Positions 1 to 64,000 of a stretch of DNA of 64,000 nucleotides are shown in pieces (positions within the stretch are counted from its first letter, which is position 1; every line of letters starts with the position of its first letter). The stretch comes from an uncultured Gemmatimonadales bacterium. Lineage in GTDB: Bacteria; Gemmatimonadota; Gemmatimonadetes; Longimicrobiales; RSA9. A program made the translations under genes and the position numbers. The notes under the pieces are model-generated. The model saw only the letters and a list, made by a program, of their open reading frames with translations. It was not told the DNA's origin and did no database searches. The stretch is from NCBI GenBank assembly GCA_963798845.1, contig CAWCUS010000002.1, forward strand, positions 704,001 through 768,000. The letters are read 5' to 3'.

Positions 1-94
1 GATGCGGCGAACGCGGGCGGGCCTAGCAGCATGGCCTCGCCCGCGGACTGCTGAAATCCGGGGACCTGAACATCGGGATATCGAGTCTTAGAGC

Positions 95-2191
95 ATGCCA
101 AGGCTGACACCGCTACCGAAGCTTCGGAACATCGGCATCATGGCGCACATCGATGCCGGTAAGACGACGACGACGGAGCGCATCCTGTTCTACACGGGCC
201 GGGTGCACCGCATGGGCGAGGTGCACGAAGGCGCCGCGACCATGGACTGGATGGAGCAGGAGCAGGAGCGGGGGATCACGATCACGTCGGCGGCGACGAC
301 GGCGCACTGGAAGCGGCTGGGCGACGAGTACCGGATCAACATCATCGACACCCCCGGCCACGTGGACTTCACCATCGAGGTGGAGCGGAGCCTGCGCGTG
401 CTGGACGGGTCGGTCGCGGTGTTCTGCGCGGTCGGCGGGGTGGAGCCGCAGTCGGAGACAGTGTGGCGCCAGGCGGACCGCTACGGTGTGCCGCGCATCG
501 CGTTCGTCAACAAGATGGACCGGGTGGGCGCGGACTTCATGCACGTGGTGGGGATGATCAAGGATCGACTGGGGGCGCGGGCGTTCCCGGTCCAGATCCC
601 GCTGGGCGAGGGTGAGATGTTCACGGGTCTGGTGGACATCATCGGTCGCAAGGAGCTGGTCTACGACGACGAGACGCTGGGCGCGAAGTGGGAAGAGGGC
701 CCGGTGCCGGAGTCGCTGAAGGGGCAGGTGGAGACGCTGCGCCGCGAGCTGGTGGAGGCGGCGCTCGAGTTCGATGACGAGCTCATGGAGAGGTACCTGG
801 AGGGTGAGGAGCTGACGGAGTCGGAGATCCGGCGTGCGGTGCGCAAGGCCACCGGCGCCAACGGGATCGTGCCGGTGCTGTGCGGCTCTGCGTTCAAGAA
901 CAAGGGCGTCCAGCAGCTGCTGGACGCGGTGGTGGACTACCTGCCGTCGCCGCTGGACGTGCCGCCGATCAGGGGCCACCTCCCGCACCACGATGAGACG
1001 TTCGACACGCGCAAGCCGGAGGATGACGCCCCGTTCGCGGCGCTCGCCTTCAAGATCATGACGGATCCGTACGTGGGGAAGCTCACGTTCTTCCGCGTCT
1101 ACTCGGGGTCGCTGCCGGCGGGGTCGTACGTCTACAACTCGACGCAGGACAAGCGCGAGCGTGTGGGTCGGCTGCTGCAGATGCACGCGAACCACCGTGA
1201 GGAGCGCGAAGAGGTCTATGCCGGTGACATCGCGGCGGCGATCGGGGTTAAGAACGTGCGCACGGGCGACACGCTGTGCGATGCGGACGAGCCGATCATC
1301 CTGGAGGCGATGAAGTTCCCGGAGCCGGTGATCGACCTGGCCATCGAGCCGAAGACGAAGGCGGACCAGGACAAGCTGGGCCAGGGGCTGCAGAAGCTGG
1401 CGGAAGAGGACCCGTCGTTCCGGGTGCATACCGACGAGGAGACGGGGCAGACGATCATCTCCGGCATGGGCGAGCTGCACCTGGAGATCATCGTGGACCG
1501 GCTGCGTCGGGAGTTCCGGGTGGACGCGAACATCGGGCGGCCGCAGGTGGCGTACCGTGAGACCATCCGCAAGAGCGCGCGCGCCGTGGAAGGGAAGTTC
1601 GTCCGGCAGACGGGCGGGCGCGGCCAGTACGGTCACGTGGTGATCAACATCGGGCCGAGCGAACCCGGTGCCGGTTTCGTGTTCGAGGACAAGATCGTGG
1701 GCGGATCGATCCCCCGCGAGTACATCGGTCCGGCGGAGCAGGGGATGAAGGAGGCCATGGCCAACGGTGTACTGGCGGGCTACCCCCTGATCGACATCAA
1801 GGTGGAACTGGTGGACGGCTCCTACCACGACGTGGACTCCAGCGAGATGGCGTTCAAGATCGCCGGCTCCATGGCTCTGAAGGAGGGCGTGAAGCGGGCG
1901 GGCGCCGTGCTGCTCGAGCCTGTCATGGACGTGGAGGTGGTGACCCCCGGTGAGTACATGGGCGACGTGATGGGCGATCTCTCGAGCCGCCGCGGCAAGA
2001 TCGGCGGGATGACGCAGCGGGCGCAGGCGCAGGTGATCGGGGCGAGCGTGCCACTGGCCGAGATGTTCGGGTACTCGACCACGCTGCGCTCGATCACGCA
2101 GGGCCGGGCTGTATCGTCAATGCAGTTCTCTCGATACGAGGAAGTGCCGAAGTCGAAGGCCGAAGAGATCATCTCCCAGGTCAACGGATAA
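95..2191 (+). CDS. fusA: Elongation factor G
   Basis: [30 protein letters not shown] motifs; 698 aa; directly upstream of tuf. Confidence 0.99.
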
Positions 2192-2203
2192 GCGAGGGAA
2201 GCG

Positions 2204-3391
<1,188 letters not shown>

Positions 3392-3405
3392 GGGCGGAGA
3401 ACGCA

Positions 3406-3717
3406 ATGGCGCAGGACAAGATCCGGATCAGGCTGAAGGCGTACGATCACGCGGTGATCGATCAGACGGCTTCCGACATCGTTCGCACGGCGGAGAAGAC
3501 GGGGGCGCGTGTGAGCGGGCCGATCCCGCTGCCGACGCGCATCCAGCGCTGGACGGTGCTGCGCTCGCCGCACATCGACAAGAAGAGCCGCGAGCAGTTC
3601 GAGCAGCGGACGCACAAGCGCGTCATCGACATTTTCGACTCACGGCCCCAGACGATCGACGCGCTGACCAAGCTGGATCTTCCGGCGGGCGTGGACGTCG
3701 AAATCAAGGTGGACTGA
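3406..3717 (+). CDS. rpsJ: 30S ribosomal protein S10
   Basis: [31 protein letters not shown] at 3406 after GGAG. Confidence 0.98.
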
Positions 3718-3721
3718 GGTC

Positions 3722-4342
3722 ATGGCTGGATTGATTGGTCGCAAGCTGGGCATGACCCAGCTGTTCGACGATGAAGGCGCGGCGATCCCGGTTACGGTGA
3801 TCCAGGCGGGTCCCTGCCCGGTGGTCCAGGTGAAGACCGAGGCGACGGATGGCTACGAGGCGATCCAGCTCGGGTTCGACGCGCGCAAGGAGAAGCACTC
3901 CACCAGCGCGACGCGCGGACACGCAGCGAAGGCCGGGCTGGATGCCGCGCCGGTGGTGCTGCGCGAGTTGCGGGTGGACAACGCCAGCGACTACGAGGCC
4001 GGTCAGGAGATGACGGTCGAGCAGTTCGAGGTGGGCCAGCGGGTCAAGGTGACCGGGACCACCAAGGGCCGGGGCTTCCAGGGCGTGGTCAAGCGGCACG
4101 GCTTCGGCGGCCGTCCCGGCGGCCACGGCCATCCCATGTCGCGCAATCCCGGGTCCATCGGGCCGGGGACGAATCCGTCGCGCGTGATCAAGGGGAAGAA
4201 GCTGCCCGGCCAGATGGGCAACGCGCGGCACACCATCCGGAACCTGCGGGTGGAGCGCGTGGACGCGGAACGCAACCTGATCTTTCTGCGCGGCTCGGTA
4301 CCGGGGGCGAGGAACGCCACCGTGCTGATCCGTCTGCAGTAA
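3722..4342 (+). CDS. rplC: 50S ribosomal protein L3
   Basis: GLIGRKLGMTQ, KGRGFQGVVKRHGF. Confidence 0.98.
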   Translation: MAGLIGRKLGMTQLFDDEGAAIPVTVIQAGPCPVVQVKTEATDGYEAIQLGFDARKEKHSTSATRGHAAKAGLDAAPVVLRELRVDNASDYEAGQEMTVEQFEVGQRVKVTGTTKGRGFQGVVKRHGFGGRPGGHGHPMSRNPGSIGPGTNPSRVIKGKKLPGQMGNARHTIRNLRVERVDAERNLIFLRGSVPGARNATVLIRLQ

Positions 4343-4363
4343 GCGGGACGGGAGCAAACGAGG

Positions 4364-4990
4364 ATGAAGGCACCAATCATCACCATCGAGGGTGCGCGCG
4401 AAGGCGAGCGGGATCTTCCCGAGTCGCTGTTCGACGGCGTGGTCCACGAGCCGGCGATGTGGCAGGCGGTGAAGGCGTACCTGGCCAATCAGCGCCAGGC
4501 CACCGCGTCCACCAAGACCCGCGCGGACGTGAGCGGCGGGAACCACAAGCCGTGGCGCCAGAAGGGCACCGGCCGCGCCCGCCAGGGGAGCATTCGCTCG
4601 GCCCAGTGGCGCGGCGGCGGCAACGTGTTCGGACCGAGGCCCGGGCGGAACTACAAGGAAGCCGTGCCGAAGAAGCTGAAGTGGCTGGCGCGCCGCTCGG
4701 CGTACAACGCGCGGGCACTGGACGGGCGGCTGCTCGTGCTCCAGGCGTTGGACCTGGACGCACCGAAGACGAAGGCGATCGTCCGCATGCTCGGCGGCGC
4801 CGAGATCATCGGCAACGTCCTGCTCCTGACCGATGGCCACAAGCCCATGGTGTGGAAGTCCGCGCGCAACCTCCAGGGTGTCCAGGTGGCCCCGTTCGGC
4901 GAGGAGACGACCTACGACGTGCTCTGGGCCGACACGGTGATCATCGAGGACGGGGCGCTGGAACGCGCCGTGGAGGTGGCCCATGCGTGA
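4364..4990 (+). CDS. rplD: 50S ribosomal protein L4
   Basis: [18 protein letters not shown]. Confidence 0.98.
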
Positions 4991-5273
4991 TGCCCGCGAC
5001 GTGATCGTCCGTCCAGTGGTGACGGAGCGCAGCACCGTCATGGCCGATGAGCAGGATGCGTTCACCTTCATCGTGGCCACGGATGCGAACAAGATCGACA
5101 TCCGCCGGGCCGTCGAGCAGCTGTTCGACGTGAAGGTGAAGTCCGTGCGCACCATGCGGTACCGCGGCAAGACGCGGCGCGTCGGCCGGAACGTGGGCCG
5201 CCGCGCCGGCTTCAAGAAGGCGATCGTGAAGCTCGCCGAGGGCGAGCGCATCGACGTGTACGAGGGGATCTGA
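4983..5273 (+). CDS. rplW: 50S ribosomal protein L23
   Basis: [31 protein letters not shown]; synteny. Confidence 0.97.
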
Positions 5274-6115
5274 TGCCGATCAAGAAGTTCAAGGCGATCA
5301 CGCCCGGCACCCGCTTCCGGTCCGTCACCGCCACCGGCGACGTGGTCACACGGAGCGAGCCCGAGCGGTCGCTGACGGAGCCCGTGCGGAAGAAGGGCGG
5401 GCGCAACCACCACGGCCACGTGACCATGCGACGGCGGGGTGGCGGCCACAAGCGTCGCTATCGCAAGATCGACTTCAAGCGGGACAAGCATGGGGTGCCC
5501 GGGCGTGTTGCGGAGATCGAATACGATCCGAACCGCACCGCGCACATCGCGCTGATCCACTACGCCGACGGCGAGAAGCGCTACATCCTGCACCCGGTGG
5601 GGCTGGAGCAGGGGGCGACGATCGTGAGCGGACCGGGCTCGGACCCGCGGGTCGGGAACGCGCTCCCGCTGGGGGAGATTCCGCTGGGCAGCACAGTGCA
5701 CTGCGTGGAGCTGAAGCCGGGCAAGGGTGCGCAGGTCGTCCGCAGCGCGGGCTCGGGCGCCCAGGTGATGGCGAAGGAGGGCGAGTTCGTGACGCTGCGC
5801 CTGCCGTCCACGGAAGTGCGGATGGTGCGGCGCAACTGCATGGCCACGCTCGGTCAGGTGGGGAACACGGACCACGAGCTCCAGGTGCTGGGGAAGGCGG
5901 GCGCGTCGCGCTGGCGGGGTCGTCGTCCGAAGGTGCGGGGCGTGGCCATGAACCCGGTGGACCATCCGCTGGGTGGTGGCGAGGGGCGCTCGAGCGGTGG
6001 TCGTCCGCCCACGTCGCCCTGGGGGAAGCCCGAGGGGAAGAAGACGCGGAAGCGGAAGAAGGAGTCCAGCAAGTACATCGTGCGCGGTCGCAAGCGCGGG
6101 AAGTCGACGAAGTAG
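5273..6115 (+). CDS. rplB: 50S ribosomal protein L2
   Basis: [31 protein letters not shown]. Confidence 0.99.
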
Positions 6116-6123
6116 GAGAGCCA

Positions 6124-6408
6124 ATGTCACGTTCCATCAAGAAGGGCCCGTACATCGATGACAAGCTTCTCCTGAAGGTCGAGAAGATGAACTCGCGCAA
6201 CGAGAAGCGGGTGGTCAAGACGTGGGCGAGGGCGTCCACGATCTCCCCGGAGTTCGTGGGGCACACGCTGGCGGTGCACAACGGCAACAAGTTCATCCCG
6301 GTCTACATCACGGAGAACATGGTCGGGCACAAGCTCGGCGAGTTCGCGCCGACCCGGCTGTTCCGCGGTCATGGCGGGCGGCTGGCCGACAAGCGGTCGA
6401 GGATGTGA
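6124..6408 (+). CDS. rpsS: 30S ribosomal protein S19
   Basis: [22 protein letters not shown]. Confidence 0.98.
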
Positions 6409-6758
6409 TGGAAGCGAAGGCGATTTCCCGGGACATCCGGCAGAGTCCGCGCAAGATGCGGCTCGTGGTGGATCTGATCCGCGGGCGCAGCGTGAACGAC
6501 GCGTACGCGGTGCTGCAGTTCACGAAGAAGCGGTCGGCGACGGCGATCGACAAGACGCTGCGCAGCGCGGTGGCGAATGCTCGTCACAAGGCGGAGCGGG
6601 CGGGCGAGCTCGTGGACGTGGACGAGCTGTACGTGAAGGAGGCGTTCGTGGACGAGGGGCCGTACTACAAGCGGTGGAGGGCGGCGGCCATGGGTCGGCC
6701 GGCGCCGATCCGTCGGCCCACCGCGCACGTGACCGTCGTCGTGGACACGAAGGAGTAA
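6408..6758 (+). CDS. rplV: 50S ribosomal protein L22
   Basis: [25 protein letters not shown] overlaps the rpsS stop (TGATG). Confidence 0.97.
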
Positions 6759-6759
6759 G

Positions 6760-7416
6760 ATGGGTCAGAAGACACACCCCCGGGGCTTCCGCCTCGGCGT
6801 GATCAAGCCGTGGAAGAGCCGCTGGTACGCGGAGCGGAATTTCGACGGACTGCTGCGGGAAGACGAGACGATCCGGAAGTACCTGCACCGGCGGCTGGCA
6901 CACGCGGCGGTGGCGGAAGTCGAGATCGAACGCAAGCCGCAGAAGATCGTGGTGACCGTACACACGGCGCGGCCGGGCGTGGTGATCGGCAAGCAGGGGA
7001 GCGAAGTCGACAAGCTCCGCGACGAGCTGGCGCACCTGACCAAGAGCGAGGTCTCCATCAACGTGGAGGAGATCAAGCGGCCGGAGATCGACGCGCAGCT
7101 TGTGGCGGACAACGTCGCGCACCAGCTCACGCAGCGGATCAGCTTCCGCCGGGCCATGAAGCGGGCGGTGCAGAGCGCCATGCGGAGCGGGGCGGAAGGG
7201 ATCAAGATCCAGTGCGGCGGCCGCCTGGGCGGGGCCGAGATCGCGCGGACGGAAGGGTACCACGAGGGGCGGGTCCCGCTGCACACGCTCCGGGCCGACA
7301 TCGATTACGCGCGGTCGACGGCGAAGACGACGTATGGGACCATCGGCGTGAAGGTCTGGATCTTCAAGGGTGAAGTGATGGAGACGCCGCGTGGTCGCAC
7401 CTACTCGACGGCTTGA
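6760..7416 (+). CDS. rpsC: 30S ribosomal protein S3
   Basis: [34 protein letters not shown]. Confidence 0.99.
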
Positions 7417-7436
7417 GGAAGGGCTGAGGTAGAGAG

Positions 7437-7862
7437 ATGCTGGCGCCGAAGAGAGTGAAGTACCGGAAGCAGATGAAAGGCCACACGCGCGGTATGGCCC
7501 ATCGCGGGAACACGGTCGCGTTCGGCGACTATGGCCTTCAGAGCACGGATCCCGGTTGGGTGACGAACCGGCAGATCGAGGCGGCCCGTGTGGCGATGAC
7601 GCGCCACATCAAGCGGGGCGGCAAGGTCTGGATCCGAATCTTCCCCGACAAGCCGGTGACGAAGAAGCCGGCGGAGACCCGCATGGGGAAGGGGAAGGGG
7701 AATCCGGAGTACTGGGTGGCGGTGGTGAAGCCGGGGCGGATGATGTTCGAGCTCGAGGGCGTGCCGGAGAACGTAGCGCGCCGGGCGTTCGAGCTGGCCT
7801 CGGCAAAGCTGCCCGTGAAGAGCCGGTTCGTGATCCGTTCGCAGCACGGAGGTGAGGCGTGA
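7437..7862 (+). CDS. rplP: 50S ribosomal protein L16
   Basis: [24 protein letters not shown]. Confidence 0.98.
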
Positions 7863-8062
7863 GGCCGGAGGAGATCCGGGATCTGGCGGATCCCGACATC
7901 GAGGAGAAGATCACGGAGGCACAGGAGGAGCTGTTCCGTCTGCGCTTCCGCAGCGCCACACAGCTGCTCGAGAACCCGATGCTCGTGCGCACGCTCCGTC
8001 GCGACATTGCGCGCATGAAGACCATCATGCGGGAGCGCGAGCTCGAGAAGGCGGAGGGCTGA
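7859..8062 (+). CDS. rpmC: 50S ribosomal protein L29
   Basis: [20 protein letters not shown] start overlapping the rplP stop. Confidence 0.96.
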
Positions 8063-8063
8063 G

Positions 8064-8336
8064 ATGGCTGAGATGGCGGAGAACACACGGAACAACCGCA
8101 AGACGCGGATCGGCGTGGTCGTCGGCGACCGGATGAACAAGACGGTCGTGGTCGCCGTGGAGCGCCGCAGCGCGCACCCGATCTACGGCAAACAGGTTCT
8201 CAGGACGAAGAAGTTCCACGCCCACGACGAGGAGAACCAGGCCCGGACGGGGGACAAGGTGCGGATCATGGAGACGCGGCCGATGTCGAAGACCAAGCGC
8301 TGGCGTGTGGTCGAAATCGTGGCGCGGGCGAAGTGA
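8064..8336 (+). CDS. rpsQ: 30S ribosomal protein S17 (start may be 8073)
   Basis: [27 protein letters not shown]. Confidence 0.97.
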
Positions 8337-8343
8337 GGCAACG

Positions 8344-8712
8344 ATGATCCAGCAGGAGTCGATGGTCCGGATCGCCGACAACAGCGGCGCCAAGCAGGCG
8401 AAGTGCATACGCGTGCTCGGCGGCTCGCGGCGGCGTTACGCCCGCGTGGGCGACGTCATCGTGGTGGCGGTGAAGGACGCGCTGCCCGATGGCACGGTGA
8501 AGAAGGGGGAAGTGGCGAAGGCGGTGGTGGTGCGCACGGCGAAGGAAATGCGTCGCAAGGATGGCAGCTACATCCGGTTCGACGACAACGCGGCCGTGAT
8601 CATCAACGACGCCGGCGAGCCGCGCGCGACGCGCATCTTCGGCCCCGTGGGCCGGGAGCTCCGCGAGAAGCGCTTCATGAAGATCGTGTCGCTGGCCCCG
8701 GAGGTGATCTGA
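8344..8712 (+). CDS. rplN: 50S ribosomal protein L14
   Basis: [31 protein letters not shown]. Confidence 0.98.
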
Positions 8713-9095
8713 TGCCGCGTTTCATGCCGGGGATGCACCGGGCGACCGGGGGCAAGAAGAAGGCAGGCAAGATGGGCGTCCGGCGGGGAGACCGGGTGAA
8801 GGTGATCCGGGGCAACTTCGCCGGAACGGAGGGGACCGTGCTGCGGGTGCTGCCGAAGGAGAACCGGATCGTGGTGGAGGGAGTGAACATCCGCAAGCAC
8901 CACGCGCGCCCGACGGAGCAGAATCCCGAGGGCGGGATCATGGAGTACGAGGAGCCGATCCACGCGTCCAACGTGCTGCTCATCGACCCGAGCACAGGCG
9001 AGCCGACGCGCGTTCGATACCGCGTGGAGGACGACGGGACGAAGGAGCGGATCTCGGCGAAGAGCGGGAATCCGATCCCGAAGGCGCAGGACTGA
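8712..9095 (+). CDS. rplX: 50S ribosomal protein L24 with possible N-terminal extension
   Basis: KOW motif [27 protein letters not shown] overlaps the rplN stop. Confidence 0.96.
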
Positions 9096-9111
9096 GGAGA
9101 GCTCGAGAGCA

Positions 9112-9705
9112 ATGAAGCCGAGACTGCAGAAGCATTACGAGGAGCGGGTCACGCCGCGGCTCATGGACGAGTTCGAGTTCGACAACCCGTACCGCGTCCC
9201 GCGGCTCGAGAAGATCGTGCTCAACGTCGGCATGGGCGAGGCGGCGAGAAACCCGAAGCTGCTGGACGTGGTGGTGGACGAGCTGGGGCAGATCACCGGT
9301 CAGAAGCCCGTGGTGACGAAGGCCCGGAAGTCCATCTCGAACTTCGGGCTGCGCGAGAACATGCCCGTGGGGGCGAAGGTCACGCTCCGGCGGCAGCGCA
9401 TGTACGAGTTCCTGGATCGCCTGGTCAACGTGGCGATGCCGCGGATCCGCGACTTCCGCGGGCTGCCGACGCGCGCGTTCGACGGCCGGGGCAACTACAC
9501 GATGGGCGTGAAGGAGCAGCTGATCTTCCCGGAGATCGAGTACGACAAGGTGGAAACCATGCATGGCATGGACATCGTGCTGGTCACCAGCACCGACAAG
9601 GACGACGAGGCGTTCGCGCTCCTGCGCGAAATGGGGCTGCCCTTCCGGGGCGGCACGCCGGTCGTGGTCGGGGGTGAGGACATCGCCGGCCCGGCGGAGG
9701 AATAG
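9112..9705 (+). CDS. rplE: 50S ribosomal protein L5
   Basis: [33 protein letters not shown]. Confidence 0.98.
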
Positions 9706-9713
9706 GGGAGCGC

Positions 9714-9905
9714 ATGGCACGCAAGTCACAGTTGGAGAAGCAGCGGAACCCGAAGCGGCTCAAGTACTCGGTGCGGCAGAACAACCGGTGCAACCGGTGT
9801 GGCCGCGCGCGGGCGTACTACCGGAAGTTCGGCATATGCCGGATCTGTTTCCGGGAGATGGCGCTGAAAGGCGAGATCCCCGGGGTTCGCAAGGCGAGCT
9901 GGTGA
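9714..9905 (+). CDS. rpsZ: 30S ribosomal protein S14, short zinc-binding type
   Basis: RCNRCGR...GICRICFRE...PGVRKASW; 63 aa. Confidence 0.97.
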
Positions 9906-9938
9906 GCGAGATTCGAAGTTCGAGCTTCGGATTTCGAA

Positions 9939-9986
9939 CTTCTACAAGTCCGGCACGCGAGAGCGGACGGCCGGATACTATAGGAG
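9939..9986 (+). promoter_or_regulatory. Putative S8-binding ribosomal leader (16S helix-21 mimic)
   Basis: AAGTCCGGC (9946-9954) pairs with GCCGGATACT (9970-9979), reproducing the AAGUC...GAUACU core of the 16S S8 site; directly upstream of rpsH. Confidence 0.6.
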
Positions 9987-9999
9987 CAGGTGAACGAAC

Positions 10000-10392
10000 A
10001 TGATGACAGACCCTATCGCCGACATGCTGGCGCGGGTCCGCAACGCATCGCGAGCGGGCCATCGACGCGTGGACATGCCGGTGTCGAAGCTGAAGGCGGA
10101 GATCGCGCGCATCCTCAAGGAGAACTCCTTCATCCACGACTTCAAGGTCCTGGATGACGGGCGCCACGGGGTGCTGCGGATCTATCTCAAGTATCACGAA
10201 GGGCAGTCTGTGATCCGGGACATCCAGCGGATGTCGCGGCCGGGCCGGCGGCAGTATGCGGGCGTGGGCGGCCTGCCGCGGGTCCGCAACGGCCTGGGCA
10301 TGGCCATCGTTTCCACCTCGCGCGGGGTGATGAGTGACCGCGAGGCGCGTGCGCAGAACGTCGGCGGCGAGATCCTCGCCGCGCTCTGGTAG
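10000..10392 (+). CDS. rpsH: 30S ribosomal protein S8
   Basis: TDPIADMLARVRNA, SRPGRR, GLGMAIVSTSRGV. Confidence 0.98.
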   Translation: MMTDPIADMLARVRNASRAGHRRVDMPVSKLKAEIARILKENSFIHDFKVLDDGRHGVLRIYLKYHEGQSVIRDIQRMSRPGRRQYAGVGGLPRVRNGLGMAIVSTSRGVMSDREARAQNVGGEILAALW

Positions 10393-10400
10393 GGGGGACG

Positions 10401-10937
10401 ATGTCGAGAATCGGGAAGGCGCCGATCGAGCTCCCGAAGGGCGTGGAAGTGACGGTGGACGGGAGCGTGGTGCGCGTGAAGGGTCCGAAGGGTGAGCTGG
10501 AGCAGCACATCCGTCCCGAGGTCGGAGTGTCGATCGAGGATGGGCGGGTCGTGGTGACGCGGGCAGCGGACAGCAAGCGGCACCGCGCGTATCACGGCCT
10601 GACGCGGGCGCTGGTGGCGAACATGGTGCAGGGCGTGACGGCCGGGTTCCGGAAGGGGCTCGAGATCGTGGGCGTGGGCTACCGCGCGGACAAGCGTGGG
10701 GGCACGCTGGTGCTCAACGTCGGGTACTCGCACGACGTGCAGTACCCGGAGCCGGAAGGGATCACGATCACCACGCCGAACCAGACGACGATCGTGGTGG
10801 AAGGGATCGACAAGCAGAAGGTCGGCCAGGTCGCGGCGGAGCTGCGGGCCGTGCGGCCGCCCGAGCCGTACAAGGGCAAGGGCATCCGCTACCAGGGTGA
10901 ACAGGTCCGCCGCAAGGCGGGCAAGACGGGCGCATAG
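10401..10937 (+). CDS. rplF: 50S ribosomal protein L6
   Basis: MSRIGKAPI, RPPEPYKGKGIRY. Confidence 0.99.
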   Translation: MSRIGKAPIELPKGVEVTVDGSVVRVKGPKGELEQHIRPEVGVSIEDGRVVVTRAADSKRHRAYHGLTRALVANMVQGVTAGFRKGLEIVGVGYRADKRGGTLVLNVGYSHDVQYPEPEGITITTPNQTTIVVEGIDKQKVGQVAAELRAVRPPEPYKGKGIRYQGEQVRRKAGKTGA

Positions 10938-10946
10938 AGGTCAGCC

Positions 10947-11330
10947 ATGGCGGGAAGACAGAAGACGAGCCGACGAGAGACGCAGCGTGTGCGTCGTCAT
11001 CAGCGGGTCCGGCGCAAGGTCGAAGGCTCGGCGGAGCGGCCGCGCCTGGTGGTTCACCGGTCGCTCAAGCACATGCACGGGCAGATCGTGGACGATCGGA
11101 GCGGACGCGTCCTGATGGGCGTGTCCACGACCGGGCCGGAGCTGAGGGCGTTGCGCGGCGAGGCCGAGATCGACAAGACGAAGCTGAGCCACGAGGCGGG
11201 CAAGCGGATCGCGACCCTGGCGAAGGAAGCCGGGATCGAGACCGTGGTGTTCGACCGGGGCGGCTACCTCTATCACGGCCGCGTGGCGGCCTTCGCCGAA
11301 GGCGCCCGCGAAGGCGGCCTGAAGTTCTAA
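10947..11330 (+). CDS. rplR: 50S ribosomal protein L18
   Basis: [23 protein letters not shown]. Confidence 0.98.
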
Positions 11331-11342
11331 GGAGACGCGAGG

Positions 11343-11870
11343 ATGGCGAGAGACAATCGAGGCGGTCGCCGGGGGCGGCAGGAATCCGATCTCACGGAGA
11401 CCGTGATCCACATCAACCGCGTCGCGAAGGTGGTGAAGGGCGGCCGCCGCTTCTCCTTCAGTGCGCTCGTGGCAGTGGGCGACAAGAAGGGGAAGGTCGG
11501 GATCGCCCTCGGCAAGGCCAACGAGGTGGCCGAGGCCATCCGCAAGGGGATGGACCAGGCGCGCAAGGCCATGGAGCACGTGCCCATGATCGAGGGCACC
11601 GTTCCGCACGAGATCGTGGGCCGGGTGGGCGCGGCCAGGGTGCTGCTCAAGCCGGCGGGCCCGGGGACCGGCGTGATCGCCGGCGGTGCCGTGCGCGCGG
11701 TGCTCGAGGCGGCCGGGTACACCGACGTGCTGACGAAGAGCCTGGGGTCGAACAACCCGGTGAACACGGCGCGGGCCACCATGCGCGGGCTGGACACCAT
11801 GGTGACGGCGGAGCAGGTGGCCAGCGAGCGCGGCGTGGCGGTGGCGGATCTGGAGGTGCGGCATGGCTAA
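11343..11870 (+). CDS. rpsE: 30S ribosomal protein S5
   Basis: [28 protein letters not shown]. Confidence 0.99.
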
Positions 11871-12069
11871 CGAGAGCGCGGGGAAGCTGCGGATCACGCA
11901 GGTCCGGAGCCGCAACGGGCGGCCGGCAAAGCACCGGGCGACGCTGGATGCGCTGGGGCTGCGGCGTCACCAGCAGACGGTGGTGAAAGACGACAATGCG
12001 GCGATCCGGGGGATGATCTTCCAGGTCCGCCACCTGGTCGAGGTCGAAGCGCTGGAAGGCGAGGAGTAG
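11863..12069 (+). CDS. rpmD: 50S ribosomal protein L30
   Basis: [29 protein letters not shown]. Confidence 0.96.
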
Positions 12070-12074
12070 GATCG

Positions 12075-12527
12075 ATGTCGGATCTGCATAATCTGCGGCG
12101 GCCGAAAGGCGCCCATCGTTCCCGCAAGCGGCTCGGGCGCGGTCCCGGCTCGGGAACGGGGAAGACGTCGGGCAACGGCCACAAGGGACAGAAGGCGCGG
12201 ACCGGGCACCACGGCATGCCGGCCTGGTTCGAGGGCGGCCAGATGCCGCTGCAGCGGCGCATCCCGAAGCGCGGCTTCACGAGCCACAAGGCCAACGAGT
12301 ACGAGATCGTGAACGTGAAGGATTTCGGTCGTATCGACGCCGAGACCATCACGCCGGAGATCCTGCACGAGCAGGGACTGGTGGACCTCGGGAAGGGGCG
12401 GCCGGTGAAGGTGCTGGGGAAGGGCGAGCTGGAGAGGAAGGTGACCGTGAAGGCGCACGCGTTCAGCGCGGGCGCCCGGAAGAAGATCGAGGACGCGGGC
12501 GGCAGCGTCGAGCTCCTGGAGGAATAG
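12075..12527 (+). CDS. rplO: 50S ribosomal protein L15
   Basis: GRGPGSGTGKT, FEGGQMPLQRRIPKRGF. Confidence 0.98.
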   Translation: MSDLHNLRRPKGAHRSRKRLGRGPGSGTGKTSGNGHKGQKARTGHHGMPAWFEGGQMPLQRRIPKRGFTSHKANEYEIVNVKDFGRIDAETITPEILHEQGLVDLGKGRPVKVLGKGELERKVTVKAHAFSAGARKKIEDAGGSVELLEE

Positions 12528-12531
12528 CGGG

Positions 12532-13847
12532 ATGGCCAATCCGGTCGCGAACCTGTTCCGGATCCCGGAGCTGAAGAAGAAGATCCTCTTCACGCTCGGC
12601 GTGCTGCTGGTCTACCGCTTCGGCGCGCACGTCACGTCGCCGGGGATCGATGTGCGGGCTCTGGAGGCGCAGCTGGGGCAGCTCCAGGGGACGCTCTTCG
12701 GCGTCTACGACATGTTCGTGGGCGGGGCGCTCCGACGGGCGACGGTCTTCGCGCTGGGCATCATGCCCTACATCTCCGCGAGCATCATGTTCCAGCTGCT
12801 CGCGGCCGTCTTCCCCACCATCGAGAAGATGCAGAAGGAGGGGGAGGAGGGGCGGAAGAAGCTAACGCAGTGGACGCGCTACGCGACGGTGGTGCTGGCC
12901 GCGGCCCAGGGCTACGGCTACTCCGTCTTCCTCCAGGGCATCCCCGGCGCCGTGACGACCTCGGGGTGGGCGTTCATGATCAGCACCATGCTGGTGCTGA
13001 CCACGGGCGCCATCTTCGTGATGTGGCTGGGCGAGCAGATCACCGAGCAGGGGATCGGCAACGGATGATCCTGCTGATCTTCTTCTCGATCATCGACGGC
13101 TTCCCGAGCGCCACGGTGCGGACGTGGGACGCCATGGTCTCGGGCGTGATCAGCCCGATCATCGTGGTCGTGCTGCTGGCGGTGATGATCGCCATCGTGG
13201 CCGCCGTGGTGGCCATGACCATGGCCGCGCGGAAGATGCCGGTGCAGATCCCGCGAAAGGTGATGGGCCGGGGGCGCATCCGCGAGGGGCAGAAGAGCTT
13301 CATTCCGCTGCGCATCAACTCCGCCGGCGTGATGCCGATCATCTTCGCCCAGTCCATCATCATCGTGCCGGGCACGGTAGCGGCGTTCAGCAACATCGGA
13401 TGGCTGCGCAGTCTTTCGCAGACCTTCCAGCCGGGCAGCCCTGTATACTACGTATCGTACGGGCTGCTCATCCTGTTCTTCACCTACTTCTACACGGCCA
13501 TCATCTTCAATCCGGTGGACCTGGCGGAGAACCTGAAGAAGCAGGGTGCGTTCATCCCGGGCGTGAAGCCCGGGGCGCGCACGGCGGAGTACATCGATCG
13601 CGTGCTCAGCCGGATCACGCTTCCGGGCGCGATCTTCCTGGCGCTGATCGCGATGGTCCCGTTCTGGATCTTCGACCTGTTCAACATCCAACTCTTCTAT
13701 TTCGGCGGCACGTGCCTGCTGATCGTGGTGGGCGTCGGGCTGGATACGGTGCAGCAGATGCAGCAGCACCTGCTTCTCCGTCACTACGAAGGGTTCATGA
13801 AGAAGGGGCGTGTCCGGTTCCGTGGGCGTCAGCGCTACATGGGGTAG
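12532..13847 (+). CDS. secY: Preprotein translocase SecY (1-nt deletion at about 13063-13065, probable sequencing error)
   Basis: ALGIMPYISASI and WLGEQIT..GIGNG in one frame; AGVMPIIFA, FIPGVKPG, FGGT.LLIVVGV continue in another frame after GGC AAC GG ATG. Confidence 0.95.
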
Positions 13848-13851
13848 AGAC

Positions 13852-14495
13852 ATGCGTCTGATCCTTCTCGGAGCGCCGGGTGTCGGTAAGGGCACCCAGG
13901 GCGACCTCCTGGCCAAGCGGCACAACCTGACCCAGATCGCCACCGGGGACCTGCTGCGCGACGCCGTGCGCCGCGGCACGGATCTCGGCAAGGAGGCGAA
14001 GAAGTACATGGACGCGGGCGAGCTGGTGCCCGACGACGTCATCCTCGGCCTGGTCAAGGAAGTCATCGCGGCCGCCCGGGACGGCTTCATCTTCGACGGC
14101 TTTCCGCGCAACGTGGCGCAGGCGGAGCGCCTGGACGTCATGATGGACGAGATGGCGCTGGGGCTCGACGCGGTGGTGGTGCTCGAGGCGCCGGACGACG
14201 TCCTGGTGCAGCGCATCAGCGGCCGGCGCTCCTGCCCGGAGTGCAAGGCGGTCTACAACGTCTACTTCGACCCGCCGTCGAAGGAAGGCATCTGCGACCG
14301 GTGCGGGGCCACGCTCGTGCAGCGCGCGGACGACAACGAGGAGACCGTGGCCAACCGGCTGGCGGTCTACCGGCGACAGACCCGTCCGGTGATCGACTAC
14401 TATCGCGATCGCGGCGTGGCGATCGAGGTCGTGGACGGGCAGAGGCCCGTCGACGCCGTCCAGGGCGCCATCGAGGCGTCCTCACGGTGGCATGA
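13852..14495 (+). CDS. adk: Adenylate kinase with Zn-lid (apparent 1-nt deletion at about 14475-14479)
   Basis: GAPGVGKGTQ, TGDLLR, FDGFPRN, CPEC/CDRC lid; restoring one base gives VLTVA-stop whose TGA overlaps the map ATG. Confidence 0.94.
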
Positions 14496-15245
14496 TCAGA
14501 CTGAAGAAGCCGGAAGAGATCGAAGCCATCGCGCGCGCGGGTCGCATCATCGCACAGCTGTTCGACATGCTTCCGGAGCGCGTGCAGGCGGGCGTGAGCA
14601 CGGCCGAGATCGACGCGTTCTCGGAGGAGTTCATTCGAGGACACGACGGCGCCGAGCCGGCTTTCAAGGGGCTCTACGGCTTCCCGGCGAGCGTGTGCGC
14701 GTCCGTGAACCACGAGGTGGTCCACGGCATCCCGAGCCCGTACCGCCGCCTGGACGAGGGCGACATCATCAGCGTGGACGTGGGCGTGAAACTCGACGGC
14801 TGGTTCGCCGACTCGGCCATGACGTTCCCCGTCGGCGAGATCGACCAGGAGACGGGTCGCCTCCTGGAAGTCACGGAGGAGGCGCTCGCGCTCGGGATCG
14901 CGCAGGCAAGGCCGGGCAACCGGCTGGGCGACATCGGCGCACGCGATCCAGAACAGGGCCGAAGGCGCCGGTTACGGCGTCGTCCGCGAGCTGGTGGGGC
15001 ACGGCATAGGTCGCGAGCCGCACGAGGACCCGCAGGTGCCGAACTTCGGGAGTCCCGGGCGCGGCGCCAGGCTCGAGGAAGGACTGGTCATCGCCATCGA
15101 GCCGATGGTCAACCTGGGGACCGCCAGCGTGCGAACGCTCCCGGACCGGTGGACCGTGGTCACGGTGGACCAGCGGTGGAGTGCGCATTTCGAGCACACC
15201 GTGGCGGTGACGGAGGACGGGCCGCGGATCCTGACGGGGGCGTAG
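14492..15245 (+). CDS. map: Methionine aminopeptidase type I (1-nt insertion at about 14939)
   Basis: [26 protein letters not shown]; then [28 protein letters not shown] in the shifted frame. Confidence 0.94.
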
Positions 15246-15381
15246 GCGGCCGCCGCCTGCGGCGTTGCGTGGGGCCGGGGTGGGGTCGGCGTTGTCGGGA
15301 GGCGCGGACGTGCCCTGTGGGGCGTGGGGCAGGGCGCTGGGGCGGCCCGCCGGGCGGTGGTGCAGCGTCCCGGGGGCGGGG

Positions 15382-15410
15382 TTGTTGGGCGGGGCTGTGG
15401 TCGCTATACT
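15382..15410 (+). promoter_or_regulatory. Putative sigma70 promoter of the rpmJ/alpha operon
   Basis: TTGTTG (15382-15387), 17 nt spacer, TATACT (15405-15410), then an AT-rich stretch unusual for this DNA. Confidence 0.65.
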
Positions 15411-15444
15411 TCAAAGCTGTCGAATAAAACGAAGGGGTGTCCGC

Positions 15445-15561
15445 ATGAAGGTGCGAACGAGCGTGAAGCCGATGTGCGAGCACTGCAGGGTGGTCCGGCG
15501 GCGCGGCGTAGTCCGGATCATCTGCAAGAAGAACCCTCGGCACAAGCAGCGGCAGGGGTAG
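15445..15561 (+). CDS. rpmJ: 50S ribosomal protein L36, zinc-binding type
   Basis: [38 protein letters not shown]. Confidence 0.98.
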
Positions 15562-15567
15562 GGAACC

Positions 15568-15948
15568 ATGGCACGTATCGCAGGAGTCGACCTTCCGCGG
15601 AACAAGCGGATCGAGGTAGCGCTGACGTACATCTACGGCATGGGTGACTCGACGGCGAGAAAGATCCTGGAGGGCACGGCGGTGGATCCGGATCGTCGGG
15701 TGCAGGACCTGAGCGACGAGGAGGTCAACCGGCTGCGCCGGGTGATCGAGAGCCAGTACAAGGTCGAGGGCGCGCTGCGGAGCGAGGTCTCGATGAACAT
15801 CAAGCGTCTGATGGACATCGGGTGCTACCGCGGGCTGCGCCATCGGCGGGGGCTGCCGGTGCGGGGCCAGCGGACGCACACGAACGCGCGCACGCACAAG
15901 GGTCCGCGCCGGGCGATCGCGGGCAAGAAGAAGGCGGCGCGGAAGTAG
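15568..15948 (+). CDS. rpsM: 30S ribosomal protein S13
   Basis: [27 protein letters not shown]. Confidence 0.99.
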
Positions 15949-16052
15949 GCGGGTCGCACGAGCCGGGGGTCGAACGGAACGGGTCCCGGGCGCGATACTG
16001 CGGCCGCGGGGCCGCGTGGACACACGACGACAGCTGAGACTGAAAGCGGAAC

Positions 16053-16445
16053 ATGGCGAAACCGAAGAAGGCGCGGACGAAGCGGGCGAAGAAGCAGGTC
16101 GAGTCCGAGGGCATGGCCTATATCAAGGCCACGTTCAACAACACGCTCATCACGATCACGAACATGAACGGCGACGTGGTGACGTGGGGGAGCGCGGGCA
16201 AGGCGGGCTTCAAGGGGTCCAAGAAGTCCACGCCGTTCGCGGCCACGGTATCGGCGGAGCAGGTGGGGCGGGAGGCGTTCAACCTGGGCGTGCGTCGGGT
16301 GCACGTGCGGGTGCAGGGTCCGGGGAGCGGACGCGAGTCGGCGATCCAGGCGCTGAGCGCCGCGGGTCTGCAGGTACGCTCGATCCGGGACATCACGCCG
16401 ATCCCGCACAACGGCTGCCGGCCGCCAAAGAAGCGGCGGGTGTAG
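16053..16445 (+). CDS. rpsK: 30S ribosomal protein S11
   Basis: [32 protein letters not shown]. Confidence 0.99.
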
Positions 16446-16534
16446 GGCCGCCAGGGCGAGTGTAGGGCCGCCAGGGCGGGTGTAGGGCCGCCGGGGCGGG
16501 TGTAGGGCCGCCGGGGCGGGTGTAGGGCCGCCAG
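16435..16534 (+). repeat. 20-bp tandem repeat, about 5 copies, unit TGTAGGGCCGCCRGGGCGRG
   Basis: TGTAGGGCCGCC recurs at 16441, 16461, 16481, 16501 and 16521 with no spacers. Confidence 0.97.
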
Positions 16535-16617
16535 CAGGTCGCACGGGGCGTAAACCGCCGAGCCGTCCAGGGGGGAAGAAGCCGAGGAACCGAACGGGAA
16601 CAGGAGCGAGACGGTCA

Positions 16618-17253
16618 ATGGGTCGTTATACGGGGCCGGTGTGCAAGCTGTGCCGGCGGGAGGGGCGGAAGCTCTTCCTCAAGGGCACGAAGTGCTACAC
16701 GGAGAAATGCCCGGTGGAGCGGCGGAGCTACCCGCCGGGTCAGCACGGGGTTACGCAGGCGCGTCGTCGCAAGGTGAGCGATTACGCGCTTCAGCTTCGT
16801 GAGAAGCAGAAGGTGAAGCGGATGTACGGCGTGGGCGAGCGGTATTTCCGCAACCTGTTCAAGCGGGCGGCGACGCAGACCGGGCTGACGGGTGAGAACC
16901 TGCTGGTGGGTCTGGAGCAGCGGCTTGACAATGTCGTCTATCGTCTGGGGTTCGCGGGGAGCCGGGCGCAGGCGAGGCAGCTGGTGCGGCACCGGCACGT
17001 GGAGGTGAACGGTCGGCCGGTGGACGTGCCGAGCTACCAGGTGCAGGCGGGGGACGAGGTGCGGCTGAAGGGTGGATCCCGTGACCTGGTGCCGGTGCAG
17101 GTGGCACTGGAGTCGAAGACGCGGCCGGACACGGTGAGCTGGCTGGCGCTGGACGAGGGGACACGGACGGGGCGGATGCTGGAGCGTCCGACGCGTGCGG
17201 AGATCCCGCTCCCGGTGCAGGAGCAGCTGATCGTGGAGCTCTACTCGAAGTAA
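16618..17253 (+). CDS. rpsD: 30S ribosomal protein S4, zinc-binding type
   Basis: GPVCKLCRREG...KC...KC, LREKQK, RLDNVVYRLG, IVELYSK. Confidence 0.99.
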   Translation: MGRYTGPVCKLCRREGRKLFLKGTKCYTEKCPVERRSYPPGQHGVTQARRRKVSDYALQLREKQKVKRMYGVGERYFRNLFKRAATQTGLTGENLLVGLEQRLDNVVYRLGFAGSRAQARQLVRHRHVEVNGRPVDVPSYQVQAGDEVRLKGGSRDLVPVQVALESKTRPDTVSWLALDEGTRTGRMLERPTRAEIPLPVQEQLIVELYSK

Positions 17254-17268
17254 ACCAGGAACCAGGTC

Positions 17269-17303
17269 ACGGGGCCCGGGCACCGGCGGTGCGCGGGCCC
17301 CGT
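17269..17303 (+). other. Strong GC-rich hairpin between rpsD and rpoA
   Basis: ACGGGGCCCG-G-GCACC, loop GGC, GGTGC-G-CGGGCCCCGT; no U-tract. Confidence 0.7.
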
Positions 17304-17331
17304 CGGCCGGGTCGGACTGCAAGGAGGAGAT

Positions 17332-18393
17332 GTGGAGCTAGATCTCACGGGATTGGTCGTGCCGCAGCGTGTGGAAGTGATCGACCGCTCCGAGGACGAG
17401 AAGACGGCGCAGTTCATCATGGCGCCGCTCGAGCGCGGGTTCGGACAGACGCTGGGGAACTCGGTGCGGCGAATCCTTCTGTCGTCGCTGCCGGGGGCGG
17501 CGGTGTGGGCGTTCCGGATGGACGGAGTGGTGCACGAGCACCAGACGGTGGCGGGCGTTGCGGAGGACGTGCACCAGATCATCCAGAACCTGAAGACGCT
17601 GGTGCTGAAGCTGGACCCGGATGTGGACGAGGCGAGGCTGGAATTGCGGGCATCGGCCGCGGGGCCGGTAGTGGCGGGTGCGATCGAGCCGCCGGCCTCG
17701 GTGGAGATCCTGGAGCCGGATCATCACCTGTTCACACTGCAGGAGGACAAGGAGGTCCACCTGGAGCTGTACGTGAACAAGGGGCGCGGCTTCGTGGCGG
17801 CCGACAGCCATGAAGCGCCGAAGGGTAGCCCGGTGGACCTGGTGCGGATCGACTCGATCTACAACCCGGTGCTGCGGGCGAACTTCACCGTGGAAGAGAC
17901 GCGTGTGGGTCAGCGCACGGACTTCGACCGGCTGACGCTGCACATCGAGACGAACGGCAGCGTGGCGCCGGAGGATGCGGTGGCCTACGCGGCGGAGCTG
18001 GCGCGGCGACACCTGGAGTACATGCTGAAGTTCGCGGATGCCGGCGAGTCCGAGCCGCCGGTGCCGGGGGCGGTGCCGGTGCCGAAAGCGCTACGGGACC
18101 TGTTCGAGCGGCCGATCGAGGACCTGGCCGAGCTGAGCGTGCGGAGCGTGAACTCGCTGAAGAAGGAGAACATCATCACGCTGGGCCACCTGGTGCGTCG
18201 GACCGAGGACCAGATGCTCGACATCGACAACTTCGGCGTGAAGTCGCTGGAGGAGATCCGGCAGTTCCTGGCGCAGCACAACCTCCACTTCGGGATGCAG
18301 CTGGAGGAGGGGGAGGACGGGGATCTTTACCTGGTGGACGAGAACGCGGAGTCCGCCGGTGAAGAGGCCGCGGTGGCCGAGGGGGAGGCGTAA
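17332..18393 (+). CDS. rpoA: RNA polymerase alpha subunit
   Basis: PLERGFGQTLGNSVRRILLSSLPG, RVGQRTDFDRL, LSVRSVNSL, NFGVKSLEEI; GTG start after AAGGAGG. Confidence 0.98.
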   Translation: MELDLTGLVVPQRVEVIDRSEDEKTAQFIMAPLERGFGQTLGNSVRRILLSSLPGAAVWAFRMDGVVHEHQTVAGVAEDVHQIIQNLKTLVLKLDPDVDEARLELRASAAGPVVAGAIEPPASVEILEPDHHLFTLQEDKEVHLELYVNKGRGFVAADSHEAPKGSPVDLVRIDSIYNPVLRANFTVEETRVGQRTDFDRLTLHIETNGSVAPEDAVAYAAELARRHLEYMLKFADAGESEPPVPGAVPVPKALRDLFERPIEDLAELSVRSVNSLKKENIITLGHLVRRTEDQMLDIDNFGVKSLEEIRQFLAQHNLHFGMQLEEGEDGDLYLVDENAESAGEEAAVAEGEA

Positions 18394-18402
18394 GGAGCAG
18401 CA

Positions 18403-18756
18403 ATGAGACACCGCAAGAAGGGTCGCCACCTGAACCGCACGGCGGAGCACCGGCGCATGATGCTCCGCAACATGGCCACGTCGCTGTTCAAGCACGGCCG
18501 TGTGGAGACGACGGTGGCGAAGGCGAAGGAATTGCGCCAGTTTGCCGAGCCGCTGATCACGAAGGCGAAGCGGGGTGACCTGCATGCGCGCCGGGTGGTA
18601 GCCCGGAAGATCCACGATGGCGAGGCGCTGAGCCGGCTGTTCGAGGAGATCGGCCCGCGATACGCGGAGCGGCCCGGCGGGTACACGCGAGTCGTGAAGA
18701 TGGGTCATCGCGCTGGTGATGCGGCCGACGTGGCGATCATCGAACTAGTGGAGTAG
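18403..18756 (+). CDS. rplQ: 50S ribosomal protein L17
   Basis: MRHRK, ETTVAKAKELR, RPGGYTR. Confidence 0.99.
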   Translation: MRHRKKGRHLNRTAEHRRMMLRNMATSLFKHGRVETTVAKAKELRQFAEPLITKAKRGDLHARRVVARKIHDGEALSRLFEEIGPRYAERPGGYTRVVKMGHRAGDAADVAIIELVE

Positions 18757-18760
18757 ACCG

Positions 18761-19345
18761 ATGGCGGATGAGGCGAGGAAGCCTGCGGGGCGTTCGCTGA
18801 CGTGGCTCTGGATGATTCTGGCGCTCGTGGTCGTCGGCGGGTTCCTGACGTGGCTCGGCACGACGAGCGAGCCTACCTCGGTCCCGGTGGTGGAGGCGGA
18901 CACCGCGGCCGCAGGTGGCGGCGAGGGCGGGCTGGCGTTCACGGCCGTGCCGAAGGACTCGCTCAAGACGAACAAGGGCCGGTACGCGGGTCAGGTGATC
19001 CGGGTGGCCGGCGTGCAGATCACCGGGTCGCTGGGCCCGCGGATCTTCTGGGGCGAGCTGGGGAACCAGTCGAGCCAGGTGCCGATCCTGGTGCGAGTCG
19101 ACTCGGCCGCGGCGGCGGGCACGAAGGTGCAGCCGGGCGCGAGCTACACGCTGACGGGGACGATGCAGGCGATGTCGGACTCGGTTTCCGGGGCGTGGGC
19201 GGACCAGGGCGAATTCACGGGCGACGGCGAGCGGATGCAGGCGGACTTCGCCGACTACTATCTACAGGTGAGCAACATCCAGGCGTCGCGGACGAGCCCC
19301 GGCTCGGCGGGTGGCGCAGCCCCTGGCTCGCAGGGCGAGCGCTGA
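18761..19345 (+). CDS. Hypothetical single-pass membrane protein
   Basis: Fills the rplQ-rpmB gap, starts 4 nt after the rplQ stop; hydrophobic WLWMILALVVVGGFLTWLG near the N-terminus. Confidence 0.8.
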   Translation: MADEARKPAGRSLTWLWMILALVVVGGFLTWLGTTSEPTSVPVVEADTAAAGGGEGGLAFTAVPKDSLKTNKGRYAGQVIRVAGVQITGSLGPRIFWGELGNQSSQVPILVRVDSAAAAGTKVQPGASYTLTGTMQAMSDSVSGAWADQGEFTGDGERMQADFADYYLQVSNIQASRTSPGSAGGAAPGSQGER

Positions 19346-19366
19346 GGGCGCGGAAGGAGCGATAGA

Positions 19367-19558
19367 ATGGCGCGCGAGTGCTATGTGTGCGGCAAGAAGC
19401 CGATCTACGGCAACAACGTGAGCCACGCGAACAACAAGACGCGTCGCCGGTGGCTGCCGAACCTGCAGCGGGTACGGATCCAGACGGAGGACGGGCCGCA
19501 GCGGGTGCGGGTCTGCACGCGCTGCATCTCCGCCGGCAAGATTCGCAAGGCCGGCTGA
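19367..19558 (+). CDS. rpmB: 50S ribosomal protein L28, zinc-binding type
   Basis: [42 protein letters not shown]. Confidence 0.98.
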
Positions 19559-19582
19559 GTCCGGAGACGGCCGAGCATCATG

Positions 19583-19614
19583 TCCCCGGTGCCTTCGCTG
19601 GCACCGGGGATTTT
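19583..19614 (+). terminator. Intrinsic terminator closing the ribosomal super-operon
   Basis: TCCCCGGTGCC / loop TTCGCT / GGCACCGGGGA followed by TTTT. Confidence 0.85.
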
Positions 19615-19766
19615 CGTTGCGGCGGCGTCCGTTGTGGCGACGTCGCTTGCGGCGGCGCGGCGGAGAAGACCAAATTCGGATCCCGCTCTGCGCGTTGCCT
19701 GCGGAACCCAAATGGAGTGGCGGAGCCTGGCGCCTGCGCGCTCCCGTGGAGAATCGAAGACCCCCT

Positions 19767-21210
19767 ATGGCGAACACCGAGACCAGAGCGGCCGACCCGA
19801 AGCGTCCTCCCCTTTCCGCGACCGGAGAGGCGCTGATCCGCCGTTTGGAAGCGCGCGAAGCCCGCTTCGGCGTGATCGGTCTCGGGTACGTCGGCCTGCC
19901 GCTCTCCGTGGCCATCGCGGGCGCAGGCTATCCGGTGCTCGGCTACGACATCTCGCCGCGTGTGGTGGAGGTGTTGAACGCGGGGACGTCGCACGTGGAG
20001 GACGTGGAGCCGCACGTCGTGATGGCGATGCGGGAGCGGGGCCTGTTCGAGGCGACCACGGACGCGTCGCGGCTCAAGGAGTGCGACGTGGTGTCGATCG
20101 CCGTGCCGACGCCGCTGTCGAAGACGCGGGATCCCGACGTCAGCTACATCATGTCGGCGGCCCAGGCCGTTTGCGGTGCGCTGCGACCCGGCCAGCTCAT
20201 CATCCTGGAGTCCACCACGTATCCAGGCACGACACGGGAGGTGCTGCTGCCGATGATGGAGGAGACGGGGCTGAAGGTGGGCGAGGACGTGTTCCTCTGC
20301 TTCAGTCCCGAGCGGGTCGACCCGGGGAACAAGGTGTGGCAGGTGCCGAACACGCCGAAGGTGATCGGCGGGATCACGCCCGCGTGCGCGTTCCTGGGCA
20401 CGAAGGCGTACGGGTCAGTGCTGGAGACGATCGTCCCGGTGGCGTCCACGGAGGCGGCCGAGCTGACCAAGCTGATGGAGAACACGTTCCGAGCGATCAA
20501 CATCGCGCTCGCGAACGAGATGGCGCAGGTGGCCGATCGGCTCGACGTGGACGTGTGGGAAGTGATCGAAGCGGCGGCCACGAAGCCGTTCGGCTTCATG
20601 AAGTTCACGCCCGGTCCCGGGATCGGCGGGCACTGCATCCCTCTCGACCCGCAGTACCTGTCGTGGAAGATGAAGACGCTGAACTACAGGACGCGGATGA
20701 TCGAGGCGGCGAGCGAGATCAACGCCGAGATGCCGGAGTTCGTGATGAACAAGATCCGGGCGGGCGCTGAACGAGCATCGGAAGCCGGTGCTGGGGAGCC
20801 GGGTACTGGTGCTTGGGGTTTCCTACAAGAAGGACATCGGCGACGTCCGTGAGAGCCCGGCGATCGACGTGATGGAGATGCTGGACGCCGAGGGCGCCGA
20901 CGTGCGCTACCACGACCCGTTCGTCCCGGAGCTGATCGAGGACGGGATCGTCCGCACGGGCGTGGATTGCACCGACGAGGAGCTCGCAGCGGCCGACGCC
21001 GTGGTCATCATCACCGACCACAGCACCATCGATTATGCTCGTGTGGTCCGGAAGGCGGCGCTCGTCGTGGACACCCGGAACGCCACGGTCGGGCTGGCGG
21101 GAGACAACGTGGTCCGGCTCAGCGGTCCGAACCCGTTCCCGCGCTCCCGCAGCGCAGGACAGCGAATGCAGCTTTCCGAGCGGGCGGAGGTGACCGCCGG
21201 CCGCGGCTAA
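19767..21210 (+). CDS. Nucleotide-sugar 6-dehydrogenase, WbpA/TviB/WecC family (frameshift at about 20757-20764)
   Basis: GLGYVGLP, VPTP, LESTTYPGTT, FSPERVDPG, GIGGHCIPLDP; C-terminal ALNEHRKPVLGSRVLVLGVSYKKDIGDVRESP in the shifted frame. Confidence 0.9.
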
Positions 21211-21226
21211 CCCGCGGCGCGGTCGC

Positions 21227-22774
21227 ATGGCCCACCGGCCCCGGCTCCGGAGGCGCGCCACGACGGCGGTCCGGGGAGTCGGCTCCGCCCTCCTGGTCGT
21301 CTTGGCGTGCGCCGTACCGGCACGGGCGCAGGGGAAGAAGAACCCCGGGGCCACCCCGTTCCTCGAATCGGGGTCCTGGCAGGAGGCGCTGGAACGGCGC
21401 CTGGACGCCCTCGGCCTGCTCGGGCGCGACCTCGACCCTTCGGGCGGCGCCGGCACGCGCGGGCAGCTGGCCCTCGCGCTTCTCGCCGCCGACTCCTCCA
21501 CTTCAGCCGCTCCGCCCGTTCTGGCGGTGGTGCGCAGATACCGCGAGCGATTCTGCGCGGAGTTCGCGGCCTCGTGCCGGGCAGCGCGCGGAATGCCGCG
21601 CCGGGCGTGGGCCGCCGACGGCGCCGTCCTGAGCGCCGGCTACGCCGATCGTGGGGGCACGGTGCTCACCGCCGTAGGATGGCCGCCCGAGCCGGAGGTC
21701 CCGCCGAACCTGACGCCGCCGCAAGCGCGCGCGCCGCTCCGGAGCCCGCTTGGCTTCGCCGATGTGTCCGCGCTCGGGCCGGGCTTCGCGGTTCGCGTCA
21801 GCGCACGGGCGACGTCCGAAGGGGCCGGCCTGGTGGAGGGCTACGTGGGGGCGTCCCGGGGCGTCGCACGGGTGTGGGCCGGCCGGCGGCAACTTCGCTT
21901 CGGATATGGCCAGGGGTCGCTGATCATCGGCGGCCGCGTTCCGCTCGACGGCGCCGGGCTGGAAGCGGGGGCGTTCCGGCTCCCGTGGGTGTTCCGGCAC
22001 CTGGGCGCGGTCCACGCGGAGACCGGTCTGTTCCAGCTGCACGAAGTGGCGCCGTACCCGCACCCGTGGCTGTGGACGCTGCGCGCGTCGGTTTCTCCCC
22101 ACCCCCGGTTCCAGGTGGCGGTGGAGCGCGCCGCCATGGTCGCCACGGAGGGCAGCGACCTGTCGACGCGGTTCACGCAGCTGCTGCAGGTCCTGATCGG
22201 CAAGCACAGCGTGGTCAACCGGCAGGACAACCAGATCGCCTCCTTCGACTTCCGTTACCGGCCGCCGCTGGGGCCACTTCCCGTCTCGCTCTACCTGGAA
22301 TGGGGGTTGGAGGACACCGCCGGGTCATGGCGCAAGGTCCCGGGCGTGATCGCCGGCGCTTACCTGGGGACTGTGCCCGGTGTGCCGGCGCTTGCCGTCG
22401 GCGTCGAGCGGGCGTCGTTCGCGCCGCGCTGCTGCGGCAACCCCTGGTGGTACCGCCACCGTGGCTTCGAGGGGGGGTGGACGGACGACCGCAAGCCACT
22501 CGGGCACCCCCTGGGCGGCGAGGGGTGGGAGTGGCGCGCGTGGACGGACGCCATCCCTGCGCCGTGGCTGGTCGGGACGCTCAGCGCCATCCTGCGGGAC
22601 CGGGGGATCGAGAACCTGTACGCGCCTTCGCGGACCGGCCGCAGCGCCGGTGCCATGCTCGACCTCCGGTTCACACGTGCCCCGGGCCCGGAGCTCGGGC
22701 TGCGCGGGCGCTACGAGAACGGCGACGGGTGGGCGGAGCACGACTTCGCCATCACGCTCGGTTACCGCTTCTAG
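21227..22774 (+). CDS. Capsule-assembly Wzi-family outer-membrane protein (copy 1)
   Basis: Signal peptide; GRRQLRFGYG, DNQIASFD, YLEWGLED, WYRH..F..GWT...PLGHPLGG; C-terminal aromatic GYRF. Confidence 0.75.
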   Translation: MAHRPRLRRRATTAVRGVGSALLVVLACAVPARAQGKKNPGATPFLESGSWQEALERRLDALGLLGRDLDPSGGAGTRGQLALALLAADSSTSAAPPVLAVVRRYRERFCAEFAASCRAARGMPRRAWAADGAVLSAGYADRGGTVLTAVGWPPEPEVPPNLTPPQARAPLRSPLGFADVSALGPGFAVRVSARATSEGAGLVEGYVGASRGVARVWAGRRQLRFGYGQGSLIIGGRVPLDGAGLEAGAFRLPWVFRHLGAVHAETGLFQLHEVAPYPHPWLWTLRASVSPHPRFQVAVERAAMVATEGSDLSTRFTQLLQVLIGKHSVVNRQDNQIASFDFRYRPPLGPLPVSLYLEWGLEDTAGSWRKVPGVIAGAYLGTVPGVPALAVGVERASFAPRCCGNPWWYRHRGFEGGWTDDRKPLGHPLGGEGWEWRAWTDAIPAPWLVGTLSAILRDRGIENLYAPSRTGRSAGAMLDLRFTRAPGPELGLRGRYENGDGWAEHDFAITLGYRF

Positions 22775-22850
22775 AAGCCCTGCCGACGTGGCCAGCGGCG
22801 GAGTCGTCGCCGGCCCGACGTCCTCCCCGCGCGAGTCGTGTCGCCCCGAA

Positions 22851-22867
22851 CAGGCTCCGATCTTGCG
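22851..22867 (+). promoter_or_regulatory. Candidate sigma54 (-24/-12) promoter upstream of the pglF-like operon
   Basis: CAGGCTCCGATCTTGCG: GG-N10-GC with TTGC, intergenic. Confidence 0.45.
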
Positions 22868-22951
22868 TTGGCCTCGCCAGCCGGAGCGGTGCCGAAGCAC
22901 TGCGGACAAGGCGAGCCCCGTGACGATGTTGGCAGGAATAGACAGCACCGA

Positions 22952-24886
22952 ATGACCCCTCTGGAACGGCTCTACCTCCGTCTCTACAGACGACGTCGCC
23001 CCCTCGCCTACGCCCTGTACGGAACGCTTGCCGCCGTGGGCTACACCGTCGCGTTCCTCCTGCGTTTCGACTTCGCCCTCGCGCCGAGGCATGCCCGCTC
23101 GCTCATGCTGACGCTCCCGGCGGTGATGGCCGTCCGCATCGCGCTGGCCCGTGTGTTCCGGCTCTCGAGCGGAAGGTGGCGCTTCGTCGGCACGGCGGAC
23201 GCCGTGCGGCTGATCGTCGCGATGAGCACCGGGAGCGCGATGCTGCTGGTGCTCCGCGAGCTGCTGCCTCCGCCCGTCCTGATCCCGCGCTCGGTCCTGC
23301 TGATCGAATGGGTCGTGAGCTCGTACGCCACCGCGGGACTGTGGCTGACGTACCGTGTGGGGTTCGAGCGGGTACGGCGCGCGCGGTCGGTGAACGGCGA
23401 GCGTCCGGTGAGGCGGGCGCTGCTGGTGGGCGCGGGGGAAGCGGGGAACGTGCTGGCGAGGGAGATTCGGCGTTATCCGACCGGGTTCAATCTCGTGGGC
23501 TTCGTGGACGACGATTCGTTGAAGTGGGGGTGTCAGATCCAGGGCGTGGAGGTGCTGGGGGGGACCGAGGACCTCGGGGCGATCGTGAAGGCGGAGCGGG
23601 TGGACGAGATCATCCTGGCGATCCCGTCGGCGGAGCCGAAGGAGCTGCGTCGCCTGGTGGCGCAGTGCGAGGAGACGCACGTGCCGTTCAAGGTGCTTCC
23701 CGGGATCTCGGAAGTGCTGGAAGGGAGGGTGGGGCTGAACCAGCTGCGCGACCTGCAGGTGGAGGACCTGCTGGGGCGGGACCCGATCCAGCTCGAGCTG
23801 CCCGAGCTGAGCGCGGACCTCGAAGGCCGGTGCGTGATGATCACGGGCGCGGCCGGCTCGATCGGGTCGGAGCTGGCGCGGCAGTGCGCGCTCTACCGCC
23901 CCGAGCGCCTGGTGGTCCTGGACCAGTCGGAGACGGATCTGTTCTTCCTGCAGATGGAGTTGAGGGAGTCATACCCGGAGCTGGATCTGGTGGCCGTGAT
24001 CGGGGACATCACCGACGACGCCCAGATCGAGCGGGTGTTCCATCGACAAACCCCCGATCGGGTCTTCCACGCGGCGGCGTACAAGCACGTGCCGCTCATG
24101 GAGGTGAACGTCGAGCAGGCCGTGAAGAACAACGTGCTGGGCACGGCGATCGTGGCGGAGGCGGCGGGTCGTCACGGGGCGGAGAAGTTCGTCCTCGTGA
24201 GCACGGACAAGGCGGTGCGCCCGGCGAACGTGATGGGCTCCACGAAACGGCTGGCGGAGCTGACCATCCTTCACATGCAGGACCACTTCCCGGACACCGC
24301 CTTTGGCGCAGTCCGCTTCGGCAACGTGCTCGGGAGCCGGGGCAGCGTGCTCCCCATCTTCCGTCGCCAGGTGGCGTCCTCCAAGCCGCTCACGGTCACG
24401 CACCCGGAGGTCACCCGCTATTTCATGACCATCCCGGAAGCGGTCCAGCTGATCCTGCAGGCTTCCCTGCTCCCGGATTTCCGCGGCCACATCGCCATGC
24501 TGGACATGGGTGAGCCGGTCAAGATCGTGGAGCTGGCGCAGAACGTTCTCCGGCTCTCCGGCATCTCGCCGCGGATGGGGGAGACGTACCGGTTCACGGG
24601 GCTGCGCCCGGGAGAGAAGATGCACGAGGAGCTGGCAGCGCCGGACGAGTCGATGCAGGAGACGAGCATCGCCAAGGTCCGCCTGCTGACCTCGTGTCGC
24701 GCGAGCACTCCGGACATCCGGCCGCTGCTGAACCGGTGGGACCGCGCCCTCTCCAACGGCCACGCAGGGGTGGTGGAGAAGGAGCTGCGCGGTATCTTTT
24801 CCGGGCTCCGGGAGCCGAGGCCCAACGGCACGCGCGGCAACGGCGCCCTGGCCATGAGCGCGGAATTCCCGGAACTACCGAACTGA
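22952..24886 (+). CDS. Membrane-anchored UDP-GlcNAc 4,6-dehydratase (PglF/WbpM/CapD family)
   Basis: N-terminal TM helices, GAGEAG, ITGAAGSIGSEL, FHAAAYKHVP, STDKAV, VMGSTK (Met in place of Tyr as in WbpM/PglF), RFGNVLGSRGSV. Confidence 0.92.
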   Translation: MTPLERLYLRLYRRRRPLAYALYGTLAAVGYTVAFLLRFDFALAPRHARSLMLTLPAVMAVRIALARVFRLSSGRWRFVGTADAVRLIVAMSTGSAMLLVLRELLPPPVLIPRSVLLIEWVVSSYATAGLWLTYRVGFERVRRARSVNGERPVRRALLVGAGEAGNVLAREIRRYPTGFNLVGFVDDDSLKWGCQIQGVEVLGGTEDLGAIVKAERVDEIILAIPSAEPKELRRLVAQCEETHVPFKVLPGISEVLEGRVGLNQLRDLQVEDLLGRDPIQLELPELSADLEGRCVMITGAAGSIGSELARQCALYRPERLVVLDQSETDLFFLQMELRESYPELDLVAVIGDITDDAQIERVFHRQTPDRVFHAAAYKHVPLMEVNVEQAVKNNVLGTAIVAEAAGRHGAEKFVLVSTDKAVRPANVMGSTKRLAELTILHMQDHFPDTAFGAVRFGNVLGSRGSVLPIFRRQVASSKPLTVTHPEVTRYFMTIPEAVQLILQASLLPDFRGHIAMLDMGEPVKIVELAQNVLRLSGISPRMGETYRFTGLRPGEKMHEELAAPDESMQETSIAKVRLLTSCRASTPDIRPLLNRWDRALSNGHAGVVEKELRGIFSGLREPRPNGTRGNGALAMSAEFPELPN

Positions 24887-24888
24887 TC

Positions 24889-27459
24889 ATGCGCTCCGTG
24901 CCGCGAAGGGCCCAGGGCACAGGGTGGCGCGGCGGTGCACCCGCGCCAGCCGTGCGCGACGCATGGGCGCCGGTGCCGCGCTTGCCGCCGTCGCTTCGAG
25001 GGATGGCGCTGGCGTTCGCGCTTGCCGCGGTCGCCGCAGGACCGCTGGCAGGACAGCAGCCGGACACGGCCGCGGCCCGCCGCCAGGCCGAGCAGCGGCT
25101 GGGGCACCCGGTGTCGCAGGAGGAGATGCTCCAGCGGGTCCGCGATTCGGGGCTGACGCGGTCGGAGGCGAAGGCGCGACTGCTCCAGCTCGGCTACGAC
25201 CCGTCCATGGTGGACCCGTACTACGACGCGCTGGAGGGGACGGGCCCGGTCCCCACCGGGAGCGACGCCGATCGTTTCCCGCGCGCGCTGGACCAGATCA
25301 AGCGGGCCCCGAGGGTGCAGCCGGGGCCGCTGGGCGGCGCCGGAGTGTCCGATTCCGCCGCGGTGGATACGACGGTGGCGGCCCGGGGGGACAGCAGCGA
25401 GCTGCCGATGTTCGGGCGGGACCTGTTCTCGCGGGCCACCACGGAGTTCGAGCCGGTGCTCTACGGCCCGGTGGACGAGAGCTATCGGCTCGGTCCCGGT
25501 GACGAGGTCCTGCTGGTGCTCACGGGCGGCGTGGAGTCCGCGTACAGCCTGGAAGTGAACCGGCAGGGCTACATCGTGGTCCCGGACGTGGGGCAGATCG
25601 CGGTGAACGGGATGTCGGTCGGACAGCTGGAGACCGCGCTGGGTCAGGCGCTGGGCGAGGTGTACGCCGGGGTGCGCGGCCCGGATCCGACCGTCCACTT
25701 CCAGGTTTCGCTGGGCCGGCTGCGCACGAACCAGGTCTACCTGGTGGGGGAGGTGGAGCGACCGGGAGCGTACCAGGTCAGCGCGGTGGCCACGGTGTTC
25801 AACGCACTCTACCAGGCGGGTGGCCCGAAGCGAGGCGGCAGCTTCCGGAACGTCGAGGTGTGGCGGGGCGGGCGGATCGTGGGGACCATCGACCTGTACG
25901 ACTACCTCATTTCCGGGGACAGCCGCAACGACATCCGGCTGGAGCAGGGCGACCGGATCTACGTTCCGCTCGCGGGCCCGCGTGCGGCCGTGCGGGGCGA
26001 GGTGCAGCGGCCGGCGATCTACGAGCTGAAGGAAGGCGAGCAGCTTCGGGACCTGCTGGGCTACGCGGGTGGCTTCAAGCCGGACGCCGTGGTCCGTCGC
26101 GTCCAGGTGGACCGTATCCTCCCGCCGGCCGAGCGCCGCCCCGGCGCCGACCGGGTTCTGGTCGATGTCGACGTCGCCGGTCTGCTGTCCGGAGACGCGC
26201 AGCCCGTCCCGGTCCGGGCGGGCGACGTGGTGGAGGTGTTCGCGATCTCGTCCGAGCGGCGGGACCGGGTGGACCTGACGGGCGATGTGCGCCGGCCGGG
26301 CACGTACGAGTGGTCGCCGGGGCTGACGCTACGGCAGCTGCTGTCGCGCGCGGACGGCCTGGACGAGAGCGCGTACGTGGCGCGCGCACACATCTTCCGC
26401 CTGGTGGAGTCCACGGGGGAGCGGCGCCTGATCAGCGTCGCGCTGACGGGGCCGGAGGACGACGGCGCCATTCCCGACGCCGCCCTCGCGGACCGGGACT
26501 CGGTGGTGATCTACAGCCGGGAGCACCTGCGGACCCCGCGCTACGTCCACATCGCCGGGTACGTGAAGAACCCGGGGACGTATTCGCTGGCCGGGGGGAT
26601 GACGCTCGAGGACCTGATCCTGACGGCGGGCGGGTTCACGGACGGGGCGTTCACGACCAGCGCGGAGGTGGCCCGGGCCCCCGCCGACACGGCGCTCACG
26701 GATACGGCCGCGGTGGTCCTGAACGTACCCCTCGCCGGCGGGCCGGCCCTCGACGCCGCGGCGACGCCGGAGCGGGGAATGCCCGCGTGGCGGCCCGACC
26801 CATCGGAATTCCGGCTGCAGCACGGGGACCGGGTCTTCATCCGCAAGGCGCCGGGCCACCGGGCCCCGCAAACCGTGACGGTGACCGGGGAGGTGCGCTT
26901 CCCCGGCGAATACGTGCTGTCGCGGCGCAGCGAGCGCCTGAGCGACGTGCTCCGGCGCGCGGGGGGGCTGACACGGGACGGTTACGTCCCCGGAATCCGG
27001 GTGGTTCGCGGTGGAAAGCTGGTCGCGGTGGACGCGATGGAAGCGCTCGGTCCGGGCGGCGGTCCGGTGAACCTGGTGCTGGAGGCCGGGGACAGCCTCC
27101 AGGTGCCGACGTACGATCCAACGGTTCTGGTGGTGGGTGCGGTGCGCTTCGAGTCCCGCGTCCTGTATCAGGCGGGCAGAAGCGTGGACTACTACATCCA
27201 GCAGGCGGGCGGCTACGGTGAGCTGGCCGACCGCGACCGTGTCACGGTCACCTATCAGAACGGCGAGCGGGCGAGCGCCAACGACGTGGTGCTCCTGTTC
27301 CGGCGGGCGCCGTCGGTGAGCCCGGGGAGCACGATCCAGATCCCGACCCTGCCGGCGAGGGAGCGGCAGGGATTCAACTGGGACGCCTTCCTGTCCCGAA
27401 CGCTGTCTCTGGCGAGCGTCACGGCCACGCTCCTGCTGGCGATCAACCAGCTGCAATGA
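24889..27459 (+). CDS. Polysaccharide export protein with multiple SLBB domains (OPX, KpsD/OtnA-like); start may be 25003
   Basis: Poly_export YRLGPGDEV; repeated GEV..PG.Y...AGG units; signal peptide MALAFALAAVAAGPLAG. Confidence 0.88.
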   Translation: MRSVPRRAQGTGWRGGAPAPAVRDAWAPVPRLPPSLRGMALAFALAAVAAGPLAGQQPDTAAARRQAEQRLGHPVSQEEMLQRVRDSGLTRSEAKARLLQLGYDPSMVDPYYDALEGTGPVPTGSDADRFPRALDQIKRAPRVQPGPLGGAGVSDSAAVDTTVAARGDSSELPMFGRDLFSRATTEFEPVLYGPVDESYRLGPGDEVLLVLTGGVESAYSLEVNRQGYIVVPDVGQIAVNGMSVGQLETALGQALGEVYAGVRGPDPTVHFQVSLGRLRTNQVYLVGEVERPGAYQVSAVATVFNALYQAGGPKRGGSFRNVEVWRGGRIVGTIDLYDYLISGDSRNDIRLEQGDRIYVPLAGPRAAVRGEVQRPAIYELKEGEQLRDLLGYAGGFKPDAVVRRVQVDRILPPAERRPGADRVLVDVDVAGLLSGDAQPVPVRAGDVVEVFAISSERRDRVDLTGDVRRPGTYEWSPGLTLRQLLSRADGLDESAYVARAHIFRLVESTGERRLISVALTGPEDDGAIPDAALADRDSVVIYSREHLRTPRYVHIAGYVKNPGTYSLAGGMTLEDLILTAGGFTDGAFTTSAEVARAPADTALTDTAAVVLNVPLAGGPALDAAATPERGMPAWRPDPSEFRLQHGDRVFIRKAPGHRAPQTVTVTGEVRFPGEYVLSRRSERLSDVLRRAGGLTRDGYVPGIRVVRGGKLVAVDAMEALGPGGGPVNLVLEAGDSLQVPTYDPTVLVVGAVRFESRVLYQAGRSVDYYIQQAGGYGELADRDRVTVTYQNGERASANDVVLLFRRAPSVSPGSTIQIPTLPARERQGFNWDAFLSRTLSLASVTATLLLAINQLQ

Positions 27460-28643
27460 GCGACGCGCCGGGGAGGGGCCGCCCGCCCGGGAGGGCCGCG
27501 ACGACGGCGACGAACGGTGGAATGCCGACCCCGGAGGAGCAGCGGTCCGTGAACATGCTGGGCCTTCTCACCCTGGGGCTGCGACGGCTGCGGCTCCTGG
27601 TCGGGTTCCCGCTGGCGGTGGGGGTCGCTGCGCTGGTCATCTCGCTGGTGGTGGCGAAGCGCTACGCAGCCGAGTCCCGCTTCATGCCGGAGACGGAAAG
27701 CCAAATGCCATCCGAGATGGCGGGGCTGGCCGCGGAGTTCGGGCTCACGCCGCCGACGTCGCAGGGCGAGTCGCTGGCATTCTACGCGGAGCTGCTGCGC
27801 TCGAACGAGCTCCTGCGCGCGGTGGTCCGGACGCAGTACGAGTTCCCGATCCGGCAAGGCGCGGACACGCTGCGTGGCGACCTTCTCTCGCTCTACCGCA
27901 TCGACGGAGACTCGCCGGCCGAGCGGCTCCAGAACGGCGTGCTGAGGTTGAGGGAGAACGACATCGCGGTGATCCCCAAGCCCACCGCGAACCTCGTGGG
28001 GCTCAGGACCCTGGCGCCGTGGCCGGCGCTGGCAGAGGCCTTGAACTTGCGCATGCTGGCGCTGGTGAACCGCTTCAACCTCGAGCGGCGGCAATCGCGC
28101 GCGCTGGAGGAGCGGCGGTTCCTGGAGGGGCGAGTCGAGCAGGCCGAGCGGGACCTGAGAGGGGCGGAGGATTCCCTGGAAGCGTTCGTCGCGAGCAACC
28201 GCCGCTACTCCGGAGCCCCGGACACGCGGCTGGAGTACGACCGGCTGCAACGGCGGGTCTCGTTCCTCCAGCAGATCCGCTCGTCCCGCGCCCAGGCGCT
28301 GGAGCAGGCGCGCGTCGAGGCGGTGCGCAATACGCCCGTGATCACCGTGGTGGACGGGCCGCAGGGCACGGCGCTGAAAGTCTCGCCGAAGCCGCTGGTC
28401 AACGCTCTCCTGGGCGTGCTTGCCGGCCTCGCGCTGGCCGTCTGCTTCCTGATGGCGAGCGAGATGCTGGCGCGAGCCCGGCGCGAGCGGCCCGAGGAGT
28501 ACCGAGAGCTGACCATGGCGACGCGGGACACGCTCGGCCGCCTCGCGCCCGCCTCCGTCCTGCGCCGCCTGCGGCGGGGTTCGCCGGGGCGGGTGCCCGC
28601 GGGGACAGTGGCGGACAATGGGGATGGAGAGGAGCTGCGATGA
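27456..28643 (+). CDS. Wzz/GumC-like polysaccharide co-polymerase (copy 1)
   Basis: Two TM segments flanking a coiled coil; ITVVDGP...SPKP before TM2; no kinase domain. Confidence 0.8.
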   Translation: MSDAPGRGRPPGRAATTATNGGMPTPEEQRSVNMLGLLTLGLRRLRLLVGFPLAVGVAALVISLVVAKRYAAESRFMPETESQMPSEMAGLAAEFGLTPPTSQGESLAFYAELLRSNELLRAVVRTQYEFPIRQGADTLRGDLLSLYRIDGDSPAERLQNGVLRLRENDIAVIPKPTANLVGLRTLAPWPALAEALNLRMLALVNRFNLERRQSRALEERRFLEGRVEQAERDLRGAEDSLEAFVASNRRYSGAPDTRLEYDRLQRRVSFLQQIRSSRAQALEQARVEAVRNTPVITVVDGPQGTALKVSPKPLVNALLGVLAGLALAVCFLMASEMLARARRERPEEYRELTMATRDTLGRLAPASVLRRLRRGSPGRVPAGTVADNGDGEELR

Positions 28644-29146
28644 GCGAGCTGAGCCGGATCGCGCCGGACGTGGAGCTCGGTCGTGATGTGGCGATCCGCG
28701 CCTTCGTCAACCTCTACGGGTGTCGGATCGGGGACGGTACCCGCATCGGCACTTTCGTCGAGATCCAGAAAGGCGTCGCGGTGGGCCGGCGGTGCAAGAT
28801 CGAGAGCCACACCTTCATCTGCGAAGGCGTGACGCTGGAGGACGAGGTGTTCGTGGGCCACCACGTCTGCTTCATCAACGACCGCTATCCACGCGCCACC
28901 AGCGCCGATGGGGACGTCCAGGAGGAGGGGGACTGGCGCCTCGAGGGAACGCTCGTCCGGCGCGGCGCGTCCATCGGCTCGGGCGCCGTGATCCTGCCCG
29001 GGGTCGAGATCGGGGAGAACGCGATGGTGGGCGCGGGCGCGGTGGTGACGCGTGACGTCCCTTCCGGCGCCACGGTGGTGGGGAACCCCGCGCGGCCGGT
29101 GCGCGCGCGCGTCCGTGAAGCGAGCGGGAAAGCGGTGAGGAGCTGA
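28640..29146 (+). CDS. Hexapeptide-repeat N-acetyltransferase (WbpD-like)
   Basis: FVNLYGCRIG, FVEIQKG, HTFICEGV, FINDRYPRA, VGNPARP. Confidence 0.85.
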   Translation: MSELSRIAPDVELGRDVAIRAFVNLYGCRIGDGTRIGTFVEIQKGVAVGRRCKIESHTFICEGVTLEDEVFVGHHVCFINDRYPRATSADGDVQEEGDWRLEGTLVRRGASIGSGAVILPGVEIGENAMVGAGAVVTRDVPSGATVVGNPARPVRARVREASGKAVRS

Positions 29147-29848
29147 TGGCGACGCCGCTCCCGGTCGGGTCTGGCGCACGGTACTTCCCGCTGGCGCTTC
29201 CCGCCGCGCCGCCTCCGGTTGCGGTCTCCACAGCCAAGCGCGTGCTCGACGTGGTGGGCGCCGCGCTGCTCTCGCTGGTGACGCTCCCCGCGGCGCTCGT
29301 CATCGCGCTCCTGATCAAGCTGACATCATCGGGGCCGGTGCTCTTCCGGCAGGCGCGGGTCGGCTGCGACGGGCTGCTGTTCACCATGCTGAAGTTCCGC
29401 TCGAATGCGGTACGGCTGCGACCAGGACCCGCACCGCGAGTACGTGCGCGGACTGGTGACGGGCGAGGAGGAGTCCACCCACGGAGAGGGCGTCTACAAG
29501 CTCGTCGCCGACGAGCGGGTGACGCCGGTGGGGCGGTGGCTGCGCCGGACCTCGATGGACGAGCTGCCGCAGCTGGTGAACGTGCTGCGCGGGGAGATGA
29601 GCCTGGTGGGGCCGCGCCCGCCCCTGCCGTACGAGGTGGAGGCGTACGACAAGGAGCAGTACCGGCGCCTCTCCTGCCGCCCGGGGCTCACCGGGCTGTG
29701 GCAGGTCTCCGGCCGCAACAGGCTGAGCTACCGGACCATGGTTGAGCTGGATCTGGAGTACATCCGGACGTGGAGCCTGGGGCTGGACCTCCGGATCCTG
29801 GCGCGAACCGTGCCAGTGCTGCTGCGGAACACGGGGGAGGCAGTGTGA
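29146..29848 (+). CDS. Priming phosphoglycosyl transferase 1 (extra A at 29404-29405)
   Basis: KRVLD, GPVLFRQ, KFRS(M), [37 protein letters not shown]. Confidence 0.9.
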
Positions 29849-29861
29849 TCGGGGGGCGGCC

Positions 29862-30902
29862 ATGATCGACGTCGGCATCCTCGGCTGCGGGTACTGGGGC
29901 CCGAACCTGGCGCGCAACTTCGCGCATCACGCCGAGGCGAGGGTCGCCGCAGTGGGCGACGTGATCCAGAAGCGGGCGCTGAAGGTCGGCCGGACGTACC
30001 AGGTGCCGCGCGTGACCGACGACGCGGACGTGGTCCTGGGCGACCCGGACATCGACCTGGTGGTGATCGCCACGCCGGTGTGGACCCATTACGAGCTGGC
30101 GCGCAAGGCGCTGGAGCAGGGAAAGCACGTGCTGGTCATGAAGCCCCTCACCGTCTGCACGGAGCAGGCGGAGGAGCTGTGCGCCATGGCCGAAGAGGCG
30201 GGGCTGCTGCTGGCCGTGGACCACACGTTCATCTTCACAGGGGCGGTGCAGAAGATCAAACAGCTGGTGGACGCCGGGGAGCTCGGTGAGCTGTACTATT
30301 TCGATTCGGTGCGGATCAACCTCGGGGTGTTCCAGCACGATGTGAACGTGCTCTGGGACCTGGCGCCGCACAATGTCTCGATCATGGACCACCTCACGGG
30401 GCGGCTTCCCCGGGAAGTGTCGGCCGTGGCCATGTCCCACGGCCGCAGTCCGACGGAGAACATCGCGTATCTCACAGTCCGGTACGGCAACTCCTTCCTC
30501 GGCCATGTCCACGTCAACTGGCTGGCGCCCGCGAAGATCCGTCGCACGATCGTGGGCGGCAGCCAGAAGATGCTGGTCTACGACGACATGGAGCCGAGCG
30601 AGAAGGTCCGGGTCTACGACCGGGGCGTCTCCTTCCTGGACGAGGCCAGCGATCCCACGGAGCGGGCGTACAAGCCGCTCGTGAGCTACCGGACCGGGGA
30701 CATGCGGGTGCCACAGCTCGACTCACGCGAGGCGCTGGCGCTGGAGGTGGAGAACGTCGTGGACGCGATCCGCGGCCGCTCCGAGCTGATGGTTCCGGGG
30801 AAGGACGGGCTCCGTGTGGTGCGCATCCTGGAAGCGGCGGAGCGCTCGATCCACGACTCCGGCGGCCCGGTTTCGGTGGCCGGTTCGCTGTCGGCAGCCT
30901 GA
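29862..30902 (+). CDS. Gfo/Idh/MocA oxidoreductase (WbpB-like sugar dehydrogenase)
   Basis: GCGYWGPNLARNF, IATPV..H, GKHVLVMKP, VLWDLAPH. Confidence 0.88.
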   Translation: MIDVGILGCGYWGPNLARNFAHHAEARVAAVGDVIQKRALKVGRTYQVPRVTDDADVVLGDPDIDLVVIATPVWTHYELARKALEQGKHVLVMKPLTVCTEQAEELCAMAEEAGLLLAVDHTFIFTGAVQKIKQLVDAGELGELYYFDSVRINLGVFQHDVNVLWDLAPHNVSIMDHLTGRLPREVSAVAMSHGRSPTENIAYLTVRYGNSFLGHVHVNWLAPAKIRRTIVGGSQKMLVYDDMEPSEKVRVYDRGVSFLDEASDPTERAYKPLVSYRTGDMRVPQLDSREALALEVENVVDAIRGRSELMVPGKDGLRVVRILEAAERSIHDSGGPVSVAGSLSAA

Positions 30903-30914
30903 GGAGCTTCGCCA

Positions 30915-32111
30915 ATGAGCACGCTCCTGGACCCGGTCCGCCGGGATGTCCCGTTCGTCGACCTCCGCCCCCAGCACGCTGAGCTGCGGGCGGAGATCGA
31001 GGAGGCCGTGTCCCGCATCCTGGACTCCTCCGCGTTCGTTGGTGGCGAGGACGTGGAGCGGTTCGAGGACGATTTTGCCCGCTTCCTGGGCGTTCGGGCC
31101 GGCGTGGGCGTGGGCACCGGGACGGATGCGGTCCGCATCGCGCTCCAGGCCGTGGGCGTGGGGGCGGGCGATGCCGTGATCACGGTGTCGCATACCTTCT
31201 TCGCCACCGCGGAAGCCGTGGTGCAGACCGGGGCGGTCCCGCTTTTCGTGGACGTTGAGCCCGGGCCGATGACCATGGACCCCCTGGCGGTGGAGGCGCT
31301 CCTGCGCGACGGGTGTCACCGGGAGCCCGGGGGCACCATGATCCACGAGACCACCGGGCGGCGCGTGGCCGCGCTTCTCCCCGTGCACCTCTACGGCCAG
31401 AGCGCCGACATGGCGCCGCTCCTGGCGCTGGCCCGCGAGCATGGCCTGGCGGTGGTGGAGGATGCGGCGCAGGCCCACGGCGCCACGTACCGTTTCCCGG
31501 ACGGGCGCGAGCGGGCGTGCGGCGCAATGGGGGATGCCGCCGCCTTCTCCTTCTACCCCGGCAAGAACCTCGGGGCGATCGGAGAGGCCGGCGCGGTCGT
31601 GACGGACTCGGCGGCGGTTGCGGAGCGGGCCCGACGGCTGCGTGACCACGGCCAGTCGGAGAAGTTCGTTCATGTTCGAGAGGATGGCGGGAACGCGCGC
31701 CTGGACACGCTCCAGGCGGCGGTGCTGGACCTGAAGCTCCGGCGGCTGACGGAGTGGAACGAGGCGAGGCGCCGCCTCGCCCGGCGCTATGCCGAGGGAC
31801 TTCGGGGCACGCCCCTGCGGCTGCCGGAGGAGCGGCCGGAGGCGCGGCACGTCTACCACCTGTACGTGGTGCGCTCCCCGGCGCGCGACGGCCTGCGCGC
31901 CGCGCTGGAGGACGCGGGTGTCCGCACCGGGCTGCACTATCCGGTGGCGGTCCACCAGCAGGCGCCGTACGTGGGCGACGGGCGGGGATGGGGCCCGCTG
32001 TGCGAGACGGAGCGAGCCGCGGCCGAAGTGCTCTCGCTCCCGATGTACCCGCATCTGGAGCCGGAGTCGGTGGACTACGTGACCGATCAGCTGTCGCGGC
32101 GGATCGGCTGA
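30915..32111 (+). CDS. DegT/DnrJ/EryC1/StrS aminotransferase (WbpE-like)
   Basis: VPFVDL, PVHLYGQ, EDAAQAHGA, FSFYPGKNLGA.GEAG, RLDTLQAA. Confidence 0.92.
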   Translation: MSTLLDPVRRDVPFVDLRPQHAELRAEIEEAVSRILDSSAFVGGEDVERFEDDFARFLGVRAGVGVGTGTDAVRIALQAVGVGAGDAVITVSHTFFATAEAVVQTGAVPLFVDVEPGPMTMDPLAVEALLRDGCHREPGGTMIHETTGRRVAALLPVHLYGQSADMAPLLALAREHGLAVVEDAAQAHGATYRFPDGRERACGAMGDAAAFSFYPGKNLGAIGEAGAVVTDSAAVAERARRLRDHGQSEKFVHVREDGGNARLDTLQAAVLDLKLRRLTEWNEARRRLARRYAEGLRGTPLRLPEERPEARHVYHLYVVRSPARDGLRAALEDAGVRTGLHYPVAVHQQAPYVGDGRGWGPLCETERAAAEVLSLPMYPHLEPESVDYVTDQLSRRIG

Positions 32112-32115
32112 GGCC

Positions 32116-33588
32116 GTGAGCGCAGGGGCCCTGGAGCGGACGAATGCCGGACCGCGCCCCGGCCCAGCGAGCGAGAGCGTGCTCGTCCGCCGGGCCGCCG
32201 TCGCCCTGGCCGTCGTGCTGGTGGCTTGGGCCGTCGTCGCGCTGGGCCGGCTCGGCCCCGGGCGACAGGAGGCTGCGGTGGTGGGGCTCGCCGTGGCGCT
32301 CCCCGCACTCCTGGTGTTTCTCGCCCGCCCCCTTTACGGTCTGGCGTTCTACCTTCTCGTTCTGCCGCTCGTCAGCACGGGCGACGTGGTGGGGGGCCTG
32401 AACGGGGGGGAGACGCTCACTCTCGGCGCGCTCGCGGTGGGCCTGGCCACGATCGGCGCCTCGCCTCGCCGCTTCCCGGAGGGGGTGCGCGCGCTCTCTC
32501 CGGTGCTGGCGCCGCTCGGGGGGCTCGCGGTCGTGAGCGTGCTGTCGCTGGTGGCGAACGGCGTGAGCGCCCCCGCCGACATCCTCTCGGCGCTCCTGAA
32601 GATCGTGGCGTTCGGGCTGGTGTCCGTGCTCGTCTACCTGTACGCGGGCACGGAGCGGGGCTGGCGCGTGATGCTCGGGGCCATCCTGGTCGGCGCGTTC
32701 CTGGAAGCCCTGTACAGCATCGTGACCTACTCACTGGGGCTGGACTACTACCAGCTCTATGGATACAACCGGGCCTCCGGCACGTTCTTCACGTTCAACT
32801 ACCTGGGCGCGTTCATGGCGCTCACGTCCGTGCCCACGCTGGCGCTGGCGCTCGCTCCGCGCGAGGGCGGCTGGCGGGGGACGCTCCTTCTGGCGTTCTC
32901 CCTGGAGATCGTCGCGCTCCTCCTGTCGCTCACCCTGGGATCCGTGCTCGCCCTGCTCGTGGCAGGGACCGTGGCGGGCGTGTTCCTGCTGCGGGTGCCG
33001 CTGCGGCGGCTCTTCGCGGGCGCGGGCGTGTTCCTGGTCGTCTTCGCCGGGGTGCTGGCGGCCAACCCGTTCCTCCAGGAGAAGCTCACCCGGATCGGCG
33101 AGCGGGTGGTCGACCGCCTCCTGACCTACTCCGCCGGCGTGGCCATGCTGCGCGACCATTTCTGGTTCGGCTTCGGCAGCGAGAGGCGGATGGTGGAGGC
33201 GTTCCTCTCCAGCACGGCGTACAGGGACACGCCATTCGGCATCGCGGGCGCGGTGGCGCACGCGTCGATGCTCACGGTGGGCGTCCAGAAGGGGATCTTC
33301 GGCGTGGTGTTCTTCGCCCTGCTGCTGGCGGGCGTGCTCCGGCTCCTCCTCCGGCACCGTCGCGTTCTGACCCGGAGCCGGCACGCGATCGTATACCAGG
33401 GACTGCTCGTCGGGACGCTCGCGTTCATGGTCCAGGACTTCACGAACAACCTCGTGCTCCACGCCCGGCTCGGGATCCTCTTCCTCTCGCTGGTCGCCCT
33501 GGTCGCGGCGCTGGGGGACCGCGCCACGCGGGAAGCGGCCGGTGCGGGTCCGGAGCAGGCACCGACCACGCCAGCCCATGCGCGGTGA
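32116..33588 (+). CDS. O-antigen ligase/polymerase-family membrane protein (copy 1)
   Basis: Many TM helices; RASGTF..FNYLG, FWFGFG, AHASML...GIFG. Confidence 0.75.
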   Translation: MSAGALERTNAGPRPGPASESVLVRRAAVALAVVLVAWAVVALGRLGPGRQEAAVVGLAVALPALLVFLARPLYGLAFYLLVLPLVSTGDVVGGLNGGETLTLGALAVGLATIGASPRRFPEGVRALSPVLAPLGGLAVVSVLSLVANGVSAPADILSALLKIVAFGLVSVLVYLYAGTERGWRVMLGAILVGAFLEALYSIVTYSLGLDYYQLYGYNRASGTFFTFNYLGAFMALTSVPTLALALAPREGGWRGTLLLAFSLEIVALLLSLTLGSVLALLVAGTVAGVFLLRVPLRRLFAGAGVFLVVFAGVLAANPFLQEKLTRIGERVVDRLLTYSAGVAMLRDHFWFGFGSERRMVEAFLSSTAYRDTPFGIAGAVAHASMLTVGVQKGIFGVVFFALLLAGVLRLLLRHRRVLTRSRHAIVYQGLLVGTLAFMVQDFTNNLVLHARLGILFLSLVALVAALGDRATREAAGAGPEQAPTTPAHAR

Positions 33589-34597
33589 CGGGGGGCCGCG
33601 GGCGCTCGTGCTCACGAACATGTGGCCCACGGCCGGGGACCCGGCGCGCGGCACCTTCGTGTCCCGGCAGGTCGAGGATGTCCGCCTCGCCGCGCCGGAG
33701 TGGACGCTGGAGCTCATGCAGATCGACGGGCGCCGGGGGCGTCTGGAGTACGGGCGCGCGGTGACGCGGCTCCGTCGCCGGCTGCGAAGCGGTGCGTACG
33801 ACCTGGTCCACGCCCACTACGGCCTCACCGGCGCCGTGGCCGCGACCCAGCGAGACGCGCCGGTGGTGGTGACGCTGCATGGGAGCGACCTCAATATCCG
33901 GTGGCAGCGGCGGATCTCTCGCTTCGGCGTGTCCCGGGCCGCCGCGCGGATCTACGTCTCGGCACGGCTGCGGCGGCTGGATGGTGGGGACGGTGAGGTG
34001 ATCCCGTGCGGGGTGGACCTGGACGCGTTCCGGCCCGCGAGCCGGCACGCGGCCCGCGACAGGATCGGCGTCGATCCGGACGGCGTGGTGGTGCTATTTC
34101 CGGGCGATCCCGCCCGCCCGGTCAAGGACCACGCCCTGTTCCGGGCGACGCTGGGCGTCCTCCCACCCCGGTGGCGCGAGCGTGTCCGGCCGGCCACCCT
34201 CGGCGGCGTCCGACCGGAGGACGTCCCGCATCACCTGTGCGCCGCGGACGCCGTGCTGCTGACGTCGCGTTACGAGGGAGCGGGGTCGGTGGCGAAGGAG
34301 GCGGTGGCGTGCGGCGTGCCCATCGCCTCCGTGGACGTGGGCGACGTCGCGCACGCGGTCGCCGGCGTCCCCGGCTGCGCGGTGGCCGGGCGGGACCCCG
34401 GGTCGCTGGCGCGCGCCCTGGTGCGGGCGCTCGAGCTCGGCGCGGAGCCGGAGCCGGAGGGCGGGCAGCCGTCGGCCGCGCGCCAGCGTGTGGCCGGGGT
34501 CGGGCGGCAGCGGCTCATTGACCTGCGCATGGACGCCGGCAGCGTGGCGGCGAGGGTGCTGTCCGTGTACCGGCGCGTGGCGGGGGAGGCAACGTGA
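33578..34597 (+). CDS. Glycosyltransferase family 4
   Basis: TNMWP, VHAHYG, TLHGSD, PCGVD, SRYEG...KEAVACGVP. Confidence 0.88.
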   Translation: MRGDGGPRALVLTNMWPTAGDPARGTFVSRQVEDVRLAAPEWTLELMQIDGRRGRLEYGRAVTRLRRRLRSGAYDLVHAHYGLTGAVAATQRDAPVVVTLHGSDLNIRWQRRISRFGVSRAAARIYVSARLRRLDGGDGEVIPCGVDLDAFRPASRHAARDRIGVDPDGVVVLFPGDPARPVKDHALFRATLGVLPPRWRERVRPATLGGVRPEDVPHHLCAADAVLLTSRYEGAGSVAKEAVACGVPIASVDVGDVAHAVAGVPGCAVAGRDPGSLARALVRALELGAEPEPEGGQPSAARQRVAGVGRQRLIDLRMDAGSVAARVLSVYRRVAGEAT

Positions 34598-36156
34598 GCC
34601 GAAGGCGCGCGACCCGATCGCGGCCGACCGGCCCGGGCTCTTCCCTGGAGGCGATGCCCGATCTCGCCCCGCTGGTGGCGCGAAACGCGGTGCTGAACCT
34701 GGGCGGGCTGGCAGTCCCGCTGGTGGTGGCGCTGGTGGCGGTGCCCGTCGTCGTCAACGGGCTCGGAACGGGCGGCTTCGGGCTCCTGTCGCTCATCTGG
34801 GTGATGCTGGGCTACATGGCTCTGCTCGACCTGGGGCTCGGGCGCGCCACCACCAAGTTCGCGGCCGAGGCGCTGGCGACGGGGGACCTGCGCACCGTGG
34901 CGGCCAGCGCACGCATCGCGGCGGCGCTGCAGCTGGCGCTCGGACTGGCGGCCGCCGCGGCGCTGGTCGCCGCGACGCCTGCCCTCGTTGGCCGGTTCCT
35001 CGACATCCCCGCGGCGCTCGCCGGGGAAGCGCGCAGGAGCTTCCGGTTCGTGGCCGCGGTCACCCCGGTGATCATGGTGACCAACACGTTTCGCGGCCTG
35101 CTGGAAGCGAAGCAGAGCTTCGGCGTGATCAACGCGGTGAAGATCCCGGTGGGCACGGCGAACTTCCTGGTCCCGATGGTGGGCGTGCTGGCCGGGTGGC
35201 CGCTGTCCACGATCGTCGCCGTGCTGCTGTCGGTGCGGGCGGTCGCGCTGGTCGTGTACGCCGCGGCTGCGCTGCGCGCGTTCCCTTCCGTGCTCCGGGG
35301 GGTCGAGGTCAGGGGCGCCGACCTCCGCGCACTGCTCGGGTTCGGCGGCTGGGTGACGGTCTCGGGGGTGGTCAGCCCGGTGCTGGTCTACGTGGACCGG
35401 TTCGTGGTGGGCGCGCTCCGCAGCGTCGAGGCCGTGGGTTACTACGCAGCCCCGCACGAGCTCATCCTCCGGCTGGCCATTCTGCCGTCCAGCGTGGCGT
35501 CGACGCTCTTCCCCGCGCTCAGCGCAACCGCCGGCGCCGGTCGGGAGGGGGAGACCGAGCGGCTGGTGGCGGGCGTGCTGAAGTTCCTGCTCATGGTCGC
35601 GGGTCCCGCGCTCGTGGTCCTCGGGTTCCTGGCCGGCGATGTCCTGACGCTGTGGCTGGGCGAGGCGTTCGCCGCGCGCGCGGCTCCGGCGCTCCGCCTC
35701 TTCACCGTCGGGATGGCGGCCAACGTCCTTGCGTACGTGCCCGCGGTGCTGCTCCCGGCAGCCGGCCGCCCTGACGTGCCGGCGAAGCTGCACCTGGCGG
35801 AGCTCCCGGTCTACCTTCCGGTTCTCTGGCTCCTGGCCGCGCGCTGGGGCGTGACCGGAGCGGCGGCCGCGTGGGCGCTGCGGATGTTCGTGGACGCGGT
35901 GCTGCTGTTCGTCGCGGCCGTGCGGGTGGGCCTGATCCGCCCCTCCGTCATCGCGCCGTCTCTCCGACCGGCCGCGGGGTGGGTGGGCGCCCTCGCGCTG
36001 GCCACGGCCGCCGTGTCGGCGTGGCCGGGGGCGCCGCTCGCGCGACTGGCCGCCGTGGCCGGGATGCTGCTCCTCATGGCCGTGGTCGCGTGGCGCGTGC
36101 TCCTTTCCGCAGCCGAGCGCTCCACGCTCTTCCTCGCCCTGCGGGTGTCGCGATGA
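34594..36156 (+). CDS. wzx: Wzx-type flippase
   Basis: RNAVLNL, DLGLGRATTKF, YVDRFVVG, VGYYAAP, LFPALS; polytopic. Confidence 0.88.
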   Translation: MSRRRATRSRPTGPGSSLEAMPDLAPLVARNAVLNLGGLAVPLVVALVAVPVVVNGLGTGGFGLLSLIWVMLGYMALLDLGLGRATTKFAAEALATGDLRTVAASARIAAALQLALGLAAAAALVAATPALVGRFLDIPAALAGEARRSFRFVAAVTPVIMVTNTFRGLLEAKQSFGVINAVKIPVGTANFLVPMVGVLAGWPLSTIVAVLLSVRAVALVVYAAAALRAFPSVLRGVEVRGADLRALLGFGGWVTVSGVVSPVLVYVDRFVVGALRSVEAVGYYAAPHELILRLAILPSSVASTLFPALSATAGAGREGETERLVAGVLKFLLMVAGPALVVLGFLAGDVLTLWLGEAFAARAAPALRLFTVGMAANVLAYVPAVLLPAAGRPDVPAKLHLAELPVYLPVLWLLAARWGVTGAAAAWALRMFVDAVLLFVAAVRVGLIRPSVIAPSLRPAAGWVGALALATAAVSAWPGAPLARLAAVAGMLLLMAVVAWRVLLSAAERSTLFLALRVSR

Positions 36157-37371
36157 GCGGCCCGGATCCGCGGACCGGCCGGCTCCTGATCATCGTGGAG
36201 AACCTCCCGGTGCCGTACGACGTCCGGGTGTGGAAGGAGGCGCGAACGCTCCGGGACGCCGGCTGGGAGGTGAGCGTGATCTCGCCGGCCCGCGAGGGCT
36301 ACCCGGCCGGCCGCCACAGGATCGACGGGATCGACGTCCACCGGCACCCAATGCCGCCGGAGCGAAGCTCCAGGCTGGACTACGTTCGGGAGTACTCCAG
36401 CGCTCTCTTCCACGAGGCGCGGCTGGCGCGTCGGATCTGGAGGGAGCGTGGCTTCGACGTGGTCCAGATCTGCAATCCGCCGGACCTGCTCTTCCTGGTC
36501 GCCGGGTGGTACAAGCTGAGGCACGGCGTGCGGGTGGTGTTCGACCATCACCGACCTCTCCCCCGAGCTGTTCGCCTGGAAGTTCCCGCGCAGCCGCTGG
36601 CTCCGACCCGTCCTCGCGCTGGCGGAGCGGCTCACGTTCCGCGTGGCCGACCGCGTGCTCAGCACCAACGAGTCGTTCAGGGAGGTGGCGGTGTGGCGTG
36701 GCGGGAAGGCGCCGGACCGCGTGCACGTGGTCATGAACGGCCCGGACCTGGCCGCCTTCCCGGAGCCGAGGTGGCCGCCCGCCGGGGCCGGCGACCCGCC
36801 GTGCCTGGTGGGCTACATCGGCCACATCGACACCCAGTACGGGATCGACGAGCTGCTCCTCGCCGCGGCGCACCTGGTGCACGGACGCGGCCGCGACGAC
36901 CTGCGCTTCAGGGTGGTCGGCGGCGGCCCGCTTCGGGCGGAGAAGGAAGCGCTGGCGAGGGAGCTGGGACTCGAGCGCCACGTCGAGTTCACCGGAGCGC
37001 TCCCCCAGCCGGAAGCGATCCGCCTTCTCTCGGAGTGCCGGATCGGCGTGGTCCCGGCGCCGGCCACGACGGCGAGCGATCGCATGACCCATGTAAAGAC
37101 GCTGGAGTACATGGCGCTCGGGATCCCGGTCGTGCAGTACGACCGCACCGAAGGGCGCCGGGCGGCCGCGGATGCAGCGCTCTACGCCCGCCCCGGCGAC
37201 GTGCACGACTTCGCCGACCGTATCGGGTGGCTGGCGGATCACCCGGAGGAGGCGCGCAGCATGGGCCGGCGCGGGCGGCGCCGCGTGGAGGAGCGCTACG
37301 CCTGGGCGCACCAAGCCGAGCGGCTGCGCATGGCGTATCGGGTGGTGCGGTCCGAGCTGGAGCCGCGGTGA
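36153..37371 (+). CDS. Glycosyltransferase family 4, WbuB-like (extra C at 36551-36552)
   Basis: IVENLPVPYDVRVWKEA, CNPPD, FDHH then DLSPELF, STNESF, KTLEYMALGIP in the shifted frame. Confidence 0.87.
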
Positions 37372-38462
37372 GCGCCGTGGCCTCGTCACCCGTCCCGGTG
37401 AGCGTCGTGATCCCGTACTACGGCGGGGCAGAGACCGTGGGCCGCGCGCTGGCGTCTCTGGCGCGTCAGACGCGGCCGCCCGCGCAGGTAGTGGTCGTGG
37501 ATGACGGCTCTCCGGAGCCGCTGAATCCATCCGCGCTTCCCTCCCTCCCGGGGCTGACCACGCTGCGGCACGAGGAGAACCGCGGCATCCCGGCAGCCCG
37601 GAACACAGGCCTGGGTGCCGCGACGCAGCCGTGGGTCGGATTCCTCGACCAGGACGACGAGTGGGCGCCGGACAAGCTGGAGCGCCAATGGAGGGTGGTG
37701 GCTTCGCGTGGCGCGGGGCGCGGCGTCCGGCCGGCAACCGGAGGCGGACGGCCGGTGCCCGGCGCGGCCAGCGAGGACGGCGGCGCCGGCCAGGAGGGTG
37801 GCACCGAGCCCGAGGCGGGAGTGGTGGTTTTCGGCCGGCTTCTCGTGGACGTGACCGGGGAGCGGCCGCGGCTCAGGCCGCCGCGGGCCGCGATCCGGGC
37901 GCTGGAAGCCGGCGGCGACGCCGCGATCCGCACCTTCATCCGCCACGGCAACACGCTCCCGCTCATCACGCTCCTGGCCCCTCGCGCCGTGCTCCGGCGG
38001 CACGGCGGCTTCGACGAGTCGCTGACCGGCGGAGCCGACGACACCGAGCTGGTGCTCCGGCTGCTGGCGGAGGGCGTCCCGTTCCGCCACGCCCCGTGCC
38101 GCGACGGCTGGTGCGCCCGCCACCACGTGACGGGGGCGAACTACTCGGCGGACCCCACCCGCTGGGCCGGCGACCACCTGGCCTTCATCCCCCGGCTCGC
38201 CCGACGCTACCGGGCGATCGCGGCCGTGCGCGACCCGCTGCTTGCCGGGACCCACTTCGTCCTCGGCCGCCACCACGCCGCCGACGGATCGCGGGACGCG
38301 GCGCTGGAGTCCCTGGCCCGGGCTTCGCGCCTGGACCCGTGGTGGTGGAAGCCACGCGCGGCCAGGCTGGCGCTGCGCATGCCGGCGTCCTGGGCGGACG
38401 CGCTCGAACGCGCCTGGCGTCGGGTGGAGCGCGCGGCGCGCGAGCGTCCGCTCGTCGGATGA
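37368..38462 (+). CDS. Glycosyltransferase family 2
   Basis: VSVVIPYY, VVDDGS, ARNTG, FLDQDD, GGFDESL. Confidence 0.88.
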   Translation: MSAVASSPVPVSVVIPYYGGAETVGRALASLARQTRPPAQVVVVDDGSPEPLNPSALPSLPGLTTLRHEENRGIPAARNTGLGAATQPWVGFLDQDDEWAPDKLERQWRVVASRGAGRGVRPATGGGRPVPGAASEDGGAGQEGGTEPEAGVVVFGRLLVDVTGERPRLRPPRAAIRALEAGGDAAIRTFIRHGNTLPLITLLAPRAVLRRHGGFDESLTGGADDTELVLRLLAEGVPFRHAPCRDGWCARHHVTGANYSADPTRWAGDHLAFIPRLARRYRAIAAVRDPLLAGTHFVLGRHHAADGSRDAALESLARASRLDPWWWKPRAARLALRMPASWADALERAWRRVERAARERPLVG

Positions 38463-38486
38463 CGGCGGCGAGCGGGGCGTCGCCCG

Positions 38487-39707
38487 CTACGGGCTGACGG
38501 GCACCGGGGTGTTGCGGTCGATGCCGGTCCCGTCGCCCACCTGACCGTACCTGTTGCTTCCCCAGCAGAAGAGGCGCTCCTCCTGCGTTATGGCACACGT
38601 GTGCTTCGCGCCGGCGGTGACCTCGAGGACGCGCCCCGGAAGCGGGACGGGACGCGGCGACGACTCGTCGTTCCAGCTGCCGATCCCGAGCTGCCCGGCG
38701 TCGTTGTTCCCCCAGCAGTAGAGCTGACCGCTACCGGCGATGGCGCACGTGTGGTCGGCGGCGGCACTCACAGCCACGGCCGGCTCGGGCATGAGCGTGA
38801 CCTGCGGGGCGTAGCGCGTGCCGTTGTTCCCGGCCCCGAGGCGGCCGTCGTTGCCCCAGCCCCAGCAGTAAACGGTTCCGTCCACCGCCAGGCCGCACGT
38901 GTGCTCGCCCGCGGCCACAATGCTCGTGTAGCGGTGACCGCCCGCGACCGGCGCGGGGGTGAAGGAGTCCCGGTCCGTGCCCGTGCCCAGCCGGCCGATG
39001 ACCCCGCTCCCCCAGCAGTATGCGGCGCCGTCCGCCGTCACCGCGCAGGTGTGTCCGGTGCCCGTGGAGATGGCGGTGAAGTGCAGGTCGCCGGCCACCG
39101 GCGACGGCAGCGAGTGGGGCTCGTCGTCCTTCGTGCCGGTGCCGAGCTGCCCGGCGAGGTTCCACCCCCAGCAGTATGCGCGGCCGTCCGCTGCCAGCCC
39201 GCACGTGTGGTCGCGGGCCGCCGTGACCGCGACGAAATCGTAGCCCACCTCGGCGGGGACGGGCTGGACGCTGCACAGGAACGGCTCGTAGTCGGCGCAG
39301 CGGTAGATGAGGCGGCCTCCATCCCCCAGCTGCCCGAAGCGGTCCTGCCCCCAGCAGTAGGGCCGTCCCCAGGCGATCCCGCACGTGTGGGCCTCGCCGG
39401 TCGCCAGGACGGTGAAGGGGAGGTCCTCCTCCAGCCGCACCGGAGTGTCGCAGGTGCGGCCGTCGCACCCGGCCACGTCGCTACCGCCCGCGTGGCCGAG
39501 GCGCCCGTTGGCCACGTTTCCCCAGCAGAACGTGCCGGCGTCGGCGGTCACGGCGCACGTGTGGCTGTCGCCGGCCGCGACCTCAATGAAGCGGTGGGCG
39601 GGCGACAGCTCGGGCGCGACGGGTCGCCGCTCGCAGCCGACCAGGGCGGCGGCCACGGCGGCGACCGCGGCCACGGGGACCGGGCAGCGGAGGCAGGGAA
39701 GCGTCAC
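38487..39707 (-). CDS. RCC1-repeat beta-propeller lipoprotein
   Basis: Seven repeats of G..HTC.....G..YCWG.N..GQLG; lipobox LVGC after a hydrophobic stretch. Confidence 0.88.
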   Translation of the reverse strand: MTLPCLRCPVPVAAVAAVAAALVGCERRPVAPELSPAHRFIEVAAGDSHTCAVTADAGTFCWGNVANGRLGHAGGSDVAGCDGRTCDTPVRLEEDLPFTVLATGEAHTCGIAWGRPYCWGQDRFGQLGDGGRLIYRCADYEPFLCSVQPVPAEVGYDFVAVTAARDHTCGLAADGRAYCWGWNLAGQLGTGTKDDEPHSLPSPVAGDLHFTAISTGTGHTCAVTADGAAYCWGSGVIGRLGTGTDRDSFTPAPVAGGHRYTSIVAAGEHTCGLAVDGTVYCWGWGNDGRLGAGNNGTRYAPQVTLMPEPAVAVSAAADHTCAIAGSGQLYCWGNNDAGQLGIGSWNDESSPRPVPLPGRVLEVTAGAKHTCAITQEERLFCWGSNRYGQVGDGTGIDRNTPVPVSP

Positions 39708-41356
39708 GGCGAGGCGCGAGCGTGGCCGGGGAGCCAGGAGAGGCTCAGCCCGATCGTCCAGTTGTGGTCGTCGCGGAGGAAGTCGCGGTTGTAGCGAAAG
39801 CTGCGCGCCACCTCCCCCGTGATCCTGAAGTCGCGGACGAACACCAGCCCCCGGATGCCGCCGATGATCTCCGTGTCGTGCTCGTACGGGGACCAGCGTC
39901 GCGCGGCAATGGCGGGGGCGGCGAGATCGCGGCGCCGTACGCGCTCCACGAACGCGCCCCCGGTGCCGGTGGCCGAGCCCGCATCGAAGAGCGCATCGAG
40001 GGCGAGGAACTGGGCGTCGCCGCCGGGGCCGATCCCTGCACCCAGGAGCTGACCGCGGTAGGTGTAGCCCTGTCGGACTGCGGCGTGGATGTAGTAGACC
40101 GGGATCGGGCGGCTGCCGGTGCGCAGCTCCCCCTTCTCCTGGAGCGCCACCAGCTCGCCGTGGACGCGCAGCGCCAGGCGTTCGCTCATGCCGGTCACCT
40201 TCTGGAAGCCGACCGTGTACGCCTGCGAGTGGTCCGGCTCCTGGAGGAGCTCGTTCCAGTCGAGGAAGCGGTCATCGCGGGCCCACTCGCCGTACACCTC
40301 GGCGCCCGCCTCCCGGAACACCCAGCGGCCGTACAGGGAGGTGAGGTCGTTCCCCGGCCGGTTCCCGGCGCCGACGAAGCTTGTCACCGTCTTCCACGCA
40401 TCCCCGAGTCCGTTCCCGGTCGGGGCGTACATGTAGCTGCGGGTCACGCCAAGGGTGAGCCCCGGGAACGGGCGAGGCGAGAAGTCGACGGCCCAGTTCA
40501 CCAGGTCGTTCCGGTCGTTGCCGGGGTCTTGGTCGAAGTACGGCGATTCCGTCAGACGTCCCCACACGAGCTCCGCCTGCAGCCGCCCGATCCAGATGTC
40601 CACGCCCCGGGACGTGCCGAAGAACGCGTGCGGGAACCCGCCCGCCGTGTTGCTCAGGATGATCGGGTAGCGCAGCGCGGGTCCTCGCCAGAGGCTCTCC
40701 GTGGAAACGCCCGCCGTGGCCCAGCCCACGTCCACGCGCGCGTAGCTGTCGCCCGGGACGAGACGGGTGAACGGGTCCGGTCCGAAGCGAGCGGGGAGAT
40801 CGATCACGCTTCCGTAGACCGGGTCCGCGTACGGCGAGATCCCGACCCGCGGCTGCTCGGGCCGGTCGAAGTCCCGGTTCTGCTGGTAGAGGAGCTCCGG
40901 CCTGGCTACCACGGTGAGGGGGCCCAGGCGGATACCGGCGCCGATGCGGGCCAGCCCGTTGAGACCGCGGCCGGCCCACAGCGCGCCGTTGTTCCGGTCG
41001 TCCGGGTAGGTGGTCCGCTCCAGCAGCTCCGCGTCCACCGGGAACAGCCGGGTTTCCAGGGTCCCGCGCAGGTGCACCCAGCCGGCGGTGCCCCGCTGCT
41101 CACTGCCGGGCCGCCGGAGGGTCCGCGGCCGCGGACGAAGACAGCCGGTGATCTCCGCGAGGCGTACGAGCTCGTCCATGGGCGAGGCGATCGACGGGGC
41201 CCAGGCCTCGCCGGCGCGGGCGCACAGCGGACGCGGGAGCGTTGCGCGCGCTCGCGTGGCGTCCTGGGCGGCGATCGGGCCGGGAAGCAGCGCCAGGAGC
41301 ACGAGCGCGAGCGGGATCCGGCGCGCGCGCTCACGGAGCCAGCGGGACGTCGTCAT
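39704..41356 (-). CDS. Capsule-assembly Wzi-family outer-membrane protein (copy 2)
   Basis: Signal peptide ending IAA-Q; NNGALWAGRG, DLPARFG, STESLWRGP, ILSNTAGGFPH, YGEWARDD, QGYT..GQLLGAGIGPG. Confidence 0.75.
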   Translation of the reverse strand: MTTSRWLRERARRIPLALVLLALLPGPIAAQDATRARATLPRPLCARAGEAWAPSIASPMDELVRLAEITGCLRPRPRTLRRPGSEQRGTAGWVHLRGTLETRLFPVDAELLERTTYPDDRNNGALWAGRGLNGLARIGAGIRLGPLTVVARPELLYQQNRDFDRPEQPRVGISPYADPVYGSVIDLPARFGPDPFTRLVPGDSYARVDVGWATAGVSTESLWRGPALRYPIILSNTAGGFPHAFFGTSRGVDIWIGRLQAELVWGRLTESPYFDQDPGNDRNDLVNWAVDFSPRPFPGLTLGVTRSYMYAPTGNGLGDAWKTVTSFVGAGNRPGNDLTSLYGRWVFREAGAEVYGEWARDDRFLDWNELLQEPDHSQAYTVGFQKVTGMSERLALRVHGELVALQEKGELRTGSRPIPVYYIHAAVRQGYTYRGQLLGAGIGPGGDAQFLALDALFDAGSATGTGGAFVERVRRRDLAAPAIAARRWSPYEHDTEIIGGIRGLVFVRDFRITGEVARSFRYNRDFLRDDHNWTIGLSLSWLPGHARASP

Positions 41357-41446
41357 GCGAATAGCCGTCGGCCGGTCGTCATCAGGCATTCCAGTTCCGC
41401 GTCTCTGGCCGCGAGATCGCGGCGCCGCCAGTGCCGCCGCAGGCCG

Positions 41447-41463
41447 GGCAACATCGGGGCCAG
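41447..41463 (-). promoter_or_regulatory. Candidate sigma54 promoter for the wzi2-RCC1 operon
   Basis: Minus strand reads CTGGCCCCGATGTTGCC, a close match to YTGGCAC-N5-TTGC with exact GG-N10-GC spacing. Confidence 0.55.
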
Positions 41464-41586
41464 CCAGCTCCTCTCCGGAGCGAGCCGCCGGTCGCGTGCC
41501 CGCCTGCCGTTCGTGCTCGCCGGCGGAGCGGCACGGCCCTCGCGTGGGACGCCCCGTGGAGGCGGAATCACATCTGCCTCAGCACG

Positions 41587-41626
41587 GGCCGGGTGGACCG
41601 GTCGTCGGCCGGGCGGACCGGTCATC
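41587..41626. repeat. 2 x 20-bp direct repeat, each containing the palindrome GACCGGTC
   Basis: GGCCGGGTGGACCGGTCGTC / GGCCGGGCGGACCGGTCATC (18/20 identical). Confidence 0.8.
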
Positions 41627-41652
41627 GCGCGCATCCCGGACGTCGCACGGGC

Positions 41653-43485
41653 ATGGAAGTCATCAAGAAGAGCTACGCGCTCCTCAGCCGGAGAAAGCGC
41701 CTGGAGCTCCTGGGCGTCTTCCTGAGCACCGTCCTCATGGGGCTGGTGTCGGTCGCGGGCGTCGCCTCGATCATGCCGTTCATGGCCGTGGTGGCGAATC
41801 CGGCGGTGGTGGAGACGAACCGCTGGCTCTCGTGGGGCTACACGACCTTCGGCTTCACCAGCCACAGGGCGTTCCTCTCCGCCCTCGGCGTGCTGACGCT
41901 CGCCGTGATCGCGGTCAGCAACGGGTTGAGCGCGTTCAACGCCTGGATGGTGGCGCGCTTCCAGTACGGCCTCAATCACGAGCTGTCCTGTGAGCTCCTG
42001 AAGACCTACCTCGACCAGTCCTACGCGTTCTACCTCGACCGCAACTCCTCGAAGCTGGCGAAGAACGTCCTTTCCGAGGTCTCCGCGGTGGTCAACGGGG
42101 TGGTGGCTCCGCTGGCGGACCTGTTCGCAAAGCTCCTGGTCACGCTCTTCCTGCTCGCCCTCCTGCTCTGGGTGGACGTCGCCCTCGCCCTGCTCGTCGC
42201 CGCCCTGACCGCCTCCCTGTACGGAGGCGTCTACATCGCGGTGCGCCGTCGGCAGACCGCCCTGGGACAGCAGCGCCTGAAGTCGAACACGGAGCGCTAC
42301 CGCGCCGCCAACGAGGCGTTCGGCGGCATCAAGGACGTCAAGGTGCTGGGGCGCGAGGCGACCTTCCTGCGGGAGTTCGAAGGGCCGTCGGACCGCTTCG
42401 CGCGCGCCAACGCGTCCAACACGGTGGTCAGTCAGATCCCGAAGTTCGCGCTCGAAACCGTGGCGTTCGGCGGCATCCTGGTGATCGTCCTGTATCTGCT
42501 CCGGTCCTACCAGGACCTGGGCCAGGTCCTGCCGGTGGTCACCCTGTACGCGTTCGCGGCGTACCGGCTGATGCCGGCCTTTCAGGTCATGTTCTCCTCG
42601 CTGACGAAGGCCCGCTTCAACACCGCGGCGCTCGACGACCTGTACGCCGACCTGGTGGGGGAGCGCCTCTCGGACGAACGGGAGGGGCTGCTGGAGGAAG
42701 GGGAAGACGCAGCGCGTGCGGTTTCGGGAGGCGTCCGATTCGAGCGGCACATAGAAGTCAGGGGGCTCACGTTCACATACCCCGGCGCGCCGGCCCCCGC
42801 GCTGAAGAGCATATCCATGTCGATCCCGCGCAACAGCACGGTCGGCCTGGTCGGACACACCGGCGCCGGGAAGACCACGCTGGCGGATCTCCTCCTGGGT
42901 CTCTACCAGCCGAGCGGAGGCGACATCCTGGTGGATGGGGTCCCCGTAACCGGCGACAGGCTCTTCTCCTGGCGTCGCCGGATCGGCTACGTGCCACAGC
43001 AGATCTTCCTCGCGGACAACACGATACGGCGCAACATCGCCTTCGGCATACCCGAGCGCGAGATCGACGATGCTAGAATGGTCCGCGCGGCCAGGATCGC
43101 GCACCTGGACGAGTTCGTGCAGACCCTGCCGGCCGCGTACGACACGGTCGTCGGAGACCGGGGCGTCCGGCTGTCGGGCGGGCAGCGCCAGCGGGTCGGC
43201 ATCGCTCGCGCCCTCTATGACGACCCGGACGTCCTCATCATGGATGAGGCGACCAGCGCGCTGGACAACGTGACCGAGAACGCGGTCATGGAGGCCATCC
43301 ACGAGCTCTCGGGGCGGAAGACCATGGTCCTGGTCGCCCACCGGCTGACCACCGTTCAGGATTGCGACCGGATCTTCCTCCTCCAGGACGGCCGGCTCGC
43401 CGCTGCCGGCACCTACGATGACCTCATGGGCGCGAGCGAGTCGTTCCGCGCCCTGGTCGGCGCCGGCGCTCGCACACGCCGATAG
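41653..43485 (+). CDS. ABC transporter permease/ATPase, PglK/HepA-like glycan flippase
   Basis: N-terminal TM domain; GHTGAGKTT, LSGGQRQRVGIARALY, DEATSALD; GIKDVK, YRLMP. Confidence 0.88.
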   Translation: MEVIKKSYALLSRRKRLELLGVFLSTVLMGLVSVAGVASIMPFMAVVANPAVVETNRWLSWGYTTFGFTSHRAFLSALGVLTLAVIAVSNGLSAFNAWMVARFQYGLNHELSCELLKTYLDQSYAFYLDRNSSKLAKNVLSEVSAVVNGVVAPLADLFAKLLVTLFLLALLLWVDVALALLVAALTASLYGGVYIAVRRRQTALGQQRLKSNTERYRAANEAFGGIKDVKVLGREATFLREFEGPSDRFARANASNTVVSQIPKFALETVAFGGILVIVLYLLRSYQDLGQVLPVVTLYAFAAYRLMPAFQVMFSSLTKARFNTAALDDLYADLVGERLSDEREGLLEEGEDAARAVSGGVRFERHIEVRGLTFTYPGAPAPALKSISMSIPRNSTVGLVGHTGAGKTTLADLLLGLYQPSGGDILVDGVPVTGDRLFSWRRRIGYVPQQIFLADNTIRRNIAFGIPEREIDDARMVRAARIAHLDEFVQTLPAAYDTVVGDRGVRLSGGQRQRVGIARALYDDPDVLIMDEATSALDNVTENAVMEAIHELSGRKTMVLVAHRLTTVQDCDRIFLLQDGRLAAAGTYDDLMGASESFRALVGAGARTRR

Positions 43486-43493
43486 GAGGGCTG

Positions 43494-44330
43494 ATGCGGC
43501 GCTTCTTCATCGTCGGGATTCCGCGCTCGGGAACGACACTGCTGCAGAGCATCCTGGCCGCTCATCCGCGGATCCAGTCGTTTCCCGAGTCCCATTTCTT
43601 CGTGGACCTGCGGCCCCACGGCATCCTCCGCCAAACCGGGCTCTCGTCCCGGGCTTCGGTCTCGAGACTCCGCGACTTCCTGCGCGACGCGGGCCGTCAG
43701 GACCTTGCCGACGGGCTCCCCCGCACCCTTCCGCTCGCCCGCTCGAGAGCGCGCCTGTTCGTCGCGCTGCTCGACCGCATGGCGGCGGAAGCGGGCGCTG
43801 CCGCGTGGGTCGAGAAGACCCCCCGCCATCTGCATTTCATTCCCACCATCGAGCGTTTCGTCCCGGATGCACGGTTCATCCACCTGCTGCGCCGCGGCGA
43901 GGACGTGGTGGCTTCGCTCTACGACGTCACGCGACGGTACCCGGATCAATGGGGCGGTCCCCGGCCTGTCGATGCATGTGTCCAGCGCTGGCTGGAAGGC
44001 GTACGGATCAGCTTCCGCCGGCGGACCGATCCGCGGCACCTGCTGCTCTCCTACGAGGTGCTGGCGACGGATCCCGATACCGCCCTTCGGGAGATGAGCC
44101 AGTTCATGGGCATCGAGCTCGCGGCCGACCTCGTGCACCGCCGCGCCGACTCGACGGCCGGCCTGGGGCTGGCCCGCGAGCCATGGAAGAGCGGGGTGAG
44201 CGGGCACCTCCGCAACGCGGATGGCTCCAGGTTCTCCACCCTCTTCGAGGCGGCCGAGCGGGCGCGCATCCGGGACGCACTCCGCGCCTCGGAGGAGCGC
44301 CTGCGCACCCACTTCGAGGTTGGGCGATGA
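43494..44330 (+). CDS. Sulfotransferase
   Basis: 5'-PSB loop GIPRSGTTLL, WVEKTP, HLLRRGEDVVASL. Confidence 0.88.
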   Translation: MRRFFIVGIPRSGTTLLQSILAAHPRIQSFPESHFFVDLRPHGILRQTGLSSRASVSRLRDFLRDAGRQDLADGLPRTLPLARSRARLFVALLDRMAAEAGAAAWVEKTPRHLHFIPTIERFVPDARFIHLLRRGEDVVASLYDVTRRYPDQWGGPRPVDACVQRWLEGVRISFRRRTDPRHLLLSYEVLATDPDTALREMSQFMGIELAADLVHRRADSTAGLGLAREPWKSGVSGHLRNADGSRFSTLFEAAERARIRDALRASEERLRTHFEVGR

Positions 44331-45406
44331 GGGTCCTCATCCCCTTCCACGCGCCCGACGCCGCCCTCATCCACGATCTGGCCGCGGCGTTGCGCTCCCG
44401 GCCCGACATCGACGCGGTCGACGTCTCGCTGGATCGATTCTGGGACGCCGACCTGGAACGCCCGACCTCCACGACGCCCGACGTGGTCGCGGTCCACTGG
44501 CCCGAAGCATTCTTCCGCTGGCAGGAGCCGGACGGCGACGCGGTGCGGCGGCTGTCGAGCCGGCTTCGAGCGTGGAAGAGGCACGCATGCCTGATCGCCA
44601 CGGCCCACAACTGGGGCGTCCACTACCGCGAGAGCGAGCAGTTCGACGCCCTGTTCCGCGCCGTTTACGACGAGATCGACGGGCTGATCCACTTCGGAGA
44701 GGCCTCGGTCGAGGCCTTCCAACACCGCTTCCCGGCGTTGCGTGACACGCCCGCGGCGGTCATTCCGCTCCCGGTGTACGGTCGCTCGTTCCGGAAACGA
44801 TGGGACCAGGAAGAGGCGCGCGCGGTGCTGGGCGTGCGCCAGGACGCTTTCGTCTGCCTGTCGCTCGGGAAGCTCCGCCACGACCGGGAGCTGGTGCTGC
44901 TGCTCGACGGGTTCCGCGGGTTGAAGCACCCGCGCAAGCAGCTGATCATCGCCGGGCGCGCGCGGCCGCCGCGCGGAATCCTGCGGCGGTGGTGGCGCCT
45001 CGCCGTCCTCAAGTGGCATCCGCGCGTGCGCACCCGGCTCGGCTCGCACATCCCCAACGACGAGGTATGCCAGTGGGTGAGCGCGGCGGACGTCGTCGTG
45101 ATTCCGCGCTACGCAGTGCTCAACTCCGGCAGCGTGCCCCTGGGCTTCATGTTCGGGAAGGTCGTGGTCGGTCCCGATTCGGGAGTGGTGGGGGAAGTGC
45201 TCGCGGAGACGGGGAACCCTCGCTTCGTGCCCGGCGACCCGGAGGCGCTCGCACGGGCCCTGCAGCATGCCGTTGACCTCGTGGCGGAGGGACAGGGGGA
45301 GGCGAATCGTCGCCATTCGTCCGAGCACTGGAGCCTCCCGCGGGTGGCCGAACAGACAGCCGGGTTCTACGAGCGGGTGCTGAGCCGGAGGAGGCTCCCG
45401 TCGTGA
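44327..45406 (+). CDS. Glycosyltransferase, GT-B fold (GT4-like)
   Basis: VHWPE, TAHN, ADVVVIPR..LNSG. Confidence 0.78.
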   Translation: MRVLIPFHAPDAALIHDLAAALRSRPDIDAVDVSLDRFWDADLERPTSTTPDVVAVHWPEAFFRWQEPDGDAVRRLSSRLRAWKRHACLIATAHNWGVHYRESEQFDALFRAVYDEIDGLIHFGEASVEAFQHRFPALRDTPAAVIPLPVYGRSFRKRWDQEEARAVLGVRQDAFVCLSLGKLRHDRELVLLLDGFRGLKHPRKQLIIAGRARPPRGILRRWWRLAVLKWHPRVRTRLGSHIPNDEVCQWVSAADVVVIPRYAVLNSGSVPLGFMFGKVVVGPDSGVVGEVLAETGNPRFVPGDPEALARALQHAVDLVAEGQGEANRRHSSEHWSLPRVAEQTAGFYERVLSRRRLPS

Positions 45407-46179
45407 CGATCGTGCACTGCTCCTATCACAAGTGCCTCACCGTCTACTACCAGCGGGTGATGGGGGCGATCTGCAACTCCCGGTTCCGCAGGCCGCTGGA
45501 CCGGCACGTCCTGCGGCGCCCCGCAGGATACCGTCACTTCCACAGCCGCCTGGACCATTTCTACGAGAATCTCGGACGCTACCGAGCGCTCTCCGTGAAC
45601 AACCATGCTCTCGACCTGGAGCGCCTCGGCGACGACGTCCGGATCAGCCGCTTCATCCGCGATCCGCGAGACCTGGTCGTCTCCGGCTACTTCTATCACC
45701 GCAACGGAACCGAAGCGTGGAGCACCGTGGTCGATCCCTCCCCCGAGGACTGGCGGATCGTGAATGGCACGATTCCGTCGGGCATGCGGCCGGGGGAGTC
45801 GTATTCGGGCTATCTCCAGCGCCTCCCCAGGGAGAAGGGGCTCATGGCCGAGGTGGAGTTCCGCGGCGGCCATTTCCGCTCGATGCGGGAGTGGCCCGCG
45901 TCGCATCCCCGCGTCCGGACGTTCCACTACGAGGACGTGCTCGGCAACGAGCGCGCGGTGTTCCGTCGGATGTTCTCGTTCTATGGCGTGTCGTACCCCG
46001 AGCGCGAGGCGGCCGGTTTCCTGGCCTGGCGCAACTCGGCTCGTCGGCAGGCCCGGCGAACCGCGCACATCCGCAACCCGAAAGCGGGGCAGTGGCGGAA
46101 GCATTTCACGCCCGCCGTGAGCGCCTGTCTCGACGAACGCCACCCCGGGCTCCTCGATCACGTGGAGCGTTCCCGATGA
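45403..46179 (+). CDS. Sulfotransferase-domain protein
   Basis: CSYHKCLT loop, RDPRDLVVSGYFYH, FHYED, HIRNPKAGQWRKHF. Confidence 0.78.
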   Translation: MTIVHCSYHKCLTVYYQRVMGAICNSRFRRPLDRHVLRRPAGYRHFHSRLDHFYENLGRYRALSVNNHALDLERLGDDVRISRFIRDPRDLVVSGYFYHRNGTEAWSTVVDPSPEDWRIVNGTIPSGMRPGESYSGYLQRLPREKGLMAEVEFRGGHFRSMREWPASHPRVRTFHYEDVLGNERAVFRRMFSFYGVSYPEREAAGFLAWRNSARRQARRTAHIRNPKAGQWRKHFTPAVSACLDERHPGLLDHVERSR

Positions 46180-47033
46180 GCGCGGTCGGCACGGGGTGGA
46201 TCCGGGCGGGGGCGACACGCTTCAAGCGCGCGCTCCCGATCCCGCTCAAGCGGGCGGGGCTCCGGGCCGCGCACCCCGCCGTCATCGCGGCGCAGTGGAC
46301 GCACTACCGGCGCCGCTTGAGGCGCGCGACACCCGTGCTCGTCCACCACATGGGGAAAGTGGGATCCACGTCGACCCACAGGACCGTGGCCGCGGCATGG
46401 CCAGGCGTCGTGCTCAAGGCGCACAGGTTCCCGGACCACGAGGACTGGCGCGTCCGCGACCTGTACCGGCGGACCGTGGAGCGAGGGCTCCCGTTGAAGG
46501 TGATCTCGCTCGCGCGCGAGCCGATCGCGCGGAACGTGTCCACGTTCTTCCAGGTCTTCGATCGCGTCACAGGCGTTCGCTTCGCGGACTCCGACTTCTC
46601 CGTGGCGGAGCTCCGGCGGATGTTCCTGTCCAACCTCGACCACTCCGTCCCGCTCGAGTGGTTCGATCGCAACACGAACCGCTTCTTCGGCATCGACGTG
46701 TATTCGGCGCCCTTCCCGGCTGCGGGCCACCTGAGGCTGTCGAAGGGCAACGTGGACCTCCTCCTCCTGAGACTCGAGTGCCCCGACGACGTGAAGCTCC
46801 AGGCGATTCGCGAGTTCCTCGACCTGCCGGAGCTGCACATGCTTCGAGACAACGTCGGTGAGCGGAAGGTCTATCGTGACACCTACGACCGATTCAAGGC
46901 CGAAGTCACGCTCCCCGCCGAGTACGTGGACGCCATGTGCGGCTCGCGCTACTCCCGGCACTTCTATTCCCCACTGGAGATCCAGGCGGTGCGCGAGAGC
47001 TGGCTGGAACCGCAGCGAGCGGAGGGATCGTGA
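46176..47033 (+). CDS. Putative capsular polysaccharide synthesis protein, sulfotransferase-like fold
   Basis: HHMGKVGSTS, SLAREPIARNVSTFFQ, WFD...FGIDVY..PF, SRYSRHFY. Confidence 0.72.
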   Translation: MSAVGTGWIRAGATRFKRALPIPLKRAGLRAAHPAVIAAQWTHYRRRLRRATPVLVHHMGKVGSTSTHRTVAAAWPGVVLKAHRFPDHEDWRVRDLYRRTVERGLPLKVISLAREPIARNVSTFFQVFDRVTGVRFADSDFSVAELRRMFLSNLDHSVPLEWFDRNTNRFFGIDVYSAPFPAAGHLRLSKGNVDLLLLRLECPDDVKLQAIREFLDLPELHMLRDNVGERKVYRDTYDRFKAEVTLPAEYVDAMCGSRYSRHFYSPLEIQAVRESWLEPQRAEGS

Positions 47034-47851
47034 GGCGCCGGCGAGGGGTGCGGTGGTCGCTTCTCCGCTCGGCCAGGAAGAGAGTGGAAGGGTCGCTCGG
47101 CGTGCGCGTCACCCGGGCGGTGAGCGGCAGCGTGGAGGCGCTGGCGGCGCTGCGCAGTCTCGGAGCGGGCGCGACGGTGATCGTCGATGCGGGTGCGAAC
47201 GACGGCCGGAGCGCAGTTCGCCTTGCGGCTGCGTATCCGGACGCGAGCATCTACTCCCTCGAGCCGGTGGAGTCGACCTACCGTGAGCTCGTCCGCAACA
47301 CGCGCCACCTCGCCTCCGTTCGCTGTTACCCCCTGGGTCTCGGCTCCGCACCGGGGACCGCGGAGATCTTCATCAACGAGCAGGCGACGCGGAACTCGCT
47401 GCACCCCGGCTTCGGCTCGGCTACGCGCTCGGAGGAGATCGAGCTGGTCACGCTGGACGGGTTCCTGGAGGCCGAAGGCATTTCCACGGTGGACCTGCTG
47501 AAGGTGGACACCGAAGGCCACGATCTCGAAGTGCTGAAGGGGGCGACCCGCGCGCTTTCGGAGGGGCGAATCCGCGCGATCCAGGTGGAGGTCGGGTTCG
47601 GCCAGGGCGCGGCCGAGCTTCCCCGTCTCGGCGACTTCGTTCGCTTCCTCAACCGCTTCGACTGCTATCTCCTGGGCGTCTACAACCAGTGTCGTTCCCC
47701 CCGCCGTCCACGGGAGGGCGACGGTACACCGGCCACGCCGCCGGGCGTGCTCATCTACGGCGACGCCCTCTTCGCTTGCCGGTCGCTCCTGGAAGCGTGG
47801 TCGGCGGAGCAGATCCCCGCCAGACGGAGGTCATGGTGGCGGACGCGCTGA
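47030..47851 (+). CDS. FkbM-family methyltransferase
   Basis: VDAGANDG, SLEP, TLDGF, DLLKVDTEGHDLEVLKGA. Confidence 0.9.
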   Translation: MRRRRGVRWSLLRSARKRVEGSLGVRVTRAVSGSVEALAALRSLGAGATVIVDAGANDGRSAVRLAAAYPDASIYSLEPVESTYRELVRNTRHLASVRCYPLGLGSAPGTAEIFINEQATRNSLHPGFGSATRSEEIELVTLDGFLEAEGISTVDLLKVDTEGHDLEVLKGATRALSEGRIRAIQVEVGFGQGAAELPRLGDFVRFLNRFDCYLLGVYNQCRSPRRPREGDGTPATPPGVLIYGDALFACRSLLEAWSAEQIPARRRSWWRTR

Positions 47852-49101
47852 GCTCCCGGCCTTCGTGGCGGCGTCTGCTGAATGCCGGCATGAATCGGCT
47901 CGTCCGACATTCCGGCATCCACCCGGAGCGCTTCGGGTATCGCTGGGTCCCTCGCGAGACGCCCGGCCGGCACGTGTCGCGCACGGGCCGTGGCTCGTAC
48001 ACGGTCGTGGAGCCGGCCGGGCGCCGCCCGGCGGCCCTTCCGAGGAACATCGCGGAGAGGGAGGCGCTGCCGCGGGAGAGAAGGGCCTGGGGACTGTCGC
48101 TCCACGACGTCCCCGACCGGGCCGTGCCGCCCACGTACATCGCCACGGTGCCGGGCGCCCGGATCGCGACCTGGACGGCCCGGGGTCGGAACAACCGATA
48201 CTTCGCCGTCCTCACCTCCGACGGTCGGCGCCTGTCGTTTCCCGGCGAGACGTTCCGGCCGGCGCACGCCGGCATCTTCACGTCCGACCGGCCGATCCGG
48301 CGAATCCGGCGGGCGTCATGGGTGCTCCAGCCGTCGTACATGAACTTTTCGATCTGGCTCCGGGCGCACCTGCCGAAGGTCCTCCTGCTGCAGGAGCACG
48401 GACTTGCAGACGACATCCTGCTCCCACCCGACGACGGCATGTTCCCCGGTCGCAGCAGCCACGTCCAGGGGCATCACCCGTATCGGGACATGATCGTGCC
48501 CACGCTGCGCCGCCTGGGGCTCGAGCCCGAGCGGATGCAGCACCACGACGCTGGCGCGATCCTGGAGGTCGACGAGCTCACGGTGGTCGGAATGGACGTC
48601 TTCCCGGTCCGCTGGCTCGCGCGCCAGCGGGAGGCCTTCCGTCCGTCGGATGCCGTGAACCCGGAGCGCCGGATCTACATCAGCCGCGCGCGTTCCCGCG
48701 GCCGGCGGCTGCACGACGAGGACGCGGTGTGGCCGGTGCTCAGGGACCGTGGCTTCGAGTACGTCCTCATGGAAGAGCTGACGCTCGATGCCCAGGTACG
48801 GCTGATGGCGGAGGCGCGGGTCGTGTTCGGGACCCACGGGGCCGGACTGACGAACACGCTCTTCTGCCCTGCCGGTGCCCACGTGATCGAGGTGCTCGAT
48901 CCGGAGTTCCCATGCCCGAACTTCTACGGGCTGAGCGCGGCCACGAGCCACCCCTACTGGCTGCTGTGGGGCGAGCCCGTGGGAGCGGCCCCGGCGCCCT
49001 GGCGGCCGCTCGCGCTCGATCCCGGTCGACTGTCCCGGCTCCTGGACCGGCTCGAGCGGGAGGATGACGCGGCTTCACCGGCCCGGCCCCTCGCGCCATG
49101 A
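47833..49101 (+). CDS. Glycosyltransferase family 61 (DUF563)
   Basis: RRIYISR, QVRLMAEA, GTHGAGLTNTLFC, VIEV. Confidence 0.85.
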   Translation: MVADALSSRPSWRRLLNAGMNRLVRHSGIHPERFGYRWVPRETPGRHVSRTGRGSYTVVEPAGRRPAALPRNIAEREALPRERRAWGLSLHDVPDRAVPPTYIATVPGARIATWTARGRNNRYFAVLTSDGRRLSFPGETFRPAHAGIFTSDRPIRRIRRASWVLQPSYMNFSIWLRAHLPKVLLLQEHGLADDILLPPDDGMFPGRSSHVQGHHPYRDMIVPTLRRLGLEPERMQHHDAGAILEVDELTVVGMDVFPVRWLARQREAFRPSDAVNPERRIYISRARSRGRRLHDEDAVWPVLRDRGFEYVLMEELTLDAQVRLMAEARVVFGTHGAGLTNTLFCPAGAHVIEVLDPEFPCPNFYGLSAATSHPYWLLWGEPVGAAPAPWRPLALDPGRLSRLLDRLEREDDAASPARPLAP

Positions 49102-50072
49102 ACGACCCCAGGGTTTCCGTGGTGATCCCGTGCCACGACGGCGAGGAGCACCTGGGCGACACCATCGTGTCCGTGCTGCGTCAGGGGCACGCCGCCCACG
49201 AGATCATCGTCGCCGACGATGCTTCCACCGATGGCAGCGCTGCCATCGCGAGGGCCTTCGGCCAGCCCGTGCGCGTCCTCGAGCTGGCGCGGGGCGGCGC
49301 TCCGAAGGCGCGAAACCGCGGCGCCGCGGCGGCCACGGGAGAAGCGTTGATCTTCCTGGACGCCGATGACGTGCTCGGCCCGGGGACGCTGCGCGCGCTG
49401 GTGGACGCCCTGGCGGAGGCCCCCGCGGGCCTCGCCGCGTGCCGCTGGCTCCGCCTGGAGCCGGATCCGGCCGGCGGCTGGACTCCGGCTCCCGCTTCCG
49501 TGCGCTCGCTCCGGCACGGCGAGGACCTGCTGCGGGCGTGGCTGTCCGGCTGGTACTGCCCGCCGTGCGCGGTGCTGTGGTCGCGCGACGCGTTCGAGCG
49601 GATCGGCCCGTGGGACGAGGCGCTGGTCGCGAACCAGGACGGCGACATGATGATGCGCGCTCTCGCGAGCGGAGTCCCGCTCGTTCGAACGGAAGCCGGC
49701 GCCGCTTTCTACCGGCGCGCCCGCGCCGGCGGGGCCTCGGTCAGCGCCCGCCGGAACAGCCAGGAAGGCCTCCGCTCCCGCATGCGCGTGCTCGACCGTG
49801 TCGCCCGCATCCTCGCCCGCGACGGTACGCTCGACGCGTACCGCCAGGCCCTGGGCATGGCGTACGACGACCTCCGCCGGCTCGTCCCCCCTGGAGACGA
49901 TGAGCTCGCCCGCGCGCTCGAGGGGCGGGCCCGGATCCATGCGGGGCCCCGCCCGCTGCGCGTCGGGCTCCGACTCGTGGATGGCGCCCTCGCCACCGCA
50001 CGACGCGTCCCCCGTCTCCTGCGAGACCCGATCGCGGTCGCGAGCCGGCGCCTGCACCGGGAGCGGCGATGA
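49098..50072 (+). CDS. Glycosyltransferase family 2
   Basis: VSVVIPCH, ADDASTDGS, ARNRG, FLDADD, NQDGD. Confidence 0.9.
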   Translation: MNDPRVSVVIPCHDGEEHLGDTIVSVLRQGHAAHEIIVADDASTDGSAAIARAFGQPVRVLELARGGAPKARNRGAAAATGEALIFLDADDVLGPGTLRALVDALAEAPAGLAACRWLRLEPDPAGGWTPAPASVRSLRHGEDLLRAWLSGWYCPPCAVLWSRDAFERIGPWDEALVANQDGDMMMRALASGVPLVRTEAGAAFYRRARAGGASVSARRNSQEGLRSRMRVLDRVARILARDGTLDAYRQALGMAYDDLRRLVPPGDDELARALEGRARIHAGPRPLRVGLRLVDGALATARRVPRLLRDPIAVASRRLHRERR

Positions 50073-51035
50073 GCGATGTGAACACGGGCGTCGACGAAGC
50101 GGGCGGCCCGCCCGTCGTCACGGTCATCATCCCGACCCACGAGCGCGCCGAGCTCCTGGTCAGGGCCGTGGACAGCGTGCTCGCCCAGAGCTTCGGGGAT
50201 TTCGAGCTGGTGGTGGTGGACGACGCGTCCACGGATGACACGGCCGCGCGTCTGGCCACGCGCCGGGATCCGAGGATCCGGTACGTGCGGCTCGATCGCA
50301 ACGGGGGAGCCGGCGCCGCCCGCAACGAAGGCATGCGTCTCGCCCGCGGCAGATTCTTCGCCTTCCTCGACTCCGACGACGAGTGGCTCGCCGGCAAGCT
50401 GGAGGCCCAGCTCGACCGCTTCCGGAACGCCGGACCGGGTACGGGGCTGGTGTATACCGGGATCGAGCGGGTAACCGAGACCGATGGGAGGGAGGAGATC
50501 CGGCCCGCCCACAGGGGCATGGTCATGACGGCGCTGCTCCTCGAGAACGTCCTCCTCGGCGGAGGCTCATCCGTCATGATCCGGAGACGGGTTTGGGACG
50601 AGGTGGGCGGATTCGACCCGACACTCCCGGCCATGGAGGACCTGGACTACTGGGTTCGGATCGCGCGTCGCTTCCCGGTGGAGTTCGTGGCCGAGCCGCT
50701 CGTTCGCTGGCACGACCATTCTCCGCTGCGATCGGCGGTCCCGGGACCTGGCCGAGAACCTGCGTGCCAGGGATCTCTTCTTCCACCGGTACCGGCGGGA
50801 GATGGAAGAGGTAGGCGTGGCGCACCGGTACCTGTACTACAGCATCCGCCGCCATCTGACGAGCAGGCACTGGGACGCGGAAGGGGCGAGGCGGCTGGGA
50901 TGGGTGGCCGCGCGGATCTCGCCGCTGAGCCTCCCGTCGTACGGCTACCTGCTGATGTCGCTCGTGCCGGGGCGGCTCTATCGCGCGGCGGCGGGGGTGA
51001 AGCGGAGGCTTCAGGAGCGGCTCGCCCATGGGTGA
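50069..51035 (+). CDS. Glycosyltransferase family 2 (frameshift at about 50715-50730)
   Basis: VIIPTHER, DDASTD, FLDSDDEW, GGFD, EDLDYW; shifted frame DRRSRDLAENLRAR... ends at 51035, overlapping the next start. Confidence 0.85.
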
Positions 51036-52278
51036 CGGCCTGCTGCTGTTCACTGCGGAGTTCCCGTTCGGCAACGGGGAGCCGTACCTGGAGGACGAGA
51101 TCGCCTATCTCGCCGCCCGGTTCCCCAGCGTCGTGATCGTGCCGCGCGGCACCCCGGGGACGCGCCGATCCCTGCCGGAGAACGTCCGCGTGGATGGCAG
51201 CCTGGCCGCGCTGCACGGGCGGAGGACCGCCGCCAGGACGGTGCTTCGGCTCCTCCGGTGGCGGGGGACGTACGAGCAGATCGTGCGGCACGCTGGCGCG
51301 TTGCGGCGGCGAGGCGCCACCCGACGGGTGCTGGAACACGCGGCGGGGACGCTCCGCGTGCAGCAGTGGCTGCGGAGGAACCAGCGGCGGCTCGCGGCGG
51401 AAACGGCCGTGGCGTACGCGTACTGGCTGCACACGGAGGCCGCGGCCCTGGTCCGGTCGCGACGGTTCTTCCCGGGGATCGCGGTGGTGGCGCGGGCCCA
51501 TGGCTTCGACCTCTACCACGAGCGGACGGACCCGCCGATCCAGCCGTTCCAGCTCGCCACGGTGATGGGGATCGACCGGGTGTTCACGGTTTCGGACCAC
51601 GGTTGCCGCTACCTGACCGCCCGCTACCCCGCAGCGACGGATCGAGTGGAGACGCGGCGCCTCGGTGTCCCGGATCCCGGATTCGTGACCGCCCGCTCGG
51701 AGGACGGTCGGTTCCGCGTGGTCTCCTGCTCGGCGATCCGGCCCGTGAAGCGCCTGGAGCGGCTGGTGGATGCGCTCGCCATCCTGGGACGGGGGCACCC
51801 GAACCTGAGGGTCGAGTGGGACCACCTGGGGGACGGCGAGTCCGGCGCAGGGATCATCGCGCGGGCGCGCAGCACGCTCCCTGCGACGGTTCGGGCGACG
51901 TTCCACGGTCAGCTGCCACGGGATCGAGTCCTCCGCTACTACCGACGCCACCCGGTCGACGTGTTCGTGAACGTGAGCGAGTCGGAGGGAGCGCCCGTTT
52001 CCATCATGGAGGCGCTGAGCTTCGGGATCCCCGTGGTGGCACCGGCGGTGGGCGGGATTCCGGAAATCGTCGCGGACGGAGCCGGCGTCCTCATGTCGTC
52101 CGCGCCAGCGGGATCCGAGGTGGCCAGCGCACTGCGGGCCGTGCGCAGCGAGGACCGATTCCGCGCCGCCGATGGGCGCGCGCTCTGGGCAAGGCGATAC
52201 AGCGCCCCGGTGAACTACGCCCGTTTCGCCGCCGAGCTGCACGGCCTCCGGGGGCGCGTGCCGCTGGAGGCGCGGTGA
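51028..52278 (+). CDS. Glycosyltransferase family 4
   Basis: EFPFGNGEPYLEDE, AHGFDLY, SESEGAPVSIMEALSFGIP. Confidence 0.9.
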   Translation: MGDGLLLFTAEFPFGNGEPYLEDEIAYLAARFPSVVIVPRGTPGTRRSLPENVRVDGSLAALHGRRTAARTVLRLLRWRGTYEQIVRHAGALRRRGATRRVLEHAAGTLRVQQWLRRNQRRLAAETAVAYAYWLHTEAAALVRSRRFFPGIAVVARAHGFDLYHERTDPPIQPFQLATVMGIDRVFTVSDHGCRYLTARYPAATDRVETRRLGVPDPGFVTARSEDGRFRVVSCSAIRPVKRLERLVDALAILGRGHPNLRVEWDHLGDGESGAGIIARARSTLPATVRATFHGQLPRDRVLRYYRRHPVDVFVNVSESEGAPVSIMEALSFGIPVVAPAVGGIPEIVADGAGVLMSSAPAGSEVASALRAVRSEDRFRAADGRALWARRYSAPVNYARFAAELHGLRGRVPLEAR

Positions 52279-53537
52279 GCATCGCCGGCGCCGATGCGGG
52301 CGCTGCTGGCCGAAGCCCGAACGGCCTCGCGGCCGGCGCACGCCTGAACGTCGGCGCGGGACCGGTGCTCGGGTTCCTCCTTGCCGGCTACGTCCTCCTT
52401 CTTCCCGTCCAGCTCCGGCTCAGCGGATCGTTCCGGGTCGCTCCGTCCGACGCGCTGCTCGCCGTGCTCCTGGTGGTGTACGTTGGCACCGGCCGGCTCC
52501 GGATTCCCCTGCGAGCACTCAGCCCGTGGCACTTCCTCGTTCCGATGACGTTCATTGTCGGGACCGTGGTGACGGCGCTGCATGACGCCTCCGTCAGCCG
52601 GTACACGCTGGTGAACAAGGTGGTGGGCCTCGCGATCCTCTTCCTCGGCTACGCGGTGTTCTCGAGCATAGCCGTCGGCTGGGGCCGGATCCGGTGGCTG
52701 CTGCGGCTGCTGGTGGTCGGCGTGGCCGTCCAGGCGCTCGTGGCCGTGATCGCCTTCACCGTGCAGCGGCTGGGCGGGCCCGCCGTGGCAGGGCTCAACG
52801 ACTACACCGGTCGGGTCTCCGGGATGCTCGTGGACCCGAACGCCTTCGGCGGGCTGCTCGTCCTGACCATGGCCATACTCCTGGCCGGCAACTCGGGGCG
52901 GCGGCCGCTCCTCGGGGGCTGGCCGGGACGGCTGTGTGCGACTGCGCTCGTGGTCGGCGTGATCCTCACCTTCTCCCGCTCCGCCTGGCTCGCGCTGGCG
53001 GCAGTCATCGGCCTCGTCTCGCTCGTCGACCTGCGGCTGGCGCTGAAGGCCGGGGCGGCCGGGGTGCTCGCCGTCGGAGCCATGCTTGCGGTCGTGGGCA
53101 CACAATACATCCGGGTGATCGTGGCCATGGCCACGCGCGGCGCCCAGATCGAGGCCCGGCTCGAGTACATCGATGTGGCGCTGCACGATTTCGCCGCCAG
53201 CCCCATCCTGGGAACCGGCCTCGGGTACTTCGCCGACCAGTACGGCTGGATCATCCACAACACGCCGCTCTGGATCATGGCGGAGATGGGCCTCGTGGGA
53301 CTGATCGTGTTCACCGGCTTCGCCGCGTGGTTCATCTGGGCCGGCGTCAGCGCGTACCGGGCCGCTCCTGCCGACGAGCGGCCCATCGTGCTCGGGCTCG
53401 TGCTGGCGTTCACGGCCATGTGCGTCCTGTCGGTAGGGATCGAGGCGCTCTATCAGCGGCACTGGTGGCTGGTCATGTCCCTGATCGCCGCGGCGCACGT
53501 GCTCGCCTCGCCCGGGCCGGAAGCGAGGGCAGCATGA
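52275..53537 (+). CDS. O-antigen ligase/polymerase-family membrane protein (copy 2)
   Basis: RVSGMLVDPNAFG, TFSRSAW, PILGTGLG, IIHNTPLWIMAEMGLVG. Confidence 0.82.
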   Translation: MSIAGADAGAAGRSPNGLAAGARLNVGAGPVLGFLLAGYVLLLPVQLRLSGSFRVAPSDALLAVLLVVYVGTGRLRIPLRALSPWHFLVPMTFIVGTVVTALHDASVSRYTLVNKVVGLAILFLGYAVFSSIAVGWGRIRWLLRLLVVGVAVQALVAVIAFTVQRLGGPAVAGLNDYTGRVSGMLVDPNAFGGLLVLTMAILLAGNSGRRPLLGGWPGRLCATALVVGVILTFSRSAWLALAAVIGLVSLVDLRLALKAGAAGVLAVGAMLAVVGTQYIRVIVAMATRGAQIEARLEYIDVALHDFAASPILGTGLGYFADQYGWIIHNTPLWIMAEMGLVGLIVFTGFAAWFIWAGVSAYRAAPADERPIVLGLVLAFTAMCVLSVGIEALYQRHWWLVMSLIAAAHVLASPGPEARAA

Positions 53538-54493
53538 CCGGTGAGCGCGCGGAGCCCTGCGGAATCAGCGTCATCATCCCGGTCCTCGACGACCCCGCAG
53601 GCGTGCGCGACACCGTCGAGTCGCTGCTGGCCCAGACGCACCCTCCCGAGCCGTGGGAAATCGTCGTGGTGGACAACGGGTCCAGCGACGACACCCTGGC
53701 CGTAGCGCGCGGCTACGAGCGGCATCACCCCGGGAGGGTCCGCGTGGTGTGCGAGCACCGCACCGGGTCCTATGCGGCCCGCAATCGCGGCATCGAGGTG
53801 GCGTCGGGAGAGATCCTCTGCTTCATCGACGCGGACATGAGAGCCCCTCCGTCGTTCCTGGCGGAGCTCGCCCGTTTCCTGGATCGTCACCCGGGCGTCG
53901 ACTACGTCGCCTACGGTGTGCGGGTCGAAGCGGAGGTGAATACGGTCGCCGCGACGTACGAGCGCCTCTACGCGTTCCAGATGCGGCGCTATTTCGAGCG
54001 CCAGCACTACTCGGGCGCCGCGTGCCTCACGGTGCGCCGCCGGCTCGTCGAGCAGGTGGGCGCGTTCGACGCCCGGCTCGAGTCGGGCGGCGACCGGGAA
54101 TTCGGCCAGCGTGTCCACGCCGCCGGCATGGAGCAGGCGTTCTTAGAGCCGCTGGAGCTGAGGCATCCCGCGCGGATCGGGATCGCGTCGCTCGTGGCGA
54201 AGGCGATGCGGGTGGGGCGGGGACTCGCGCAGCTGAGCCACTACAGGCCCGACCGGTACTCAGGGCTCACGCGCTCGATGTACTCACCGGTGCGCTTCCG
54301 CCCCCGCAGCCCGTGGGACCTGTTCCGGCGTGCGCGCCGGGCCGGTGTCCGCCCGACCCTCGCCTCCGCGGTGTGCATTCCCCTGCTCCCGGCGCTGCTG
54401 CATGCCGTCTCGCTCCGCGCCTTCCGACGCGAGCGGAAGCGCCTGCGCGCCCTGGAGCGGGCCGAGCCGGTCCGGGCCGGTGCGCATGGGTGA
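53534..54493 (+). CDS. Glycosyltransferase family 2
   Basis: ISVIIPV, VDNGSSD, YAARNRG, FIDAD, SGGDREF. Confidence 0.9.
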   Translation: MTGERAEPCGISVIIPVLDDPAGVRDTVESLLAQTHPPEPWEIVVVDNGSSDDTLAVARGYERHHPGRVRVVCEHRTGSYAARNRGIEVASGEILCFIDADMRAPPSFLAELARFLDRHPGVDYVAYGVRVEAEVNTVAATYERLYAFQMRRYFERQHYSGAACLTVRRRLVEQVGAFDARLESGGDREFGQRVHAAGMEQAFLEPLELRHPARIGIASLVAKAMRVGRGLAQLSHYRPDRYSGLTRSMYSPVRFRPRSPWDLFRRARRAGVRPTLASAVCIPLLPALLHAVSLRAFRRERKRLRALERAEPVRAGAHG

Positions 54494-55385
54494 CCCGCTG
54501 GTGTCGGTCATGCTCCCGTGCCACAATGCCGCCGCCACGCTCCCGGCGGCGCTCGCATCGCTGGTGGCGCAGGAGTACGAGCGCTGGGAGTGCGTGCTGG
54601 TGGACGACGGGTCGGAGGATCGGCCCGACCGCGTGGTGGAGCGGTTCGGGGACCCCCGGATCCGGGTCGTCCGGCTCGCACGGAACCGCGGCCGCCCAGT
54701 GGCGCGGCAGGTGGCCCTGGACCGCGTCCGCGGCCCGCTCCTCGCCTTTCTCGACGCGGACGACTGGATCTACCCCTCCAAGCTGCGGAGGCAGGTGGCG
54801 TTCATGACGGCCCACCCGGACGTGGCGGCCGTGGGCGTGGGAATGGCGGTTACGGGCCGCAGCGGAGACATCACGGGCGTGCGGGGGCGCGGCCAGCCCC
54901 GCCACGACGCGGTCGTCCGCGAGCCGTGGACCCGGCTCGCGCCCCCGCCCATCGCTCCGGTCACCGCCATGCTGCGCATCGACGGGGCGACCGAGGCGTC
55001 GTACGATCCCCGCCTCATCCGCGGCCAGGACACGGACTTCCTGCTCCAGGTGGTCCTCGACCGACCGTTCGCCACACTCTACGGTCTCGGCTACGCCTAC
55101 GCCGAGCACGACTCGTTCGCCCGCGACAAGGCGATCACCGGACTGCGCTGCGAGCAGCTCATGTACGGCAAGCGGTTCCGGCGCGCTCCGCTGCAGGCGA
55201 TGCGCCGCATGGCGGCCGCCGAGGCGAAGCTGTGGACGTACCGCGCCGGGTTCCTCCTCGGCATGGACGACTACCTGGTCCGCCGACGCTCCGCCGCCCC
55301 GGACCCCGGCGACCTCGCGGGGTTCGAGGCCGCCCGGAGCGCGGTGGATCGCGTTCGCCTCGGGGCGATGGCAAGGGAGGCGTGA
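54486..55385 (+). CDS. Glycosyltransferase family 2
   Basis: VSVMLPCHN, VDDGSED, FLDADD, GQDTDF. Confidence 0.9.
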   Translation: MGDPLVSVMLPCHNAAATLPAALASLVAQEYERWECVLVDDGSEDRPDRVVERFGDPRIRVVRLARNRGRPVARQVALDRVRGPLLAFLDADDWIYPSKLRRQVAFMTAHPDVAAVGVGMAVTGRSGDITGVRGRGQPRHDAVVREPWTRLAPPPIAPVTAMLRIDGATEASYDPRLIRGQDTDFLLQVVLDRPFATLYGLGYAYAEHDSFARDKAITGLRCEQLMYGKRFRRAPLQAMRRMAAAEAKLWTYRAGFLLGMDDYLVRRRSAAPDPGDLAGFEAARSAVDRVRLGAMAREA

Positions 55386-56503
55386 TGGCGGCCGTCCTCG
55401 TCCTCGGCAACACGTCGAAGGGGCTCCTGATCTTTCGCGGGCCGCTGCTCCGGGCCATGGCGGAGCGCGGGCACCGCGTGTTCGCCGCCGCGCCGACGGA
55501 CGGTGCCGGGCCGGGTGCGAAGCTGGCCGAATGGGGGGTCGAGTTCCACCCGGTCGCCATGAGCCGCTCCGCTGTACGACCGCTCGCGGATCTCCGCACG
55601 CTCTCCCAGGTAGGGAGCCTCTGCCGCGACCTGCGTCCCGATGTCTTCTTCGCCAGCATGGCGAAACCGGTGATCTATGGTCTGGCCGGCGCGGCGTCCG
55701 CCGGCGTACACCGGCGTTTCGCCATGATCGAGGGGCTCGGTCGCAGCTATTCGGGCCGCTCGCCGCGCGACCGACTGCTCGCGGTGACGCTCCGGACCCT
55801 GTATCGCGGTGCGCTGCGGCTCGCGGACCGCGTGTTCTTCCTCAACCCGGACGACGAGGCCGAGTTCCGGCACCGGCGCGTCGTGGCGGCGCAGGCCAGG
55901 ACCACGGTGCTGCCGGGCATCGGCGTGGACCTGGAACACTATGGATTCGTGCCGCGCTGGCCGGAGCCTCCACGCTTCCTGTTCATCGGGCGGATGGTGC
56001 CGGAAAAGGGGGCGCGCCTCTTCGCGGAAGCCGCCAGGCGGGTCCGCACGCTCCACCCCGAAGCGCGCTTCCGCATGATCGGCCCGATCGACCCGGTGGC
56101 CCACCAGATCACGCGGGAAGAGGTGTCGGCCTGGGAGCGGGACGGGGGAGTCGAGTACGGCGGAAGCGTGGAGGACGTGCGAGCGGAGATCGAGCGCTCC
56201 AGCGTCCTCGTCCTCCCCAGCTATTATCGGGAGGGGCTGCCCCGCAGCATCCTGGAAGCGATGAGCATGGGGCGGGCGGTGGTGACCACTGATTCTCCTG
56301 GGTGTCGGGAGACGGTCTCGCACGGGGAGAACGGGTTGCTGATCGAGCCGCGCGCCCTCCGGCCGCTCGTGGACGCGATCCTCGCCCTCGTGGACGAGCC
56401 GGCGCGCATCCGCTCCATGGGCTGCGCCAGTCGTCGGCTGGCCGAACAGCGCTTCGACGGCCGGGCCGTCAATGCCCGTCTCCTCGACCTGATGGGGCTC
56501 TGA
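55385..56503 (+). CDS. Glycosyltransferase family 4, PglA/CapM-like
   Basis: FRGPL, KPVIYG, EGLG, FLNPDD, GIGVDL, PSYYREGLPRSILEAM. Confidence 0.88.
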   Translation: MAAVLVLGNTSKGLLIFRGPLLRAMAERGHRVFAAAPTDGAGPGAKLAEWGVEFHPVAMSRSAVRPLADLRTLSQVGSLCRDLRPDVFFASMAKPVIYGLAGAASAGVHRRFAMIEGLGRSYSGRSPRDRLLAVTLRTLYRGALRLADRVFFLNPDDEAEFRHRRVVAAQARTTVLPGIGVDLEHYGFVPRWPEPPRFLFIGRMVPEKGARLFAEAARRVRTLHPEARFRMIGPIDPVAHQITREEVSAWERDGGVEYGGSVEDVRAEIERSSVLVLPSYYREGLPRSILEAMSMGRAVVTTDSPGCRETVSHGENGLLIEPRALRPLVDAILALVDEPARIRSMGCASRRLAEQRFDGRAVNARLLDLMGL

Positions 56504-56510
56504 TCTTGCA
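56494..56510 (+). promoter_or_regulatory. Candidate sigma54 promoter upstream of wzz2-pglC-pglD-pglE
   Basis: GGGGCTCTGATCTTGCA: GG-N10-GC with TTGCA; core 13/14 identical to the 22853 motif. Confidence 0.45.
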
Positions 56511-56629
56511 TCGGCGGGCCTGCCGACCGCCCCGGATCCCCGGATCCAGCGGCTCCGCGGGCCTCGGGCCCGCAGAGCCGGGACGGCCGCGCCGCCGCCC
56601 CGGCCCGAGCACTGACAGCAGCTGGAAGG

Positions 56630-57736
56630 ATGAACGACCACCCGCCGTTCCCGGAGCGCCAGCCACTCGCGGTTCCGGACGCCGCCGCTGACGACCGCAT
56701 CAGCACGCTCGAGCTCATCAACGTCGTCCTCCGTCGCCGCCGGCTGATCCTGGGCGCGGGGATCGGACTGATGCTGCTTCTCGCCGCACGCGCCGTCCTC
56801 GCCTACGGCGACGAGCGCTACACCGCCAGCGCGACGTTCGCCACCACGCAGCCGACCAGCTCCACCTCGGACCTTTCCAGTTTCGCTCGACAGCTCGGGG
56901 TCGGCAGCAGCAGCCGGAGCGGGCCGTCTCCGGATTTCTTCGCATCCCTGGCTTCCTCCACGCCGCTGCTGAGGGTGGTGGTGGCCCGGCCGTACGTCGC
57001 CACGCTGGACGAGGACACGGTCTCGGGCACGCTGGTGCAGCTGTACGGGATCGAGAGCGCCAAGCCGGAGGCGGCGAGACGGCGGGCGGCGGCCCGGCTC
57101 GCGAAATCCGTGAAGGCGGAGGTCTCCAAGCCCACGGGCTTCGTGACCGTGCAGGCCACCACGATGGCCCCCGATCTCTCCGAGCAGGTCGTGGCGAACA
57201 TCATCGAGGCCGTGCGCCAGTACAACCGAGACGCGCAGCGCGTGCAGGCTTCGGCCGAAGCGGATTTCATCGCGGAGCGGCTGCAGGACGCGCAAGGAAA
57301 CCTGGACGCGGCGGAGACGGCGCTCGCGGCTTTCATGCGTCGCAACCGCGCGTTCGCCTCATCCCCGGACCTGCTGCTCGAGCACGACAATCTCCAGCGC
57401 CGGGTGCAGGTACAGCAGGAATTCGTGCTCTCGCTCGCTCGCTCGCTCGAACAGTCGCGGATGGAGCAGCTCCACGATCTGCCCCAGGTCCGGATCCTGG
57501 AGCCGCCCGCCGGGTCCGCGGTCCGCGACCGCCCCGTTCCGCTCGTTCCGATGGCGGTCCTGGGACTGGTGCTCGGGCTCGTGCTGGGCGTGCTCGTGGC
57601 GTTCCTGCTCGAGCTGTTCCGGCGAGGACGCCATCAGGGCGGCTCGGAGTACGCGGAGTATCAGGCGCTGCGGCGCGATACGCTCGCGGACCTCAGCCTG
57701 CCGATCCGATGGGTGCGGCGTCGACAGGTCTCGTGA
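56630..57736 (+). CDS. Wzz/GumC-like polysaccharide co-polymerase (copy 2)
   Basis: Same architecture as 27456-28643: TM, coiled coil, LEPP...RP, TM; no kinase domain. Confidence 0.8.
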   Translation: MNDHPPFPERQPLAVPDAAADDRISTLELINVVLRRRRLILGAGIGLMLLLAARAVLAYGDERYTASATFATTQPTSSTSDLSSFARQLGVGSSSRSGPSPDFFASLASSTPLLRVVVARPYVATLDEDTVSGTLVQLYGIESAKPEAARRRAAARLAKSVKAEVSKPTGFVTVQATTMAPDLSEQVVANIIEAVRQYNRDAQRVQASAEADFIAERLQDAQGNLDAAETALAAFMRRNRAFASSPDLLLEHDNLQRRVQVQQEFVLSLARSLEQSRMEQLHDLPQVRILEPPAGSAVRDRPVPLVPMAVLGLVLGLVLGVLVAFLLELFRRGRHQGGSEYAEYQALRRDTLADLSLPIRWVRRRQVS

Positions 57737-58359
57737 AGCGGGCCATGGACCTGATCGGCGCCGGCGCGGCCCTCGTGCTCACGTCCCCGCTGCTGGCGGC
57801 CGTCGCGCTCCTGGTCCGCGTTCGCCTCGGGACTCCCGTGCTCTTCCGGCAGCGCCGCCCGGGGCTCCACGGCCGCCCCTTCGTCCTGTACAAGTTCCGA
57901 ACGATGCGCGAGCCGCGGGATGGAGAGGAGCGCGCCCGCACGGATGCGGAGCGGCTGACACCGCTGGGGCGGGTGCTGCGGGCCACGAGCCTGGACGAGC
58001 TCCCGGAGCTGGCGAATGTGCTGCGCGGCGACATGAGCCTGGTGGGGCCCCGTCCCCTGCTGATGGACTACCTCCCGCGCTACACCCCGGAGCAGGCGAG
58101 GCGTCACGAGGTCCGGCCCGGGCTGACCGGGCTGGCGCAGGTGCGTGGCCGCAACGCTCTCACGTGGGACGAGAAGTTCCGCCTCGACGTCTGGTATGTC
58201 GATCATCGCTCCACCTGGCTGGACCTGAAGATCCTCGCGCTCACCGCGGGGCAGGTGGTCACGGGGCGAGGCATCGCGCACCCCGGGGAGGCGACCATGA
58301 GGGAGTTCCGCGGCTCCGGCCCGGCGGCGCGGCGACGCTCGCCGGGAGGCTCGTCGTGA
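57733..58359 (+). CDS. Priming phosphoglycosyl transferase 2, PglC/EpsL-like
   Basis: KRAMD, FRQRRPGLHG, KFRTM, SLDELPEL, GPRPLLMDYL, KFRLDVWYVD. Confidence 0.92.
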   Translation: MKRAMDLIGAGAALVLTSPLLAAVALLVRVRLGTPVLFRQRRPGLHGRPFVLYKFRTMREPRDGEERARTDAERLTPLGRVLRATSLDELPELANVLRGDMSLVGPRPLLMDYLPRYTPEQARRHEVRPGLTGLAQVRGRNALTWDEKFRLDVWYVDHRSTWLDLKILALTAGQVVTGRGIAHPGEATMREFRGSGPAARRRSPGGSS

Positions 58360-59021
58360 AGCCGCTCGTGATCGTCGGCGCCGGAGGCCTCGGTCGCGAG
58401 ATCGCCGCCCTGGTCCGCGACATCAACGCGCAGCGCGCGACATGGGAGCTGGCCGGTTTCATCGATGACGATCCGGCCGCGGCGGGCAGGACCGTGGATG
58501 ACCTCGAGGTTCTGGGCGGTCAGGAATGGCTGGCCGAGCGGTCCGGCACGCACGACGTCGCGTTCGGCGTCGGCAGCCCCGCGGTGCGCTTCAGGCTGCT
58601 CCGCGCCCTCCGCCCACACGCCGCCGCCTTCCCGGCCCTGGTCCACCCGACCGTGGTTCGGACCCCGTATCTCGAGCTCGGTGAGGGGGCGCTGGTCACG
58701 GCGGGGAACATCCTGACCAGCCAGATCACGGTGGGGGCGTTCGCCCTCCTGAACCTGGCCTGCACGGTCGGCCACGACGCCCGCATCGGGGACTTCGTCA
58801 CCGTTGCCCCGGGGGTGGCGATCTCGGGCCACGTCGTCCTGGAGGAGGGGTGCGACATCGGCACGGGCAGCAGCCTGGTCCAGGGGACGCGCGTCGGGGC
58901 ATGGAGCGTGGTCGGCGCCGGCGCCGTGGTCGCCCGCGACATCCCGGCCAACGTCACCGCGGTGGGGGTGCCGGCTCGCCCCATCAAGGAACGGCCCCCG
59001 GGTTGGCACGAAGCGGCGTGA
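58356..59021 (+). CDS. Acetyltransferase, PglD/NeuD/EpsM-like
   Basis: GAGGLGRE, GFIDD, LVHP, VGHD, hexapeptide repeats, VGVPAR. Confidence 0.88.
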   Translation: MKPLVIVGAGGLGREIAALVRDINAQRATWELAGFIDDDPAAAGRTVDDLEVLGGQEWLAERSGTHDVAFGVGSPAVRFRLLRALRPHAAAFPALVHPTVVRTPYLELGEGALVTAGNILTSQITVGAFALLNLACTVGHDARIGDFVTVAPGVAISGHVVLEEGCDIGTGSSLVQGTRVGAWSVVGAGAVVARDIPANVTAVGVPARPIKERPPGWHEAA

Positions 59022-60169
59022 GCGACCCTCGTCCCCGTCTCTACCTGTCGCCACCACACCTCACCGGCCAGGAGGCGGCCATGGTGTCGGAGGCGCTCGA
59101 GAGCAACTGGGTGGCGCCGCTGGGTCCGCACGTGGACGCCTTCGAGCGCGAGTTCGCCGCGGCAGTGGACGCGCCGTTCGCCGTTGCCGTGAGCTCCGGC
59201 ACCGCTGCCCTCCACCTGGCGCTGCGGCTCGCCGGCGTGGGGCCCGGCGACGAGGTCCTGGTCTCCACCCTCACGTTCGCGGCCAGCGTATTCCCGGTCC
59301 GCTACCTCGGGGCGGCGCCGGTCTTCGTGGACTCGGAGCCCCGCTCCTGGAACGTGGACCCGGCGCTGCTGGCGGAAGCCGTGGAGGAGCGCGTGCGGCG
59401 CGGCCGGCCGCCGCGGGCGGTGGTCGTGGTGCACCTGTACGGGCAGTGCGCGGACCTGGACCCCATCGTCGCGCTGTGCAGCCGCCACGGCATCGCGCTG
59501 GTCGAGGACGCGGCGGAGGCGCTGGGCGCCGCCTACCGCGGCCGACCCCCGGGGAGCTTCGGCCGCGCGGGCGTGTTCTCGTTCAACGGGAACAAGATCA
59601 TCACCACTTCGGGTGGCGGCATGCTGGTCACGGGCGACCAGTCGCTGGCGGAGCACGCGCGCAAGCTGGCCACGCAGTCGCGTGACCCGGCGCCCCACTA
59701 CGAGCACTCGGAGCTCGGGTTCAATTACCGGCTCAGCAACGTGCTGGCGGGGATCGGGCGGGCCCAGCTGCGCGCGCTTCCGGACCGTGTCCGCGCCAGG
59801 CGCGCGAACTTCGACGCCTACCGGGCGGCGCTCGGCGACCTGCCCGGCATCGCGTTCATGCCGGAGGCGGAATGGGGGACGCACACCCGCTGGCTCACCA
59901 CCCTGACCATCGACCCGACGTCGTTCGGAACGGACCGGGAGACCGTCCGCCGGGCGCTGGAAGCGGAGAATATCGAGGCACGTCCGGTGTGGAAGCCCAT
60001 GCACCTCCAGCCGGTGTTCAGCGGCTGCGAACACGTGGGCGGCGCCGTGGCGGAGCGGCTGTTCGAGCGCGGGCTGTGCCTCCCGTCCGGCTCCAGCCTC
60101 GAGCGGAGGGACCTCGACCGGGTGGTCGGGATCGTCCGGGCCGCCTCGGCCGCCTCGGCCGCCCGCTGA
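59018..60169 (+). CDS. PLP aminotransferase, PglE/EpsN-like
   Basis: YLSPPH, NWVAPLGP, SSGTAALHL, EDAAEALG, SFNGNKIITTSGGG, RPVWKPMHLQP. Confidence 0.92.
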   Translation: MSDPRPRLYLSPPHLTGQEAAMVSEALESNWVAPLGPHVDAFEREFAAAVDAPFAVAVSSGTAALHLALRLAGVGPGDEVLVSTLTFAASVFPVRYLGAAPVFVDSEPRSWNVDPALLAEAVEERVRRGRPPRAVVVVHLYGQCADLDPIVALCSRHGIALVEDAAEALGAAYRGRPPGSFGRAGVFSFNGNKIITTSGGGMLVTGDQSLAEHARKLATQSRDPAPHYEHSELGFNYRLSNVLAGIGRAQLRALPDRVRARRANFDAYRAALGDLPGIAFMPEAEWGTHTRWLTTLTIDPTSFGTDRETVRRALEAENIEARPVWKPMHLQPVFSGCEHVGGAVAERLFERGLCLPSGSSLERRDLDRVVGIVRAASAASAAR

Positions 60170-60184
60170 GCTCCAGCCGCCGGC

Positions 60185-61855
60185 TCAGCCGGACAGCGCG
60201 CGCCACTCGGCGGCGGTCGTGCTGCTGGACGCCGCAACCCAGCGCCGATCGCCGGCGGGTGTGCGCAGCAGGCACACGTCGCCTCTCAGCCCCGGCACCG
60301 CCCGCCCGACGGGGCTCGCGTCCACGAGGATCGTGCGTGCGCCCTCGATGCGCGCCCCGACGGTGCGCCCGCCCAGCCGGTCCTGGCGCTCCGGCATCTC
60401 GATGTCACGGCAGGCGATCCGGTTGTGGGCATCGAACCCGCCGGTGGCGTTGCGGAGGAAATCGCCGGCCCCGAGGTGGTCGACGGCTGCGAGCTCCAGG
60501 TCCAGGTAGCGCTCGCGCGACCACTTCCAGCGCACCAGCCCTCGCGCCAGGCTGGTCACGTCCCGCAGCCGCCACGTCCCGCCCCGGTCGACGTGCAGCG
60601 CCCAGTCCAGGCCGGGGCCGAACCGGACTCGCTCCAGGGTGCCCGCGGTCTCCCACCCGTCGCGATCCGGGTTCGAGTGGATTCCGAAGACCCGCTCCGA
60701 GCCGTCGAACGAATCGCGATCCACCTCGAAACGGCAGTCCTCGAGCCGCAGACCCTGGCCGCGCCGGCTCCGATGCCATTCCACGAGCATGCCGCAGAAC
60801 GCACGGCGCTCCGTGCCGGCCGGCTTCGCGATCCGGAAGGTCACGTTGCGGAACTCCAGGTTCGCCGGGTGGAACGCCGCGGAAGCTCGCCCCGCCCCGG
60901 GCTGGATCGCCGAGCCGGGGAGAACGGAGTCGGTCACCAGGACCCGGCCGGTCCGGCTGCCGTTGGCCGACCAGCCGGTGAAGTAGTAGGGAGGCGCCTC
61001 CATCACCACGTCGTGGAGCCGCGTCACGCTGGCGCGCCCCGGGATCACGATCAGCCCGCGTTCCAGGCGGCAGTGGCTGAAGGAGACGTCCGCACGGTGG
61101 TTTCCCTCCACCTCGATGTGCACTGCCGTGGCCCGCTCGCGACCCCTGGCCTGGTAGCCGTCCACCCGGGTCGTCGAGGGTCCCGCGAGCACGGTGATCC
61201 CGCCGCGGAAGCAGTCCTCGGCGTAGTGGTCACGGACTTCCACGTCCACATCCGAGTGGATGCTCAGCCCGTCCGCCACGTTGTTCACGGTGGCGCAGCG
61301 ATCCACCAGCACCCGCAGCCGCCCGCCGCGCGAGCCGTCGGCAGAAAGGAAGATGCAGTGCGCCTGCTCCAGGTCGTGCCCGCCTTTCCAGCGGGACTGG
61401 CGGTCGCGATTCCCGTCCACGCGGAGCCTGCGGATCACGGTGAGCGGGCTGTCCCCGGCCCCCCGCCACCGCACGCCCGCCGGATGCAGGGCGTTCAGGA
61501 TCCGCGTCCACTTGCCCACGCTCTCGGGCTTCCGCAGCAGCGTAGCCCCGTTCCCCTCGATGGTGATGCCGGGGAAGAGGGGGAGGGTGGTGACCACGTA
61601 CACCCGGCCGGGCTCCAGCGCGACCTGCCCACCCCCGGCATCGTAGGCCGCGCGAAGCGCGCGACGCACCGCCTCGGTGTCGTCCGGCGATCCACCGGCG
61701 ACGCCCCGTGCGCCCCACCACTCCGGGCGGAACGAGGGCGGCGACGACCGCCCGCGGAGCTCGCCGCCGGACCGGCCGGCCACGCCCCGCCACCAGCCGG
61801 CGTCCCGGACGGTCGCGGCTGCGGCCAGCACGCCGAGGAACCGCCTGCGCTTCAT
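60185..61855 (-). CDS. Tat-exported right-handed beta-helix protein (pectate-lyase-like, possible polysaccharide depolymerase)
   Basis: MKRRRFLGVLAAAA twin-arginine signal; WGARG.....DDTEAVRRAL motif; VDGNR, ADGLSI. Confidence 0.68.
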   Translation of the reverse strand: MKRRRFLGVLAAAATVRDAGWWRGVAGRSGGELRGRSSPPSFRPEWWGARGVAGGSPDDTEAVRRALRAAYDAGGGQVALEPGRVYVVTTLPLFPGITIEGNGATLLRKPESVGKWTRILNALHPAGVRWRGAGDSPLTVIRRLRVDGNRDRQSRWKGGHDLEQAHCIFLSADGSRGGRLRVLVDRCATVNNVADGLSIHSDVDVEVRDHYAEDCFRGGITVLAGPSTTRVDGYQARGRERATAVHIEVEGNHRADVSFSHCRLERGLIVIPGRASVTRLHDVVMEAPPYYFTGWSANGSRTGRVLVTDSVLPGSAIQPGAGRASAAFHPANLEFRNVTFRIAKPAGTERRAFCGMLVEWHRSRRGQGLRLEDCRFEVDRDSFDGSERVFGIHSNPDRDGWETAGTLERVRFGPGLDWALHVDRGGTWRLRDVTSLARGLVRWKWSRERYLDLELAAVDHLGAGDFLRNATGGFDAHNRIACRDIEMPERQDRLGGRTVGARIEGARTILVDASPVGRAVPGLRGDVCLLRTPAGDRRWVAASSSTTAAEWRALSG

Positions 61856-61891
61856 CGCGGCCTCGACCCGGCGCAGGCCGCGCCGCCCACC

Positions 61892-62854
61892 CTAGTCCAG
61901 CACGCGGGCGACGGCGCCCCTCTCCTCCACCAGGGAGCGGAAGTGAGGGATGGTCTTCTGGAGCCCCTCGGCCAGATCCACGCTCGGCTCCCACGACAGC
62001 GCCTCCCGGGCGCGCGTGATGTCGGGGCGGCGGACCGTAGGGTCGTCCTCGGGGAGGGGAAGGTGCTCGATGCTCGAGCGGCTGCCGGTCAGCTCGATGA
62101 CCTTCTCCGCCAGCTCCAGGATCGTGAACTCGCCCGGGTTGCCGACGTTCACGGGGTCCGTGACCTCGGACATGAACAGCCGGTAGATCCCGTCCACCTC
62201 GTCGTCGACGTAGCAGAAGGAGCGTGTCTGGGAACCGTCGCCGTAGACGGTGAGCGGCTCGCCGCGCAGCGCCTGGACGATGAAGTTGGACACCACTCGC
62301 CCGTCGCCCGGACGCATGCGTGGGCCGTACGTGTTGAAGATCCGGACGATGCGGGTGTCGACGCCGTGGAAGCGGTGGTAGGCCATGGTCATGGCCTCCG
62401 CGAAGCGCTTCGCCTCGTCGTACACGCCACGCGGGCCGATCGGGTTCACGTTCCCCCAGTACGTCTCGGTCTGGGGGTGGACCAGCGGGTCCCCGTACAC
62501 TTCGGACGTGGAGGCAAGGAGGTAGCGGGCCCCCTTGGCTTTCGCCAGGCCGAGCGTCTTGTGCGTGCCGAGGCTTCCCACCTTCAGTGTGGGGATCGGC
62601 ATCTCCAGGTAGTCCACCGGGCTCGCAGGGCTGGCGAAGTGGAGCACACCGTCCAGGTCACCGTTCACGTGGATGTAGTCCACCACGTTGTACTCCACGA
62701 ACGCGAAGCGGGGATGGCCGAAGAGGTGACCGAGGTTGTCCGGGTGACCGGTGATGAAGTTGTCCATGCCGAGCACCCGGTGGCCCCCGGCGATGAACCG
62801 GTCGCACAGGTGGGAGCCGAGGAACCCCGCCGCCCCCGTGATCAGAACGCGCAT
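61892..62854 (-). CDS. UDP-glucuronate decarboxylase (UDP-xylose synthase) family SDR
   Basis: [50 protein letters not shown]. Confidence 0.9.
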
Positions 62855-62917
62855 GGTTTGCCCATCCTTCGTGCCCCTTCGTGTGATCGTGCCTTCGCGG
62901 GCTCGTGCCTCGCGTGC

Positions 62918-63907
62918 TCACCGACCCACCGCCACCCTCGTCTCCCGGTTCTCCTTCAGCCATGCGACGAAGCGCGGGATCCCCTCCTCCACCGGCACGG
63001 AGGGGTCGTAGCCGAGCAGCTTCCGGGCCTTCGTCACGTCCGCGTAAGTGCGGCGCACGTCGCCCGGCTGCATCGGGAGCCGCTCGATCTCCGGCTTCAC
63101 GCCCAGCGCGTCCGCCAGGAGCTCGATCAGCCGACGCAGCTCCGTGGTGCGGCTCTCGCCCAGGTTGATGATCTCGAACTCGTCCGGGTGCGTCCGCGTT
63201 CGGTCCACCGCCGCCACCACGCCCTCCAGGATGTCGTCCACCCACGTGTAATCCCGCTCCGTGGTGCCGTCGCCGAACACGGGGATCGGCTTCCCCAACA
63301 GCATGCGCGTCGCGAACTTGCGGATGGCCAGGTCCGGCCGCTGGCGGGGGCCGTAGACCGTGAAGAAGCGGAGCGACAGCACGCCGATGCCGTGCAGATG
63401 GTGGTACGCGTGGCAGAGGAGCTCGCCCGCGCGCTTGGTGGCGGCGTAGGGTGAGATCGGGCGCTCTACCGGGTCGTCCTCCGAGAACGGGACTTTCGGG
63501 TTGTTGCCGTACACCGAGGAGGAGCCGCCGAACACGAGCCGGGTGATCTCCCGCCGCCGCATCAGCTCCAGGATCGACTGCGTGGCCGTCAGGTTCGAGC
63601 GCGCGTAGGCCATCGGGTCCTCGATGGACGGACGCACCCCCGCCTTCGCGGCCAGGTGCACCACCACGTCGATGCCCTCGCCCTCCAGCGCCGACTCGAG
63701 AGCCTCGAGCTCCGCGCAGTCGGCCTCCAGCAGCGAGAAGGCCGGGTTGGCCAGCGCACGCGCCAGGTTTTCACGCTTCTCGGCCGGAGAGTAGAATGGA
63801 TCGAAGTTGTCCACGCCGATGACACGGGCGCCTTCGTCCAGGAGCCGCTCGGTGAGGAGGCTGCCGATGAAACCCGCTGCGCCTGTCACGAGGACGCGTT
63901 CAGCCAT
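62918..63907 (-). CDS. NAD-dependent epimerase, UDP-glucuronate 4-epimerase-like
   Basis: TGAAGFIGS, HLAAKAGVRPS, SSSVYG, PYAATK, RFFTVYGPRQRPDLA, QPGDV. Confidence 0.88.
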   Translation of the reverse strand: MAERVLVTGAAGFIGSLLTERLLDEGARVIGVDNFDPFYSPAEKRENLARALANPAFSLLEADCAELEALESALEGEGIDVVVHLAAKAGVRPSIEDPMAYARSNLTATQSILELMRRREITRLVFGGSSSVYGNNPKVPFSEDDPVERPISPYAATKRAGELLCHAYHHLHGIGVLSLRFFTVYGPRQRPDLAIRKFATRMLLGKPIPVFGDGTTERDYTWVDDILEGVVAAVDRTRTHPDEFEIINLGESRTTELRRLIELLADALGVKPEIERLPMQPGDVRRTYADVTKARKLLGYDPSVPVEEGIPRFVAWLKENRETRVAVGR

Positions 63908-63932
63908 AGAATCTCGCCGGAGCACGGTTCCC

Positions 63933-63941
63933 ATTTTACCA
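63933..63941 (-). promoter_or_regulatory. Candidate extended -10 promoter for the epimerase-uxs-beta-helix operon
   Basis: Minus strand TGGTAAAAT, 25 nt upstream of the ATG; no -35 at canonical spacing. Confidence 0.45.
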
Positions 63942-64000
63942 GGACGGCACGACTCGCTTCCCGGGTGACAAGGCAAAGCGAGACGTGGTCCGGAGGCAAC

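Follow-up and report, generated by a model that had tools for sequence, protein, structure and literature searches.

A conserved hairpin resembling 16S rRNA helix 21 lies directly before rpsH in Gemmatimonadota and is probably an operator bound by ribosomal protein S8

The window (the whole stretch of DNA that was analysed, 64,000 nucleotides long) contains a row of ribosomal genes whose order in the list of open reading frames is rpsC, rplP, rpmC, rpsQ, rplN, rplX, rplE, rpsZ and rpsH, followed by rplF, rplR, rpsE, rpmD, rplO and secY. According to the same list, rplE (9112–9705) starts at 9112, 16 nt past rplX, rpsZ (9714–9905, + strand) codes for a short, zinc-type S14 of 63 amino acids, and rplF occupies 10401–10937. 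Searches with tblastn find the same short S14 gene upstream of the motif described here in related genomes. Between rpsZ and rplF lies rpsH (10000–10392, + strand), which codes for S8 (130 amino acids), the presumed regulator, and which would also be the first regulated gene. This S8 is an ordinary full-length protein: it can be aligned over its entire length with bacterial S8 chains of known structure (the best being 3j9w_AH, E 2.7e-42), and it keeps the S-T-S stretch in the form VSTS.

The spacer between rpsZ and rpsH is 94 nt long, and it is the sole gap above about 20 nt in the ribosomal row of the window. No promoter-like or terminator-like site was found in 8600–10500, which suggests that the hairpin located in this spacer is probably internal to the mRNA of the operon.

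This hairpin spans 48 nt (9939–9986; all the features given here are on the + strand) and consists of a lower helix, an internal loop of the S8 type, an upper helix and a variable tip. In the lower helix of 6 bp, CUUCUA (9939–9944) pairs with UAGGAG (9981–9986) with a probability of 0.92–0.99; the 3' strand has an unpaired probability of 0.002–0.075 and holds the Shine–Dalgarno-like AGGAG (9982–9986). The 5' strand of the core, AAGUC (9946–9950), runs into the 5' strand of the upper helix, UCCGGC (9949–9954), which forms 6 bp with GCCGGA (9970–9975), and the 3' strand of the core is GAUACU (9974–9979). A C.A mismatch lies beneath the core. The tip, CGC-GAGA-GCG (9956–9965), is replaced in relatives by loops and stems that differ in length and sequence, and corresponds to the gapped, unconserved middle of the alignment of relatives (A1). 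The preliminary description of this spacer had the coordinates and the letters of all these strands right, that is AAGTCCGGC at 9946–9954, GCCGGATACT at 9970–9979, the tip at 9956–9965 and the two strands of the lower helix.

The minimum free energy of the region 9903–10010, computed with RNAfold, is −37.5 kcal/mol (z = −4.0), and none of 200 shuffled sequences folds as well. The corresponding fold consists of two independent hairpins. The first (9907–9936) has 13 pairs (9907–9919 with 9924–9936) and a UCGA loop; it is lineage-specific and lies outside the conserved operator. Taken alone, it is worth −16.8 kcal/mol, and its pairs have probabilities of 0.90–0.997. The second is the operator hairpin, in which 9939–9944 pairs with 9981–9986, an asymmetric internal loop follows, and the stretch from 9948 or 9949 to 9954 pairs with that from 9970 to 9975 or 9976, below the GAGA-capped tip. 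RNAalifold, applied to 23 relatives, predicts both operator helices unprompted, as in the window.

It was initially proposed that a different upstream hairpin, formed by GAAGTTCGA (9915–9923) and TCGAACTTC (9934–9942), competes with the lower helix for CUUC, so that the leader would be a two-state, riboswitch-like device whose balance is shifted by S8. Both strands had been correctly located, the complementarity of GAAGUUCGA and UCGAACUUC is real and does overlap the CUUC of the lower helix, and a similar upstream sequence is present in a locus of the same genus (L003). However, the ensemble prefers the pairing of 9907–9919 with 9924–9936, which leaves CUUCUA free to form the lower helix. The competing fold, made of the hairpin 9915–9942 and the upper helix, has an energy of −25.8 kcal/mol against −37.0 kcal/mol for the hairpin 9907–9936 with the full operator; it is thus 11.2 kcal/mol worse, and the pair probabilities of the hairpin 9915–9942 are close to 0, compared with the values above 0.9 of the lower helix. 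Moreover, outside the genus, the spacer upstream of the operator is not conserved: its length varies from 3 to 203 nt (median 60, counted from the rpsZ stop), and it often contains unrelated hairpins or nothing, L003 being the only relative where a sequence resembling the upstream hairpin was seen. We therefore regard a two-state device as extremely unlikely, and the upstream hairpin 9907–9936 is not part of the mechanism that we propose for the operator. Nor did the inverted-repeat scan of the window, which returned 21 pairs, reveal a repeat family to which it could belong: none of these pairs resembles it, and 9907–9936 is not listed among them. We also asked whether the operator always keeps clear of the rpsZ stop, which could buffer it against terminating ribosomes; it does not, since distances down to 3–7 nt are observed.

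In 16S rRNA, the S8 site of helix 21 is described as a helix broken by seven conserved loop nucleotides, in which A595 forms a triple with the A596–U644 pair, the G597–C643 pair is associated with residue 641, and the invariant A642 stacks on the conserved S-T-S peptide of S8; the site of Thermus has G595–(C596–G644) instead (PMC4176348). The loop of the leader and the neighbouring pairs match these features. A9946 is the equivalent of residue 595, A9947–U9979 of 596–644, G9948–C9978 of 597–643, U9949–A9975 of 598–640 and C9950–G9974 of 599–639, while U9976 and A9977 occupy the positions of 641 and 642; the leader thus has the 595–(596–644) triple, the G597–C643 pair with its residue 641, A642, and the U598–A640 side of the site. 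AAGUC as a whole is the equivalent of 595–599, and GAUACU of 639–644. The leader and helix 21 have the same strand order, the same asymmetric loop and two flanking helices, one on each side of the loop. They differ in that the leader sits in an mRNA, the 3' strand of its lower helix is Shine–Dalgarno-like, its tip is short and variable, and a C.A mismatch lies under its core. A covariance model built for the leader (R1) was also run, with the filters off, on the E. coli locus together with ten 16S loci; its top match was helix 21 of the 16S rRNA of a relative (G025), with 13.5 bits and an E value of 0.13.

The letters of the core carry little weight by themselves. The pattern AAGTC-N(8-38)-GAWACT has one match in the window against 0.17 expected, and at least one match is found in 15 of 100 shuffles; genome-wide, the bare core has 6 matches and its reversed control 7. 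What carries weight is that helices flank the core, that the element lies directly before rpsH and that it is conserved. This chance frequency is also what favours another reading, according to which the leader is a conserved structure that has nothing to do with S8 (a site for RNase III or RNase E, for instance, a cistron insulator or the site of another protein) and resembles helix 21 by coincidence. Against this, among the six genomic matches, an upper helix that continues is seen (by eye) only in helix 21 of the 16S rRNA and in the rpsH leader; in the remaining four, also judged by eye, the upper helix breaks within at most 4 pairs. The distribution and the variation of the element, to which we now turn, also bear on the choice between this reading and an S8 operator.

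Related genomes were collected through their S8 protein, which was found in 38 of 41, and 30 rpsH loci were examined. The motif is located between rpsZ and rpsH in 23 of these 30 loci: in 17 of the 19 loci of family f1 (including that of the window), in all six of f3 and in none of the five of f2, four of which have no rpsZ between rplE and rpsH. Four unpublished genomes (G016, G017, G020 and G026) add rows or counts, a fifth (G097) enters only into a tally of S8, and no conclusion depends on any of them; without the three that belong to f1 (G016, G017 and G020), the count in this family is 15 of 16. In A1, whose 23 rows include two from unpublished genomes, AGUCCG (and hence the AGUC of the core) and CGGAUACU are invariant, and the tip is free in both length and sequence. 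When the S8-type structure is imposed on the 23 relatives, 96.8% of the cells are paired, a value that none of 500 shuffles reaches.

The model R1 has one match in the genome of the window, and one match each in 16 of the 151 genomes of a sample of the phylum; the 15 matches outside the window's own genome are all between rpsZ and rpsH. In terms of families, R1 detects the element in 2 of 2 genomes of f3 and 13 of 31 of f5, in none of the 16 of f2, none of the 71 of f4, and none of those of f6 to f12. The regions upstream of rpsH were also read directly in 60 further genomes. A pairing rule anchored on the core adds 13 genomes of f5, which brings the total in this family to 26 of 31. The motif is absent from the f4 spacers, which are 10–25 nt long, in all 14 genera that were read, and from the five f2 spacers read; the spacers of f6, f7 and f9 are short and without the motif, and those of f8 and of f10 to f12 are longer, and no core can be recognised in them. 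Two orders thus commonly carry the element, which was not found in the rest of those that were searched. Since many relatives lack it, the putative control is dispensable.

Named records were scanned with a pattern in which GTCC, GGAWAC, RGRR and the opening codons of rpsH were held constant, and at least 118 stretches matched. Among the matches listed, 104 of 118 are adjoined by S14 and S8 genes; the other 14 have no S8 gene next to them and are chance matches. Of the 104, again among the matches listed, 86 come from records that bear, almost without exception, a Gemmatimonadota label (Gemmatimonadaceae, Gemmatimonadales, Longimicrobiales, Roseisolibacter or Gemmatimonas), two of these 86 being labelled only 'bacterium', and the listed records with the AAGUCCGG...CCGGAUACU form of the window include some labelled Longimicrobiales. 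A match in Ignavibacterium (L139), in which an A faces an A at the equivalents of 596/644, was excluded as doubtful.

The same scan revealed a related form of the element in Actinomycetota, with at least 17 matches (Nocardioides, Marmoricola, Nocardioidaceae, a Nanopelagicales MAG, an 'Acidimicrobiales' MAG and unclassified MAGs). The actinobacterial form is CUG-A-AGGUC(C/G)...GAAACC-A-CAG, followed by a purine-rich stretch, and its lower helix covaries, with CCG/CGG in one locus (L080) and a 5-bp variant in another (L133). A second covariance model (R2) has one match each in five of five named genomes. Of the 121 genomes examined from the order to which Nocardioides belongs, 101 likewise have one match each, and the element lies between the S14 and S8 genes in all 14 loci of this order that were checked. 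R2 has no match in the other 150 genomes of a phylum-wide sample of Actinomycetota, so that the actinobacterial form, as defined by this model, is not phylum-wide.

To analyse the variation of the element, we took 149 upstream regions (30 from the relatives, 15 found with the model, 86 with the pattern and 18 fetched from f5) and subjected each to the anchored pairing rule. The motif is present in 136 of them, which represent 125 distinct segments; one locus, L125, fails the rule on account of a loop that is too short. At the equivalent of 596/644, the pair is C–G in 63 segments, A–U in 36 and G–C in 22, the last four having A.C, so that standard pairs of three types account for 121 of the 125. 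The preceding residue, 595, is mostly an unpaired purine (A in 102, G in 20 and C in 3). The first pair of the lower helix, nearest to the loop, is A–U in 69 segments, C–G in 22, G–C in 20, U.G in 5 and G.U in 2, with mismatches in 7. As for the other positions, 597/643 is G–C and 642 is A in all 125, C599 is invariant, 598/640 is U–A in 123 and C–G in 2, and 641 is U in 108 and A in 17. It is important to note that neither 596/644 nor the lower helix's 5' strand was restricted by the pattern, which fixed the other core positions in 86 of the 149 regions, so that the invariance at GTCC, GGAWAC and RGRR is partly the result of selection. No pattern selection operated on the 23 relatives collected through the protein, and there too the equivalents of G597–C643 and of A642, next to the unpaired 641, do not vary.

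In a larger alignment of 64 rows (A2), which was fitted to the model and leans towards it, 94.8% of the cells are paired, and both partners change in 9 of the 14 pairs. The covariation score of A2 is 0.274, compared with 0.090 ± 0.009 after shuffling; none of 500 shuffles reaches it, and the slid controls are all far lower. The conservation and covariation that the preliminary description had called for are thus observed: the AAGUC/GAUAC core is conserved in relatives, and the pairs that are free to vary covary. That description had also presented the spacer as a mimic of helix 21 directly before rpsH, and both the match of the core and the constancy of its position among relatives bear this out.

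The core of the leader does not track the helix 21 of its own genome. The window's own 16S rRNA has AAGUC...GAAACU, with an A at 641 where the GAUACU of the leader has a U. Helix 21 was read in 18 genomes: families f1, f2 and f3 have AAGUC with either GAUACU or GAAACU, and most of the 16S rRNAs of f5 have AAGCG...CGAACU, with C–G at 598/640 and A–U at 596/644. The f5 leaders, unlike the f5 rRNA, keep U–A at 598/640 and have C–G or G–C at 596/644. Agreement between the leader and the rRNA of its host is therefore not among the lines of support for the S8 reading. The mismatch between leader and rRNA is not counted against S8 binding, because both retain the S8 determinants, namely G597–C643 and A642, and it fits a site that is shaped by what S8 recognises rather than copied from the rRNA gene.

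These observations make it very unlikely that the element is unrelated to S8. The tip and the flanks drift, whereas all the features that S8 recognises stay together in more than 100 genomes; natural S8 sites tolerate variation of the sort that is seen (C–G or G–C at 596/644, U or A at 641); and the element always precedes the S8 gene, in two phyla. The hairpin is a real, conserved and covarying RNA with a fixed place before rpsH, and it is very probably an S8 operator. We consider it likely, from the sequence comparisons, that 9939–9986 functions as a translational operator bound by S8, in which the docking site of helix 21 is reproduced.

The position of the hairpin relative to the ribosome-binding site suggests how such an operator may work. 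The AGGAG at 9982–9986 is complementary to the 3' end of the 16S rRNA of this genome (...CACCUCCUUU), has an unpaired probability of 0.002–0.027 and ends 13 nt before the AUG at 10000. The preliminary description had pointed out that this Shine–Dalgarno-like sequence is buried in the lower helix, and so it is. In the genome of the window, however, the burial of the ribosome-binding site is only partial, because a second and better spaced Shine–Dalgarno-like sequence, AGGUG (9988–9992, + strand), is found just past the end of the helix, at 7 nt from the start codon, and is partly unpaired in the ensemble. This AGGUG is present in the window's own genome and in L003, and not in most relatives.

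Among the 120 segments whose start codon could be resolved, a Shine–Dalgarno-like tetramer is confined to the helix in 68 and to the downstream side in 13; another 34 have one in each place, as in the window, and 5 have none. The 3' strand of the helix thus holds such a tetramer in 102 of the 120, a count that is inflated by the RGRR of the pattern; the 23 relatives that are free of this bias nearly all have UAGGAG. The distance from the end of the helix to the start codon ranges from 6 to 27 nt, mostly from 9 to 16, with a mode at 12–13 nt.

We propose the following mechanism. When S8 is in excess of free 16S rRNA, it would bind the internal loop of the leader, which is made up of A9946, A9947–U9979, G9948–C9978 and U9949–A9975, with U9976 and A9977 unpaired. 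Binding would lock the lower helix, whose 6 bp include AGGAG and whose end is 13 nt from the AUG. A 30S subunit would then be unable to load on rpsH. The synthesis of the products of rplF, rplR, rpsE, rpmD and rplO, which are tightly packed behind rpsH, would probably fall too, through translational coupling. Since the S8-bound hairpin would lie within the region that the 30S subunit must occupy, we infer that occlusion is the most likely mechanism. The 13 segments in which the tetramer is only downstream and the five in which there is none show that the simple burial of a Shine–Dalgarno sequence cannot be the whole mechanism everywhere.

It may be, alternatively, that S8 binds the leader and that the output is not on initiation: binding could, for example, alter decay or processing of the mRNA at the rpsZ–rpsH junction, or the leader could capture nascent S8 for assembly. 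This would be compatible with the 13 of 120 segments whose Shine–Dalgarno-like sequence lies beyond the helix, with the loci L188 and L199, where the site is about 25 nt upstream of the ribosome-binding site, and with two loci from Clostridia in which a similar site is about 45 nt before rpsH; the spc system of E. coli also shows mRNA processing and retroregulation, according to PMC10931766 and PMC3616713. On the other hand, a tetramer within the 3' strand in 102 of 120 segments and a helix that ends 9–16 nt before the start codon constitute the classical geometry of occlusion, and no nuclease site can be read from the sequence. We regard an output other than initiation as unlikely, and retain occlusion of the rpsH start as the probable role of the S8-bound hairpin.

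The closest known system is the spc operator of E. coli, which is likewise a mimic of the helix 21 core in the mRNA of the spc row, with a conserved loop and a variable distal stem, and which overlaps a ribosome-binding region (PMC3616713; PMC10931766). The two elements differ in their place: the E. coli operator is at the start of rplE, and that of the window is directly before rpsH, two genes downstream of rplE, and does not overlap the rplE start at 9112. In rplE of E. coli K-12, we find GAAACU at nt 6–11 and AAGUC at nt 80–84, in agreement with the bulged A8 and A9 and the G12–C79 pair described in PMC3616713 and with the A+80–(A+81–U+11) triple described in PMC4176348. The order of the strands also differs, since GAAACU is 5' and AAGUC is 3' in E. 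coli, where the long hairpin is closed on the 594/645 side, whereas in the window AAGUC is 5' and GAUACU is 3', as in the rRNA. Furthermore, the element of the window is wholly non-coding, compact (48 nt), and belongs to another lineage. The rpsN–rpsH spacer of E. coli K-12, which is 33 nt long, contains no such motif.

As regards layout, and layout only, the leader is similar to the S7 operator of the rpsL–rpsG junction in the str mRNA of E. coli, which is also intercistronic, directly before the gene of the regulator itself and in a polycistronic ribosomal mRNA. An analogy between S7 and S8 control is drawn in the review PMC10931766. The S7 operator involves another protein and mimics another rRNA site.

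The E. coli spc operator is described in PMC3616713 as narrowly distributed, in Gammaproteobacteria, and the review PMC10931766 presents regulation elsewhere as unknown; the main text of Eckert and Weinberg (2020) has no S8 leader among its 20 candidates. A full-text search of openly accessible papers retrieved no description of an S8 leader before rpsH. No family of Rfam 15 matches the leader, and none matches anywhere in the window at the gathering score. With E values up to 10, the region 8500–11500 gives only the unrelated, chance-level CRISPR-DR12 (10309–10338) and HTT-AS1_3 (9034–9063), and with E values up to 1, ten related named loci give only the unrelated BASRCI414, in L092, with 22.3 bits against a cut-off of 270. 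The candidate operator differs from that of E. coli in its position, in its strand topology and in its lineage, and its range includes at least one order of Actinomycetota.

Until now, descriptions of S8 control have been limited to E. coli-like bacteria, where it acts at another gene. The leader hairpin offers a concrete, compact (48 nt) and testable candidate for an S8 operator in two phyla, and the calibrated covariance models R1 and R2 can seed an Rfam-style family. It also constitutes a natural experiment in RNA mimicry, in which the determinants of S8 binding are kept while the letters of the host rRNA differ at several positions, and in which the mRNA site makes use of all three Watson–Crick-type solutions at 596/644.

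Last, we examined 30 loci of the class Clostridia, whose spacers are mostly short and plain. In two of them (L275 and L278), complementary helices enclose A-GGUGG...CCAAACC at a distance of about 45 nt from rpsH, on its upstream side. These sites differ from that of the window in the letters of the core, with G–C at 599/639, and in their distance from the start codon, which places them outside the ribosome-binding site. Considering the two orders of Gemmatimonadota, the Nocardioides order of Actinomycetota and these few Clostridia, we tentatively raise the possibility, which we hold to be rather doubtful, that operators placed before rpsH with the native strand order of helix 21 are a widespread, and perhaps ancient or repeatedly invented, means of controlling S8 and the distal spc genes, in which case the rplE operator of E. 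coli, whose strand order is permuted, would be a derived exception and not the model. A separate observation concerns a Deinococcales MAG (L267), in which GUCCGUC...GACGGAUACG follows the S14 gene, with A.G at the equivalents of 596/644.

In the sister family f2, rpsH directly follows rplE (rpsH loci L018, L019, L021 and L022); rpsZ was not found in these loci using tblastn, and the S8-type motif is absent from their rplE–rpsH spacer of about 70 nt. At loci L216–L227 of family f10, which belongs to another class of the phylum, the rpsZ–rpsH spacers are 120–140 nt long, contain GC-rich hairpins and end in a conserved stretch rich in purines. The S8 core, the mimic of 16S helix 21, is not recognisable in these f10 spacers, which may contain a different leader.

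Loci L188 and L199, from one genus of family f5, carry a variant site, AGGCC...GGAACC, flanked by helices of the GGAUG/CAUCC type; it lies some 25 nt before the RBS and does not overlap it. The equivalent of the 16S pair 598/640 is C-G in this variant, which matches the 16S of f5 itself.

In family f3, reading the spacers of L027–L029 by eye revealed TTGACG and TATCGT, separated by 18 nt, before the leader at a distance of about 100 nt from the motif (the site is weaker in L030), which suggests that rpsH may have its own promoter in these loci. No promoter-like site was detected in the window when positions 8600–10500 were scanned.

Many relatives have long hairpins between the rpsZ stop codon and the operator (L004, L017, L024, L026, L188, L196, L199, L202 and L203). 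Units of about 7–8 nt, repeated in tandem, and their complements make up the arms of these hairpins, and the sequences differ from lineage to lineage and are unrelated to one another. The upstream hairpin of the window (9907–9936), with the repeats TTCGAAG/TTCGAGC/TTCGGAT/TTCGAAC, looks like a short version of these.

In L267, from a MAG labelled Deinococcales, a hairpin resembling the S8 core, GUCCGUC...GACGGAUACG, with A.G at the equivalent of 596/644, directly follows the S14 gene and precedes a second hairpin that contains GAUACC. The window's own genome has a bare-core match at a further site, AAGUCCUCCAGGGAAAGGAAACU (G000:C6:274075-274097), which, judging from its sequence, could form an upper helix of 4 bp.
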